This document shows positions 1 to 64,000 of a stretch of 64,000 nucleotides of DNA, piece after piece. Every line of letters begins with the position of its first letter. The stretch's first letter is position 1. The stretch is from Octopus vulgaris. Its lineage: Eukaryota. The stretch covers positions 89,280,001 to 89,344,000 of the forward strand of contig OX597821.1 in the NCBI GenBank assembly GCA_951406725.2, in the 5' to 3' direction. Under the pieces are notes generated by a model, which was given only the letters and a program-made list of their open reading frames with translations, searched no databases and was not told the DNA's origin. The position numbers were made by a program, and so were the translations under genes.

Positions 1-758
1 AATGAAACTGTATATCCACCCAAAAGAAGCGATATTCCAGTGTAGAATCAATAACTTTCCATGAACTGTGTGATATGTGATATATGATAGGATACATATA
101 TATTCCGCTATTGACCTTTTTATCATTTCTAATCAGTTTTAACCATATTTGTGCTTCTCTTTTTGTGTGTCTGTTTTATATCAGGTTTTACTTTTCAATT
201 TTCACCAGATTACGTTGTATAAGTAATAAATATATATTGCAACTTGGTCTGGTGAAAGACTTGCATTGAATACTTCTACTGACTTCTGAAAAAGTTCTGT
301 TGACAGCTTGGAAATACTGCAATTCTGGGGATTCTCTTGTGGGGTGTGTAGAATTACATTGACTATAATAAGTTTGGTATGAGCTTTTAATGTCAATGGT
401 TTAGGTCAGCTTTTCTCGCCTTGGGGTAAATTGTAACTGGATTTTCTCGAAGCTAGTCACAAATATCAATAAAATTTTGCATGCAAAGAGATGATTTTTA
501 TATACTTTTACAAAAACCACAGCTTGCTATGCTTATAATCATCAGTTGATAAACAGAATTGTTGGAGATTTTCATCACTTTACCAAGGTTTCGGTGTGTT
601 TGTGGCTTATACACTCAACTCTTAGTTGCTAGGACCAACTTCCAGCTTTCTGGGGAAAAGAATTGCATATAGAACTACAACAATTTCTACTTTGAGGTGA
701 AGAGAATATATACATATATACATTTATCTGTGTGTGTGTGTATACCTATGCAATTTGC

Positions 759-792
<34 letters not shown>

Positions 793-861
793 TATATATA
801 TATATATATACACACATATATATACATATACACATATATATATACATATACATATATATAT

Positions 862-1024
862 AGGCGCAGGAGTGGCTGTGTGGTAAGCAACTTTCTTAGG
901 AACCACATGGTTCTGGGTTCAGTCCCACTGCATGGCACCTTGGGCAAGTGTCTTCTACTTTAGCCTCAGGCCAACCAAAGCCTTGTGAGTGGATTTGGTA
1001 GACAGAAACTGAAAGACGCCCATC

Positions 1025-1068
<44 letters not shown>

Positions 1069-1282
1069 ATGTTTGTGTGTCTGTGTTTGTCCCCCCAACA
1101 TCGCTTGACAACCGATGCTGGTGTGTTTACGTCCCCGTAACTTAGCGGTTTGGCAAAAGAGACTGATAGAATAAGTACTAGGCTTCCAAAGAATAAGTCC
1201 TGAGGTCGATTTGCTTGATTAAAGGTGGTGCTCCAGCATGGTCGCAGTCAAATGACTGAAACAAGTAAAAAGAGAAAAAGGA
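862..1282 (+). mobile_element. tRNA-derived SINE family A (about 400 bp, internal TA/TG microsatellite)
   Basis: Head AGGCGCAGGAGTGGCTGTGTGG..GGTTCAGTCCC, tail GACTGAAACAAGTAAAAGAG; more than 15 copies in the window. Confidence 0.9.
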
Positions 1283-2232
1283 GTCTTTTTTTCCCCCACA
1301 TCCATAACGGATATTTTTGAGGAATCCTTTTCCTGATTTTTTTGTACGTCGTGTTTCCTTCTGCTATGGACTGTAAGGTTAGATTTTGGTTCATTTGTTC
1401 CAATCTAGAAAGAATTCTTGCCCGAATTCTGTATCTTGCTGTAAGGCCGTGTACGAAAATATGACACTTGAACCCCTCAGATATAAGTTCTTTGAGTTTA
1501 AAATTTTCACACATACTGGTAACTGTTCCTGCTTATATGATAAAATCATCATTCTCTTTTTTCGCAATATTCCAACACTCCATTCGAGTGTTAAATAGAG
1601 AAGTTTTATCATCGAACATGTTAGACTTTAATTCTATTTCGTTTTTGGATTTGGCTTGCAAGATTCTTTATATGAGTTTGTGTGTTGAAGCATATTCTGT
1701 TGTGTCTGGGGAGAGTCATTTTTTTTTTGTGCCTGATTATTTAACACACTCACCGGTAAAATTTCCACTTATTTCCGGTGAGTGTGTTAAATAATAAGGC
1801 ACAAAAAGAAAATGACTCTCCCCAGACACAACAGAGTAATTCTATTGTTTCTTTAAAACAAAGTTGATTGGGTTCTTTGGGCAATACGAAATTACAGTAA
1901 CGTTCATGCTCTAACGTAGCTAGTTTTCACAATAATAATCTCACTTTTTGTTTGTCCAACCTTGATTTGCAACCTAACTTAAAAATCTCATCGTACCGTC
2001 CATAGTACGATGCAAAAGTTATACCCTACTTTGGATTATAACTGAATTCACTAATCGAGTTTGAAACGCTATCTGGCGAAAACAAACCTACCTCATTTTT
2101 GGATTTCTTTGAATGTAGGTTAAATAATTGTTGTTGTTGTAATTGTTGCTGTAATGGTTGCTTCTGCGACTTCTGTTGCTGCTCTTGTTGTTGCTTTTGC
2201 AATGGTACTATGGAAGCTAATAGGTCTTCCAT
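1283..2232 (-). pseudogene. Gypsy/Ty3 gag relic
   Basis: Fragments MEDLLASIV..QQQ..FSPDSVSNSISEFSYNP, CNFVLPKEPNQLCFKETIEL, SLFNTRMEC, CENFKLKEL..FKCHIFVHGL..RARILSRLEQ..LTLQSIAE resemble invertebrate Gypsy gag; stops and frameshifts present. Confidence 0.75.
1639..1836. mobile_element. Fold-back insertion inside Gypsy gag
   Basis: Inverted arms of about 63 bp (about 1694-1756 and 1775-1837); TAATTCTATT is duplicated at 1629-1638 and 1837-1846; the gag reading is continuous across the insertion. Confidence 0.65.
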
Positions 2233-2278
2233 TATTTAACAAGTTGTAACACGAACAAATTGTTAAATAGCTTTGAAA

Positions 2279-2290
2279 CCTTCGGCGCCA
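2279..2290 (-). promoter_or_regulatory. Primer-binding site of the LTR retrotransposon
   Basis: TGGCGCCGAAGG lies 2 nt after the LTR end CA on the minus strand, upstream of the gag ATG. Confidence 0.7.
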
Positions 2291-2292
2291 GA

Positions 2293-2905
2293 TGTAACGT
2301 AATCTGTTACAATAAAAAAAGTGAAGGTGCATGGCTCAGTGGTTAGAGCATCGAGCTTATCATTGTGAGGTTGTGAGCTCGAATCCCGGACCGGGCTGCG
2401 TGTTGTGTTCTTGAGCAAGACACTTTATTTCACGTTGCTCCAGTTCACTCAGCTGTAGAAATGAGTTGCGGCATCACGGGTGCCAAGCTGTATCGGCCCC
2501 TTTGCCTTTCCCTTGGATAACACTGGTGGCGTGGAGAGGGGAGGTGGGTATGCATGGGTGACTGCTGGTCTTCCATAAACCACCTTGCCCAGACTTGTGA
2601 CTAGGAGAGTAACTTTCTAGGTGCAATCCCATGGTCAGTGCCGTGACCGAAGGGGGTCCCGACCAACCGACAATAAATAAGATAACCAAACAACAGTAAA
2701 AACAATGTAACAAAATAACAACTCTCTTTACAAACCAACAATCAATATTCCTTGTGAACTAACCACCTGACACCTTCTGACTTTACTGCAAACTAACACA
2801 AACTTCACTCAACTCTGAACTTCTGAACTCACTCAGACCGTTACTATTTATACTTTACTAGGACCAATCTATCTCTCGCAAGGGGGCATCGTAACTCTCA
2901 TCACA
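2293..2905 (-). mobile_element. 5-prime LTR of the Gypsy element (interrupted by a SINE)
   Basis: Minus-strand termini TGTGATG...CGTTACA directly precede the PBS. Confidence 0.65.
2322..2669 (+). mobile_element. tRNA-derived SINE family C (CORE-like centre)
   Basis: A box TGGCTCAGTGG, B-box-like GCTCGAATCC, CTTGAGCAAGACACTT core; ACAATAAA(A/T)AAG-like TSD; second copy at 38843. Confidence 0.85.
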
Positions 2906-3183
2906 ACAAAAATCAAAGCACAAGTTTACGTATTCTCCCCACATGATCTAGGGGACTTCATAGTCAGCCAAAAATTAAACAGTCTTTGGTCAATATTGGA
3001 GAATTTGCAGAAGGCAGTTAGGGCTGGAAGCAGTCATAGTTGAGGTAGAGCTCCCATCTTACCTAACTAAAAAATTCTTTTACCCCCATGTGGGTGTCTT
3101 GGCATGTTTGAATTTGTATTTCTGTGTATCAAAAATTGTTAAATTTTAGTAAATTTCCTTTCTTTCCATCAATTGTGTGTGTA

Positions 3184-3232
<49 letters not shown>

Positions 3233-3505
3233 ATGTGTATGTCAGTGTGTGTGTATAGGTTATACTACTCTGCTAGTATAAAATGTTTTGTATTCTGTGT
3301 TTGGGCCCTTGTGGCCAATAAAGAAATGATTATTATTACTATTGTATTATTTTTGCATTATTGTTATTAAAATATTGAATTTCATTTATATATATTTACT
3401 GTGTTACATACATGCCCACACTTACATATATACATATATGCATTCATAAATACCTACATACATATATACATACACACACACACACACACACACATACATA
3501 TATAT

Positions 3506-3574
<69 letters not shown>

Positions 3575-3772
3575 TATATACATGTATGTATGTATGTATG
3601 TATGTATGTATGTATGTATGAATGTATGTATGTATGTATGTATAAACAACTAAATTTCTATTAAATCTGTTTTGCAAACAAGCATAATAGTTTTATGGTT
3701 TTCCTTTAGTTATTATTAATAAAAATAAAAATATATTTATAAAAATTGTGCATAACTTTACCAATAATGTCA

Positions 3773-3827
<55 letters not shown>

Positions 3828-3831
3828 TAGC

Positions 3832-3871
<40 letters not shown>

Positions 3872-4067
3872 GCATTGATTGTTTCCCTATTGTTTTATTT
3901 TTACTTGCTATAATAATGATGATATTAATAATAATTTCTGCTTTTAGTAGGATACAGAAATGATAATGATGATGATGGTGATGATGATGATGATTATTAC
4001 GATGATTGTGTTATGGGGGTGGTTGTAGTGATGGTGTACATAATGATGATAATGATGATTCATAATG

Positions 4068-4099
<32 letters not shown>

Positions 4100-4394
4100 G
4101 GTGGTAGGAGAATGTAGATAATGATGATGACGATGACAACACTGATGATGATGATGATAATTTCTTTCTAGTTATTTCTTTATTTGTTTATAGTAACGTA
4201 ATGATTCTTAACAGGACTGAGAAGGAAAAAAAACTAAAAAAAAAAAAAACACTCAGAATCTGCCATGAAAAACAATTTTTTTTTTTATTTAATAAGTGAT
4301 AAAAAAAACAAAAAAAAATAGAATGACGTCAATAAAATAAAATAAAAAACACTAAGCAATCCAATAAAATTCTACTATCAGCAACAATAATAAT

Positions 4395-5400
4395 AATGGT
4401 TTATTTTATTGGCCACTAGGGCCCAAGATTGTAAGGACAGTGCAAAAGTAAAATAGAAAACAACAAACAAGGAGCAGTGGTGGCGAGGTGGGGAGGATCA
4501 TATCAGCAATCACAATACGTAGACATTAATACATAAAAATTAATAAATAACAATAATATAAAACAATGAAATAGCAACAGAGGGTCCTTAAAATTAGATA
4601 CAAACACATAGGATGTTCTGGGGGTACCCTATGCACATAACCCTTGAATACTCTGACATACCAAAGGTATTTTCTTTCAGATTTCGCTGCATACCTTCAG
4701 CTGTGTAGGTTTGCTCATTAGGCATACCAATTTCTTCATTCTCACCCAACTTCTATAAACTGTTGCTAGAAGTGTTGCTAGGCGCAGGAGTGGCTGTGTG
4801 GTAAGTAGCTTGCTTACCAACCACATGGTTCCGGGTTCAGTCCCACTGCGTGGCATCTTGGGCAGGTGTCTTCTACTATAGCCCCGGGCTGACCAATGCC
4901 TTGTGAGTAGATTTCGTAGACGGAAACTGAAAGAAGCCTGTCGTATATATATATATGTATGTGTGTGTGTTTGTGTGTCTGTGTTTGTCTCCCCAACATC
5001 GCTTGACAACCGATGCTGGTGTGTTTACGTCCCCGTCACTTAGCGGTTCGGCAAAAGAGACCGATAGAATAAGTACTGGGCTTACAAAGAATAAGTCCCG
5101 GGATCGAATTGCTCGACTAAAGGCGGTGCTCCAGAATGGCCACAGTCAAATGACTGAAACAAGTAAAAGAGAAAAGAGAGTATACCTTCAGCTGTGTAGG
5201 TTTGCTCATTAGGCATACCAATTTCTTCATTCTTACCCAACTTCTATAAACTGTTGCTAGAATTCAGCAGCACCATTTCTAAACCAATCGTCGTCTTTTA
5301 GCATGATGAAGATCTTGAAGAAGTTGATGAGGGTTTGGTCTATCCCATGCAAAAATACATTGTTCATACCCTAAATATACAGAAGGGGCTGCTTGGTATT
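4395..5400 (-). mobile_element. Probable L1/Tx1-type LINE 3-prime relic, interrupted by SINE A
   Basis: QTLINFFKIF..SWVRMKKLV C-terminal-like peptide; end GGCCCTAGTGGCCAATAAAATAAA is also seen at about 3303-3327 on plus. Confidence 0.4.
4780..5181 (+). mobile_element. SINE family A with an 81-bp flanking direct duplication
   Basis: Full-length copy; 4691-4771 is repeated at 5182-5262. Confidence 0.9.
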
Positions 5401-5401
5401 A

Positions 5402-5920
5402 ATCATCATCCTCATCATTGTTTAACATCTGTTTTCTATCTTGGCATGCGTTTGACAGTTTGACAGGGATTGGCTAGCCAGGGATCTGTTCAGACTCCAA
5501 CTGTCTGTTGTGGCATGGTTTCCATGGCTGAGTGCTGAGTGCATTTTATGTGCCACGAGCATGAGTGCATTGATGAAGCACCTGCACAAGTGCATTTTAT
5601 GCGACACTGGCACCTGTGAAGGACTAACCTGTATGTATGGATGATAATGATTTTACATAGTTTGATGTGTCTTATCAACTACTACAAATCACCACTCTGA
5701 AGATCTGAAGATCCTTTCTCACCATTTCATGCCACCTCTTCCTGGGTCTACCCCTTCCACATTTTCCCTCTACAATTAGAGCTTGACATTTCTTCATGCA
5801 GCTGTCGTCATCCATACGCATCACTTGACCAAACCAGCACAGTCTTCTCTCTTGCACACAACATCTGATGCCTCTTACACCCAGTTTTCTTCTGAAATCA
5901 TTTACATCCTGTCATGTGCA
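5402..5920 (-). mobile_element. RTE LINE 3-prime end (RT C-terminus plus family-E-like 3-prime UTR)
   Basis: QERRLCWFGQVMRMDDDSCMKKC..VEGKCGRGRPRKRW is the RTE C-terminal motif; followed by a degenerate family E sequence and (GAT)n tail. Confidence 0.8.
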
Positions 5921-6084
5921 GTAAAAAAACAGAGCAGTTGAAAAAAAACAAAAAAGCAATACAATAAATAACCTTGCGGTTATGAAATGTCTTCTTAGAT
6001 AAGTATAGCTGTATGCTTAAGAAGTTTAGCTTGAAGCCCAGTGCTTTTGGGTTCAGTCACAATACATGGAACCTTGGTCATGTG

Positions 6085-6385
6085 TTTTCTGCTGGGTATG
6101 TGCTGTGGTTTTTTGTGGTACACATATTTTCACTATATTGAAAGCAGTTTATGTAGGATGTGTGCAGTGCCTAGTAGTGCTATTTACTTTTTTATATATA
6201 TACTTGGAAGTCCTGGTGCTTTTCTTATATATTTGTGTGAATGTATTTTTATCATACCTAATACATCAACTACAATAAGAATTGTTTCTGTTTTTAGCCT
6301 CCATATTCGAGTTACCTCTATTTCCATATCTTTTGTTTCTGTTTTTAGGCTACACATTCGAGTTACCTCTATTTCCAGATCTTTT
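6085..6385 (-). mobile_element. R4/Dong-clade LINE 3-prime end next to (TAA)n/(CAA)n
   Basis: KDLEIEVTRIWRLKTETILIVVDVLGMI..IALLGTAHILHKLLSI is typical of the REL-endonuclease C-terminus; contains a 51-bp tandem duplication. Confidence 0.8.
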
Positions 6386-6445
6386 TTATTATTATTGTTG
6401 TTGTTGTTGTTGTTGTTGTCATCGTCGTCGTCGTTGTTGTTCCTG

Positions 6446-6485
<40 letters not shown>

Positions 6486-6608
6486 TATTATTATTTGTGT
6501 CTGTGAGTGGGGAGGGGCAGGTATATATGTGTGCATGCATATGATTGTGTGCTTGCATTTGTTTCTCATCACTCAACAATTATTTTTGATTTGTTTACGT
6601 CCTTGTAG

Positions 6609-6839
6609 CTTAACTTTGCAGCGAAGGGAGACAAAGGGAACAAGTGCCAGCTTCACATGTATGAAATGGCACTGATTCGATTGAATGAATCTTTCAAAGT
6701 GTTGCCCAAGTTGGATGAAATTCAGAATCTTGAATCTAGCACAAGAATAAAAGAAGCAAAAGTATTTAAAAGTCTGGGCAGGATGGGAAACATTTTTTTT
6801 CTTCACTACCCTCTTTATTTTAATCATTTATATTATTAA
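6609..6839 (+). CDS. Weak candidate terminal exon
   Basis: Pyrimidine-rich acceptor ..GTCCTTGTAG, 76 open codons and AATAAA at about 6897; no recognisable domain. Confidence 0.2.
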   Translation, partial: LNFAAKGDKGNKCQLHMYEMALIRLNESFKVLPKLDEIQNLESSTRIKEAKVFKSLGRMGNIFFLHYPLYFNHLYY

Positions 6840-7433
6840 TATTCTTCCCCAAGTTTACATTGTCAATATTCCCAAGCATCTCATTCGTATTCTTGGAATA
6901 AATAAATATATTGTGTTTTCCAGTCCTTCACCAATGTTTTTCAACAATTACTGTTTACAGTTTTTTTTTTCTTTCTCCTTTCTGGTTTTTTTTTTTTTTG
7001 TTTTATAACCACAACTGAATTGCAAATTTTTAACCATTGTATTCAGTGACAGAAATCTGTTTAAAATAAAATCCAGCTAAAAAATCATTACTATTTTTAA
7101 ATTAAAATTGTAGTTTTCTTTCATTATTTTATAAAACAGATTCATGTTTATAAAATTTAATTTTTTTAATCTTTATTGAATGGTTTCTTAGTTTTTCTAG
7201 TTTTACTCCATACCATTTATTTTTCTATGAATTATATAAACCATTTTCTCATTACAATCATGCCAGCACTTGTGCCTCACAGATTATTTATTCTTTGTGA
7301 TTGTATGAAAGGCTGCAAAGATCCAAAATGTTTGAAATGGTGAGCTTAATCTACAATCACATGGCATCTTTGGAAGAACTTCAAATTATAAGTTTATAAT
7401 TTCTACTCAATGATATAAAATATCATTCCATAT

Positions 7434-7540
7434 AGGTGCAGGAGTGACTATGGTACATAGCTTGCTAACCAGCCACATGGTTCCAGGTTCAGTCCCACTG
7501 CATGGTACCTGGGGCAAGTGTCTTCTATTATAGCCTCGAG
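7434..7540 (+). mobile_element. SINE family A, 5-prime fragment
   Basis: Head and core only. Confidence 0.8.
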
Positions 7541-8206
7541 ATTTTGACCTTTAAATTTTGGTAAGAAAATGCAGATTATACTTGAAGATTTACTGTACAT
7601 TTATATTATAGTGATTAGAAATAAGAAAACAAATGAAACTTGAAATCACGAATTTTCACCCATTCATTGATGCCCAATATTTTTAAAATTTTGCGACAGT
7701 TTGTAAGATCATCTTATTTCTGGTCACCTACACTTTTCACATCTCTTTTGCGTGTTTTGATTTTTCTTTAGCTTAATTATGTCATAAAATATCTTCTTTA
7801 TTATATATACAAAGTAGTGAATGGTGATGCCTCATCTAAATCATTTAGATTATTTTAAAGTAAATTATGCAAAGCATACTTTATCATCTATAAGTTTGGC
7901 AAGCAAATTAAGTTTATTGTTTAGGTTAAGTGCTAAGATATTCCATGCATAGAGCATTAAAAAAAGCTAGCAAAAACATATATGCATAGTGATAAATGAT
8001 GATATTAGGTAACAGCTAATATTATATTCCTTTTGTCAGGAATCTTAGGAGACAACATAGGACGTATTTGCTTTTAGTCTTGTTTTTCTCAGAAAAGCAT
8101 AAACTTCACTGCACCTACTTGAAGTGGTGATGAAAGAAACACAAAGGAAATGTATAAGATTATGTTTTACTTTTTAGTCAGAGAAGAAATGGTAGCACAT
8201 GTAACC

Positions 8207-8439
8207 TATTTCTTTACTACCCACAAGGGGCTAAACACAGAGAGGACAAACAAGGACAGACAAACGGATTAAGTCGAATATATCGACCCCAGTGCGTAAC
8301 TGGTATTTAATTTATCGACTCCGGAAATTTGAAAGGCAAAGTCGACCTTGGCGGAATTTGAACTCGGAACGTAACGGCAGACGAAATACGGCTACGCATT
8401 TCGCCCCGCATGCTAACGTTTCTGCCAGCTCGCCGCCTT
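8207..8439 (-). mobile_element. tRNA-derived SINE family B (about 230 bp)
   Basis: Head AGGCGGCGAGCTGGCAGAAACG, B box GAGTTCAAATTCC, GTCGACTTTGCCTTTCA core; 18-bp TSD ATGGTAGCACATGTAACC at 8189-8206 and 8445-8462. Confidence 0.9.
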
Positions 8440-9329
8440 GTTACATGGTAGCACATGTAACCGTTTAGTTTCCAAGATCTCTGTGACTAACAAGAGGAAG
8501 GGAGAATGCTGCAATAGAATTAACTTTACTGACAGTACCTAAAGACCAGACAATGGGGTTAAACTGGACAATAGATAACACTAGCCATCAAAGAACCCAG
8601 AATGCAAAGATTCACAATAAATTCCATAATAAATCTCTTACAATACTCTAACAATTCTGCAAATCTATTACATTGGACTGTTTCTCTATCGAGCCTGAAG
8701 GGATGAAAAGTAAAGTTGATTTTGTTGGGATTTTAACTCAGAATGCAAAGAGCCAGAACAAATACTGCAAGGCATTTGGTCCTCTGCTTGTATATTTTGT
8801 TGGTAATGGAAATCGATTTATTTTGAAATTGAACACTTCAGAGCTGAACCTGATAATAAAATACATTTACATTATTGGAACAAGTGAATTTGGATTGAAT
8901 TATTACAGTGTGTTCTCATATGAGAGTGTGAGTGTCTGAGAGGAGCCAAGCCTATGTTTGTTTTCAAGTATCAATGAAGAAACATCTTGAAATTTCTACT
9001 GTTTTTCATATGAGTACATTGACAAAAACACTGCAACCATTGATTTACAAATGTATGGTTCTTCCTATTTTATCACTGTGACAACTGTCTTTACTCTTCT
9101 GAACCAACTAGCTGTATATGCTCACAACCTATTCCACATAAATCCAAAAATGTTCATCCCATTACATTTACTGCATTTTATCTCCAAGATTCCTGAGAAA
9201 ATGTTTCACGGCCCTTTCTATACAAAATTATTACTAGCTGAAAACCATTTCTGTTTGTGCTTTTTTTTCTCTCTGTTGTTGTCTTCCTGGAATTCATAGT
9301 AAACCTGAACTGTATCAGCTTCAACACTT

Positions 9330-9605
9330 ATAGTTTAGTTAGTTAGTTAATTTTTTGGCTCAAAAAGCAAAAAGCAAGGCCATGTAGGGGGACATGGAGT
9401 TACGTACAGGGTGGTGTTCATGTAAAGAGTTCAGGCCATTTGAGGTCAAGGGAGACTTTGAACCGAGCGGTCGTCGGCATCTTCCCCATCTCGTCCGGCA
9501 GCTTATTCCACGGATCCGCAACCCGGACAGAGAAAGCCCCTCTCCTTCGATTGAGATGAAATCATCGCAGATAGAGCTTTTCGGAATGACCCCGCAGCCG
9601 ACACT
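9330..9605 (-). mobile_element. CR1/L2-group LINE 3-prime end
   Basis: GHSEKLYLR.FHLNRRRGAFSVRVADPWNKLPDEM..FKVSLD followed by a short UTR and (TAAC)n tail. Confidence 0.8.
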
Positions 9606-9899
9606 GTTTAGGTATAACAGTCAGACCGTTTACTGTTATATGGATCACCTCACTCATCAGCCTCAGATTACATTTGTTGAATATAGAAACCTTTTCATTC
9701 GCAAGTTCGTTTCTATTCATGTGATTTGAAACTGCAAGCCATCATCTCTGTACAGGTGTATTTCAGCTTGAGAGTAACAGTGAAAGTGAAACTTTTAGGA
9801 GCAAACTTCCCAGGATATCATACTTAGATCCACATCATCTAAGTCACTCCAGAATCCTCAACAGTATGCTATTGTCTATCTATATCCAATTCATTGAGT

Positions 9900-10960
9900 G
9901 CCATCAAATATATATCAATTAAGATCAGCATAAGGACATGTTTATTGTTTTTCAAGGAATCTTTCTTCACCAAGGTCATATAGATCTACCTATAGCTAAT
10001 ACTGAAACAATAAAGTCCTCACCAATGACAGCAGTGAATCCTAGACAATCTCTTCTCTCAAAATAGAAAACGATTTTAAATTGCTGTAACTGTCATAAGC
10101 TGCATAACAAAAGCAATGTTAACAAAGGTTGCTACAAATGCAAGAAGAACATGGCTAGTGCTATCAAAAGGCATAAAATATTACAACCAAATATAAAATG
10201 AAAGAATCCAATATTCAATATAGATCTTTTATCCTTAAAGGCAAATGTCAAGAAAATATAATACTTTCCATGGTGATGTTTCCACCAACAAGATATCAAC
10301 AAATTACATAGGACTTATGGATCACTTCTTCAAAAGTTGCCAACACCAGCACAACAGGCTGTTTCATTATTTCTTTACTACCCACAAGGGGCTAAACATA
10401 GAGGAGACAAACAAGGACAGACAAAGGTATTAAGTCGTTTATATCGACCCCAGTGCGTAACTGGTACTTAATTTATCGACCCCGAAAGGTTGAAAGGCAA
10501 AGTCGACCTCGGCGGAGTTTGAACTCAGAACGTAACGGCAGACGTTTTTGCCAGCTCGTCGCCTTTATTGTTACCTGTAACCTGGAAAACATCGCAGAAA
10601 TGTCAATGTGGAACTGAAATTGGAATGTAAAAGGTGAGACCACCAAAAACAAATCTATGAACTGATCAAAGTGCTACAATTTCTGTCTTACAGAGAAACA
10701 CTATATTATCCGCTACTCTATAGCAACCTTAACTAATAACAAAAACACTAAACTAAATTTTACTTTCTGACACATACGCAAATGTTTCCATGCTAATTTC
10801 AAGAAATACACCTTCATAATTGATGACACTCTAAACTGCTTCCTTAGTCTATTCTGCTCTTTTCCATTGGGCTGAAGTGCTTTATGAGGAGAAGAACTGA
10901 GTGACCAGAACCACAACCCAGCTTGTAATCATTGTAGCCTTCACATACATTGACATATAT
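9900..10960 (+). pseudogene. Penelope-like GIY-YIG endonuclease relic
   Basis: NYIGLMDHFFK..H..LF and SKCYNFCLTEKHYII..NKNTKL..HIRK resemble Penelope C-termini; split by SINE B. Confidence 0.6.
10368..10565 (-). mobile_element. SINE family B (internal deletion)
   Basis: Matches 8207-8439; inserted in a Penelope relic. Confidence 0.9.
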
Positions 10961-11544
10961 TAAACACTGCACATTATCAACATATATTTGTATATTTTGA
11001 GAAATTTATCATTAATAAAAGATGTAAAATTTACATTTTTATTGAAATATGCAACTGGTTTCAATATGAAAGTGGAAAATGATTTGAATTAAATTTAATT
11101 AATCTTTTATGATAGTAGTATCCAAAACACATTTTACGCTTGTCTTTTCATACAAAATTAATAAGACAGTGGTTGTTGGTCTCCTTCTGATGGCTGTGGG
11201 GTCAAGGTAGTTGTATCAGTTTTAGCAGTGGCAGCTGCCTGTTGTTTCTTACTGGCAATGTTGATATCAAGAAGAAATTTGCAATGGTAGAAAAATCATA
11301 TGGTAGATTTCAGTAGTTGTTGTAGCAACAGAAATGGCTGTAGCAGAAGCGACTCTATTGACCTTCCAAGTAGAAGCAGCAATAGCAGCTTAAGCAGTAG
11401 AATTTATGAAAATAATAGATGTAGTAGAAGTAGAAGTAGTGGCCATAGCAGTAGTAGCAGCAGTAGTAACATCAGCAGCAGTGGTTATAGTAACAGCAGA
11501 GACAGCGGCAACAATAGCTTTAGTACCAGTAACCTTTTTTGCTG

Positions 11545-12200
11545 ATAGTGGTTAAGAAGTGTTTCATTATGAATGCTGTTTCTTTGCTGAAGCATTGCTG
11601 CTGTGATGTATCATTGGCAAATTGCTATAAGGGGAAAACTGCAAAATTTGGTAGTTTCTTACTGGCACATGTATCTATATGTTCACTGAGTTCTAACTGT
11701 CTATCCCCTGGTATTTGAACTTGTGGTCTATGCTGTCATGTGTTGTCTTAAGGTTATCACAGTTTCCCCGATGTAGTTCTCTCTATATTCTGACCATGTT
11801 AAGCACCATTTGGGTTAACAAATATACAAGTAATGATATCTTTGTATATTGATTTCCTGCTCTCGTTTGAAACATATACCACAACTGGATATTCTACATA
11901 TTTGGTTCCATTGATTTTGCTTGAAATTTGGCCTTCGTTCACATTTCCTTGATTAATTTGGGCTAACTTTGTTTTTCATAAATGTATGTGCTTGAAGAAT
12001 TTGGTTCAACCTGGTGTCTATTTTCGCCATTAGTATGTTTTGAAATATAACGTTGCAGATCTCATTAATTTCGCAATAATGGGTACAAACATATAAGGTA
12101 AAACTTCCAATATGTTTCTTGTGTTAGTGCCTCAACAATAATTTTCTGGGTTTAGTATATTCCATTACCACATAAGGCTGTTAGCTGATTTTCTACCAAG
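11545..12200 (-). pseudogene. Penelope-like GIY-YIG relic (second family)
   Basis: ENYIGETVITLRQHMT and LELSEHIDTCASKKLPNFAVFP..KETAFIMKH. Confidence 0.7.
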
Positions 12201-12395
12201 GAAGGTATCCTTAACCTCTTGAAGTCATATGACAAGTATGTGTTAAACAGATACAATTTTGTAATAGGCATACAGACATACATATAATAGTAATAATAAT
12301 AATATAATGTACATATGTATGTGTGTATGTATATATGTGTGTTTGTGTGTGTATATATATATATATATATATGAGTGTGTGTATGAATATATGGA

Positions 12396-12650
12396 TACAG
12401 GACGTCACCAACTGTGCAAACTGCAGGAAATATGTAGATAAAACAAGTTAAATATGTAAAGAACGAGAGGAAAATATGGAAAACAGGACAAGTTAAAACA
12501 CAGAGAAACGACCCTTCATCAGTTGTCGGCTGTCTATCTACTCCTCATTTCGAGCATTCAACGACAATATGAGTCTTCAAAAACAGTTTCTCCCATAAAT
12601 TCTAAAATAAAATTTAGGATTTATGGAGGGTCAAAGTTGGAAACAAAAAC
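12396..12650 (-). mobile_element. Non-coding Penelope-like (pLTR-type) element carrying the permuted HHR
   Basis: On the plus strand it starts with TACAGGAC next to a TA/TG microsatellite, then an A-rich tract, the HHR motif and a hairpin at 12593-12626. Same layout as 55363-55700. The Penelope assignment is inferred. Confidence 0.5.
12511..12573 (-). ncRNA. Candidate non-circularly permuted (pseudoknotted) hammerhead ribozyme, copy 1
   Basis: Minus strand: CTCA-TA^TTGTCG-ttgaat-GCTC-GAAA-TGAG-15nt-CGACAA-CTGATGA-A-GGGT. Helix III CTCAT/ATGAG, helix I TTGTCG/CGACAA, helix II GCTC/GGGT. Core boxes intact; predicted cut after AUA (between 12568 and 12567). Confidence 0.72.
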
Positions 12651-12664
12651 AGGACAGTGGAGAG

Positions 12665-12950
12665 ACACACTCACCAGTAAAACTTCCACCCATTTCCCCC
12701 TTATTTTTCCAAAATTCCTACTGCGTCCTGCAACCCTTTCAATAGTTTGGAGAGTCAAAACTATTGAAAAGGTTACAAGACGGAACAAAGATTTTAGAAA
12801 AATAAAAAAGAAATAAACGGAAACTCCACCGGTGAGCATGTTAAACACAAGGCACCAAAAGAGAATGACTCTCCCTAGACACAACAGTATATGCTTCAAC
12901 AGACAAACTCACATAAAGAATTTTGCAAACCAAATCCAAAAACGAAATAT
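12665..12950. mobile_element. Repeat with an internal inverted repeat (arms about 85 bp, centre about 12752); homologous to 1639-1775
   Basis: CCTTTCAATAGTTT...AAACTATTGAAAAGG palindrome extending to CTCACCAGT/ACCGGTGAG; 12810-12950 matches the reverse complement of 1636-1775. Confidence 0.6.
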
Positions 12951-12951
12951 A

Positions 12952-13515
12952 TTGGGTTGTCCAGAAAAGTTTGTGCCAATTTTTAAAGGAAAGAAAAAGG
13001 TCAATAAATACTTGCCATTACATTTTTAATCAACCAAATATGAACCATTTTGTTGCACAATGCGTCTCCATCTTTCCTTTAACTTGAAAATACCCTCTTC
13101 CCAGAATTGAGGTGGTTTCATGGCAAACAATTCATCAAGGTATCTTTTTACGTCATCCAAATAATTGAAATTTTTTACCATTAAGACTATTCTGCAGAGA
13201 CCTGAATAAATAGAAATCCGAAGGAGCAATATCTGGTGAATATGGAGGGTGGGGTAACACATCCCAGCCAAGCTGCAGCAATTTTTGTCTGGTTCCCAAA
13301 GCATCAAGTGCCAAAAATGAACTTTCTTATCTTCCCTTTTAAAGGGTTACAGAATTAACACAGGTTATAGGAACATAAATCTTCTTCCACGGAAAGACAG
13401 CTTAAACTGTGCTCTAAATGGAGGTGTAGTCAAATCCTATTTTATGGACTCAGCCATGTTTTAAAATAAGTCGAAAGGTAAGCTAATATAAATCGGCACA
13501 AACTTTCCGGACAAC

Positions 13516-13519
<4 letters not shown>
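12952..13519 (-). mobile_element. Internally deleted mariner (568 bp) with both TIRs
   Basis: TA|TTGGGTTGTCCAGAAAAGTTTGTGCC ... GGCACAAACTTTCCGGACAACCCAA|TA; retains HPPYSPDIAPSDFYLFRSLQN and the C-terminus. Confidence 0.92.
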
Positions 13520-13610
<91 letters not shown>

Positions 13611-13613
<3 letters not shown>

Positions 13614-13795
13614 AGAGGAGGGGCTGAAAAGTTCTTGGCTTTGGGTGAAAGGAAATATAGGTGGATCAGTTACTTAAGATTTTATTCAACATATTCCATT
13701 ATCAGACTTGCATGCTTATTGCAGTGGCCCTTCAATTTTTCTAATCCCTGTAAAGAACTCAGAAGGTTGGGACCGCAACCACACTTTTCTTGATA
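13611..13795 (-). mobile_element. Mariner 3-prime fragment
   Basis: TIR-like GAGGGGCTGAAAAGTTC; C-terminal peptide [19 protein letters not shown]-stop. Confidence 0.6.
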
Positions 13796-13824
13796 CCCAG
13801 TACCTCTTGTGTATATTTTTTCTT

Positions 13825-14008
13825 TTATTCTTTTACTTGTTTCAGTCATTTGTCTGTGGCCATGCTTTTAGTTGGACAAATCAACCCCAGGACTTATTCT
13901 TTGTAAGCCTAGTGCTCATTCCATCAGTCTTCCTTGCCGAACTGCTAATGTATGGAAAACATAAACACACCAACATCAGTGGTTAATCAATGGTGACAGA
14001 CAAATAGA
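13825..14008 (-). mobile_element. SINE family A, 3-prime fragment
   Basis: Reverse complement of the tail, TTTTACTTGTTTCAGTCATTTG. Confidence 0.8.
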
Positions 14009-14029
14009 CAATGTAATTATTCTTTTTCA

Positions 14030-14905
14030 TTCCAGGAGCCATTATATTAAACATTTGCAAAGAGTAACCATGCCTTGCACAAAAAATTCAGCAGAACTGT
14101 CAGATTTTCAAAGAGGTCGTATTGTTGGGCAATCTGAGGCTGGTCTTTGCCAGCAAAAAATTGCCGAAAATCTTCAAATTCCTGTAAATAGAATTATAGT
14201 GCAATTCAAATTCTCGTCCTGGCTGACCTGGGCCCTTGGAAAGGAAGCTTCGCTGTTTGAAAAGAATTGTGAAAAACGAACCCCGTTCAAAGGCTTCTGA
14301 TATCACAAAACAGCTAGAAGTTAGTCCAAGAATGTGTGTTACATATCTGCATTAGCATATTATGGAAGAGCCACTAGAAGAAAAGAAAGAAATGAGGAGA
14401 TACCAGAAAAATCCAGTTCATTTTAGGATAGAGTGATTTTCTCAGATGAACCCAGATTTGCATTATTTTCAGACAGTAGATGTGTTGGGTCTTCCCAATC
14501 AAGAATTTAATTTGAAACAACTCCAACCAACTGTGAAACATGGCGATATCTCTGTATTGGTATGGGGAGCTGTCACCAGCAGTGGTCGTTCTGAGCTAAT
14601 TGAATGCGTTGGAACCATAAACTCTGAAAAATACATCAAAATACCTAAGCAAGGACTACTTCCGATGTATTCACATAATAACATAATAACATAATAACAA
14701 GTTTTTATTCATAGAAGATGGGGCTCCATGCCATACAGCGAAGAGGAATCAACAACGGTTGACTGAAAATGGGATGTAAAAGCTTATTTGGCCAAGCAAA
14801 TCTGGAGAAAAATTCGACAGAAACCTGAAGGTGAATACTTTTGATTATTGCATAAAAAGTGGGAAAAAATTCCATAAAGCTCATCAGTTCAATGCCAAAA
14901 GGATA
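14030..14905 (+). pseudogene. Tc1-family transposase relic
   Basis: [48 protein letters not shown] and WPS; multiple frameshifts. Confidence 0.88.
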
Positions 14906-14938
14906 CATGCCGGAGGGATTTGCCAAAGCAGGGCCAAT

Positions 14939-15369
14939 CCTGCCCCTCTGGCATGTCATGTCATGTAATGTTATAGTTGTCCCCGCCCCTCTGGCTAATC
15001 TGTTTGGCCAGAGGGGCGGGGCCAACCATAACATTACATGACATGTCAGATTCGCCAGAGGGGCAGGGCAAACCATAACATTACATGACATGTCAGATTA
15101 GCCAGAGGGGCAGGGTCAACCATAACATTACATGACATGTCAGATTAGCCAGAGGGGCAGGGCAAACCATAACATTATATGACATGTCAGATTAGCCAGA
15201 GGGGCAAGGCAAACGATAACATTACATGACGTTAGATTAGCCAGAGGGGCAAGGCAAACGATAACATTACATGACATGTCAGATTAGCCAGAGGGGCAAG
15301 GCTACCATAACATTACATGAAATGTCAGATTAGCCAGAGGGGCAGTGTCAACCATAACATTACATGACT
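14939..15369. repeat. 47-bp minisatellite (about 8 units) with an inverted leading unit
   Basis: Unit CCATAACATTACATGACATGTCAGATTAGCCAGAGGGGCAGGGCAAA starts at 15026, 15073, 15120, 15167, 15214, 15259, 15305 and 15352; 14939-14997 is the reverse complement. Confidence 0.92.
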
Positions 15370-15419
15370 AGTTCTTATACTGCTTCTATCTTGAACAGCA
15401 GTATTCTAACAGACTAGTC

Positions 15420-15735
15420 ATCTTTAAATATGCACATGTAAGAAATTGCTTTATACAGTGCTCAGGTGCACGGCAGCTAAGAAAAAAACAGATGGTATCA
15501 GAGGTACTGTTGGCAGATTTCAGGAAGCATGGAAGATTTGAAGGATGTCTTGACAGCTAATGAATGATGTGGGTAGTTTATTCCATGCTTCAACTATTCT
15601 GAGTGGGAGAAAATGTTTCTGAAAGTCATGAGTGCTGTGTTGTTTTTTGATTTTGTAAGCATGTCCATGTGTGTTTGAAATATGGAGTTCAAAAAGGTGC
15701 CCAAGGCTTTTGTTGGAAAAATGGTGGATATATAT
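15420..15735 (-). mobile_element. CR1/L2-group LINE 3-prime end
   Basis: NTHGHAYKIKKQ..KHFLPLRIVEAWNKLP; UTR motif TATACAGTGCTCAGGTGCAC also at about 58739. Confidence 0.75.
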
Positions 15736-16617
15736 CATATATCATTTTAGAAAGGTAATATTCATAATTCATTAATTTATTGCTAAGCAAAGTTTCTTGC
15801 TTCATTGAATGTTGGGTCATCAAAAATATCAAATAACTTCAAATATAATAAGAAACTCTTAGTAGAGTCATCACTTTGGAATCAGTGACTAACAATCTGT
15901 CATTAAGACTCACTTTGACTAACTAACATGTATTAAATATCAGAGAGAAGCAATCACAAACGAGCTCTCAGTGACAAACAATTAGATTTTCAATAGATAA
16001 CACCCATCTCTCATAGTTAACTAACTGTATGATGTAAATATGATTTCCATGACAAATTTGCTTTTAATTCACTTCTATTTAATAAAAATAGAACTGGAAT
16101 TGACCATCTGAGTTATTGTGCTTATATTTCTTATTGGATTCTGTTCTTGAACTGAGGCAAAGTTGAGGCACTATCTGTATGGGTTTTAACGAATTTAAAT
16201 CAAACCCACTAATAAGAGGTTGTGAAGAAGATTTCTTAGCTACAGCACCAATTCTGTATGTTTTATAACATGTGTACAGTAAAAAATATACACATGTACA
16301 GCTTATAAAAAATATATCATCACAAAAATACTTTTAGGTAAGTGTTGATACATATTCATTGGCTCATAAAAATCATGACTGAAAGATATGTGCACGTATT
16401 TAGGAATACACACAGAGAAGCCCACTCATCACACAAATACATAATTGTAAGTAAATTATGGATGTATATATGTATATAGATACATACATACATATATATA
16501 TGTATTTATGAATGTATATATACATATATACACACACATATTATGTCAACAAATATACTTCTATGTGTATGTATGTATATATATATATATATATATATAT
16601 AAATATATGTATATACA

Positions 16618-16717
<100 letters not shown>

Positions 16718-17314
16718 TATGTATATATATGGATGTATGTGTACACATATTTGTAATCCTTAGATTATATGTATAGAAATACATACACACACTCATACAC
16801 AGAGATATATTCTTCACTTTATAATTCTACATTTCTATAGAATAATATCTCCCTGTAATTGGTTTCTTTTGTTGTTGACGCCTATTCTGGATTTTTGCCA
16901 AAATAATCCCTCGAATTTCTTGAAGTTTCTTTCCTTATTTGTCAGTCCAATATGCTGCTGTGAACATTGATAAACTTCTGATGCAAGGAATATTGATAAA
17001 AATGGATGTATAGAATTTATCCAAGTAGATTAGAAAATGTTAAGTCTAAATGAGTTCTGAGAATACACTGGTACTGATTTTTAAAACTATTGTGAATAAG
17101 AAATATTGGTTTCACAGACCAAATATTTCATAGCTAAGGATTAATTATTCTATTTCATATTCTATATCTATTGCTTTATATCGATATCTGTTGATCTATC
17201 CATCTATATGAAGATATATTTGTGTATAAATGTATAAGTCTGCTTCTGTGTGTGTGCATATTTGTGTAAGTTTGTGTGTGTTGGTGTGTGTATGTTTTTA
17301 CGTGTGTGTATATG

Positions 17315-17346
<32 letters not shown>

Positions 17347-17574
17347 AGAGAGTGTATATTATATATATATACATGTATACGTATGTATATACTTACAGAA
17401 ATACACACAGAATCACAGACACACACAATATAAATCCAGCAATTCCTCCATCCATCCATCCATCCAGGCATACATAGATAAATACATACATGCATACATA
17501 CACACACACACACATATATATATACATATATGTACACACATATATGTATATATATATGTATGTATATATATATG

Positions 17575-17653
<79 letters not shown>

Positions 17654-17654
17654 A

Positions 17655-17854
17655 TAATCCAAACAAGAATGCACAAAAAAACACAACAATGTGAGGGCGT
17701 GGAACAAATATAGTATTATTGGACGCTCAGGAAAGAAGGAAAGAAGGAGGGTTTAACGTTTCGAGTGGAGCTCTTCGTCGGAAACATAGGAGAAGGAAAG
17801 ATCCAGAGAAGGGAAGACAGGAAAAAAAAAATCGCCAACGGTACACACGAGGTC

Positions 17855-17855
<1 letters not shown>
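17655..17855 (-). mobile_element. Short Penelope-derived element (about 200 bp) with a minimal HHR, in (TA)n
   Basis: Reverse complement of 28371-28573; flanked on both sides by (TA)n. Confidence 0.75.
17751..17785 (-). ncRNA. Minimal type I hammerhead motif (Penelope type)
   Basis: GTTT-CCGACGA-A-GAG-ctcca-CTC-GAAA-CG-TT^AAAC; palindromic AACGTT in place of helix III; U4 replaced by C. Confidence 0.6.
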
Positions 17856-17892
<37 letters not shown>

Positions 17893-17920
17893 GTACATAC
17901 ATATGTGCATGTATATATAC

Positions 17921-18130
17921 AGCATGGCTCTACAGTTAAGCAGTTTTTCTTTCAAACCATGTGGTTGTGGGTTAAGTTCCATTGCATGGTACCTTGAGCA
18001 AGTGTCATCTACTATAGACTCATGGCATTTAGAAACTTGTGAGTAAAGTTTATTGATTGGAACTGAAAGGCATATATTTGTATGTGTGCATGCATGCGTT
18101 TGTGTGTGTGTTTATGTGTGCATACATGTA
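17921..18130 (+). mobile_element. SINE family A, old 5-prime half
   Basis: Degenerate head, GGTACCTTGAGCAAGTGTC and GGAACTGAAAG. Confidence 0.6.
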
Positions 18131-18340
18131 TAAGTATGTATGCGTTTATGATAAATTCTATCATATCCTGTCTAGCATGAAAATATATCTGACTTTAGGA
18201 TATACTACCTTACTTGGAAACAACTGAGGGTTAATGTTAGGAAGAAGGGTATCTGGCCACAGATAATCTGCCTCAATGAATTACATCTAAGACATACCAC
18301 CATGGAAATATAGATAATCGAATGGTGATTTTCTTGTGTG

Positions 18341-18385
<45 letters not shown>

Positions 18386-18388
<3 letters not shown>

Positions 18389-18746
18389 TGCAGGAGTGGC
18401 TGTGTGGTAAGTAGCTTGTTTACCAACCACATGGTTCCAGGTTCAGTACCACTGCGTAGCACCTTGGGCAAGTGTCTTCTATTATAGCCTCAGGCCGAAC
18501 AAAGAAAGAAGCCTGTCATATATATGTATATATATGAGTGAATGTATGTTTGTGTTTGTCCCCCTAGCATTGCTTGACAACCGATGCTGGTGTGTTTATG
18601 TCCCCGTCACTTAGCGGTTCGGCAAAAGAGACTGATAGAATAAGTACTGGGCTTACAAAGAATAAGTCCCGGGGTCGAGTTGCTCGATTAAAGGTGGTGC
18701 TCCAGCATGGCTGCAGTCAAATGACTGAAACAAGTAAAAGAGAGAG
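18386..18746 (+). mobile_element. SINE family A (internal deletion)
   Basis: Head and tail match the family. Confidence 0.9.
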
Positions 18747-18842
18747 TATATATATATACATATATACATAGATATATATACATATGCATATATGTATATA
18801 TATTACATCCGTCTCCCTCTCTTCCTGTGTACACACACGTAC

Positions 18843-19015
18843 ATCATCACCACCATCATCCTCTTTTAATGTCTGTTATTGATGCTGGCATGGATCAGAC
18901 AGTTTGAGAGGAGGTGGGCAGCTGGAGAGCTGCCTGGGTTCCAGTTGTTTGTTTGGTATGGTTTCTATGGCTGGATGCCCATGCAAATGCCAACCATTTT
19001 CGGAGTGTACTGGGG
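18843..19015 (-). mobile_element. Family E, diverged
   Basis: (CAT)n, GCTGGCATGG and GTTTCTATGGCTGGATGCCC. Confidence 0.6.
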
Positions 19016-19944
19016 CCTTAAACATTGTGCAAACACGGACCTTGATTATGTACACGCAAATATATTAGTCACTGAAATTCCAATGTAGTCTGAGTTTGAA
19101 ATTTTGTGTGTATGTCTTACAATTTTACACTATTACATACTATGGTAATACAAGTACTTTCATGTTTTCTGTAATCTTCAGGTTTATGGTAGCAATATTA
19201 ACTGACAGTTGTGTAACACAACTGTTGATTATCATCCTTTGATATTTTTATTTATGTATCTATGTATGGATGTATTATGGATGTATTATGTATGTGCTTA
19301 TGTCCTCTTAATTGTCTCTTGATTTCTCATCTTTTTTTATTTCCACAAAAATAAACCACATTTAGCTGACAATTAGAAAAATGCTATAGCATGAACAAGA
19401 AGTAAACAGACATTCAAACATGCCAGATAAATTAGTTACAAATATCAGAAAAAAATACAAAGTGAAAGCATTGAATTAATGGCGTTTTAACAAAGTTTCC
19501 AGTGTAGGTAGGTTTGATGGTTACAAATAACAAGCGAACTTGAAAACGTCAATGTGATGCAGAGGAATAAAAAAAGTATTTCAACTACCCAAATTAACAT
19601 AGGAAAGGGGTGTTTAATTTTTTTATTTATTTATTTGTGGCAACATTTATTTATTTATTTATTTACTTATATCGTAGGGATCACTATATATATTCATATA
19701 TTAGAATACATTTGTGGAATCATAATAAATTTGGCCCACTCTAGCTCTCATTAGAACCTCTCCATGCACTGGCCACAGGCTTGACATTGTCCTTACATTT
19801 CAAAATAAGATCTACCCTCACTATATTAAGAATAATTAAGCTTAATAAAATAGACATGGTGAATGTAAATTGGATGCCTCTAGCCTTAACTAACATCATT
19901 AGCTCTTCATCTTTCTTTCTAAGTTTGCCTTTATTATGGTTTTA

Positions 19945-20151
19945 TATCTTCTTCTCCTTCTTCTTCTTCTTCTTTTTCTTCTTCTTTTTCTTCTTCTTCT
20001 TCTTCTTCTTCTTCTTCTTCTTCTTCTTCTTCTTCTTCTTCTTCTTCTTCTTCTTCTTCTTCTTCTTCTTCTTCAACTTCTTCTTCATCTTTTCTTCTTC
20101 TTCTTCTTCTTCTCCTCCTCCTCATCATCATCATCATTATCAAAATTTTTA

Positions 20152-20201
<50 letters not shown>

Positions 20202-20219
20202 ATTATTATTATTATTATA

Positions 20220-20250
<31 letters not shown>

Positions 20251-20277
20251 GTAGTAGTAGTAGTAGTAGTAGTAGTT

Positions 20278-20322
<45 letters not shown>
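19945..20322. repeat. Compound triplet microsatellite (CTT)-(CCT)-(CAT)-(TAT)-(TAG)
   Basis: Direct reading. Confidence 0.95.
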
Positions 20323-20413
20323 ATGGTTAGCAATTTTTTTCCATGTGTGTAATCCAAATTAAGATATATATTTATGTGTGTGCATGTATATTTATATGTG
20401 CATAAATATACAT

Positions 20414-20457
<44 letters not shown>

Positions 20458-20682
20458 GTACATATATATATATATTTCACTTTCGGATACAAGCAATTAC
20501 TGGAAGATTCTAGAAGGGAAGTTTATTATTGAATAAGTTAAGAATATAGTTTAAACTTTTGGTTTCCTGCATTAATTGTCGGTTTCTCATGAGCACAACT
20601 TGCTTGTATATTTGTTTTGTATGCATGTGTGATGAAAATGTGTGTGTCTGTGTGTCTATGGTTGTATTACATAACATTTTAC

Positions 20683-20780
<98 letters not shown>

Positions 20781-21589
20781 CACACACATTGCTTATATTA
20801 ATGTACTTGCATGGAAGAAGATGTATGTCTATTGGAATTTTTGCATCTATTTTTTGGTGCCTATGTGTGTATGTGTGTGTGTTTCTCTCTGTGTGTACAT
20901 GTGTGTGAGTATGTATGGAGAGACACATGTAGCGACAAAAGGCTGTTTTGCATCTATCTCTATATATATATATATATATACAGATATTTATACTTGCATA
21001 TTTGTATATTTATCTATGAGTGTATATCACTATATATATATGTACATATCTATAAATGTATTGAATAAAAGCACACAAATATGAATTGAGTGACACAAAC
21101 ACACATCCTATTTTCTCAATGTATATCTACATTGAACAAAGACAAAGGCACACACACACACACACATATCTATATAAAAGTGCTTCAAGGGTGTAATAAC
21201 ACAAATTTGATCTTCAACAATTATGTATTTATAAATCATAATGTAGTTTTTTTCTGTTAATACTCTTTGTGCTATAGTTTTTACTGCTCTTAATCTAATG
21301 GTACTCTCTCCATCTCACCCACTCTCTCTCTCTTTCTCTCTGTCAAATATATTCTCAGGTAATATATATTTATACTCACAAACACCCACAATAAAATTTG
21401 CGTGACAGAAACCAATTTGGATCCCTGTTATACACACACACACACACACACATACATACACCCTTACACTTTACCCTTTAATACATATGTACATAAACAT
21501 ACATACAAACTTATATGCATACGTACATACATATATTCATATATACATCGCAACTGCTTTCTTGTATATGAGCAAAGCAATTGCTAGAA

Positions 21590-21880
21590 AGAATCATTGA
21601 AATGAGACATTGATGATGCAACGTAAGGCCTTTGTATGACTCTTGAGTCTAGCCAAAGCTTTGCACATTCTATTGCATAATGCACAGCTGTGCTGGCTGG
21701 CAGAAGGAACAGTTGTCACAGTATGGAGTATGGAGTATTTTGACATGCCTTTTCAATCCTCCAACCGGAAGACACACCTTTCCACATGTTGCACATGTTC
21801 TGTTCTGAACAATAACCATATCACAATTTACAAAGGGTGAGTTCTCTGATGGCTGACCAGGCCCACATGACACAAGCATT
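21590..21880 (-). mobile_element. RTE-like LINE C-terminal zinc-finger relic
   Basis: CATCGKVCLPVGGLKRHVKILH and CALCNRMCKALARLKSHTK in different frames; no splice signals seen. Confidence 0.6.
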
Positions 21881-21894
21881 TTCTCTTACACATC

Positions 21895-21949
21895 ACACAC
21901 ATACATACATACATACATACATACATACATACATACATACATACATACA

Positions 21950-21983
<34 letters not shown>

Positions 21984-22236
21984 CATACATACATCCATCC
22001 ATCCATACATACATACATACATACATACATACACACATACATACATACATACATACATACATACATACATACATACATACATACATACATACATACATAC
22101 ATACATACATACATACATACATACATACACACACACATACATACATACATACATACATACACACATACATACATACACATATACACACATACATACATAC
22201 ACACATACATACATACATACATACATACTTACATAC

Positions 22237-22267
<31 letters not shown>

Positions 22268-22320
22268 CATACATACATACACACATACATACATACATAC
22301 ATACATATATGTATGTATGT
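21895..22320. repeat. (TACA)n microsatellite, about 420 bp
   Basis: Direct reading. Confidence 0.95.
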
Positions 22321-22339
22321 AAAGATGAAGATACATACA

Positions 22340-22586
22340 TAAATATAAGGAAAAATTCAGTTGTCACTAATGGCATCTGAGATGCCAGGTATCACTTATA
22401 TAGCTAGAAATAAGAGTTAAAAACACCCTTACAGCTGCAATAAAGCACATTTTTATATACTGATAGGGGAGATAACTTCCTCGCACCGAACAAAATAACT
22501 ATACTAATCTAGTTTTGCTTGAGATTACAAGCTCATCAGTAATGGCTACTGTATTGCTTGATGGTTTGGCTAAATCCTGACTATCA

Positions 22587-22653
<67 letters not shown>

Positions 22654-23400
22654 ATATGAATTTATGGGTGATTTGCCAAATTGCTAATGTGAAATTTATA
22701 AATTAACAAAGGCAGCATTGCGCTGTATAAAACCAAAAGGCAATAATTCATTTGTCATTAATTGTAACTGAAGGTGCTGGGTAGCGTCTATATTGCTAGA
22801 AATAACAGTTAAAAAACCACCAGTGCCACGATAAAGCATATTTTCATATGCTGACAGGGGAGATAACCTCCCTACAGCTAGCAACACCACTATACCAGTA
22901 CAGTTTTGCTTGAAATTACAAGCTCATTAGTAGTGACTACTCCATTGCTGTCAGTAAATAAATTTGCCTTATGAATCTATGGTTGATTCAAAGATTCATA
23001 GATTATTTCTAGCAATATAGGTCCTACCCAGCACCCTGAGTCACAATTAGGGACAAATGAAATTTTCCCCTTTGGTTTTACATTGTGTATAGCTGTTTTT
23101 GTTGCTTTATAATTTTCACTTTAGCACTTTGCTAAATCAGCCACAGATTCGTAATAGTAAATAAATATACTGACAGTGAGGATTTAGCCAAACTATCCAG
23201 CGATGAGCTTATAATTTCAAGCAGAACTAGAGCAGTATAGTGCTTCTTTCCCATAGTATAGTTAGCTCCCCTGTCAATATATAAAAAATGTGCTTCATTG
23301 CATCTCTAAGGGGTTTTTCAAATCTTATTTCTAGATATATAGTGCTACCTGACACCATCAGTCACAATTACTAACAATTGAATTTTTCCTTTTTCATTTT
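22340..23400. mobile_element. Tandem plus inverted units of about 330-390 bp, each with a decayed type I HHR (retrozyme or Penelope pLTR-like)
   Basis: Direct copies (GGGGAGATAAC at about 22466 and 22857) followed by an inverted arm at about 23000-23395. HHR motifs on minus at 22498-22544 and 22886-22937, and a remnant on plus at 23201-23243. Confidence 0.65.
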
Positions 23401-23423
23401 ATATTACATATAGCTGCCTTCCT

Positions 23424-23465
<42 letters not shown>

Positions 23466-23533
23466 ATAGATAGAGAGATAGATAGATAAATAGACAGATA
23501 AATGAATAGATGGATGGATAGATAGTTGTATAT

Positions 23534-23944
23534 AGGCGCAGGAGTGACTGTGTGGTAAGTAGCTTGTTTACCAACCACATGGTTCCGGGTTCAGTCCCAC
23601 TGCGTGGCACCTTGGGCAAGTGTCTTCTACTATAGCCTCGGGCCGACCAAAACCTTGTGAGTGGATTTGGTAGACGGAAACTGAAAGAAGCCTGTCATAT
23701 ATATGTTTATATATGTATGTTAGTGTATGTTTGTGTGTCCGTGTTTGTCCCCCTAGCATTGCTTGACAACCGATGCTGGTGTGTTTATGTCCCCGTCACT
23801 TAGCGGTTCGGCAAAAGGGAGCGATAGAATAAGTACTGAGCTTACAAAGAATTAGTCCCGGGTTCGAGTTGCTCGATCAAAGACGGTGCACCAGCATGGC
23901 CGCAGTCAAAATGACTGAAACAAGTAAAAAGAGAAAAAGAGAGA
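23534..23944 (+). mobile_element. SINE family A
   Basis: Full-length match. Confidence 0.9.
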
Positions 23945-24006
<62 letters not shown>

Positions 24007-24066
24007 ATATATGTATATATATATGTATATATATATATATGCATATATATATGCATTTATATACAT

Positions 24067-24105
<39 letters not shown>

Positions 24106-24589
24106 CATATATGTATATATGTATGTATGTATATATCTCTGTATATATACTTTCGTGTATATATACCCATATATACATATGTACATACCATCACATTTAT
24201 AAATGCATACATGTGTATATACATATACAATCACACGCACATACATATGTGTCTGTGTTTCTGTGTGTTTGTGTACATGTGCATATGTGTGTGTGTGTGT
24301 GTGTAAACATACACGTTCATACATTTGTTGTTAAATATTTCTATGGGAAGAAATCTTCAACTTGAAATAGAAATTGCCGAAGGTTATCGTTAGTTTGATC
24401 TCAGAACATGGTAAATGATTGCACCCTCTCCACCACAACTATCACATCCACCCACATAATCCATTAACCTTTCTGTTTCTTTGCAACCATCAACCACCAT
24501 CGACCACTCTCAACCACTAGCACCAATTCTAGACTGGTTTTAAAGATTTATTGCTTAACTGTGGCAGTGATGATGCAGAAATCAGGATT

Positions 24590-25505
24590 ACATTGTTGTC
24601 ATTGGTGGTGGTGGTGGTGGTGGTGGTGGTGGTGGTGGTTGTGATGGTGGTGATGGTGGTGGTGATGTCAGTGGTATTGGTGATGGTGTTAGTGCTAATA
24701 CTATTAGTGAAGATGGTCATGAGAATGAAGATATTGGAAATGATGGTGTATTGATGGTAGTAGTGGTTGTGGTGGTGTTGATGGTGTGGTAGTGATGTTG
24801 GTGTTGTTATTAATGGTATGGTGGTGATCGTGGTACTGGCAGTGGTAATGGTGGTAGTGGTGATGGTGTTGGTGGTGCTGTTGGTGGTGATGGTAGTGGC
24901 TGATATGTTGGTAGTGGTGGTGGTTGTGGTGGAATGGTGGTTGTAGTAGGGAAGGTAGAGGTGTTGCTGATAGTGGTTTGGTGATGGTAGTAGTGGTAGT
25001 AGAAGCGGTAGTGGTGATTGTGGTGGTAACAGTTGAAGTTGTGATGATTATGGTGGTATTGTAGGTGATGGTAGTAGCAATAGTATTAGTAATAAGAACT
25101 GTGGTGGTGGTGGTGGTGGTGGTGGTGGTTGTGGTGGTACTGTTGCTGATGCTAGTAGTGTTGGTAGTGCTATGTGATCCGGTTTAGTGTGATGGTAATA
25201 CAGTCTGGATGTTCTGGTGCTGGCAGTGAATGGCATGGGTAGCAGTTCTTTGGTGGTAGTCTTGACTGTACTGATGTTATGGTAGAGGTAATATTGGTGT
25301 TAGAGTAGTGGTGGTAGTTCCAATAGCTTTGACGATTGTTAGTCAACAAGTTGCTGTGAATGTAGTATAACTGTGGTTATTTGCTACTAGAGGTGGTGGT
25401 GGTGGCGGCAGCGGTGGTGGTGTTGGTGGCAGAGGTGGCAGTGGTGGTGATGTTGGGGGGACAAACATAGGTGGTGTTTGTGGTTGTGGTTGTGGTTGTG
25501 GTGGA
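24590..25505. repeat. Degenerate (GGT/GAT/AGT)n low-complexity tract
   Basis: Direct reading. Confidence 0.85.
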
Positions 25506-25617
25506 AGGAATATGATTTAGTATAACAGAGATGGGACTCTGTCGAAGTGGTGGGCATTAAACATTGAAAGTTAAAAGTTTGTGAATGGGGGAGATGATTG
25601 CTTCTACTATTAATCGT

Positions 25618-26027
25618 AGGCGTAGGAGTGGCTGCGTGGTAAGTAGCTTGCTTACAAACCACATGGTTCCGGGTTCAGTTCCACTGCATGGCACCTTGGG
25701 CAAGTGTCTTCTACTATAGCCTCAGACTGACCAAAGCCTTGTGAGTGGATTTGGTAGACAGAAACTGAAAGAAGCCCGTTGTATATATATATATATATGT
25801 GTGTGTGTGTATGTGTGTGTGTGTTTGTGTGTGTCTGTGTTTGTTCCCCCAACATCGCTTGACAACCGATGCTGGTGTGTTTACATCCCTGTAACTTAGC
25901 AGTTCAGCAAAAGAGACTGATAGAATAAGTACTAGGCTTAAAAGAATAAGTCCTGGGTTTGATTTGCTCAACTAAAGGCGGTGCTCCAGCATGGCCAGTC
26001 AAAATGACTGAAACAAGTAAAGAGTAA
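25618..26027 (+). mobile_element. SINE family A
   Basis: Full-length match. Confidence 0.9.
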
Positions 26028-26279
26028 ATGAAATGAAGGTAGGTATGCTGGCAGTATTAGTTAACAGGTGACAGTAAATACTAATTAGATACATCCTTCT
26101 TCAGAAGGCCCATCCACATTTGAGAAAATGTACCCTAACACAATGGTGGAGATTAAGCAGTTTCAATATACACATATGGGTGTGTGTGTGTGTTGCACTC
26201 CTTGATGAAAAGGATTAGCCTACAAGAGCCCTCTGCAGTGTCAGGTGAAAAGTACATGTACTGCTGCCATCTAAATGTG

Positions 26280-26466
26280 TCAGTGCCACGTAAAAGTACC
26301 CAGCTCACACTGTAAAGTGGTTGATGCTAAGAAGGACATCCAACCATAGAAACCAAGTCAAATGAGTCTAGAACCTGGTGCAGCTCTCCTGCTTGCCAGC
26401 TCTGGTCAAACCTTCCAATCCATGCCAGCCTGGACAATGGACATTAAAAGACGATGATGAAGATGA
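26280..26466 (+). mobile_element. Family E, diverged
   Basis: GTGCCACGTAAAAGTACCC..AAGAAGGACATCCAACC..GGACATTAAAAGACGATGATG. Confidence 0.7.
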
Positions 26467-26811
26467 TATACGATCTAGGTATGACTTCAAACTGCAAACT
26501 CTCTTTCACTTTCAAACAATGTCAGTGTGCAAAAATATTAATCATCTTCAATGATGACTAGATGGTCTTGGACACTTAGAATGATGAACATGCAACTCTT
26601 CCTTCCACCATTTATCACACTGACCACCAATCACACCAATGGCCTCACTCTCTAACTCTTACTTCATGCTCTCTCTCCATACCAACCAGTGTTTACTTGT
26701 CTTTCATCTTTCACAACTCGCATTTCATTCCTTAAATGCGTATAATACAGCATGTATGAGTAATCTAAAGACCATTCAGAGAGAAAGCTTTTATAATATT
26801 TCTCTTGTAAA

Positions 26812-27030
26812 AAGGCAGTGAGCTGGCAGAATCATTAGCACACTGGGCAAAATGCTAAGCAGTATTTTGCCCATCACTACATTCTGAGTTCAAATTCTGC
26901 CAAGGTCGACTGTGCCTTTCATCCTTTTGGGGGTTCAATAAATTAAGTACCAGCTGCATACTCGGGTCGATCTAATCGACTAGCCCCCTCGCCAAACAAT
27001 TTTGGGCCTTGTGTCTCGAGTAGAAAAGAA
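26812..27030 (+). mobile_element. SINE family B, alternative tail
   Basis: Same head and core, tail CTAATCGACTAGCCCC..GGGCCTTGTG..GTAGAAAAGAAT. Confidence 0.85.
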
Positions 27031-27735
27031 TATATCTCATGTAAAATTTTCTGAAAAAGCGGACCTAATTTGTGAGCTTCATAACTCAAAAATTCATTGA
27101 CTATTTCGTTTTATTTATTCTATTTCAATTTTTCCTATAATAACAGCAGAGACTAATTGCAATGCAAAACATAAAAACGTAATGAAGAACAGCATGGATG
27201 CTATTAAGAAATTTTTTCAATAAACATAATATTGGGCATTTAAAAACTATATGATATATTAAATAACATCGCATTGTATATGATAATATTTAAACAAAAT
27301 TCAATAACTTTTTATTTCAGATTTTACCTATAATAATGGTAGTTTTGAGACTAGTTCTTTAATTGATTTATGAGATATTTTTTTATTGTTTTCAGAACAT
27401 CGTTTTAATATATTAATGAATAAAATAAGTTGTTTTACAAAACCATTTTAAATCCACAATTATTTTAGAATTAAATTAAAGCTCAGAGGGGTGTATTTTA
27501 CTTATGAATATAGTTACTAACTCGTTAAATCAAATTTCTGATCATTATTAAATTTTGAATTGACTTTCTGTTTTTAAGTTAGTTATTCAAAATTTGAAAG
27601 TTGGGTAATGACTGGAAGAACATGATCACAAATACAAGTAGCTGAAATGGTACCCCTACAAAGGGTCCCTTGAGCAGCATATATATATATGTGTGTGTGT
27701 ATGTGTGTATGTATATATATATATATATATATGTA

Positions 27736-27979
27736 GCACATAAAAAGCACCATCCGACCGTGGCCGTTTGCCAGCCTTGTCTGGCACCTGTGCAGGTGGC
27801 ACGTAAAAAGCACCCACTACACTCACGGAGTGGTTGGTGTTAGGAAGGGCATCCAGCCGTAGAAACATTGCCAGATCAGACTGGACCTGGTGCAGCCTTC
27901 TGGTTTCCCAGACCCCAGTTGAACCGTCCAACCCATGCTAGCATGGAAAGCAGACGCTAAATGATGATGATGATGATGA
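27736..27979 (+). mobile_element. Family E: RTE-type 3-prime end with (GAT)n tail
   Basis: GGCACGTAAAAAGCACC, GTTAGGAAGGGCATCCAGCCGTAGAAAC and GACGCTAAATGATGATG. Confidence 0.8.
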
Positions 27980-28370
27980 TATATATATATACTACTGCCC
28001 AGAGTTTCACATTTCCATTTGTCAATCTAAACTGTTATGAACAGGACCATGAAACTCTGAGTAGAAGTATTTTGGGGGTATTTCTGTGATGTTTTTGCAG
28101 CTTTAATAATAATAAGGCATATTACTCTACCTCCAGTATCTGAGTACTATTTTTTTCTCACCTTGTTTCACATTTGTGTGCTTACTTTTGTAAAGCATGG
28201 CTGTGCGATAAGAAGCTTTCTTCCTAACTACATGGTTCCGGGTTCAGTCCCACTGAATAGCATCTTGTGCAAGTGTATTCCACTGTAGCCTCGTGCTGAC
28301 CAAAACCTTGTGAGTAGGTTTGATAGTGAGAAACTGAAAGAAGCCTATTGTGTGTATGTCTTTCAAAATG

Positions 28371-28571
28371 TGACCTCATGTGTACCGTTGGCGATTTTTT
28401 TCCCTCTGTCTTCCCTTCTCTCGATCTTTCCTTCTCCTATGTTTCCGACGAAGAGCACTGCTCGAAACGTTAAACCCTCCTTCTTCCCTTCTTTCCTGAG
28501 CATCCAATAATACTATATTTGTTCCACGTCCTCGCGTTGTAGTGTTTTTTTTTGTGTTTTCTTGTTTGGAT

Positions 28572-28573
<2 letters not shown>
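28371..28573 (+). mobile_element. Short Penelope-derived element with a minimal HHR, nested in the microsatellite of a SINE
   Basis: Second copy of 17655-17855; interrupts the SINE family A copy at 28194-28813 and ends at (TA)n. Confidence 0.75.
28441..28475 (+). ncRNA. Minimal type I hammerhead motif (Penelope type)
   Basis: GTTT-CCGACGA-A-GAGC-act-GCTC-GAAA-CG-TT^AAAC; helix I GTTT/AAAC, helix II GAGC/GCTC. Confidence 0.65.
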
Positions 28574-28607
<34 letters not shown>

Positions 28608-28820
28608 TATATATTTATGTGTGTGTACCTTTGTGTCTCTGTTTATTCCCCCACCATCACTTGACAACCAATGTTAGTGTCCCTGTAAAGTAGTAGTTCG
28701 GCAAAAGAAACTAATAGAATAATTACTAGGCTTATGAAGAATAAGTCTTGAGGTTGATTTCTTTGACTAAAGGCAGTGCTCCAGCATGGTTGCCGTCAAA
28801 TGACTGAAAAGAGTATATAT

Positions 28821-29625
28821 ATCAGGTCATTAAGAATGAAGTATCTGATTTTGAACTGAAAGTTTATTTTACTTCATCGCAACAAAAAGCAATACAGTTA
28901 ATCAAAGTATACACCTAAAATCTCAACACAATTTTGCCATTTTATCAATAGCTTATTTTTGCCAGCAGCAAAGAATTCTGGAGAGCAAGAGGTGATGAAA
29001 TCATGAAAGTTTGTTTTTCCCTCTTCTTGAGATTTAAAGTTTTTTCCTTGCAAAAAGTTGTCTAATGCCTGCAAAATGTGATAGACAGTTGGTGCAAGGT
29101 CTGATGACTATGGTGGATGACCGAGTACTTCTAAGTTCGGTTCTTGTAACTCAAGTAGCATTCTTTGTCAACGTCTGGTCAAACAGTGCCTTACAAGAGA
29201 ATTGACATGTCTCTATTGACCAATTTCGGTTGTTTAATTGCAAGTTCTCTTATCATTTTATCCAATTGGTTGATGTATACATCAGTTGTAATTAACTCAC
29301 CAGGTCTCATCAAGCTGTAGTGGATAATACCAGCACTGGAGCACCAAACAAACACCATTAGCGTTTTTTGGTGAAAATTCTCTTTTGGATTGTATTTTGG
29401 CACTTCATCTCAATCCGACCACCGTGTAGAATGCTTGCTATTGTTGAAAAGAATCCATTTTTCATCACACATAACAATATGATGCAAAAATGGTTCGTTT
29501 TTGAGCTATGACAGCAAAGAACAGCATGTTTCAAGACAACTTGTCTTTTGATGTTCGTTCAGTTCGTATGGTACCCACATGTCTGGCTTTTTTACCTTGC
29601 TGATTTGTTTCAGATGGTTCAATAC
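28821..29625 (-). pseudogene. Mariner transposase relic with 3-prime TIR
   Basis: WVP.EL, FLHHIVMCDEKWILF, HQKTLMVFVW..GIIHY and DLAPTVYHI motifs, degenerate. Confidence 0.85.
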
Positions 29626-29629
29626 ACTC

Positions 29630-29974
29630 AGAATCAAAACTGCCCAGACTGCAACAGTCTTGATTATTATGTGTGAGGCACAGTTGAGTGAAAGACCAAC
29701 AAAACTCCTTGTAGCACCAATGATGAACCGAAGGCAAGGATTATGATAGCATTCACCAACTTAAACAAGGAGACCATCCAAAAGAGTTGCAGGAGAATCT
29801 GAAGTCGTCTGGAGGCTGCCGCTGAAGCCAATAATACTTTTATTGAATAAATTTACTCTTTAGTATTTCAAGATATTTTTATGTAATTTTGGTAAATATA
29901 TCTGTTCAAATGAGATATCAGTGTTTTTTTCATTTTTGTGTAACTTAGATTATAGTTTATTCACCACACTCTGT
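29630..29974 (+). pseudogene. maT/DD37D-like transposase C-terminal relic
   Basis: PDCNSLDYYV.GTVE.KTNKTPCST..KARIMIAFTNLNKETIQKSCRRI.SRLEA..FIE-stop, then a CTGTA end. Confidence 0.7.
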
Positions 29975-30004
29975 ATGTGTGTGTGTGTGCATATATATAT
30001 ATAT

Positions 30005-30215
30005 ATTTCTTTACTACCCACAAGGGGCTAAACACAGAGGGGGCAAACAAGGACAGACAAACGGATTAAGTCGATTACATCGACCCCAGTGTGTAACTGG
30101 TACTTAATTTATCGACCTCGAAAGGATGAAAGGCAAAGTCGACCTCGGCAGAATTTGAACTCAGAACGTAACGGCAGACGAAATACGGCTACGCATTTCG
30201 CCCGGCGTGCTAATG
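30005..30215 (-). mobile_element. SINE family B
   Basis: Matches 8207-8439, head slightly truncated. Confidence 0.9.
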
Positions 30216-30409
30216 TTTATATACACACACATATGTACACACATACGCACACACAAATATATATATATATACCCACACATATATATATGTGATTGTGTAT
30301 TTGTTTTGTCAACCCACAGCTTAACAGCCAGTATTAGTTTCTTTATGTCCTCATAACTTAGCAGTTCAACAAAAGGATCTTTGGAATAAGTTTCAAGCTT
30401 AAAATACAT

Positions 30410-30795
30410 ACTGGCTATGTGGTAAGCAGCTTGCTTACGAACCACATGGTTCCAGGTTCAGTCCCACTGTGTGGCACCTTGGGCAGGTGTCTTCTACTAT
30501 AGCCTCGGGCCGACCAAAGCCTTGTGAGTGGATTTGATAGAGAGAAACTGAAAGAAGGCCGTCGTATATATGTATATATATGTGTATGTTTGTGTGTCTA
30601 TGTTTTTCCCCCCAACATAACTTGGCAATCGATGCTGGTGTGTTTACATCCCTGGAACTTATCAGTTCAGCAAAAGAGACTGATAGAGTAAGTACTAGGC
30701 TTACAAAAGAATAAGTCCTGAAGTCGATTTGCTCAACTAAAAGTGGTGCTCCAGCATGGCCACAGTCAAATGACTGAAACAAGTAAGTAAAGAGT
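30410..30795 (+). mobile_element. SINE family A
   Basis: Near full-length; preceded by an older 3-prime fragment at about 30290-30405. Confidence 0.9.
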
Positions 30796-31136
30796 ATACA
30801 GGTTTCAGTTTGTTCAACTACTGCTCTAAGGTGGTCACGTCTTAATGATGGAATCAAGTAAAAGGGTCAAAAGGAAATGAAAGATCACTTATTATTTTCC
30901 TTGGCTTTCATCTTTATATCTTATCCCTCCAAGGCTGAACAGAAAGAAATGATGCTAGAGCTGTGAAATCTTGCATGCATTAATTTCAAATCTTTTTTAT
31001 TAATAACTGCATTGTTTATTTCCAGGTACATTAAGATTTGATTAGTCAAAGAAGATTTCAAATGTAGCAACTTTTCTTGAAATTGGATGCAATTTGGCAT
31101 TGTGTGTTACAGTATCAACAGAAAAAGGCTTTTTTA

Positions 31137-31358
31137 AGGCAGAAAGCTGGCAGAAAAGTTAGCTCACCAGGTGAATTGCCTAGCGGTATTTTGTCTGCTG
31201 TTACGTTCTGAGTTCAAATTTTGCCGAGGTTCGTCATTTAGGGGTCAATAAATTATGTACTAGTTATGCACTGGGGTTGATCTTATCGACTTAATCCCTT
31301 TGTCTGTCCTTGTTTGTTCCATCTATGTTTAGCTCCTCGTGGGCAATAAAGAAATAAG
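31137..31358 (+). mobile_element. SINE family B
   Basis: Diverged full-length copy. Confidence 0.85.
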
Positions 31359-31626
31359 AAAAAGGCTTCAGCCCTCAAGAGCATTCATGCTGACATGGTT
31401 GATACAGTAGGGGTGATGCTCCTGCTTTATCAACAGTGCAAAAGAGGACTGCTGAATATAGGATGGGAAGAGAGATTCTTGAATTTGACCCAAGTTCTGG
31501 ACACCCTGCAGCTGCTTCTAGCAAGGAAAACACTGATATGTTCACCACATGGTGATGAACGACAGGCAATTGACAATAAATCAAATAGCCAATACTTTTA
31601 GCATATCCTATGAAAGAGTTGAGAAT

Positions 31627-32029
31627 AGGCATAGTAGTGGCTGTGTAGTAAGTAGCTTGCTTACCAACCACATGGTTCCAGGTTCAGTCCCACTGCATGG
31701 CACCTTGGGCAAGTGTCTTCTACTATAGCCTCTGGCTGACCAAAGCCTTGTGAGTGAATTTGGTAGACGGAAACTGAAAGAAGCCCGTTGTAAATATATA
31801 TATATGTATGTATGTGTATATGTTTGTGTGTCTGTGTTTGTCCCCCTAGCATTGCTTGACAACCGATGCTGGTGTGTTTATGTCCCCGTTACTTAGTGGT
31901 TCGGCAAAAAAGACCGATAGAATAAGTAGTAGGCTTCCAAAGAATAAGTCCTGGGGTCGATTTGCTCGACTAAAGGCGGTGCTCCAGCATGGCCACAGTC
32001 AAATGACTGAAACAAGTAAAAGAGAGTAA
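31627..32029 (+). mobile_element. SINE family A
   Basis: Full-length match. Confidence 0.9.
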
Positions 32030-32320
32030 AAATATTCTGCACAATGAACTTGGCATAAGGAAGATTTCTGCTCAGTGGGTGCCACATCTTCTGACACCTG
32101 ATCAAAAGCACACAAATCTGACCACATCATGGGATGATTTGACTTTGTCCAAGGCAGTTCTAGCTGGTTTCCTTGAACATTTTCTGATCCAGGATGAGTA
32201 TTGGCTTCATCACTTTGATCCAGAGACAAAGTGACAATCCATTCTGTGGAAACATCCCACTTCACCTGCTCTAAACAAAGCCAAGGTTGTTTCATGTGCA
32301 GGGAAGCTGATGGCCTCAGG
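32030..32320 (+). pseudogene. Mariner transposase fragment (irritans-like)
   Basis: ILHNELGIRKISAQWVPHLLTPDQK and QDEYWLHHFDPETK.QSILWKH..AGKLMAS. Confidence 0.85.
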
Positions 32321-33074
32321 GTAATATAATACAATCCTTGATATACACTATGTTTGAAGAAATATGGAGAATTCTGGTTGGAACACTTGGACCAAGGTAG
32401 ACTTGGTGTTAAACAACAATAGTAATTTCACCACCATCACCAGCACCATCCCATGAGCCAACAAAGGAGTCACTGGATTATCATTCAATTTGCTAGAAAT
32501 ATTAACCAAATCTGTCTCAATCATACTCTATACTATCTAGAAAAGAAGGACCTATTAGATGATATATTTCAAGGTAAAACTATGTCAGAAAAAAAAGATG
32601 TGATTGTCTCTCCTTGAACATCTTTGAGGACAGGTTAGCTCAGTTAGTGATGATTTGGTGCTAAAAGACAACAACCAACCTCATCAATCTGGGAGACCCA
32701 AGAAAGAGTCCAGGTGCAGTACCATTGTCTCATTTAAGACATATATATTTGGCCCTGAGTACAAGAAACAAATAGTTGATCAGTGTATATTATTTAGAAC
32801 TTAGAATTAATACTTTTATACACAACAGCTTTTATTAATCAGAAATTGAGAGATATCAATTTGAAATTAAAATCATATTTAGGCATCGAGTGGAAGGATA
32901 GATCCTGGGACAATCGCCTGTGGGGAAGAAAGAGAAAATCCATATCTGGATATTAATAATTCTAACCTCAACAATAGATAGTAGTACGACACTTGTGATA
33001 AAATGATTATGATATTCATTGGTGAGAGAATGGATGTTGTAGAAAGAGAAATAGAGAGGTAGAGAGATAGGGAG

Positions 33075-33125
<51 letters not shown>

Positions 33126-34913
33126 AAGGAGACAATGACAGGAGATAAATGTTATATATCTATATACAAAGAGGAGCTGTGATCTCTGCCCATATATAGA
33201 TATATATTAACACACACACACACACACACTCACACATGCATGCAGCCATATATGCACTCACAAATATATACATATAGCATATGCATATTCACACACACAC
33301 ACACACACACAACAAATATATTCACACATGCATATGCACATCCATACACACACATATGCACACGTAAAGTATAGGTAAATCATTGTTTTTAGTATGTTGT
33401 TTGCGGCAGTTTGCCAATTACGGTGTGCAAATGTGCAGAAAATGCATATGCTTCTTGTTAGCATATGCCTATATAATAGATAAACCGATAATTCATGGTA
33501 TATTGGATAATATTAACAAACAATGTAACCGATATCCAAAATCTTTCTGACCAACACCCCAATCCTATTCCCTCACTCCCTACATCCCCCCACTCACACA
33601 ATGGTGTAATTCTTGGGTATATTCTTGGATATATCAATCCATGCAGAAATGGGCTGTTGTGTGTTCTGCATGTGCGTAGTTACTGGCTTAGTTTTTGTTG
33701 TTTTATCCATAAGGAAGTATTTACAGATTTTAGAGTGTCGCAGCATGATTGTTCTGAGTTCTATAGACATTGTTGGTTGGCTTGTAGGTTGGCTTGTTGG
33801 TCGGTGGGATTATTTTCTTTCTTCATTTCTAAGTGGAAGATGTTTTCACTTCACTTACAACAACACACTACTAATGTCTTTGGGAAAGACGACAGCGTTG
33901 TCAGAAACTTCCATTTACTCTTTCACTTTCAAATATGCTTCAAATTCTTTATAACTACCTGGAGGAGACAACATCCTTTCAGCCTATTTTCCTTGATATT
34001 CACTGATACCACTATAATGAAATCACGTTTCCTGCTCCTCATATTTGCTATTGATTCTTAGTGTCAACAAGCAGAGTTTGCATAGTTTTGTTGGATTACT
34101 TTCAGGTCAGGGAACTTCAGAATTTCTCATGTGTCTTTGGGGAGCTTTGGCAGCTCAAGATAAACTTTACAGGTATGGCTGGCTACATTGAAGCCACTAG
34201 CAATCACACCTGACTGAAATACATGCAGGGTGTTGAAAATATATGAGGTATGCACAAATTGGTTCTGGTGAAGGTGGTTTCATGAGAAATGTAATTGACC
34301 CCAATCATGCTAAGGGCAGTGCAATAAATTGGAAAGTGTGGAATAACATCATCACCAGGGTCCAACCTTCTCCTTCAATCGTCAGCTAAGGATTCAAGAG
34401 AAGAAAAGAGAGGCCACGCAAGTGATGAAGGAAGATGTGGGACTCGGCTGTGTTCAGTCCTCACTCTCTCTCACCTAGGTCACTTGTTAATGATGTGCTT
34501 GTGTCAATGAATTTGCATGTATTTTCCTCCTTTCTTCTCGTATGTTGGTTGATTGTAAACAAATAGTATAACAACAGTGCCTTGCCTATAACAGCTGAGT
34601 ACAGAAGTCCAAAATTAACTGTGCAAGTGTCTCGAATATAGAAACCAGACACTTGGTTGGAGCTGGATTCAATGTTACAAAAAGAAATCTTTCCACATGT
34701 TTTTAATTTGTAATTTGTTATTACGGAGTGGAATGTGCAATGGCCTCAGCAGACAAGGTGTTGCCATGGAGGATGGAAAGAGGGGTTTGCTGGAACTGCC
34801 ACTCTGAAAATTCAGAGTGGGAAATTCTCCAAAGGTAAAAAAGCAAGCTAGCAAGCATGGAAAAGTTGATGCCAAAGTGATGATGATGATGAGGATGAGG
34901 ATGAGGGTGATGG

Positions 34914-34950
<37 letters not shown>

Positions 34951-35342
34951 AATGGTGGTGGTGGTGGTGATGATGATGATGGTGATGATGATGGTGGTGG
35001 TGGTGGTGATGTTGGTGATGATGGTGGTGGTGATGATGTCAATGATGACTACGAGAATGACGACGACGATGAGGAGGAGGAGGAAGAAGAGGAAAATATT
35101 GAGACAATCAGAAGTGCTTATCAACAACTTCCAGTGTCAGCATACTTGCTGCAAAACTTATTGATGACTCTTATTTAAAAGGTCAAGTCTTCCACATACG
35201 CACCTCTCTACTGTTTGTACTCTCTCGCTAAAATTAGGAATCATTCTTATTAATATTAGTCTTAGCATCAGAATGATAGAAGAGAAATATCAGTAGGATA
35301 GTGGACAAAATAGCTCTGATCCTACTAGAGTTGAATCACATA

Positions 35343-35685
35343 ATCATCATCATCATCATCATCATCATCGTTTAACGTCCGTTTTCCGCGCTAGCATGGG
35401 TTGGACGGTTCGACCGGGGTCTGCAAAGCCAGGGGCTGCACCAGGCTCCAGTCTGATCTGGCAGAGTTTCTACAGCTGGATGCCCTTCCTAATGCCAACC
35501 ACTCCGTGAGTGTAGTGGGTGCTTTTTACGTGCCACCTGTATAGGTGCCAGGGGGTCCGGCATTGGCCACGATTGGTTGGAGCTTTTAACGTGCCACCAG
35601 CACGGAAGCCAGCCAAGGTGGCGCTGGCAACGGCCACGTTCGAATGGTGCTTTTTATGTGCCACCGGCACAGAAGCCAGTCGCCT
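35343..35685 (-). mobile_element. Family E
   Basis: Reverse complement of 27736-27979 with extra internal units. Confidence 0.8.
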
Positions 35686-35744
35686 TGATAAATGAAAGTA
35701 CCAAACAAAAAAGAAATTTAGTGTTGTGTGTCTGAAAGCTCATT

Positions 35745-35990
35745 ATTCCAGAGCTTATCCTGGTTTCTGCTGCATTATATGAGTGAGAATACAAGAATTC
35801 CCCTGGATAAGATATCAGTCCATCAAAACATTAATCTCCAGCTACTGGAAAATATGCACAGCTGAGCAAATTGCAACATCAAAGTGAAAAGCTTTTCTCC
35901 AAGAACACAATGTACCATTCAGTCTGAGAATTGATCCCTCAACCTTCAAATAACGATTTCATGACCTTAACCACTTGGCCGATTACCTTC
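35745..35990 (-). mobile_element. Old SINE, decayed
   Basis: CCTTAACCACTTGGCC (A box, reverse complement), GAATTGATCCC and CCAAGAACACAA core-like motifs. Confidence 0.45.
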
Positions 35991-36499
35991 GTATGCCAAT
36001 CAAGTTTTGGTGTTGAAAGTGATTTTTAATTTTCTTTTATACCTAACTACAAAATCTGCAGCCTTCTACCTATGTTAGAAATCAATATTATTTTTAGTAC
36101 TGCTACATCAGTGAAGACTAGGTCTTTGGATTCGCTTGTGAAACATATTTGGCAATACCATCTATTAATATTCCTCCATCCAGGATTTAACTTATCTGCA
36201 GTAATAATTTGATAGAGAAAAACAGTTGAAGTTAATGTTATCACTGCTGCTGCTGCTGCTGTTGTTGTTGTTGTTGTTGTTTCTGTTGTTGTTGTGGTTG
36301 TTGGACTCCAAAGAAGGCATTGCAAGTGAAAGCTGTCAACCGTCTCCATGAACCAATATTCTGCTATTGATGTATTTAATAATTTCTGAAGGAGAATGGA
36401 AGATCATAGGCTAAGGTGGTCAGCATTGCAATATCTGGTAATTACATCAGACTATAAATAGAAGATAAATAAGGAATCAAGTTGGTGTTGTATGGTAGA

Positions 36500-37045
36500 A
36501 CAGGAAGGAAGAAATGAAAGAAAGAAAGAAAGAAAGAAAGAATGAAAGGAGGGAAAGAGAGAGAGAGGGGGGGATGAAGAAAGAAGAAAGTTCTAAAAAA
36601 TGAGAAAAGAAAAGCTTAAGAAACACAAGAAAAGAGAAGAAAATAGAAAAAAGTTAAAGAGGGAAAGAAACAAAAATAGAAGAAAGAAGAAAGAAAAAGA
36701 ATAAGAAGAGAAAATAGAAGTAAAAAGAAAGGAGAAAGTAAGGAGGAAAGAAAAGGAAGGAGAAGCTGAAAAAGAGAAGAAATGAGAAAGAAACAGAAAA
36801 TAAGTATAGAATATACAAACGTTGCAAGTAAAGAAATTTCTTTCTTTGCAGTATTGGTGGAGTAGGGGGAAGTGCTGAAAGGAATGAAAGCTGGATGATA
36901 GCAGTTAAGAGAGAAAAATAAAGGAGAGAGACAGTAAAGGAGAATGACTGTAAAAATACAAGAATAAAGGAAGTTAAGAGAGAAAGTAGTAAAAAGGCAA
37001 ACAGGATACGTTTAGGGGAAGGAGAAGGAAAAGAACCGAAGTCCA
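36500..37045. repeat. Purine-rich (GA/GAAA) low-complexity tract
   Basis: Direct reading; a similar tract lies at 39885-40185. Confidence 0.8.
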
Positions 37046-37944
37046 AAAAGTGTGGAATAATATATAAGGAGATTGTGGTTTAGATTTGTGGTGAAAATCA
37101 CGTTTAAGCCAAGCCCCTTGAAGCTTCATATTAGGTTCTTCCATTAATGTTCCATGAAACGCCAATCTTAGATGTCTTTGCACCTTTAAGTCCAGGGACA
37201 GAGAAAATACCTGGGAATGGTATAGTACAATTGTACATAAGGATGTGGTTGTAGTAGAACTATTGTACAATTGCACTACCCCTCCACACCATCTCCTTAT
37301 ATAGTTTGTGTTAACTATTCTTGATATTGTCTCTGATCATCTATGATCAGAGACTGATAGATTCTCTTCTTTGAAGTCATGAATTCCTGATTCTGCTCTG
37401 CTGAATAATGCCAAAAGTGCTCCTACTAAGAGAAGAGAGAGAGAGAGAGAGAGACAAAAATAGAGATAGAGGTGGAACAGAAAGAGAGAGAGAGAGAGAG
37501 GCAGACAGACAGAGAAACAGGAAGAGAGACAGTATGTGAATTCCAGCCAAAAGCCAAATTAACTAGCCTACTATGAACACCAACGACAATCAGAATGCCT
37601 AACATATATAAATGAGAGACATATTTTATTTAAAACCCTGAAGCCTATACCTACAAGCTAAGTCTTATCTCACGACAGTGGCAATGCAACAGTGTCAGTG
37701 AAGAGGTTGCAGGTATCAGGATGACAATTTTGACACAGAATAATAAATGATTAAGTAAAGTTAGATTTTGTGTTTATGAATGGCTAATATGTGGCTTCCA
37801 CATAGTAATTGCATTAGTTTCATCTCGTGGTCTCAGATCAAACCACTTGCCATATCTCTAAACTATGTGTGTGTCTGCACGCAAGCATGTGTATATTTAC
37901 ACATACACACAGACACTCATATATATGTACATAGGTATATTAAA

Positions 37945-38041
<97 letters not shown>

Positions 38042-38054
38042 GATAAATATATAT

Positions 38055-38226
38055 AGGTGTAGGAGTGGCTGTGTGGTAAGTAGCTTGCTTACCAACCACA
38101 TAGTTCCGGGTTCATTCCCACTGCATGGCAACTTGGGCAAGTGTCTTCTGCTATAGTCTCGGGCCGACCAAAGCCTTGTGAGTGGATTTGGTAGACAGAA
38201 AATGAAAGAAGCCTGTCGTATATATG

Positions 38227-38267
<41 letters not shown>

Positions 38268-38470
38268 TTGTGTGTCTGTGTTTGTCCCCCCAACATCGCT
38301 TGACAATCAATGCTGGTGTGTTTATGTCCTCGTAATTTAGCAGTTTAGCAAAAGAGACTGATACAATAAGTACTAGGCTTACAAAGAATAAGTCCTGGAG
38401 TCAATTTGCTTGACTAAAGGTGGTGCACCAGCATGGCTACAGTCAAATGACTGAAACAAGTAAAAGAGAG
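38055..38470 (+). mobile_element. SINE family A
   Basis: Full-length match. Confidence 0.9.
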
Positions 38471-38842
38471 ATACATATTGAAATATTATAAAGCCACACT
38501 GTGGGTGGACTATGTATGTAAACATAGTCTTCTGCTGAGAAGAAATACTCTGGTTCTTTCCTTGATCTATAGCATATGCCTGCTGTCATAACAATACCAT
38601 AAATTAAGCTAGCACCTTAATGGATAACCTAATTTAAATATTTGTGCATTTGACATCTATTTTTTTTTGTACAACACAGAGTAAATCAGGGTAACTGAAA
38701 TAAATTTAAATATGTTTATACTATTTTTATGCTATTGATGAGCAGAGAAAAGAGAAGAGAATTTTTTGACAGACCATTTTATGGTTGTTGATTGCTACTC
38801 AGATAAGACATCCCTGCCTTCCTAACCAAAACTATAGCACCA

Positions 38843-39175
38843 ATGCATGACTCAGTGATTAGAGTGTCGGGCTCACAATCATGAGGTAGTGGGTTCGATT
38901 CCTGGACCAGGTTATGTGCTGTGATCTTGAGCAAGGCACTTTATTTCACAATGCTCCAGTTCACTCAGCCATAGAAATGAGCTGCAACATCACTGTATTG
39001 ACCAAGCTGTATCGGCCTTTGCCTTTCCTTTGAATAACATCATTGGCGTAGAGAGGGGAGGCTGGTATGCATGAGAGACTGCTGGTCTTGTATGAACAAC
39101 CTTACCTGGACTTGTGCCTCAAAAGTGACTTTCTAGGTGCAATCCCATGGTCGTTCATGACTGAAGGGAGTCTCT
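38843..39175 (+). mobile_element. SINE family C
   Basis: Aligns along its length with 2322-2669; B box GGTTCGATTCC. Confidence 0.85.
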
Positions 39176-39269
39176 ACTCTTTACAAACATGTTCATGTGT
39201 AAACGCATAAGTTAAGGGCAAGAAGAAGAATAGACAGTATTCTAAAAGCAGCATAAAATATTATACATT

Positions 39270-39678
39270 ACTCTCTTTTCTCTCTTTTACTTCTTTCAGT
39301 CATTTGACTGCGGCCATGCTGGAGCACCGCCTTTAGTCGAGCAAATCGACCCCGGGACTTATTCTTTGTAAGCCCAGTACTTATTCTATCGGTCTCTTTT
39401 GCCGAACCGCTAAGTGACGGGGACATAAACACACCAGCATCGGTTGTCAAGCAATGTTGGGGGAACAAACACAGACACACAAACCCACACACACATACAT
39501 ATATATACATATATACGACAGGCTTCTTTCAGATTCCGTCTACCAAATCCACTCACAAGGCATTGGTCGGCCTGGGGCTATAGTAGAAGACACTTGCCCA
39601 AGATGCCACACAATGGGACTGAACCCGGAACTATGTGGTTGGTTAGCAAGCTACTTACCACACAGCCACTCCTGCGCG
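39270..39678 (-). mobile_element. SINE family A
   Basis: Full-length reverse-complement match. Confidence 0.9.
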
Positions 39679-40302
39679 TACTGGAAGCTGAATCTCCATA
39701 AATCGTTATACCAAGTTTTTCAGTTTTACTTATTTGACAAGTATGAAAAATAAAACATTGGAAAGGTAATTTCGAGACAGTCACAAGACATAATCGAAAT
39801 GAAAGTATCTTGTTAGCTGACGAATATGACCATTATATGAAATATATAAATGTAAACATGCTATTAAAGTAATATAAATTGCTAAAGGAAGGAGAGGAGG
39901 AAAGGTTGATCTAAGAGAAGGAGAGGGGGAAAAAGTGAGGATGAAGATAAGGAGGAAATAGTAAAAAAAAAAGGCAGTTGAAGATGTAAGAAAACAGAGC
40001 AGGTCGAGAGGAATGGAGAGAGAGAGAGAGTTCAGAAAAACAATAGAGAACAGAAAGAGTTGATTGAAAAGAAAACAGAAGTGAAGAAAGAAAAAGCTAA
40101 AGGAAGGAAGGAAGGAAAAAACAAGAGCAAGAAGAACAGCAGCAGCAACAGCAAAATTGACAACAACAACAAAAAAACGAAAATATCAATGGCAAGATCA
40201 ACAACAAATTAATTGAGTGCTTAAGGTTCTGGTGGTTATGTACTACCATCGAAAGCACCAGTTTAAAATATACATAAAATTGTTAACAATTTTATTTGAA
40301 AA

Positions 40303-40685
40303 TGCAGGTATGGCCATGTGGTAAGAAGTCTGGTTCCCAACCATCTCGATCTGGGTTCAGTCCTACTGTGGTGCTTTGGGTAAGATTCTTCTACTATAGC
40401 CTCAAACTGACCAAGTCCTCATGAGTGGATTTGGTAGATGGAAACTGCAAAAAGCCCACCCTGTATATATATAATTGTATGTGTGTGTGTGTGTGTACGT
40501 GTGTGTCCAGCAACAGTGGTTGACATTCAGTGTTGGTATGTTTACATCGTGTAAATTACAGATTCGGTAAAAGAAACCAATAAAATAAATTGCATGCTTT
40601 AAAGAATTAATAGTTAAAGGGGTAAAATTCTTCAAGATGGTGCTCCAGCATGGCAAAAGTCTAATGAGTGAAACAAGTAAAAAGT
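40303..40685 (+). mobile_element. SINE family A, diverged
   Basis: Degenerate head, GAGTGGATTTGGTAGATGGAAACTG and tail. Confidence 0.8.
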
Positions 40686-41366
40686 AGAAGATAAAATGGT
40701 AAAAGTATATACTAAAAAAGATAACAAATTAAAAGGTTTCATATATTATTTTGCAGTGATCTGCTACCTATTGCGCAGGATTTTTTATCACATATTTTCG
40801 GGGTCAATTTTATTCCATCAATATATAATTTGTCCTCTAAATATCATTTCTATTTATTTTTAGATAGTTTCCTTGTGTCATATATTGCTTTATTGCCTGA
40901 CGATCAGAAACGAGAACCTTGGTGTAAAGTTTTTCAAGCCTCCAATAATGTTTATGTATATGTGCATGTGTGTGCATGTGCCTATCTGCGTATGTGTACA
41001 CACACGTGTGTGCACACACAGACACACACACACACTAGTATCGAATAGTGAGAAAGAATGTTCGACACTACATAGCAGGATAAATATTCCTTATTTGTGG
41101 ATTAAAAAGGTAACCAGCGGTTTCATGCGGAAACAATATTGTCATCCAAATTGGAAACTATTTCCAAGTAGTCCACTTAAATAATTATGGACATCTCTTC
41201 CACAGGAAGCCATTAGTTACCTTATTAATTTTCAAAATGAAAAAGTCAATGTGTAAGTATACATACTCACACACACACACACACATATATACTATATACA
41301 CACATATATACTATATACATATATACATATATACATATATACATATATACATATATATATATATAA

Positions 41367-41409
<43 letters not shown>

Positions 41410-41422
41410 CTATATACACACG

Positions 41423-41515
<93 letters not shown>

Positions 41516-41519
41516 CTAC

Positions 41520-41660
41520 CCGCTAACTCTAAAAGTTTTTTTCATTCTCTCTCTGTTTATTTCCTCGTGTTCCTTTCTGCTGGAGAGTGTAGGCTCAAAA
41601 AGTAAAAGACTTTCCGACCTTCCCGAACCTCAAACTAATACACCTGCTTGTCGTTTATAT
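41520..41660 (+). mobile_element. Decayed Penelope-like pLTR fragment with a degenerate minimal HHR
   Basis: CTTT-CTGCTGG-A-GAG-tgtagg-CTC-AAAA-AG-TA-AAAG at about 41574-41609 keeps helices I and II with a mutated core; abuts a TA/CA microsatellite. Confidence 0.45.
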
Positions 41661-41751
41661 AGTGAATGTTCTTGCAGCCGTTGGTTTTTGATCTGACAGT
41701 GTATGCGAGCATTCTGAAATATGATGTGCAGGTGTCATGAGTAACTACACT

Positions 41752-42094
41752 GGATGGAAGCACTCCGTCGGTTACGACGATGAGGGTTCCGGTTGATCCG
41801 AATCAACGGAACAGCCTGCTCGTGAAATTAACGCAGTTAAGGATATTCAGCGTGACACAGAGAGTGACAAGGCCGGCCCCTTGAAATACAGGTACAACAG
41901 AAACAGGAAGTAAGAGTGAGAGAAAGTTGTGGTGAAAGAGTACAACAGGGATCACCACCATCCCCTGCCGGAGCCTCATGGAGCTTTAGGTGCTTTCGCT
42001 CAATAAACACTCACAACACCCGGTCTGGGAATCGAAACCGCGATCCTATGACCGCGAGTCCACTGCCCTAACCACTGGGCCATTGCGCCTCCAC
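41752..42094 (-). mobile_element. tRNA-derived SINE family D
   Basis: Head TGGAGGCGCAATGGCCCAGTGG, B box GTTTCGATTCCC; TSD AACTACACT. Confidence 0.9.
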
Positions 42095-42109
42095 AACTAC
42101 ACTATAATG

Positions 42110-42800
42110 TTTATAAATCATAACTGATGTACATAACTGAACCATCGTGCATATCAAAAATTAAGTGCATGATGCTTCCATTGGTAAATATGTTTATTAG
42201 GAAGAACAAATCTTGGAGATGGAAAACATCTAATTCCCCAATTCTCCCGATTAATGTCTTCACTGGTTCTCTCAGGATCTGAAACATCCCATTGAAATAT
42301 AAACTAAACATTCATACACCATTGTTACGTGGAATAATTGTACTGACAAGGTTTTTGTTATCGAAACGTATTCATAGTTGCTATCCCTGATATTTTAAAC
42401 GAATTGAAGCCAAGATATTAAAGTAATTTTCCCTACGATCTGGATAAGTGTAAATACTGCGTGTAGCAACTGTTGAATACATTTGAGTTGAGTCTTGTAC
42501 AATTTTCTTCGGTACCATTGGAATTTGGTTCAGTTATAGTTGTTCTTTATCTCATCATTATGGATAGGTGCATTTTTCCAAGCAGGCAGACTATGAGGTT
42601 CCTCTATTCGTAAATTGGTTCTTGGAGTGAGAACTGTCTGGATGTATCTGTTAGGTAGTGGTGCGAGATCTAAAAATCGATGTTATCCAGACAGAACTAG
42701 CTGATCTTAATGTTATTAGTGTTGTAGAGTTTATTGTATTACTTATGTGTAGATGAGAAATGGCGTCTTACCAAGGAGAAAAAGATTTTGATTAAGTTGG
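42110..42800 (-). pseudogene. Penelope-like relic (RT-endonuclease linker region)
   Basis: LIKIFFSLVRRHFSSTHK.YNKLYNTNNIKIS.FCLDNI resembles the KHFP..KIFN..KISYSC linker. Confidence 0.55.
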
Positions 42801-43297
42801 TGGTTACATTCACATGTATATATGAATTTATACACTCAGCCACACACACACATATGTATATACACGTGTGCACACGCGTGTGTGTGAATGTATGCATGCA
42901 TATATGTAGGTATGCTTCAATGGAAAATGATTTCATGGTTCTTCAGAAGATTTATCAGCTTTCGTAATGGAGTGTCATTCAAAAGCGAGAAGCAGAGAAT
43001 ACAATAGGGATATTTTATCATTACAGCTATTTTTCTACAGTGTTATTAATTCCATTGTTTGTTCTTGTTATTGCTGTTACAGTCATGGTTGCTATTGTTA
43101 TTTTGCTGCTCACACGCTCACGTATTTACACACACACACACACACACACATCATATATGTCTGTATATATGGGTATATGTGTGTGCATATACCTATATAT
43201 ACATACATACATATGTTTGTGTCTAGTTATATTAATATATATAGATATACACACACATTATGTTTGTCTCTCTCTCTCTCCCTTTCTCTCTCTCTCT

Positions 43298-43345
<48 letters not shown>

Positions 43346-43351
43346 ACATAT

Positions 43352-43403
<52 letters not shown>

Positions 43404-43569
43404 ACATATACACATACGTATATAGATAATATGCCTGTATATATATAGCACAAACACACATAGACGCACACAAATATATATATATATATATATATAGAAA
43501 CATTTATATACATATGTTTCTATATATATATGTATATATATATATATATAGAAACATTTATATACATAT

Positions 43570-43621
<52 letters not shown>

Positions 43622-43640
43622 ACATTTATATACATATGTT

Positions 43641-43681
<41 letters not shown>

Positions 43682-44132
43682 GCATATATATACTCATCAT
43701 ATGTATCAGTTATCTATGTGTGCGTACATATGTATATGTCTGTGCAAGTACGAAGCGAACTGAGATGAAGTGCGAAGGGTGAGGTGTGACTTGTTTATTA
43801 TGTAACAAAAAATAAATCTATCATATAGAAATAGACACAAAAAAAAGAGAAATGCCGAAACGAAGCCCAAAGCCAGATGTAAAGATAGCTGGAATATATG
43901 ATGGAAAATTATTAACCATTTTGTACATATAGTGTTTATTTTGTCATAATTCTATATTCTCGGGTGAATTTTTTTGCTTGTGGTATAGTTTTGGTGTATA
44001 TTTGTGTTTCAGAAGAGATACGACATGAAAAACTCTGAAAGGAAAGAAAGATAAAAAAAAATGAAACTATATATGTGTGTGCATATGTCTGTAGGTATGT
44101 CTAGGTTTTCTTGTACAATGAAATATTAAATA

Positions 44133-44202
<70 letters not shown>

Positions 44203-44234
44203 GAGCAGCAACATTATCATCATCATCATCAGCC

Positions 44235-44430
44235 AAAGGCACAGGGGGGGGGGACTATTCGATTTCATCGAACCTCAGTACGCAACTGGTACTTAATTTA
44301 TCAACCCCCAAAAAGAAGGATGAAAGACAAAGTCAACCTCGGTGGAAGGTGAGCTCAGAACGTAGCGACGGGCGAAATACCGCTAAGCATTTCGCCCAGC
44401 ATGCTAACAATTCTTCCAGCTCGCCGCCTT
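44235..44430 (-). mobile_element. SINE family B
   Basis: Head CCAGCTCGCCGCCTT and core in reverse complement. Confidence 0.8.
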
Positions 44431-44652
44431 ATATTATAAAAAAAAAAAAAAAAAAAATAATAATAATAATAATAATAATCCATCCAATAACATCCATCCA
44501 TGAATTTATTTATTTATTAATTTTTAAATACATATTTTATCTGTGAATTTGCGCGTGTAATCTGGGAATGCATACAATGCTCTTCTCTGCTCAAGGTGTA
44601 TGGAAAACACTCGGCGAGAAACGGAAGAAAATTTGAAGAAAGAAGGTAAAAA

Positions 44653-44945
<293 letters not shown>

Positions 44946-45059
44946 TAGGAAGATAGTAGCAGCAAAAGTTGAGAGAGTCTCAACAGCAAAGACATCAACA
45001 ATGGTGATAGTGTTAACACCGGCGGAGCACAAAACAAGAACACTCTAACAGCAACAGTG

Positions 45060-45730
45060 GCATGGCTTTCTTCACAAGAATAGTCTCCACAAGGGAACTA
45101 TAATGTCTCTCCTTGCAAAATAAGTGCGAGAAATTATAAGATCTCGATTCAGTTACGAAAACTGATAGAAATGTATGCCCCTTCCTGAAACTCTTGCTGT
45201 AATTACTAGACAGACTCTACTGTATCATTTCATGAATTTAACAAACTTGTTGCTTGGAGGGCTACGAATTCATGAGCAGAAAGGGCCTTCTGTGTCGTAT
45301 GATAGGATATAGAATATACATTGAATGCAAGGCAGTTCGGTGAAGCCGAACTTTTATTTCAGATTGAGGCCTTCACAATACAACATTCAGGGATCACTCG
45401 CCAGAGTGAAGACGACAATTCCGAAGTCCTGTGATAGCGTGATCACTGGTGGATATTGACATGTATAGTTTTGAAGGGGATGGAAATCCTATTGCAAGGA
45501 AAAGAAAGAAGTAGGAGGTCTGGTATGAGACAAGAGATCCTTCTCCGTGTAAATTTCGAGCTCCTAAAAAGGTTCACAGACCTTACATGGCTACGGAATA
45601 GGGTAAAACTACGCATAATTGTAGAGAGCAGATGACTAAGATGCCGTATCTGTGGGAAATTGTCCACCTCAGGGAGTCTGTCTCTACAAGCAAGACAATA
45701 TATGGTAAAGAAGGGTTCCTCGCTGTTGTA
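45060..45730 (+). mobile_element. Possible decayed R4-type LINE fragment
   Basis: GGL..-like and RCRICGK zinc-knuckle-like peptides downstream of a long (TAA)n tract; heavily degenerate. Confidence 0.3.
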
Positions 45731-46037
45731 GACACCATCATTGCGAAAACAACCAGCAACAACCAGTGTGACGTCGACAACAAGAACAACAACAGTATGC
45801 AACAACATAAACAGTAGTAATAGTAGGATCAAAAAGAAATGAACAAAACAAAACAATTCTAGCATCATCAACAATAGCAACAACACTTGCAACCACAATT
45901 AAATGCAAATGTAAGATAATGGACATTGTTATTGGGGTTATTTCACTCCAAATGAATGAACGTATTCCAAGAGTAACCACCTTGGGTTACTTTCAGCAAT
46001 AGTCTTCCCTCGGTTACATTTATTCTTTTATAAACAA

Positions 46038-46436
46038 CTAGCAGTATCGCCCGGCGTTGCTCGGATTTGTAAGGGAAATAACTATAAAGCATTTTTAGAG
46101 AGTTATAGCCAAAAAATAGCAAAAAAATGCATTAAAAACGGAAAAAAAAATGATGGCAAATTTTTTAAATCGTTGACTCATCGTAGACATTTTTAGAGAG
46201 TAACTTCCCTTATATAATGGCGAAAACAATGCATTAAAATGGAAAAAAATTATGGTAAATTATTTTTAAAATCGTAGACTCATCGTAGACGCGCGCTAAT
46301 ACCCAGAAGGGCTCGATATGAATCACGACTACAAGATACCCGGTTTTGGTTAAACTGCACCGCAAAATGTGGGTGTAGTTAGGAATCTAAATCGTAGGAG
46401 ACAGACAGCACACAACCTCTCTTTTATATATAAAGA
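46038..46436 (-). mobile_element. Non-autonomous Helitron
   Basis: Minus strand begins A|TC, ends with a GC-rich subterminal palindrome (CCGAGCAACGCCGGG) then CTAG|T; no TSD. Confidence 0.85.
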
Positions 46437-46494
46437 TAGGAGTATTGTTTAGTATTTGCTTGTAAATTTTGGTAGAGCAAACAACCATATAAAG

Positions 46495-46671
46495 CAGTAG
46501 TTCCCCAACTTTTTAGAGTCGCAACCCACTATTTATTACACCAGTTTATGACGACCCACTTAACTCTACTTGAACTATCTCGATAGACAGGAGTTAATCA
46601 AAGCTAATGCGTAATTTTATAACTTTTTGCGACCCATCTGTGGGTCGCGACTCATAGTTTGGGAACCACTG
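46495..46671. mobile_element. hAT (Charlie-like) MITE
   Basis: TIRs CAGTAGTTCCCCAAC / GTTTGGGAACCACTG; perfect 8-bp TSD ATATAAAG. Confidence 0.9.
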
Positions 46672-48558
46672 ATATAAAGACTTTCACCGATAGGATGGGA
46701 AATGATGCTGCTTATTTCCAAGTCAACCTTTAATTAAAGACATTCGAACTATGACCATCCTGTGATTTGGAACTGTTTTTCACTTTGCTTGAGGTGGTTG
46801 GGTTTAATTCGAAGGTGTTTGGCTATATCTACCAGACGGAATGAGTAAAAACAGAGATGCCACCATTAACTGGAATGAGATATTTCCCGTTTTTGGATTG
46901 TTTAATCCCTGGTCAATTCTGATTCATTCATTTCTGACGAAAGCTGTTCCAGTTGTGAGTTTTAGGAAAACCGTGTATCTAGGATTGCATTATCTTATAC
47001 ATAATGCACAGTATGCTATCGTTGTTGTTGTTTTAATCCATGTTATACCTGAAGTAAAGAAACTTATATTGAAAGGTTTATTAACTAAGACCATTCCACT
47101 TTTATTCTCAGTTATAGTGTTGTGGATTTGGTTAGCTGGGAGCTGCATTATTTGGTCTGACAGCGTGCTGCTTCCAAATAAAACCAATCATGATATTAAG
47201 AATTTAGCAATATATCTATTTGCAGATAGATGTTACAGTAGTTACATAAGCTGTTATGTCGAATGATAGTAGTTAATGTGTGAGAATGTAAGCTTGGCAA
47301 GAGTTGAGAATGTATACTCGGTGAGAGATCTTTTAACAAGCGGTCGAGTTGACGTGGCTGCGGTTAACTAAAAAAAATTTCTGCAATTTTATATCCTGCA
47401 TATCTCAAATTATAACTATGATTTGGGGCAAAACCGAATGAAAATTTCCATTTGATTTCATCACAATACCAATACATGTAAATGATGACTGACGGAAATA
47501 TAGGCCAAGATCACCTGTACGTTGTGGCCTTCATCAGTTACTTCTCTGGCAACGATTCAAATGCAGTGTACTGTTACAGTGTACCCTGCGCATATACAGT
47601 GCACGATATCCAATAATTCCTCAAATAATAAAATGTCAGGATTTAATTTCTAGCAAATTCGTCTCATTTCTAGCAGATGTAATAACCATGTAGCAATCTT
47701 TTATTTTTAGATATTGTTGCTATTTGAGTCCTGGTCAGCTCTGATCTAGCAGGCATGAGACCAAAAATATTCCAACTGTGACCATCTAGGTTTGTTTACT
47801 TATTTTGTATAAAAGAACATCTTGATCGATGAGTTCTTCAATTTTTATGACATTAGTGCATGATTTGTGGAAATTTGACAACTGTTTCTGGCAGTGATGG
47901 AAATGAATCTAAAGAAATAGAAGTTCGCTATTGACCAAGTTCCTGAGGATGAGAAGGTGGAATAAAATATCATAAGTCAGCCAACACTGCGCATTGAGGA
48001 ACACCATCCTCCTACGTACACCAGCTACTATTACCATAATTGGTTTCTATCCGCGTAAGCAACCGCACAGTGGTTTTCTGGCTGTCTCATTTCAAAAGAT
48101 ATTGACAAGAAGGGGGAAGAGAAGGAGAGGAAGGAGGAGCAGGAGGCTTAATCCCAATTCAACCCTGATCCTGTAGACATACGATCAAAGTCAGTCCAGA
48201 AAACTTGGCTCAATTTTGTCCTGCGTACTGAGGCTTTAGGACCAAATTGTGAAATACGCCATGTTCTAAGACGGTAGTGAGTCTGAAAAATCAACCTGTT
48301 ATATCTTGCAAGTTAAGTAGCCTTGCAGAGGCATAGTCATTGTCTCGTGTAGGGATGATGTAATAAAGGAAGGCGCTAGAATGTGTTTTGGTCATAAGCT
48401 GTCAGACATTATGACAATGCACAATATATCAGTGTAGACATCTAAAAAGCCAATACTTGCTCTGATTCCTTTTGATGTGTTCTGGCTAAAATGGAACTCT
48501 TTTTGTTCTGATCAGGTCGGTGTCGAAGTCAAGTATCAGACCACCTGTCAACCTGATT

Positions 48559-48606
<48 letters not shown>

Positions 48607-48796
48607 AACACACACATACACACACACACACAGACACACACACATACACACACACATGTATGTATGTATGTATGAATATTTACATACATACATACATTTA
48701 CATATATATACATATCCATATACTTATGTGTATACACATATTCCTATACTTATATATATATATACATATACATGTACATATATGCATGCATATATT

Positions 48797-48854
<58 letters not shown>

Positions 48855-49926
48855 TGTATGTATGTATGTGTGTATGTATATGCATGCATATATATGAATA
48901 TATATATATATATATATATATACATTTACATATGCATATGTATATATGTATGTAAATATATATATATATATGGGTATATATATATATACACATACACATA
49001 CTTTCATATTTAAATAGATACATACATAAAAGTCCGTGGTGTATGCATATATATATATATGTGTGTGTGTGTGTAGGGAGAGAGAGGGAGAGAGAAGTAG
49101 AAGAAGAAGAAGAAGAAAAGTGGGAAGAGAGGGGAACATGAGGGAAGAAGAGACACAGATGTATGTATGTGTGTATCAATGTTATCTATTTTCGTTCGTT
49201 GTTGATAGGTAAACAATATCTCCACTAGAGACAAAGAGATTAAATAGAAAATAAAAGATATAATAGTAGTGGTACTCGTGGTGGTGGCGGTGGTGGTGGT
49301 GGGGTGGTGGTGGTGGTGGGTTGTCGAGGATGACTACAACGACAAAGATGACGACGACGACGACGATGATGACGATGATGACGAGATGTAAAAAATGGTG
49401 ATGGTAATGGTGCCGGTTTAGCCGACGAATGTGAGAATATTGATGATCATCACGATACCGGTGGTGGTGGCGACGATGGACATAACGCTGCTGCAGATGG
49501 TGATTGTTATATAAAAAAATGTTATTTTTTTAAAGTCTTGGGTGGAGTTCGTTGGAGAACAGAAATAAAGTTCTTTGTCTTTGGTTTTCTAATAAAAAAA
49601 AAAAACCAATGACACAGCTGGCATCATATGTGCATACGTATGCAGACAGACATAAACATATTCACAAGCAAAAACACGCATATATATACATTGATGCATA
49701 TGCGTTTGTGTATGCGTGGTGTACGCATGTGTGTATGTGTGCTTGGAGTATAGTAGTTCGGTTTATGTAAAAACTTAATCTTTCTAATTTCAAGTTCAAG
49801 CCTAAAGGGAGGGGAATGTCTGATAATACAATCCCAATTTTTTTCCGCAAATAAGAAACATTTATAAGTGCATTGTGAATAATTAACGAACCATCCTCAT
49901 CTGTGTGTGTGTGTGTATATGTATGC

Positions 49927-49957
<31 letters not shown>

Positions 49958-51267
49958 AGTGTACATGCATACGCATACTCATGCGTATATGAACTGATTT
50001 ACACAACTCGAGTTTCATGTAGATGCGATCTTCAGGCGAGAAGTGTTACATTTCAATATGATTGTTTATTTATATCCAGTGGAGTGGATACAATCTTTTA
50101 TTTCTGTCTAATGTTTGGATTGCTTGTTTGAATTTTTTTTGTCTGTCGGTTGTATGGCTGTTATTTTGGGGTCTTAATTGGATGCATTTTCGTATTTTAA
50201 TGAGTTATTTTCTTTGAATTCTTTGGCAACATGCGTGTTTGGTTAACTGTATTTTGTTTTCTGTTTCTTTGACTGGGTTTAAGAGAAAATTTTGCCGTCT
50301 CATCGTAATACTGTTTATTTGTCGACTCGTTCATATCTGAGCCCAGTTCTTCATAAGCGTTTATTTTATCGATTTCAGAAAGATAAATGCCAAAGATAAC
50401 TCCTGCAGAATTTGAATTAATATTATAAAGAAACGTAACTAATTACTGGAAGTCATTAATTGCTATCAGAACAGACTGTACTAACCTTTTCACCTTTATA
50501 ATAATAATAATACACACATACATATAAGAACATGAAGAACAGTGTATTAAAAATGTATGCTTTGTAACCATATAGCTCGAAGTTCAATCTTAGTGCAAGG
50601 GAATAAAAATGTCTTGAAGCGTTGACTCCCGATGATCAATATCTTAGTAGAACGAAATTATGCAGAAGTTGATCGTGTGTGTGTGTGTGTGCAGTGCCAT
50701 TTTAAGTTCATGAACACACAGGGCAGTTGCTTGTGTCTCACACGAATCTAGGGGCCCAATTCTGATGTATGTATGCTGTGATTTGCAGTGAATAAAAACT
50801 ACAAGGCCCAGTGTTTCGATTTACCCGGTAATCAATAAGGCTGCCAAGACGGTCCTGCGTTTGTGTGTGTGTGTGTGTGCGTGTGCAGTCCTGTTTTAGA
50901 ACTGGAGCACATTTTGGATAGGTACGCCATATGGTTTTATATTATCAGACGGGATTAAATGGCTAGTGTAAGGAAGGGTTTCCTGCTGTATATCAGTGAT
51001 TCAAAAGTTGCCAACCTATACCACCAAAAAAGAAGTATGATGACGATGATGATGATGATGATGATGATAATGATGATGATGATGATGAGGAGGAGGATGA
51101 TGATGAAGATGATGATGATGATGATGATGAAGATGATGGTGTGTGTGGGTGTATGTCTGTGTTTCTTTATCCTGGTGGAAATCAGCCATTTTGAATTGCA
51201 TTCCTTATACGTCAAAAAGCAACTTAACAACTCGATAAAGATACATCGCTATAATCAGTGCCAAAAA

Positions 51268-51681
51268 GGAAGTGGCTGTGTGGTAAGTAGCTTGCTTACG
51301 AACCACATGGTTCCGGGTTCAGTCCCACTGCGTGGCACCTTGGGCAAGTGTCTTCTACTATAGCCTCGGGCCTACCAAAGCCTTGTGAGTAGATTTGGTA
51401 GACGGAAACTGAAAGAAGCCCATCGTATATATGTATATATATATATATGTATGTGTGTGTATATATGTTTGTGTGTCTGTGTTTGTGCCCCCAACATCGC
51501 TTGACAACCGATGCTGGTGTGTTTACGTCCCCGTAACTTAGCGGTTCGGTTCGACAAAAGAGACCGATAGAGTAATTACTAGGCTTACAAAGTATATAAG
51601 TCCCGGGGTCGATTTGCTCGACTAAAAGGCGGTGCTCCGGCATGGCCACAGTCACATGACTGAAACAAGTAAAAGAGTAAA
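51268..51681 (+). mobile_element. SINE family A
   Basis: Full-length match with CpGs retained. Confidence 0.9.
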
Positions 51682-51802
51682 ACAGAATAAAAAATCCTCA
51701 TAGTCAATGCCCCAGCTTGGGCACAGTCCAGTGACAGGAACCAGTAAAAGAATGAATTAATAAAAGAACACACACACACACACGCACACACACACACACA
51801 CA

Positions 51803-51846
<44 letters not shown>

Positions 51847-52200
51847 GTATTAATTGATATTTGGGAAATTTCAGCGTGACTTCGGTCTGCGATTAGGCTG
51901 GAAAACTTCAGCAATTACTACTAAATTGCCATTTATAATAAACACAAAAGAGACAGACACATTACTGACTCCTTACTTATAATGAAATATAAAATTGCAC
52001 TTAATGCACAATTATCTGCTCCCAACAGCATTATACATACATCTATTCAAACAATACTTTAATTCGATATTCTACCATTAGTTGTTTAATTAACTTCGTC
52101 ATTAGAACTTTCTTCTGTTCCTCACACTCTCTCTCTCTCTCATACACAGTTAGCTCCTCCTACTACTAAATATATTATTTTCCTTGGTTGCAATTTTTAG

Positions 52201-52305
52201 ACACCGTCTCCATCTAAACAGCCTCTGTCACCATTTCGCTATAAAACTTTTCCTCCGTTGCACCGCCACTCCACCACTGATAATTCATCCGATACTGACA
52301 AGCTG
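52201..52305 (+). CDS. Candidate internal exon (TPSPSKQPLSPFRYKTFPPLHRHSTTDNSSDTDKL), gene unknown
   Basis: Acceptor ..TTGCAATTTTTAG, donor CTG|GTAACG, 105 nt (35 codons) open in phase 0, non-repetitive and GC-richer than its flanks. Confidence 0.4.
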
Positions 52306-52635
52306 GTAACGACTCAAGAGAGATTCGGTACAGTTCTTATGTTGTCCATCATTATCAACTCCTCCTCCTCAAACACCACCACCACCACCGCCGCCGCCGC
52401 CGCCGCCGCTGCTGCCACCATCATCTTAACGCCGATAGAGGTCTCTATGTGAACATTTGGCCTACCAGAGATAACAGCAATATAGACTCTGATGTGCAAG
52501 AAAAGATGTGACTGTCACGGCTGGAATGGTTCCAATGACAGTTATTCGATTCCAACGAAGAGGCTATTATGCGGTTACTCAAACTGTTAAAAGTTACGCT
52601 TGAATTTTACTCAAGCCCCACATCACAGCTTTAAT

Positions 52636-52871
52636 ACTCTTTTACCCTTTTATTTGTTTCAGTCATTTGACTGCGGCCATGCTGGAGCACCGCCTTTAGT
52701 CGAGCACATCGAGCACAGGACTTATTCTTTGTAAGCCTAGTACTTATTCTATCGGACTCTTTTGCCGAACCGCTAAGTTACGGGGACGCAAACACACCAG
52801 CATCGGTTGTCAAGCGATGTTGGTGGGACAAACACAGACACACAAACATATACACACACATACATACATAT

Positions 52872-52908
<37 letters not shown>

Positions 52909-53071
52909 CGACGGGCTTCTTTCAGTTTCCGTCTACCAAATCCACTCACAAGGCATTCTGGTTGATCCGAGGCTATAGTAGAAGACACTTACCCAAGGTG
53001 CCACGAAGTGGGACTGAACGCGGAACCATGTTCGTAAGCAAGCTACTCACCACACAGCCACTCCTACGCCT
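52636..53071 (-). mobile_element. SINE family A
   Basis: Full-length reverse-complement match. Confidence 0.9.
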
Positions 53072-53164
53072 TTAACACATTAGATATCATTATCAACCTC
53101 ATCATCATCATCGTCATTATCATCAACATAGTTTGGTACAACATCGAGTTTTCCAGCTGATACG

Positions 53165-53410
53165 ATCTGCAAGTGGCTGAGTACTCCACAGACACGCATT
53201 CCCTCACTGTAGTTCTCAGGAGACTCAGCGTGACACAGAATGCGACATGGCTGGCCCTTGGAATTACAGGTACAGTTCATTTTTGCCAGCTGAGAGGACG
53301 AGAAATGTGAAATAACGTGGCTTGGTTAAGCCATAAGCGCTGAGTATCGAACTCACAACCTTACAATCATGAGTCGAATACCCTAACCATTTAGTTATGG
53401 ACCTTCACTA
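53165..53410 (-). mobile_element. Old SINE sharing the family D body
   Basis: AAGTGGCTGAGTACTCCACAGACAC..CAGCGTGACACAG..TACAGGTACA shared with 59736-59840; different, degenerate tRNA-like head. Confidence 0.65.
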
Positions 53411-53640
53411 CAAAAACACATGCATGCACGCATAACCACATACACAAAGGCACGCTCACACACACACACACACATACACCTGCATACATATACACAGAAA
53501 CACACACATGCACGAAATGGTGGAGTTGTTAGGGTATTTAACAAAATCCCATATAGATTTTATTTCAATGTCTTGTATTCTTAGTTCAAATCTTACTGAA
53601 GTTAATTTACCCCTTCATTAATATGAAGTCTTTATTTATA

Positions 53641-54203
53641 AGGCGGCGAGCTGGCAGAAACGTTAGCACACCGGGCGCAATGCTTAGCGGTATTTCGTCT
53701 GCCGCTACGTTCTGAGTTCACATTCCGCCGAGGTCGACTTTGCCTTTCATCCTTTCGGGGTCGATTAAATAACTACCAGTTACGCACTGCGGTCGATGTA
53801 ATCGACCTAATCCGTTTGTCTGACCTTGTTTGTCCCCTCTGTGTGTAGCCCTTGTAGGCTGTAAAGAAATGGGTATTTCGTCTGCTGCTACGTTCTAAGT
53901 TCAAATTCCGCCGAGGTCGACTTTGCCTTTCATCCTTTCAGGGTCGATTAAATAAGTACCAGTTGCGCACTGGGTCGATGTAATCGACTTAATCCGTTTG
54001 TCTGTCCTTGTTTGTCCCCTCTGTGTGTAGCCCCTTGTTTGCTGTAAAGAAATAGGTATTTCGTCTGCCGCTACACTCTGAGTTCAAATCCGCCAAAGTT
54101 GACTTTGCCTGCCATCCTTCCGGGGTTGTTAAATTAAGTACCATTTGCGTGCTGGAGTCGAACTAATCGACTGGGCTTTGCCCCAAAAATTTCGGGCCTT
54201 GTG
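53641..54203 (+). mobile_element. SINE family B tandem trimer (one head plus 183-bp units)
   Basis: GGTATTTCGTCTG recurs at 53689, 53872 and 54055; the last unit carries the alternative tail. Confidence 0.9.
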
Positions 54204-55229
54204 CTGTGTATAGAGAGGTGCCATAGCTGAAAGAACCGCTCGTGGTTGGTATTCCAAGTTCAAAAATGTATATTTTGACCTCAAAGACGCACCTTGTTCT
54301 GGCCATCCGTTGAGTTCGATGAAGAGCTATTAAATCAACTTTTGCACGAAAATTCTCGTCAAACGACAAGGGAAGTGGCAGAGATAAATGGAATGCTCCT
54401 ACACTACTTTAGAGAAGCATCTTCAATCGATGGGAAAGGTTCAGAGGTATGGAGAAAGGGTTCCGCATGCTTTAAGTAACAACAATAAAAATCAACGAGC
54501 CACATTCTTCGCTGGTTTGCTTGCTCGTCACTGCTCAACTCATGGACACAAGCAACGATTTCTTTACCGAATAGTTACTGGCGACGAAAAATAGTGCCTG
54601 TACAGGAATATGAAGCAGCGTAAGGAATGGCTTAGCCTTGGTAAACAAGCGACACCGCACGTGAAACAAGATCTTCATCCGCGTAAAACGATGTTGTGCA
54701 TATGGTAGGACTGGGAAGGGATTATCCATTACGAATTGCTTGAACGGAACCAAACGGTCAACCCGGAACTCTATGTTCAACAGATGGAACGACTCAACAC
54801 GGCTATTCAAGAGAAAAGACCTAATCGGCAGCATGGAGTTCTTCTGCTGCATGACAACGCCCGCCCTCAAATCGCCAATATGACCAAGGAAGCCATTCAA
54901 ACGCATGGCTGGGAAGTGCTGCCACACCCGTCATTCTCTCCTGATTTGGCACCAACAGATTTCCACTTCTTTCGATCTCTTTCAAATGACATGCGCGGAG
55001 TTTCGTTCAATACTGATGCAGAATTGAGAGGTTGTTTGGATCAATTTTTCGAGTCGAAATCGGGTGATTTCTATCAACGAGGTATTGAAAATCTTGTTGA
55101 ACGTTGGGAAGAAGTTGTAAACAACAAGGGTGAATACATTATTAACTAATTAGTTGTTATTTTTTTTATTAAAACCTTTTTAAAATTTTACATTTAGAAA
55201 AAACGGCGGGAATTTAGTTGGCAATCTAA
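54204..55229 (+). pseudogene. Mariner (DD34D) transposase pseudogene, 5-prime truncated, 3-prime TIR present
   Basis: RVPHAL, IVTGDEK, HDNARP and HPSFSPDLAPTDFHFF; in-frame stops and frameshifts; TIR ..GGGAATTTAGTTGGCAATCTAA|TA. Confidence 0.93.
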
Positions 55230-55236
55230 TATATGT

Positions 55237-55273
<37 letters not shown>

Positions 55274-55362
55274 ATAAATAAAATATATGCATGTATACAT
55301 ACATATATGTACATACTTACATCTACATGTATATATACATGCATATATATATATATATATGA

Positions 55363-55700
55363 GTACAGGACACCACAAATAAACGTAGAACACAACGAGA
55401 GACGAAAACATAAAATCAAACAAGGAAACGGACTTTTTTTAAACAAAGAAAAAACAGAGTACAGGACAAACAATACAAGGAAAATTCCCCTTCATCAGCT
55501 GCCCCTGGTTCGACTCAAAGTGTGTTTCGAAGGTAAGGACAGAACACGGCCGAAGTAGTCCTTCCTGCAAAAGGAATTCTTTTGCAGAGGGGTAAAACAA
55601 GTGACAAAAAAAGGACGTAAAAGCAATACAAATGAAGAAAAACAGTACAAATAAAGAAACAGGACAGGGAACAGACAATAAGGGCTTATATGACCGAACG
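55363..55700 (-). mobile_element. Non-coding Penelope-like (pLTR-type) element carrying the permuted HHR
   Basis: On the plus strand: (TA)n then GAGTACAGGAC, an A-rich tract, the HHR motif and hairpin CTGCAAAAG/CTTTTGCAG at 55565-55587. Far boundary uncertain, possibly about 55950. Confidence 0.5.
55487..55547 (-). ncRNA. Candidate non-circularly permuted hammerhead ribozyme, copy 2
   Basis: Minus strand: GTG-TT^CTGTCCTT-ac-CTTC-GAAA-CAC-15nt-AGGGGCAG-CTGATGA-A-GGGG. Helix III GTGT/ACAC, 8-bp helix I (two G-U pairs), helix II CTTC/GGGG. Spacing matches copy 1 while the stem sequences differ; predicted cut after GUU (between 55543 and 55542). Confidence 0.72.
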
Positions 55701-55984
55701 CACGCGTTATTTCTCTTCTCCAAGTTTTTATTTGAATACTCATGACGCGCACTTTTTGACCTTTCCTCCCTGCCTATCTGTCTTCCTCTCCACTTATCTC
55801 TCTCCTTCTTATTTTTCACCCTTTCTGGTTTCTTTCCCCTCTCTCTCCTCCTCCTCCTCCTGACCAGAGGGCTGCTAAAACTTTCTTTCAGCTTCGTCCA
55901 TCAACAAGTATAGATCGACTTCTGTCCTTCGTAAGCCGATTTTTCACATGCGTTCTAACTAATTTTTCCACTGTCCAGGCAAAA

Positions 55985-56020
<36 letters not shown>

Positions 56021-56023
56021 AAG

Positions 56024-56056
<33 letters not shown>

Positions 56057-56719
56057 AGGAGGAGGAAGAAGAAGAAGAAGTAAAGGAGGAGGAGGAAGAA
56101 GAAGAATTAAAGGAGGAGGAGGAGGAAGAAGAAGAAGAAGAAGTAAAGGAGGAGGAGGAGGAAGAAGAAGAAGAAGAAGAAGAAGAAGAAGGGGAGGAAA
56201 AGGGAACGACGCCGACGTCGACGACAGGGACGATGGCGATGATGATGATGATGCGATGTGTAAACAGTGTAAATATTTTCAGCAATGATGATGAAAATGA
56301 CAATTTATAAACGGTACTGATGACGATATCTTTAATTACACACAACAATGACGCTGACGACGACGAAGATGACAATGACGATGACTACGGCGACCAGAAC
56401 GATGTCATAATATCTGAAATGGTTTTCCATTTTTATTAGCTGTCTTCGACATAACCCATACAACCCCTTGCACATAAATTCCCTCAACTCCAAATACAAG
56501 AACCGTTCGTAATCACATCCCAGTTTAAAAACCTGCTAATGTAATTTATTTTATAACATGACAGTTTTTTTTTTCTTCTTATTCTTCTTTAAACCGAATG
56601 AAAGTGGAGACTTTACGAATTTTTAAATGTTCAGATAATTAATATATTAGAAAAGCTATATGGTACCCACCCCACGTCGTCATCGTCTACACTTAATAAA
56701 AAAAAAAATTAACCCTCAC

Positions 56720-56777
56720 CACCGCTGCCGTAAAAAGCAAAACATGAGACGGTTGTGCAGTAACCCGAACCTCCCCA
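56720..56777 (-). CDS. Weak candidate 58-nt exon
   Basis: Minus strand: pyrimidine tract..TATAG| and |GTGAGG donor; GC-rich; all three frames open. Confidence 0.2.
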
Positions 56778-56832
56778 CTATACACACATACACATAGGGA
56801 GGGGGGGAAAACAACTGATTAATCGATCGATC

Positions 56833-56875
<43 letters not shown>

Positions 56876-57327
56876 TCGTGAGTAGGATGATGAACGGTAT
56901 GAATTATGAAGTAACATTTCACATAAAGTATCTGGAAATTAGATTTACAGATTTAACGATATCATTAACCACAGAGTGAAGATGAATAACAAAGCTAAAA
57001 CAAAACAAGTATACAGACAGATGAATGATTAACTAATAAAAAAAATTAGCCTATCTTTTTGAAATATATAAATGTGGCTGTGTGTGTGAGTGCCCTATGC
57101 ATCTGTTCATGTGTGTGTGTGTGTGTGTCTATGATTAACATCTATACATTTAATACATGAATATACACTTACACATGCATAAAAACATAAATATAACGTT
57201 AATATTTTATGTCTGCTTTTCCAAGCTGGCGTGGGTTGAATAGATCGACCTGGTCTGAATCAGTGCTTATCTGGAGTTTACTGACTTCGTAGATTAGTCG
57301 GAAACCACGCTTTAGTCACTTATTTGT

Positions 57328-57433
57328 TTGTCTTTCATAAGGTTCCTATGGCGAGAGGCTCTTCAAAACTCTTAAACTCTTGTCTTTCATAAGGTTCCTA
57401 TGGCGAGAGGCTCTTCAAAACTCTTAAACTCTT
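57328..57433. repeat. Perfect 52-bp tandem duplication
   Basis: TTGTCTTTCATAAGGTTCCTATGGCGAGAGGCTCTTCAAAACTCTTAAACTC occurs twice. Confidence 0.92.
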
Positions 57434-59200
57434 ACAATATTACAGAGTGTTCTGGGTACATTTTATCATTGCTGATAAAATATACTGGCGTTGAAGTCGG
57501 AATTTGAATTTAAATAACCTGCCTTTTAACTGGGTTTTTGGATGCAAAAGAAAAAAAAATGTTGGGAGAAGATTTAAAAGTAGATTACTCTCCGCTTGAA
57601 TATCATTTAAGTAATGTGATTAAATTTGGAGAGCCATATTCTTTACTCCAAAACATCCTGTTGAGAACATTCCCAATGGTTTACTCTGAACCTGAGGAAG
57701 ATAGATAGAAATACTATCCACTTCGAGAAAGTGATGTTGTTTGTTGAGCTTTATAGAAGACATGAATGATGCTGTGGGAGTAGGGTAGTTTCTGGCTATT
57801 AAGTTCCCGTGAGTATTTGAATTTCCAGAGATCCATGGGTAGAGACTTCGAATTTGTTGTTACTAGTAGTAGTAGTAGCTGTTGTAGTGGTGATGTTGGT
57901 AGTATTAGTAAATAATTATAAATCATACTTGATTAAATCGATCATACATCATACTTTTAAATACTACGTTGAAATACGAAGAATATTAGCATGTGGCGTG
58001 TATAAATACTCGAGAAAAACGCACCAATCAAGGAAGGGATCAGGAAAAATAGGGTGATTGGGTGGGTAGCAATAATGACATGGGTACTTAGTGGAGTAAG
58101 TATTGTCAAAAGAGAAAGCATTTGTGTATGTAAGGAATTCGAATCGTTACAAAGTACACGAACAGGAATGAAATAAACAAAATCCCAACAACTCGTTTCC
58201 TCTTATTCTCTTGTACTGTATGTGCTCTTCGTTCTATGTAACAGCTCTATGCAGGAGTTTAATATAGGTATTATTCAGATCTGTGACCTTATACACTAAA
58301 TTGTCACGCACCTATTTCCATACACACATATATGTTTGTATTTCATTTTGGGTTAACAAGGCAACCGATGGTTTCATGTAAAAGAATATTTACAATTGTT
58401 CAAGCATACCAAATGGAATTGTGTGTGTGCGTGCGTGTATGAGTGTGTGTGCGTGTATGTGTGTGACGTGCGCGCGCGCGCTGGCGTGTGTGTGTGTGTA
58501 TGATTGAAGCTGGAAAATTTTCACAAACTTGTTCAGAGTTTCCTGCAACCGTTCATCAGATAGTTTTGAGAATCCAGAATAATGCAACTGTTGATAAATG
58601 GTTATGTGAAAGTCTAACAACTTGAGATATTTTTTCAGCTTCAATAAAATAGTAGCTTTACTCTACGTCTGGTAATCACATACTATTTTCTCAAACTTGT
58701 TTTGCTGCTTTGTGCTTATAATGATAATGAAATTATTGTATACAGTGCTCAGGTGCACCACAAGTGTGTATATGTGTTTGTGTGTGTGTATATGTATACC
58801 TGTATATATATATACACATATATACATGTATATAAATGTATATATGTGTGTATATGTATATATTTATGTATACATATATATATATATATATCTATATATG
58901 TGTATACACACATGCACACATATATAACACATATATAACACATATATAGTTATATATATGTGTATGTATATGTGTGTGTGTTTCGGTGAATGATGGTTGG
59001 TTTCAGACAGTAATTGCATGTGTGTGTGTATATATATACACGCACACACACACATGCACACATACACATACATACACACACACATATATATATATTTGCA
59101 CATATGCATGTGTGTGTGCACGCATGCACGTGCATGTGTGTGTGTCTTTGTAAACTCTCTTGTGTACACTTTGCTAATTTGCTGTATATTCTCATAATTC

Positions 59201-59596
59201 CATTAAGCCAATGCAGTCACCTTGTTTGACCAATTCCAAGATACTGCCAAATGACCTCTCAATCAAACTCTCTAATTAGCACGTCTTCCTCAAGTATTGG
59301 TCAATCAACAAGTCGTAGAGTTCTCAGTTCTCTCAATTTAGTCTTTGAAGACATGATAGCTCATACCAAAGCAAATATAGACAGACCAAATGTCAATTAA
59401 CAGCCAACGAGTCCTTCAAATGAAAGAGCTATTTGTACAGATATTTTCCTTGAAACTGAACACTGTGTTACTGCTGCTAATGTCATTCTGATAGTTCCTT
59501 CACAACAACAATGGCAATCAACACAAGGATGTTGGCAAGTCCTCCCTCCACTAACAACTGGAATTGGTCAAATAAGGTGACTGCATTGGCTTAATG
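59201..59596. repeat. 38-bp inverted repeat pair enclosing about 320 bp of unique sequence
   Basis: CATTAAGCCAATGCAGTCACCTTGTTTGACCAATTCCA versus TGGAATTGGTCAAATAAGGTGACTGCATTGGCTTAATG (1 mismatch). Confidence 0.85.
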
Positions 59597-59650
59597 TCCC
59601 TACCCATACCAAATAAAATCTGATGAAATTAGTGTAATAGCAATAACAGT

Positions 59651-60038
59651 GTGTGGAAGTACTCCGTCGGTTACGACGACGAGGCTTCCGGTTGATCCGA
59701 ATCAACGGAACAGTCTGCTCGTGAAATTAACATGTAAGTGGCTGAGCACTCCACAGACACGTGCACCCTTAATGGAGTTCTCGGGGATATTCAGCGTGAC
59801 ACAGAGAGTGACAAGGCCGGCCCCTTGAAATACAGGTACAACAGAAGCAGGAAGTAAGAGTGAGAGAAAGTTGTGGTGAAAGAGTACAGCAGGGATCACC
59901 ACCATCCCCTGCCAGAGCCTCGTGGAGCTTTAGGTGTTTTCGCTCAATAAACACTCACAACGCCTGGTCTGGGAATCGAAACCGCGATCTTATGACCGCG
60001 AGTCCGCTGCTCTAACCACTGGGCCGTTGCGCCTCCAC
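59651..60038 (-). mobile_element. SINE family D
   Basis: Full-length; 13-bp TSD TAGCAATAACAGT. Confidence 0.9.
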
Positions 60039-60307
60039 TAGCAATAACAGTAACAACAAGGAAAATAACGCTGATAGTGAGAGTAACATATTCACCATCC
60101 TGAATCCAGAATCAATTGCTGTGAAGAAAATTAATGTCTGAAACCCAGCATCATTCATCGAAACAGAGGTTTCATCAGCAATCGTTATTATAGCCTCTTC
60201 ATAAAGTACCACCAGACAAGGTGAACTTGGCATTCTTCTTAGCAAAACCTGACAGTCAAATGAGTTCCAAGCATGAGCTTACGCAGACATATATGACAAG
60301 TATTCAC

Positions 60308-60594
60308 AGCATCGCCTGGCCCCGTTGCCAGCATCGCCTGGTCCCGTGCCGGTGACACGTAAAAGCACCATCCGTTCGTGGCCGTTTGCCAGCTCTGTCT
60401 GGCACCTGTGCAGGTGCCACGTAAAAAACACCCACTACACTCATGGAGTGGTTGGCGTTAGGAAGGGCATCCAGCCGTAGAAACACTGCCAGATCTGACT
60501 GGGCCTGACGAAGCCTTCCAGCTTCACAGACCCCAGTTGACCCGTCCAACCTATGCTAGCATGGAAAGCGGACGCTAAATGATGATGATGATGA
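60308..60594 (+). mobile_element. Family E
   Basis: Same motifs and (GAT)n tail. Confidence 0.8.
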
Positions 60595-60699
60595 TTCACA
60601 CTTAACACAGGTTAAATATTTTGAATGAATATTGGAATTTCTATTACATGAATGACGTAAAATTAATTAATCATGAAAGTAGCATTTCCTTGTTAATAT

Positions 60700-60872
60700 T
60701 TTGCTTAGTGGCATTTCATTGATCTTCATGTTCTGAATTCAAATTTTGTCAAGATCGACTTTGCTTTTTCTCCTTTCAAGGTTGATAAAACAAGCACCAG
60801 TTGAGCTTTAGGGTCAATGTAATTGGATTGCCCCTTCCCCTGAAATAGCTGACCTTGTGCCAAAATTTGAAG
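60700..60872 (+). mobile_element. SINE family B, old copy
   Basis: GTTCTGAATTCAAATTTTG..ATCGACTTTGC and a degenerate alternative tail. Confidence 0.65.
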
Positions 60873-61280
60873 TCAATATTTTCTAATATACTATATGGTG
60901 GACATGCTAACACTGAATACACTAGTAAGTCAGTTGATCATCATTGTGTAATCATTTCAATCAGGACTAACAAATTTAAATCTTGACCAGTTTCTTAGTC
61001 TTCTTGGAGATTATTTAGGTGGCTCTCCAAATTTATATTGGGACAAATGATAGAAATCAAAGGGATTTTTGCATACAAAATTTAAGCAAAAGTTAAAGAT
61101 TAACTCTTTTATAAAGCTGTTCTTCAATTAACTTTATTTAAAATTAAAACATATTTATATATATTTGTGTGTGTGTGTGTGTGTACATATATATATATAT
61201 ATATACATAGAGTGAGAATTTGTCTACATAATCTTTACAGGATATCAAGTGTTTTTCTATGTCAGTTTCTTTGCTGTTAA

Positions 61281-61428
61281 TCTTTATATATAAAAGTAAG
61301 GTTGTGTGTCTGTCTCCTACGATTTAGATTCCTAACTACTCCCACATTTTGCGGTGCAGTTTAACCAAAACCAGGTATCTTATAGTCGTGATTCATATCG
61401 AGCCCTTCTGGGTATTAGCGTGTGTCTA
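61281..61428 (+). mobile_element. Helitron 5-prime fragment, same family
   Basis: TCTTTATATATAAAAG.. matches the reverse complement of 46285-46436; fused to a SINE B tail at 61429-61510. Confidence 0.85.
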
Positions 61429-61559
61429 GCGTGTACTAGGGTTGATCTAATCAACTGGCCCCCTCCCCAAAACTATATTTTGTGCCTTGTGCCCAGAGTA
61501 GAAAAGAATATTAATTAAAATAGGGCAAAATAGTTGTGTCACAATGTGGTTACATGTTG

Positions 61560-62170
61560 GAGTTCAGATTTTTTTTTGTGTATCAGAGGGATCCTAGCCC
61601 TAAGTGATTTTATTACTTGATACTGAGATTGTTTTGTCAAGGTTGAACGCATATTTTCTACATTGGGCAAATGATGTAACAATTCACCACAGCATTGGAG
61701 AGAAGACAGTCAGAGTGTTTTGTGTCGATCCCAGTTATCAAAGTCTGAGCAATCTTTCATAATTGCTCTTTTCTAAAATATTCATTATTGAATTATCCCT
61801 CATTTCAGAATATATAGTTTTTATCTGACCATTATGTATATTAGACTGGAATTGTATTTCCTTTTCTATGCTATTGGTAATCTTCTGAAGCCTCAAGTCA
61901 TCTGCAAATATTTTTGTTTTGTTGTGTCTAGTGACATTTGAGATGTTGTTTATGTATAATATGAAGAGCAGTATACCTAACAGAGTTTCTTAAAGGATAC
62001 CATAGGTGACATTTACTGGACTTCATTGGATTCCAACAATGGCAACATGCTGGATTCTTCTAACCAGGAAACACTTAAACCATTGCAGCAGCTTTCTATA
62101 GACTCTAGAAATGGACAGTTTTAACGACAGAATATTGTGGTCAACTCTGTTGATGGCCTTACAAATTATA
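61560..62170 (-). pseudogene. CR1/L2-type reverse transcriptase relic
   Basis: [52 protein letters not shown]. Confidence 0.75.
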
Positions 62171-62270
62171 TACCTACCTACACACAACGATGTATACAAG
62201 CATACACACACACATATATATATATATATATATGCATATACATATGTATGTATGTATCTATGTATGTATG

Positions 62271-62320
<50 letters not shown>

Positions 62321-62343
62321 ACATAGTCACATAAATAGTCACA

Positions 62344-62680
62344 TAGGAGTGGCTGTGTGGTGAGTAGCTTGCTTATGAACTACATGGTTCCGGGTTCAGT
62401 CCCACTACGTGGCACCTTGGGCAAGTGTCTTCTGCTATAGCCTCGGGCCGACCAAAGCCTTGTGAGTGGATTTGGTAGACGGAAACTGAAAGTTGCCAGT
62501 TGTATATATGTATCGCTTGACAACCGATGCTAGTGTGTTTACGTCCCTGGAACTTAGTGGTTTGGCAAAAGAGACCGATAGAATAAGTACTAGCCTTACA
62601 AAGAATATGTCCTGGGTTTGATTTCTTTTAAGGCAGTGCTCTAGCATGGCCACAGTCAAATGACTGAAACAAGTAAATGA
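62344..62680 (+). mobile_element. SINE family A
   Basis: Head and tail match; shortened middle. Confidence 0.9.
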
Positions 62681-62884
62681 AAAAGAAAATTTTAAAAATG
62701 AATATCTCGGCATCAGCAAAGCCATCAACAGAGTTAACCACATTCTGTTGTTAGAACTGTCCAACACTTGACCAATGGATAAAAGAGCAGTGTTATGTAT
62801 GTTGGTAAATAAACAAAACATTTCTGAGCTCTGTTTGATTTTCTTAATGACCCAGTCCACCACTGTGGTCCTATAATACTTTTA

Positions 62885-63103
62885 CCCTTTCATTACTGCA
62901 TTTATTTTGAGATGTTCTGTGTTTCTTTCAATTACTTTAGATATAACAAAGAATTTAGAAAAATAACTTAGTTGTCATTAAGCTAGTGTTAGGAACATAA
63001 ATTGTTACTAAGGTTTGGTGGTATATTTTAATGCAAAACTTATGAAAATAAGACATTTGTACTAGGAGTCAGAGCTGGTTTTGGCCGGGTTGGTAACGAA
63101 ATG
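62885..63103. mobile_element. Possible piggyBac-like MITE
   Basis: Ends TTTA|CCCTTTCATTAC ... GTAACGAAATG|TTAG resemble decayed TTAA-flanked TIRs. Confidence 0.5.
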
Positions 63104-63380
63104 TTAGTTTTTATGCTATCCTGTGAATTTCTTTTCACTACTCAAGTATTTTTATTACTGTCAATATGGGTGCCACTGGGCATTGTGTTTTAGCTAATTA
63201 TCTTATTATGTAACCTCCTGATTTTTCTCATGGTTTCTCTCTTTTTCTTTTCTCCTTGGAGCCTTCTCATGATTTTGCTAACAATCATTTGGGTGTATTT
63301 TCAAAGTGTTGGTGACTATGACCTCAAGTTTGTATCAAGTTGTTTCAATGTCAGAGAAAGTGTGAGTGAAAGACCAGTCA

Positions 63381-63840
63381 ATCATCATCATCATCATCAT
63401 CATCGTTTAACATCCACTTTCCATGCTGGCATGGGTTGGACGGTTCAACTGGGGTCTGGGAAGCCCGAAGGCTGCACCAGGCCAGTCAGATCTGGCAATG
63501 TTTCTACAGCTGGATACCCTTCCTAATGCCAACCACTCCGTGAGTGTAGTGGGTGCTTTTTATGTGCCATCGACACAGGTGCCAGACGAGGCTGGCGAAC
63601 GGCCATGCTCAGATGGTGCTTTTTATGTGCCACCGGCACAGAGGCCAGGCGCGGCTGGCGAATGGCCATGCTCAGATGGTGATTTTTACGTGCCACCGGC
63701 ACGGAGGCCAGGCGAGGCTGGCAACGGCCATGATCGGATGGTGTTTGTTACGTGCCACCAGCACGGCGGCCAGTCGATGCGGTGCTGGCTACGGCCACGT
63801 TCGGATGGTTCTTTATTTTATGTGCCACCGGCACTGGTAC
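63381..63840 (-). mobile_element. Family E with an internal tandem array of about 63 bp
   Basis: GGTGCTTTTTA(C/T)GTGCCA-like starts at 63552, 63615, 63678, 63740 and 63807. Confidence 0.85.
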
Positions 63841-64000
63841 CACAACTACAAATTCCATTGATGTTGATCGATTTCGATTTTGATATGATTTTTGATTTTC
63901 ACTTGATAAATAATAAATAGTTGCTCCCTTGTCTGCTTCGTGCGGAGTCAACTTGTTAAATGGGTTTTGATATTTTGGAAACTAAGAACACAGAGTATCA

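Follow-up and report, generated by a model that had tools for sequence, protein, structure and literature searches.

A type SGC hammerhead motif with a probable upstream stem II strand in high-copy mobile repeats of Octopus vulgaris

In type SGC hammerheads, the three blocks of the core follow one another in the order S-G-C, and examples validated in vitro cleave at 0.007–0.19 per min (Eckert et al. 2023, PMC10085705). The accessible text of that paper gives metatranscriptomes and virus-like circular RNAs as their sources, reports no hits in the genomes of known organisms save one GCS candidate, and describes SGC descriptors that require CUGAUGAG or CUGAUGAUG; octopus and mollusc are absent from the accessible part of its supplement. 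Until now, non-circular permutations had come to light solely in virus-like RNAs from the environment, for which neither a host nor a biological context nor a model of origin was at hand, and a literature search whose scope left out most subscription journals, Repbase and bioRxiv supplements found no non-circularly permuted hammerhead from a eukaryotic genome.

The animal elements most relevant here, as far as the accessible texts describe them, carry type I hammerheads. Those in the pLTRs of PLEs are minimal, with a strong stem II hairpin, a vestigial, dimer-requiring stem III, an invariant G10.1–C11.1 pair and, as a stated hallmark, an unpaired nucleotide that falls after position 9 and before 10.1 (PMC4209133). 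PLEs themselves form many consensus families per genome and show 5′ truncation, partial tandems, an inverted 5′ copy, a short tail and a bias towards microsatellites (PMC4209133; Craig et al. 2021). Animal non-LTR retrozymes are non-coding hammerhead units, mostly of 150–450 nt and of low GC content, which occur in partial tandems together with PLEs and yield circles with extensive self-pairing (PMC7229834; Li et al. 2026, 10.64898/2026.07.22.740005). In the accessible part of the latter work, eight of nine predicted Xenopus retrozymes were uncleaved in vitro and one cleaved.

Here, we analyse a stretch of 64,000 nucleotides of the Octopus vulgaris genome (contig OX597821.1, positions 89,280,001 to 89,344,000), which we call the window. 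An initial annotation had proposed, on the minus strand, a hammerhead core in the non-circular order UH, GAAA, CUGAUGA, in which all three helices can form. The core is indeed matched exactly in this order, at 12573–12511 (Table 1). Stem III comprises 4 bp plus A15.1–U16.1, stem I 6 bp and stem II 4 bp, two of them G–U pairs, and all three stems mutually cross. Stems I and III stand as proposed, but stem II as drawn, between the strands that we denote c and f, is weak (about −2 kcal/mol in the window copy), and its 3′ strand has a better partner upstream. The expectation that nested folding would miss the motif was borne out (z = +0.77), as was the suspicion that the permuted order was already known, since it is that of type SGC (accessible text of PMC10085705). 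The cleavage triplet AUA is described as natural but slower (accessible text of PMC1636495). When the window was dinucleotide-shuffled 30 times, a descriptor for the SGC order gave no match; another 150 shuffles (64 kb, both strands) yielded one at a looser cut-off and none equalling the observed match. An Rfam scan of the window gave 257 matches, and no hammerhead family was among the 150 listed. The Rfam matches among those 150 were microsatellite-driven miRNA matches only, which we rejected. Judged from sequence, the hammerhead fold is real and selected, in a known but rare order. What is new is the biological setting of the SGC order; the topology itself is already known.

Table 1 Features of the window. 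Positions count from the first letter of the window; pairings, cut sites and helix assignments are predictions.
Feature	Positions	Strand	Remarks
Microsatellite, (TA)/(CA)	12314..12381	.	At the 3′ end of the family A copy; likely insertion target
Family A copy	12382..12669	-	5′-truncated, 3′ end fixed; BLAST alignments with other copies stop at 12669 and ~12382
Hairpin upstream of the ribozyme	12590..12628	-	In families A, B, C and E; MFE −10.7 to −12.5 kcal/mol in four consensuses
Stem-II* clamp strand	12588..12592	-	Complementary to 12556-12552; window copy has one mismatch versus the family consensus
P4, 5′ strand	12581..12586	-	Pairs with 12535-12530
Block S	12562..12573	-	Stem III strand, UA cleavage site (triplet AUA), stem I strand
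CUCA, stem III strand	12573-12570	-	
U16.1	12569	-	
A17	12568	-	Predicted cut 12568/12567
UUGUCG, stem I strand	12567-12562	-	
Block G	12544..12556	-	Stem II strand c, GAAA, stem III strand
GCUC, stem II strand c	12555-12552	-	
GAAA	12551-12548	-	
UGAG, stem III strand	12547-12544	-	
P4, 3′ strand	12530..12535	-	One nucleotide before the stem I strand
Block C	12511..12528	-	Stem I strand, CUGAUGA, extra A, stem II strand f
CGACAA, stem I strand	12528-12523	-	
CUGAUGA	12522-12516	-	
Extra A	12515	-	Directly after CUGAUGA
GGGU, weak stem II strand f	12514-12511	-	
Family B copy with inverted 5′-side partner piece to ~55985	55357..55690	-	Upper boundary approximate
Second SGC-order hammerhead with upstream clamp strand	55487..55564	-	Different stems; triplet GUU; predicted cut 55543/55542

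The annotation had also linked the motif to a retroelement, and the motif lies within a high-copy, 5′-truncated, tandem and inverted, TA-targeted repeat that we denote family A. Its unit is non-coding, pyrimidine-rich and roughly 670 nt long (the length being taken from 16 near-full units). A 161-nt query returned 2793 first-look candidates in the 2.8-Gb genome, and the 40 that were scored are all 93–100% identical; first-look numbers, here and for the families below, are not copy numbers, and the candidate sets of different families may overlap. On the ribozyme strand, copies have a fixed 3′ end and scattered 5′ ends, and TA/CA repeats follow within 30 nt of 20 of 29 3′ ends. Head-to-head inverted copies occur at 10 of 82 loci, and a unit end followed by a unit start at 17 of 82; the tandems are short, about 1–2 units, with a hammerhead in each non-coding unit. 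The repeat thus combines the traits of a non-autonomous PLE, namely 5′ truncation, partial tandems, an inverted 5′ copy, a tail and microsatellite targets, and the accessible text of Craig et al. (2021) gives the same insertion architecture for PLEs. Variation within family A resembles neutral CpG decay, and we found no covariation within this family alone. The copy in the window, its core still intact, is an old passenger. About 40 nt into the family A unit (for example, at L072:1535-1545) lies a perfect splice-donor-like site that recalls the Penelope 5′ UTR intron.

The annotation had named covariation among homologues as a check, and four homologous families beyond A (B, C, E and F) supply compensatory changes, strong in stems I and III and weak in stem II. 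A descriptor scan of all six block orders revealed the second SGC motif of the window, at about 55550, which belongs to family B (3069 candidates; flanks 68–70% identical to family A). Families C (3248 candidates), E (1146 candidates; copies 96–100% alike) and F were discovered by patterns without any pairing constraint, the scans giving 313 matches versus 4 in the reversed control and 468 versus 13. Two mis-oriented loci (L331 and L344) were left out of the family C consensus, and the family F consensus uses 10 of 16 fetched copies, L377-379 and L382-384 being truncated, variant or unresolved. The last three (L382-L384) may represent an additional GAAA...CUGAUGAAG family with another stem I strand, although these copies are degraded. 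The contiguous 200 kb beside the window held no further SGC match. A metagenome pattern scan gave at least 118 loci, with no hammerhead stems among the matches listed. A single long SGC-order match on the minus strand of L051 (~1644-1735, counted along that strand), antisense to a Neptune GIY-YIG ORF, is probably due to chance.

Between families A and B, all 14 pairs are kept although 15 of 28 stem letters differ, with 7 pairs changed on both sides; such retention was reached by 42 of 1,000,000 random simulations. Across the consensuses of A, B, C, E and F, 64 of 65 core stem cells are paired and 7 of 13 pairs have changed on both sides, as against 23–37 of 65 paired cells in slid registers. 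Because automatic alignment shifts family A by two columns at block S, pairs were counted by scripts with explicit registers; these registers were set by hand with the structure in mind, and the counts are not equivalent to an R-scape result. The two-sided changes divide the families in several different ways and therefore reflect several events, but the families are kin (59–75% identity among A, B, C and E), so the changes are not independent events. CUGANGA, GAAA and NUH are in register with stems I–III in all five consensuses. While the stems diverged, CUGAUGA, GAAA, A15.1–U16.1 and an NUH triplet (AUA, GUU, GUC, GUC and AUA) stayed constant, and H17 is never G. Core and stems are intact in 19 of 30 copies of family A, 19 of 30 of B and 15 of 20 of E, and in 1 of 20 of family C, which is CpG-rich and whose copies were chosen with a damaged query. 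RNA of this hammerhead lineage would very probably cleave itself.

The better partner of strand c was first indicated by RNAalifold. It is a strand of 5 nt, located some 20 nt upstream of the cut site, which we denote the clamp, and it pairs perfectly with c in all five families: 25 of 25 cells are Watson–Crick in the five consensuses, compared with 8–11 in slid registers. Three of its five pairs changed on both sides, probably on one branch (A/F versus B/C/E), and the helix is predicted at −4.6 to −5.4 kcal/mol, versus −2.0 to −2.9 kcal/mol for c:f. One nucleotide after the clamp, the same strand pairs with the bases directly 5′ of stem I, forming a helix that we denote P4. This helix has 6–11 bp and lies 0–1 nt from stem I; over its first six positions, 29 of 30 cells are paired in the five families, and four of the six positions show two-sided change. 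An upstream partner bridging stems I and II is seen in all five families. A downstream partner for this bridging is plausible in A and E (−9.4 and −8.8) and weak in B and C. Further upstream, the stem sequences of the hairpin listed in Table 1 differ among families A, B, C and E. Another hairpin, 3′ of the ribozyme, can trap block C; its stability exceeds that of shuffles in B (z = −2.85) and E (−2.37), whereas C is a borderline case (−1.59) and A shows no such excess (−0.69). The nested MFE folds of families B, C and E favour hairpins that trap block C.

Like type SGC hammerheads and HRIMA-1, the octopus motifs combine the S-G-C order, an exact core and three mutually crossing stems with a short linker between stems I and II, one additional nucleotide following A9 and a fourth helix next to stem I. 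Family E even has the same spacing as SGC-2 (stem I of 5 bp, linker of 3 nt, stem II* of 5 bp; SGC-2 as read from its oligos). The extra nucleotide is A here and, according to the oligos, U in SGC-1 and SGC-2; all five families read CUGAUGAAG (CUGAUGA-A-G), which neither published SGC descriptor matched. As CUGAUGAAG falls outside the CUGAUGAG and CUGAUGAUG descriptors, this would explain why these families were overlooked. The known examples are metatranscriptomic, whereas these are chromosomal, in high-copy animal repeats. They differ further in that stem II and the bridging strand are completed from the 5′ side of the ribozyme, instead of 3′ of CUGAUGA. Because clamp and P4 do both jobs of the strand that follows CUGAUGA in HRIMA-1, with the same spacing in family E, the junction resembles that of HRIMA-1 with one strand moved 5′. 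The upstream strand probably supplies or clamps stem II, and this strand arrangement is probably new.

PLE hammerheads share with these motifs the unpaired nucleotide between 9 and 10.1 and the invariant G10.1–C11.1 pair, and PLEs share the insertion traits set out above as well as the multiplicity of families within one genome. Here, however, we see a non-circular order, with strong stems I and III and without an attached ORF. The likeness to non-LTR retrozymes lies in non-coding hammerhead units, partial tandems, low GC content and co-occurrence with PLEs. In contrast to retrozymes, the octopus units span 670–900 nt, are pyrimidine-rich and mostly dispersed, with 5′ truncation and inverted ends, and the hammerhead is not of type I, its block order being SGC. 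By analogy, the motif is one that would work like a type SGC ribozyme in a retrozyme-like PLE passenger.

We somewhat favour, as the best explanation overall, an SGC-order hammerhead with an upstream clamp, in a clan of non-autonomous, Penelope-mobilized, retrozyme-like repeats. In the predicted structure, the clamp pairs with strand c and, after one nucleotide, the same strand pairs with the bases 5′ of stem I. The three-way junction would thereby be closed and stems I and II held side by side, the role of the I–II helix of HRIMA-1, and the G after CUGAUGA-A may still form the core-proximal G10.1–C11.1 pair by branch migration. On the models of PLE and retrozyme biology (PMC4209133, PMC7229834 and Li et al. 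2026, in their accessible parts), read-through transcripts of tandem copies would cut themselves during transcription into unit-length RNAs, which would be re-ligated into circles. A Penelope RT/GIY-YIG enzyme would then copy the circles into TA microsatellites, giving more-than-unit, 5′-truncated and inverted insertions, and the downstream hairpin that traps CUGAUGA may switch off the finished RNA. In family B, this hairpin resembles a decayed type I hammerhead. Such a type I-like remnant downstream suggests, as a hypothesis, that the permuted order arose when tandem type I copies collapsed, S, G and C being drawn from successive units.

On a bolder reading, the motif would represent a seventh natural topology: the backbone would be broken between A9 and G10.1, the 5′ end would supply both the stem II strand and the strand bridging stems I and II (order f, S, G, C′), and the RNA would cleave as a monomer; we regard this as possible but doubtful. 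Our literature search found no paper on a backbone break between A9 and G10.1, and the accessible part of Forgia et al. (2023) yielded nothing on insertions at A9. Were this topology real, the three blocks could no longer be assumed indivisible, as the six published permutations presuppose. Thousands of PLE-type insertions in animals would then be driven by pseudoknotted hammerheads that all standard descriptors miss, perhaps also in PLE clades that reportedly have no hammerhead (Naiad).

The same strands could be read differently, as a plain type SGC hammerhead that uses the weak c:f helix as its stem II; the upstream strand would then sequester c as an OFF switch, limiting or timing cleavage. 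Strands c and f are paired in 19 of 20 cells with G10.1–C11.1 invariant, II.4 changes on both sides (A/F versus B/E), and family F improves II.2 to A–U. A very short stem II is tolerated, natural ones often having 2 bp and engineered single-pair versions being active (accessible texts of PMC3088659 and PMC544870, respectively). We nevertheless judge this reading unlikely: the clamp would be transcribed first, P4 tethers it, and its advantage is about 2–3 kcal/mol, leaving c:f few chances to form. In addition, the letters of f are also explained by the downstream hairpin, and the geometry of the clamp mirrors the activating junction of HRIMA-1.

The RNA and the insertion ends bear on another alternative, that the structure is under selection but has lost cleavage, for example, as a hammerhead relic that serves as a recognition element for a PLE protein. 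Two raw RNA runs contained 788 and 665 reads, about equally from both strands, with no informative joints for circles, and their read ends showed no position where many molecules begin or end. Old copies transcribed passively would leave this pattern, and libraries of this kind are ill suited to a test of cleavage. Among 30 family A copies, 24 run upstream through the cut site and 3 have 5′ ends within 10 nt of it, and no pile-up of 5′ ends was found there; this would suit a re-ligated or circular template and an uncut one alike. Because these read-through copies, like the more-than-unit copies present in family E, need a circular or uncut template, they are no proof of cleavage. Missing end signals, copies that mostly span the cut site, a weak stem II and strong competing hairpins would all suit a relic. 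A relic is, however, rather improbable, given that CUGAUGA, GAAA, A15.1–U16.1 and the triplet rule, with H17 never G, persisted in five consensuses whose stems diverged. As separate observations that we do not count as evidence, an inverted junction at the site (L088:1966) is covered by 35 and 42 reads in two RNA runs of one study, and at L098 an upstream partial copy sits at the cut site.

The active form could also be a dimer or multimer in which tandem or circular units swap strands, in parallel with minimal PLE hammerheads, those of metazoans being thought dimeric (accessible text of PMC4209133); tandem copies are present, and the stem III strand of family C is self-complementary. We hold this to be quite improbable, as stems I and III are sufficiently long for a monomer, single-unit type SGC constructs cleave in vitro (accessible text of PMC10085705) and 670–900 nt lie between units. 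A chance arrangement amplified by the repeat has a negligible probability: copy number alone is no proof and family A alone lacks covariation, but the shuffles yielded nothing as good, families C, E and F are paired although found without a pairing constraint, and the cross-family covariation largely refutes it.

For the favoured explanation, a clamped SGC-order hammerhead in Penelope-mobilized repeats, the genome offers many apparently intact Neptune-type PLE ORFs (781-aa open frames). None of 30 GIY-YIG loci examined, all Neptune-type, ends in a family A unit, and the only adjacent Neptune ORF is separated from the unit by (TA)n. A tblastn search with the Neptune protein against the collected loci gave co-insertions only; among Neptune-type elements, we found no autonomous element bearing the SGC motif. 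The 3′ ends of Neptune elements (L035, L038, L039, L053 and others) carry a type I-like motif with UUGAUAA replacing CUGAUGA and, after it, a stem II hairpin and GAAAC; this motif may be a core-variant hammerhead of an apparently active family.

An animal chromosome is now seen to hold the SGC order, which recurs in five or more diverged mobile families that include young copies, beside type I relatives sharing the extra A. In this chromosomal setting, how the permutation arose, how it is regulated and what it does can be put directly to the test. Counts of hammerheads across genomes, like any claim that an element 'lacks a hammerhead', hinge on descriptors blind to the SGC-order form, and a compact new architecture becomes available to ribozyme structure and engineering. 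Among the type I relatives, family D is a short repeat with a canonical minimal type I hammerhead, common in the genome and with the same extra A after A9; at L299, L305, L307 and L323, it has a 5-bp stem II and a GUU triplet, often adjoining (AAT)n arrays. The flanks of L062, L063 and L017 hold a TA-inserted repeat with a minimal type I hammerhead, in which words of stem II show a likeness to the clamp and to strand c in families A and F. A classical non-LTR retrozyme array lies about 25 kb ahead of the window (L286:5100-7560), its six 480-bp units repeated in tandem and each bearing a type I hammerhead.

Elsewhere in the window, 14050-14900 and 54700-55150 contain what we take to be remnants resembling Tc1/mariner transposases, and tandem arrays occupy 15007-15368 (period 47 bp), 53689-54172 (183 bp) and 63552-63834 (63 bp).

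Follow-up and report, generated by a model that had tools for sequence, protein, structure and literature searches.

The first report of non-circular permutations in a natural RNA dates from 2023 (PMC10085705), and one of them, the hammerhead permutation with the block order S-G-C (cut site, then GAAA, then CUGAnGA), was validated in vitro (Eckert et al. 2023, PMC10085705). In the available sections of that report none of the RNAs comes from the genome of a known organism, with the exception of one weak GCS candidate. Among retroelements of the PLE group, Naiads are described as having no canonical hammerheads, as preferring (TA)n and as carrying "half cores" in eight families, and the cephalopod Naiads are described as having been inactivated long ago (Craig et al. 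2021, PMC8557442); a PLE, according to the same source, is recognized by copies in partial tandem, by inverted 5′ pieces and by a tail that is not always present. A 2026 preprint on retrozymes (bioRxiv 10.64898/2026.07.22.740005) names type I hammerheads only in its available text, and the terms searched there returned no sampled mollusc. Our own literature search, outside which lay most subscription papers and the repeat databases, found no report of SGC hammerheads in octopus, PLEs or Naiads. What is new here is an SGC hammerhead in an animal genome, situated on a hammerhead-bearing non-autonomous PLE; the two families concerned, A and B, may already have been catalogued as repeats.

The window, that is, the whole stretch of 64,000 nucleotides of Octopus vulgaris DNA that was analysed (contig OX597821.1, positions 89,280,001 to 89,344,000), contains one copy of each family. 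The family A copy lies on the minus strand at 12300..12669; it is 5′-truncated at 12669, and its 3′ limit falls in TA-rich sequence and can be placed only approximately. Read on the minus strand, a conserved hairpin upstream of the ribozyme (12593..12626, with 13 of 14 pairs formed) is followed by block S (12562..12573), made up of a stem III strand (12573-12569), an AUA triplet and a stem I strand (12567-12562), in which the cut is predicted between 12568 and 12567. Then come block G (12544..12555), with a stem II strand, GAAA (12551-12548) and a stem III strand; block C (12511..12528), with a stem I strand, CUGAUGA (12522-12516), an extra A and a stem II strand; and the motif GTCCTGTA (12396..12403), which is internal and has element-specific TA-rich sequence next to it. 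The family B copy consists of a pseudo-LTR with a TA-rich internal 3′ segment (55270..55687, minus strand) and of segment X (55687..55986, plus strand), inverted in place here, which holds the tail with its splice-donor-like motif and pyrimidine tracts; together they make up one full unit of ~720 nt. Its hairpin (55565..55587, minus strand, 9 pairs) is without 10 nt of the apex that most B copies carry. The remaining features, all on the minus strand, are block S (55535..55547), with a GUU triplet and the predicted cut between 55543 and 55542; block G (55522..55532), with GAAA at 55528-55525; block C (55487..55506), with CUGAUGA at 55498-55492, the extra A and a stem II strand; and GTCCTGTA (55364..55371), again internal, with ~90 nt of element sequence beyond it. 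The first-pass annotation of this DNA had recognized the shared order at both loci (hairpin, hammerhead core, U-rich tract, GTCCTGTA and TA-rich sequence) with coordinates that hold, and its predicted cut was the one predicted here. It had, however, called the hairpins unrelated and the primary sequence not conserved; in fact A and B align at 67% over 171 nt (E 1.8e-7), the hairpins have a common start and apex, and the two are homologous, diverged subfamilies. The A copy adjoins a palindromic repeat (window 12670-12950; also found in loci L036 and L357), and this repeat adjoins the end of a mariner-like element (window 12951-13400; such an end was also found in L044). Elsewhere, window 53689-54172 holds ~2.6 tandem copies of a multicopy 183-bp repeat, which we take to resemble an octopus SINE, and window matches at 20952 and 61123 proved to be microsatellite only.

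A search of the 2.8-Gb genome (227 contigs) gave 3868 first-look candidates for A and 3769 for B (the 40 scored for each were 87-90% identical in A and 87-94% in B), so that the check for multiple copies proposed in the first-pass annotation came out positive; exact matches to short 3′ motifs numbered 1225 for B and 206 for A, against 0 for the controls. Copy similarity in the BLAST-selected sets had a median of 94% for B, reaching 100% over the core, and of 90% for A; both core strands were retained in 15/30 A copies only. The hairpin, whose loss from the copies would have counted against the annotation, was retained: with 30 copies per family, and with rows lacking a locatable core excluded, it was more stable than shuffles (z<-2) in 23/28 A and 22/27 B copies, and the U tract was so in 0. 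Relatives of the element ran past the limits given by that annotation on both sides. GTCCTGTA had been taken for an end fused to microsatellite, which is not so for B, since 65-67 of the 72 copies run past it and show three more element-specific marks after GTCCTG; the TA-rich stretch adjoining GTCCTGTA is part of the element. For A the idea holds in part, as most copies do fade into (TA)n ~10-15 nt past the motif; 6/47, however, reach a tail common with B. Similarly, the suggested cleavage product of 170-180 nt agrees with the distances from cut to GTCCTGTA, 172 and 179 nt, but the B template must reach at least ~260 nt past the cut.

The B tail was reached in 22/72 copies and stops just past the splice-donor-like motif, which is kept in the tails of A, B, D and F and is a candidate donor for a spliceosomal intron following the pseudo-LTR. 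As judged by eye, the 3′ junctions of B copies lie mostly in (TA)n, and the 5′ flanks of B are microsatellite-like in 30/69, a raw fraction taken without a genome-wide baseline; the (TA)n preference proposed earlier for both elements is supported. The tail runs into the pyrimidine-rich segment that precedes the hairpin in other copies; the element is thus a unit of ~670-765 nt, and partial tandems with units of 670-765 nt occur (given here as examples, not as counts). An inverted partner lies within 1 kb upstream of 14/72 B and 9/47 A copies. An optional 3′ tail with preferred end points and variable 5′ truncation are both present, as in PLEs. The longest B frame had no Pfam match, and RT fragments never matched inside the units. 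We concluded from these results that A and B units are non-autonomous, ORF-less and Penelope-like in arrangement, and the earlier proposal is upheld that the loci belong to a retroelement family of many copies, with a permuted hammerhead and a functional RNA module that is conserved. Inversion junctions often fall inside the ribozyme (L116, L122, L174 and L224); that of L116 lies at stem I, where both strands supply microhomology.

Both window copies have the S-G-C order with a NUH triplet. A descriptor admitting all six block orders, run on 60 loci and the window, gave 46 S-G-C matches, 26 GCS matches (almost only in B, and weak) and one GSC match. In the genome, the core pattern GAAA...CUGAnGA in the SGC order had 10,733 matches compared to 58 in the control. 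The 90 loci that we fetched represent 93 of 100 listed core-pattern places, and flanks were not a selection criterion. At least 8 of 10 stem I and stem III positions were paired with their own strands in 43 of the 56 copies that keep upstream sequence; when strands were swapped between different subfamilies, pairing at that level was found in only 10 of 1972 combinations. In a 24-row alignment 87.2% of the cells pair, compared to 73.1% in shuffles (0/500 as good) and 38-54% in slid controls, with double-sided changes at 6/6 stem I pairs and 4/5 stem III pairs. The 24 rows were hand-picked, and three Naiad-type rows misaligned in block S were retained; as related rows inflate such covariation counts, the swap test weighs more. 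These results demonstrated that stems I and III covary across subfamilies. In addition, A15.1-U16.1 is A-U in 47/48 rows, the CUGAnGA and GAAA core is present, the cleavage triplets are GUC, GUA, GUU, AUA and AUC, and the spacing from cut to GAAA is tight (13-16 nt). One might still ask whether this is chance pairing in a repeat family, with no ribozyme at all, as no Rfam hammerhead model matched at either locus at E values up to 10. Covariance models, however, cannot represent the pseudoknotted SGC order, the swap and slide controls fail to pair, and the ends of copies cluster at the predicted bond (see below); chance is in our estimate very improbable. In a whole-window Rfam scan, the 150 of 257 matches listed were all hits of microsatellite sequence to miRNA models.

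Support for stem II was weaker than that for stems I and III. One of its four pairs changes on both sides and two of the four are forced by the search pattern; it requires one extra base after CUGAnGA (after A9), and a local hairpin 3′ of CUGAnGA competes with it. Its first two pairs are also present in most BLAST-selected A and B copies, and the same two are possible in an independent Naiad consensus, where the register past them is ambiguous. Between the free sides of stems I and II, pairing into a joining helix was weak and subfamily-dependent (by eye, not counted). Taken as a model, the end repeat is predicted to fold as a double pseudoknot that likely cuts the element transcript. The circular orders of the classic types I, II and III (CGS, GSC or SCG) were not found within one unit. 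The type II (GSC) reading was rejected, as none of 30 copies had an S block between G and C with 8 or more of 10 positions paired; for an S block 3′ of C there was one such copy in 30. The GCS reading in B was also rejected, since almost all of its 26 matches have a 3-pair stem III and it is absent from intact copies of other families. At window 47505-47540 (minus strand) CUGAUGA-A is followed by a 4-pair stem, without GAAA; this may be a classic hammerhead that has decayed, or chance.

Covariation at these base pairs would also be expected if the ribozyme acted only between two tandem units: one unit's S and C would pair with the G of the following unit, or its G with the S and C there. This would give a classic circular order with a ~700-nt loop and leave the SGC arrangement of a single unit never folded. 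Partial tandems do exist, and PLE hammerheads have been reported as active in dimers with low activity as monomers (PMC4209133, in the part available). Nevertheless, the tight spacings resemble the short stem I-II linker of the validated SGC ribozymes as described in PMC10085705, stem III has its full 5 pairs and is not a palindromic stub, and the CSG forms of Naiads, described below, retain a short S-to-G link as read by eye from their published consensus sequences. Action across units only is therefore quite unlikely, and we prefer an SGC fold within one unit.

For the analysis of 5′ ends, copies were picked by a 3′ motif alone and aligned to natural long copies, giving 72 B copies from 70 loci and, for A, 47/50 aligned. 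The B copies that reach the cut region end at 0..+19 in 25/54 cases, against a background of 30/615 window-trials (4.9%; p 7e-19). For A, 6/31 end at 0..+19 against a background of 25/442 (p 0.007); some of the U-tract ends of A mark only where the alignment stopped, which inflates this background. In the core-selected sample (91/93, two non-members or outliers being excluded) there were 25 ends at 0..+13, one of which was a poor alignment, compared to 15 in the 83 nt upstream. A genome-wide pattern that requires (TA)n no more than 24 nt upstream of the B cut yielded, by eye, 33 distinct loci among 100 of 101 rows; the exact cut was the commonest (TA)n junction (9/33 loci, p 4e-6), and the other 24 were spread upstream over 24 nt, so that an edge is marked, though not an absolute one. 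The pile-up of 5′ ends just past the predicted cut suggests that the ribozyme cleaves in vivo, and from the position of these ends we infer that roughly half of the B templates started where the ribozyme had cut, a few bases being lost at the join.

Alternatively, the fold could be real and the cluster could arise from a transcription start or an RT stall, the ribozyme being a weak or vestigial passenger. The triplets include GUU and AUA, which are slower hammerhead cleavage triplets. The ends are spread over 0..+29 rather than falling on one base, upstream ends also occur, and the integrity of the C core was no different in cut and uncut B copies (25/30 versus 23/28), a result that also led us to reject the idea that uncut copies come from ribozyme-dead sources. 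A Penelope transcription start in the pLTR is described in PMC8557442. A stall, however, would be expected at the first helix, block C, where 3 B ends fall (+33..+55), or at the hairpin upstream of the cut, where there are none (-25..-2), and the commonest junction is the scissile bond itself, without TA microhomology in B. We regard a start or stall as an unlikely source of the cluster and retain cleavage by the ribozyme as the preferred reading.

The 3′ ends of 27 of the 54 Naiad consensus sequences in the supplement of PMC8557442 were read by eye, with the records named by file order. Two octopus records (Naiad_Ovul and the preceding one) end in a complete SGC hammerhead, which is preceded by a hairpin with motifs like those of family A. 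Seven Naiads, from nematodes or a spider (Parc, 1-3_Nbra, Hcon, Hpol and Smim), have a complete CSG form, a circular permutant of SGC that keeps the same short S-to-G link. In the Amil, 3_Chem, 2_Movir and Bfor Naiads the order is S-G-C with the stem II strand detached from CUGAnGA, a topology that would not be covered by the six block orders of Eckert 2023 as given in its available sections; the stem II 5′ strand of these four lies upstream of S, and extra helices are present. There was no readable hammerhead in 14/27 ends, including the flagged half-cores Esco and 3_Dst. The ends of the records before Sglo, Tgra, Pmar, Mcor and 2_Chem (four bivalve Naiads and one hydrozoan Naiad) have a different conserved GC-rich motif and no hammerhead core; this motif is a candidate second ribozyme or structured RNA. 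In the octopus genome, the Naiad SGC motif had 300 exact matches compared to 0 in the control, and it was found downstream of Naiad-type RT frames in 6/30 loci (RVT_1 E 2e-4, below the curated cut-off). On these sequence matches, SGC is likely to be the ribozyme thought to be missing from Naiads. An SGC motif near a Naiad RT in L343 was rejected as the Naiad's own, as it really belongs to the ORF-less family F inserted there. Family F (L363-L382) is a sibling family with 916 first-look candidates, the same tail and the S-G-C order, in which, as read by eye, an inserted hairpin separates CUGAnGA from the stem II strand.

A and B do not carry the Naiad ORF (N-terminal GIY-YIG, C-terminal RT) and were classed as likely Naiad passengers, not as Naiads. 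Among the fetched loci, an RT ORF joined to a pseudo-LTR of A or B was never found, and BLAST of A and B against the Naiad 3′ end showed short collinear motifs but nothing significant (best E 0.16-0.2). This lack of similarity would suit a different mobilizer for the same ribozyme and mechanism, a PLE with a C-terminal endonuclease (Neptune or Poseidon type), as would the finding that RT-GIY-YIG fragments of such PLEs adjoin A/B-type copies in several loci. These neighbours, however, meet A and B via (TA)n tracts and have 3′ regions of their own unrelated to A and B, and the SGC order and the hairpin motifs are common to A, B and the Naiad. We consider a mobilizer of the Neptune or Poseidon type possible but doubtful, and lean, if only somewhat, towards a Naiad as the probable partner. 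In L358 (3260-3750) a B-type 3′ piece, cut off ~30 nt past its cut, stands head-to-head with a truncated Naiad ORF via a few TA; this possible co-mobilization is only suggestive, and a similar join with a Neptune-type element was seen in L217. PLEs with a C-terminal GIY-YIG in L145, L242, L261 and L303 end with a conserved GAAACCGGT-like motif, which is possibly half of a long-loop type I hammerhead.

We propose, with good though not full confidence, that both loci are copies of a ~700-nt ORF-less PLE-like superfamily whose S-G-C ribozyme cuts the transcript and which is served in trans by a PLE enzyme. Transcription through a tandem or from a neighbour would give an RNA predicted to self-cleave; a PLE RT-endonuclease acting in trans, most likely that of a Naiad, would nick (TA)n; and reverse transcription would prime internally in the AT-rich 3′ segment or the tail, internal initiation matching tail ends having been described for an anole PLE in vitro (PMC11167929). 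Copying would then halt at the ribozyme-made 5′ end, as in about half of the B copies that reach the cut, and read-through on uncut RNA would generate longer, partial-tandem or inverted copies. The first-pass annotation had named a permuted hammerhead correctly; it had missed the non-circular SGC type, the ORF-less PLE units and the link to Naiads.

These observations place the SGC topology in an animal genome, with more than 10,000 matches and natural covariation over many subfamilies, and tie a rare RNA topology to a measurable effect on insertions. They would correct the statement that Naiads lack hammerheads, and the 5′-end cluster, as a putative genomic footprint of cleavage, bears on the role of PLE hammerheads, which has been described as unclear. 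More broadly, we think it rather probable that non-circular hammerheads are the standard ribozyme of much of the Naiad clade, cleaving in vivo and setting the 5′ ends of thousands of insertions. The forms would then be SGC in octopus, CSG in nematodes and a spider, and the form with a detached stem II in cnidarian and ctenophore Naiads and in family F; if this is true, animal genomes hold these "rare" topologies in abundance, and their role in PLE transposition is a visible one.

Compared to known systems, the canonical type I hammerheads of PLEs (Cervera and de la Pena 2014, PMC4209133) are described as having a circular order and a stub helix III and as needing dimers; A and B, in contrast, have a full 5-pair stem III and a non-circular order. 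The non-LTR retrozymes, as presented in the available text of bioRxiv 10.64898/2026.07.22.740005, resemble A and B: they are ORF-less, carry a hammerhead, measure a few hundred bases per unit and derive from the pseudo-LTRs of PLEs. They form, however, tandem arrays in which every unit has a type I hammerhead, an arrangement that was not found in A or B, whose hammerhead is SGC and whose copies are mostly dispersed truncated monomers. We also noted, by eye, a family in 11 loci (L061, L065, L067, L072-L074, L076, L084, L087, L089 and L090) in which a tRNA-like SINE head is followed by (AAT)n and then by a classic type I hammerhead; this hammerhead has the same extra A after CUGAUGA as A and B. 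Naiads, as described in PMC8557442, share with A and B the (TA)n preference, partial-tandem and inverted copies and a tail, and the octopus Naiad 3′ end in the supplement to that paper shares the SGC order, the spacing and similar hairpin motifs; A and B differ in encoding no protein and in showing no significant BLAST similarity to that end. The type-SGC ribozymes (HRIMA-1 and variants, as described in PMC10085705) are like A and B in the order S-G-C, the core, the short stem I-II link and the covarying stems. The octopus copies have one extra nucleotide after CUGAnGA and an indistinct interaction helix, and, whereas those ribozymes were reported from environmental sequence, here there are more than 10,000 genomic matches within a retroelement.
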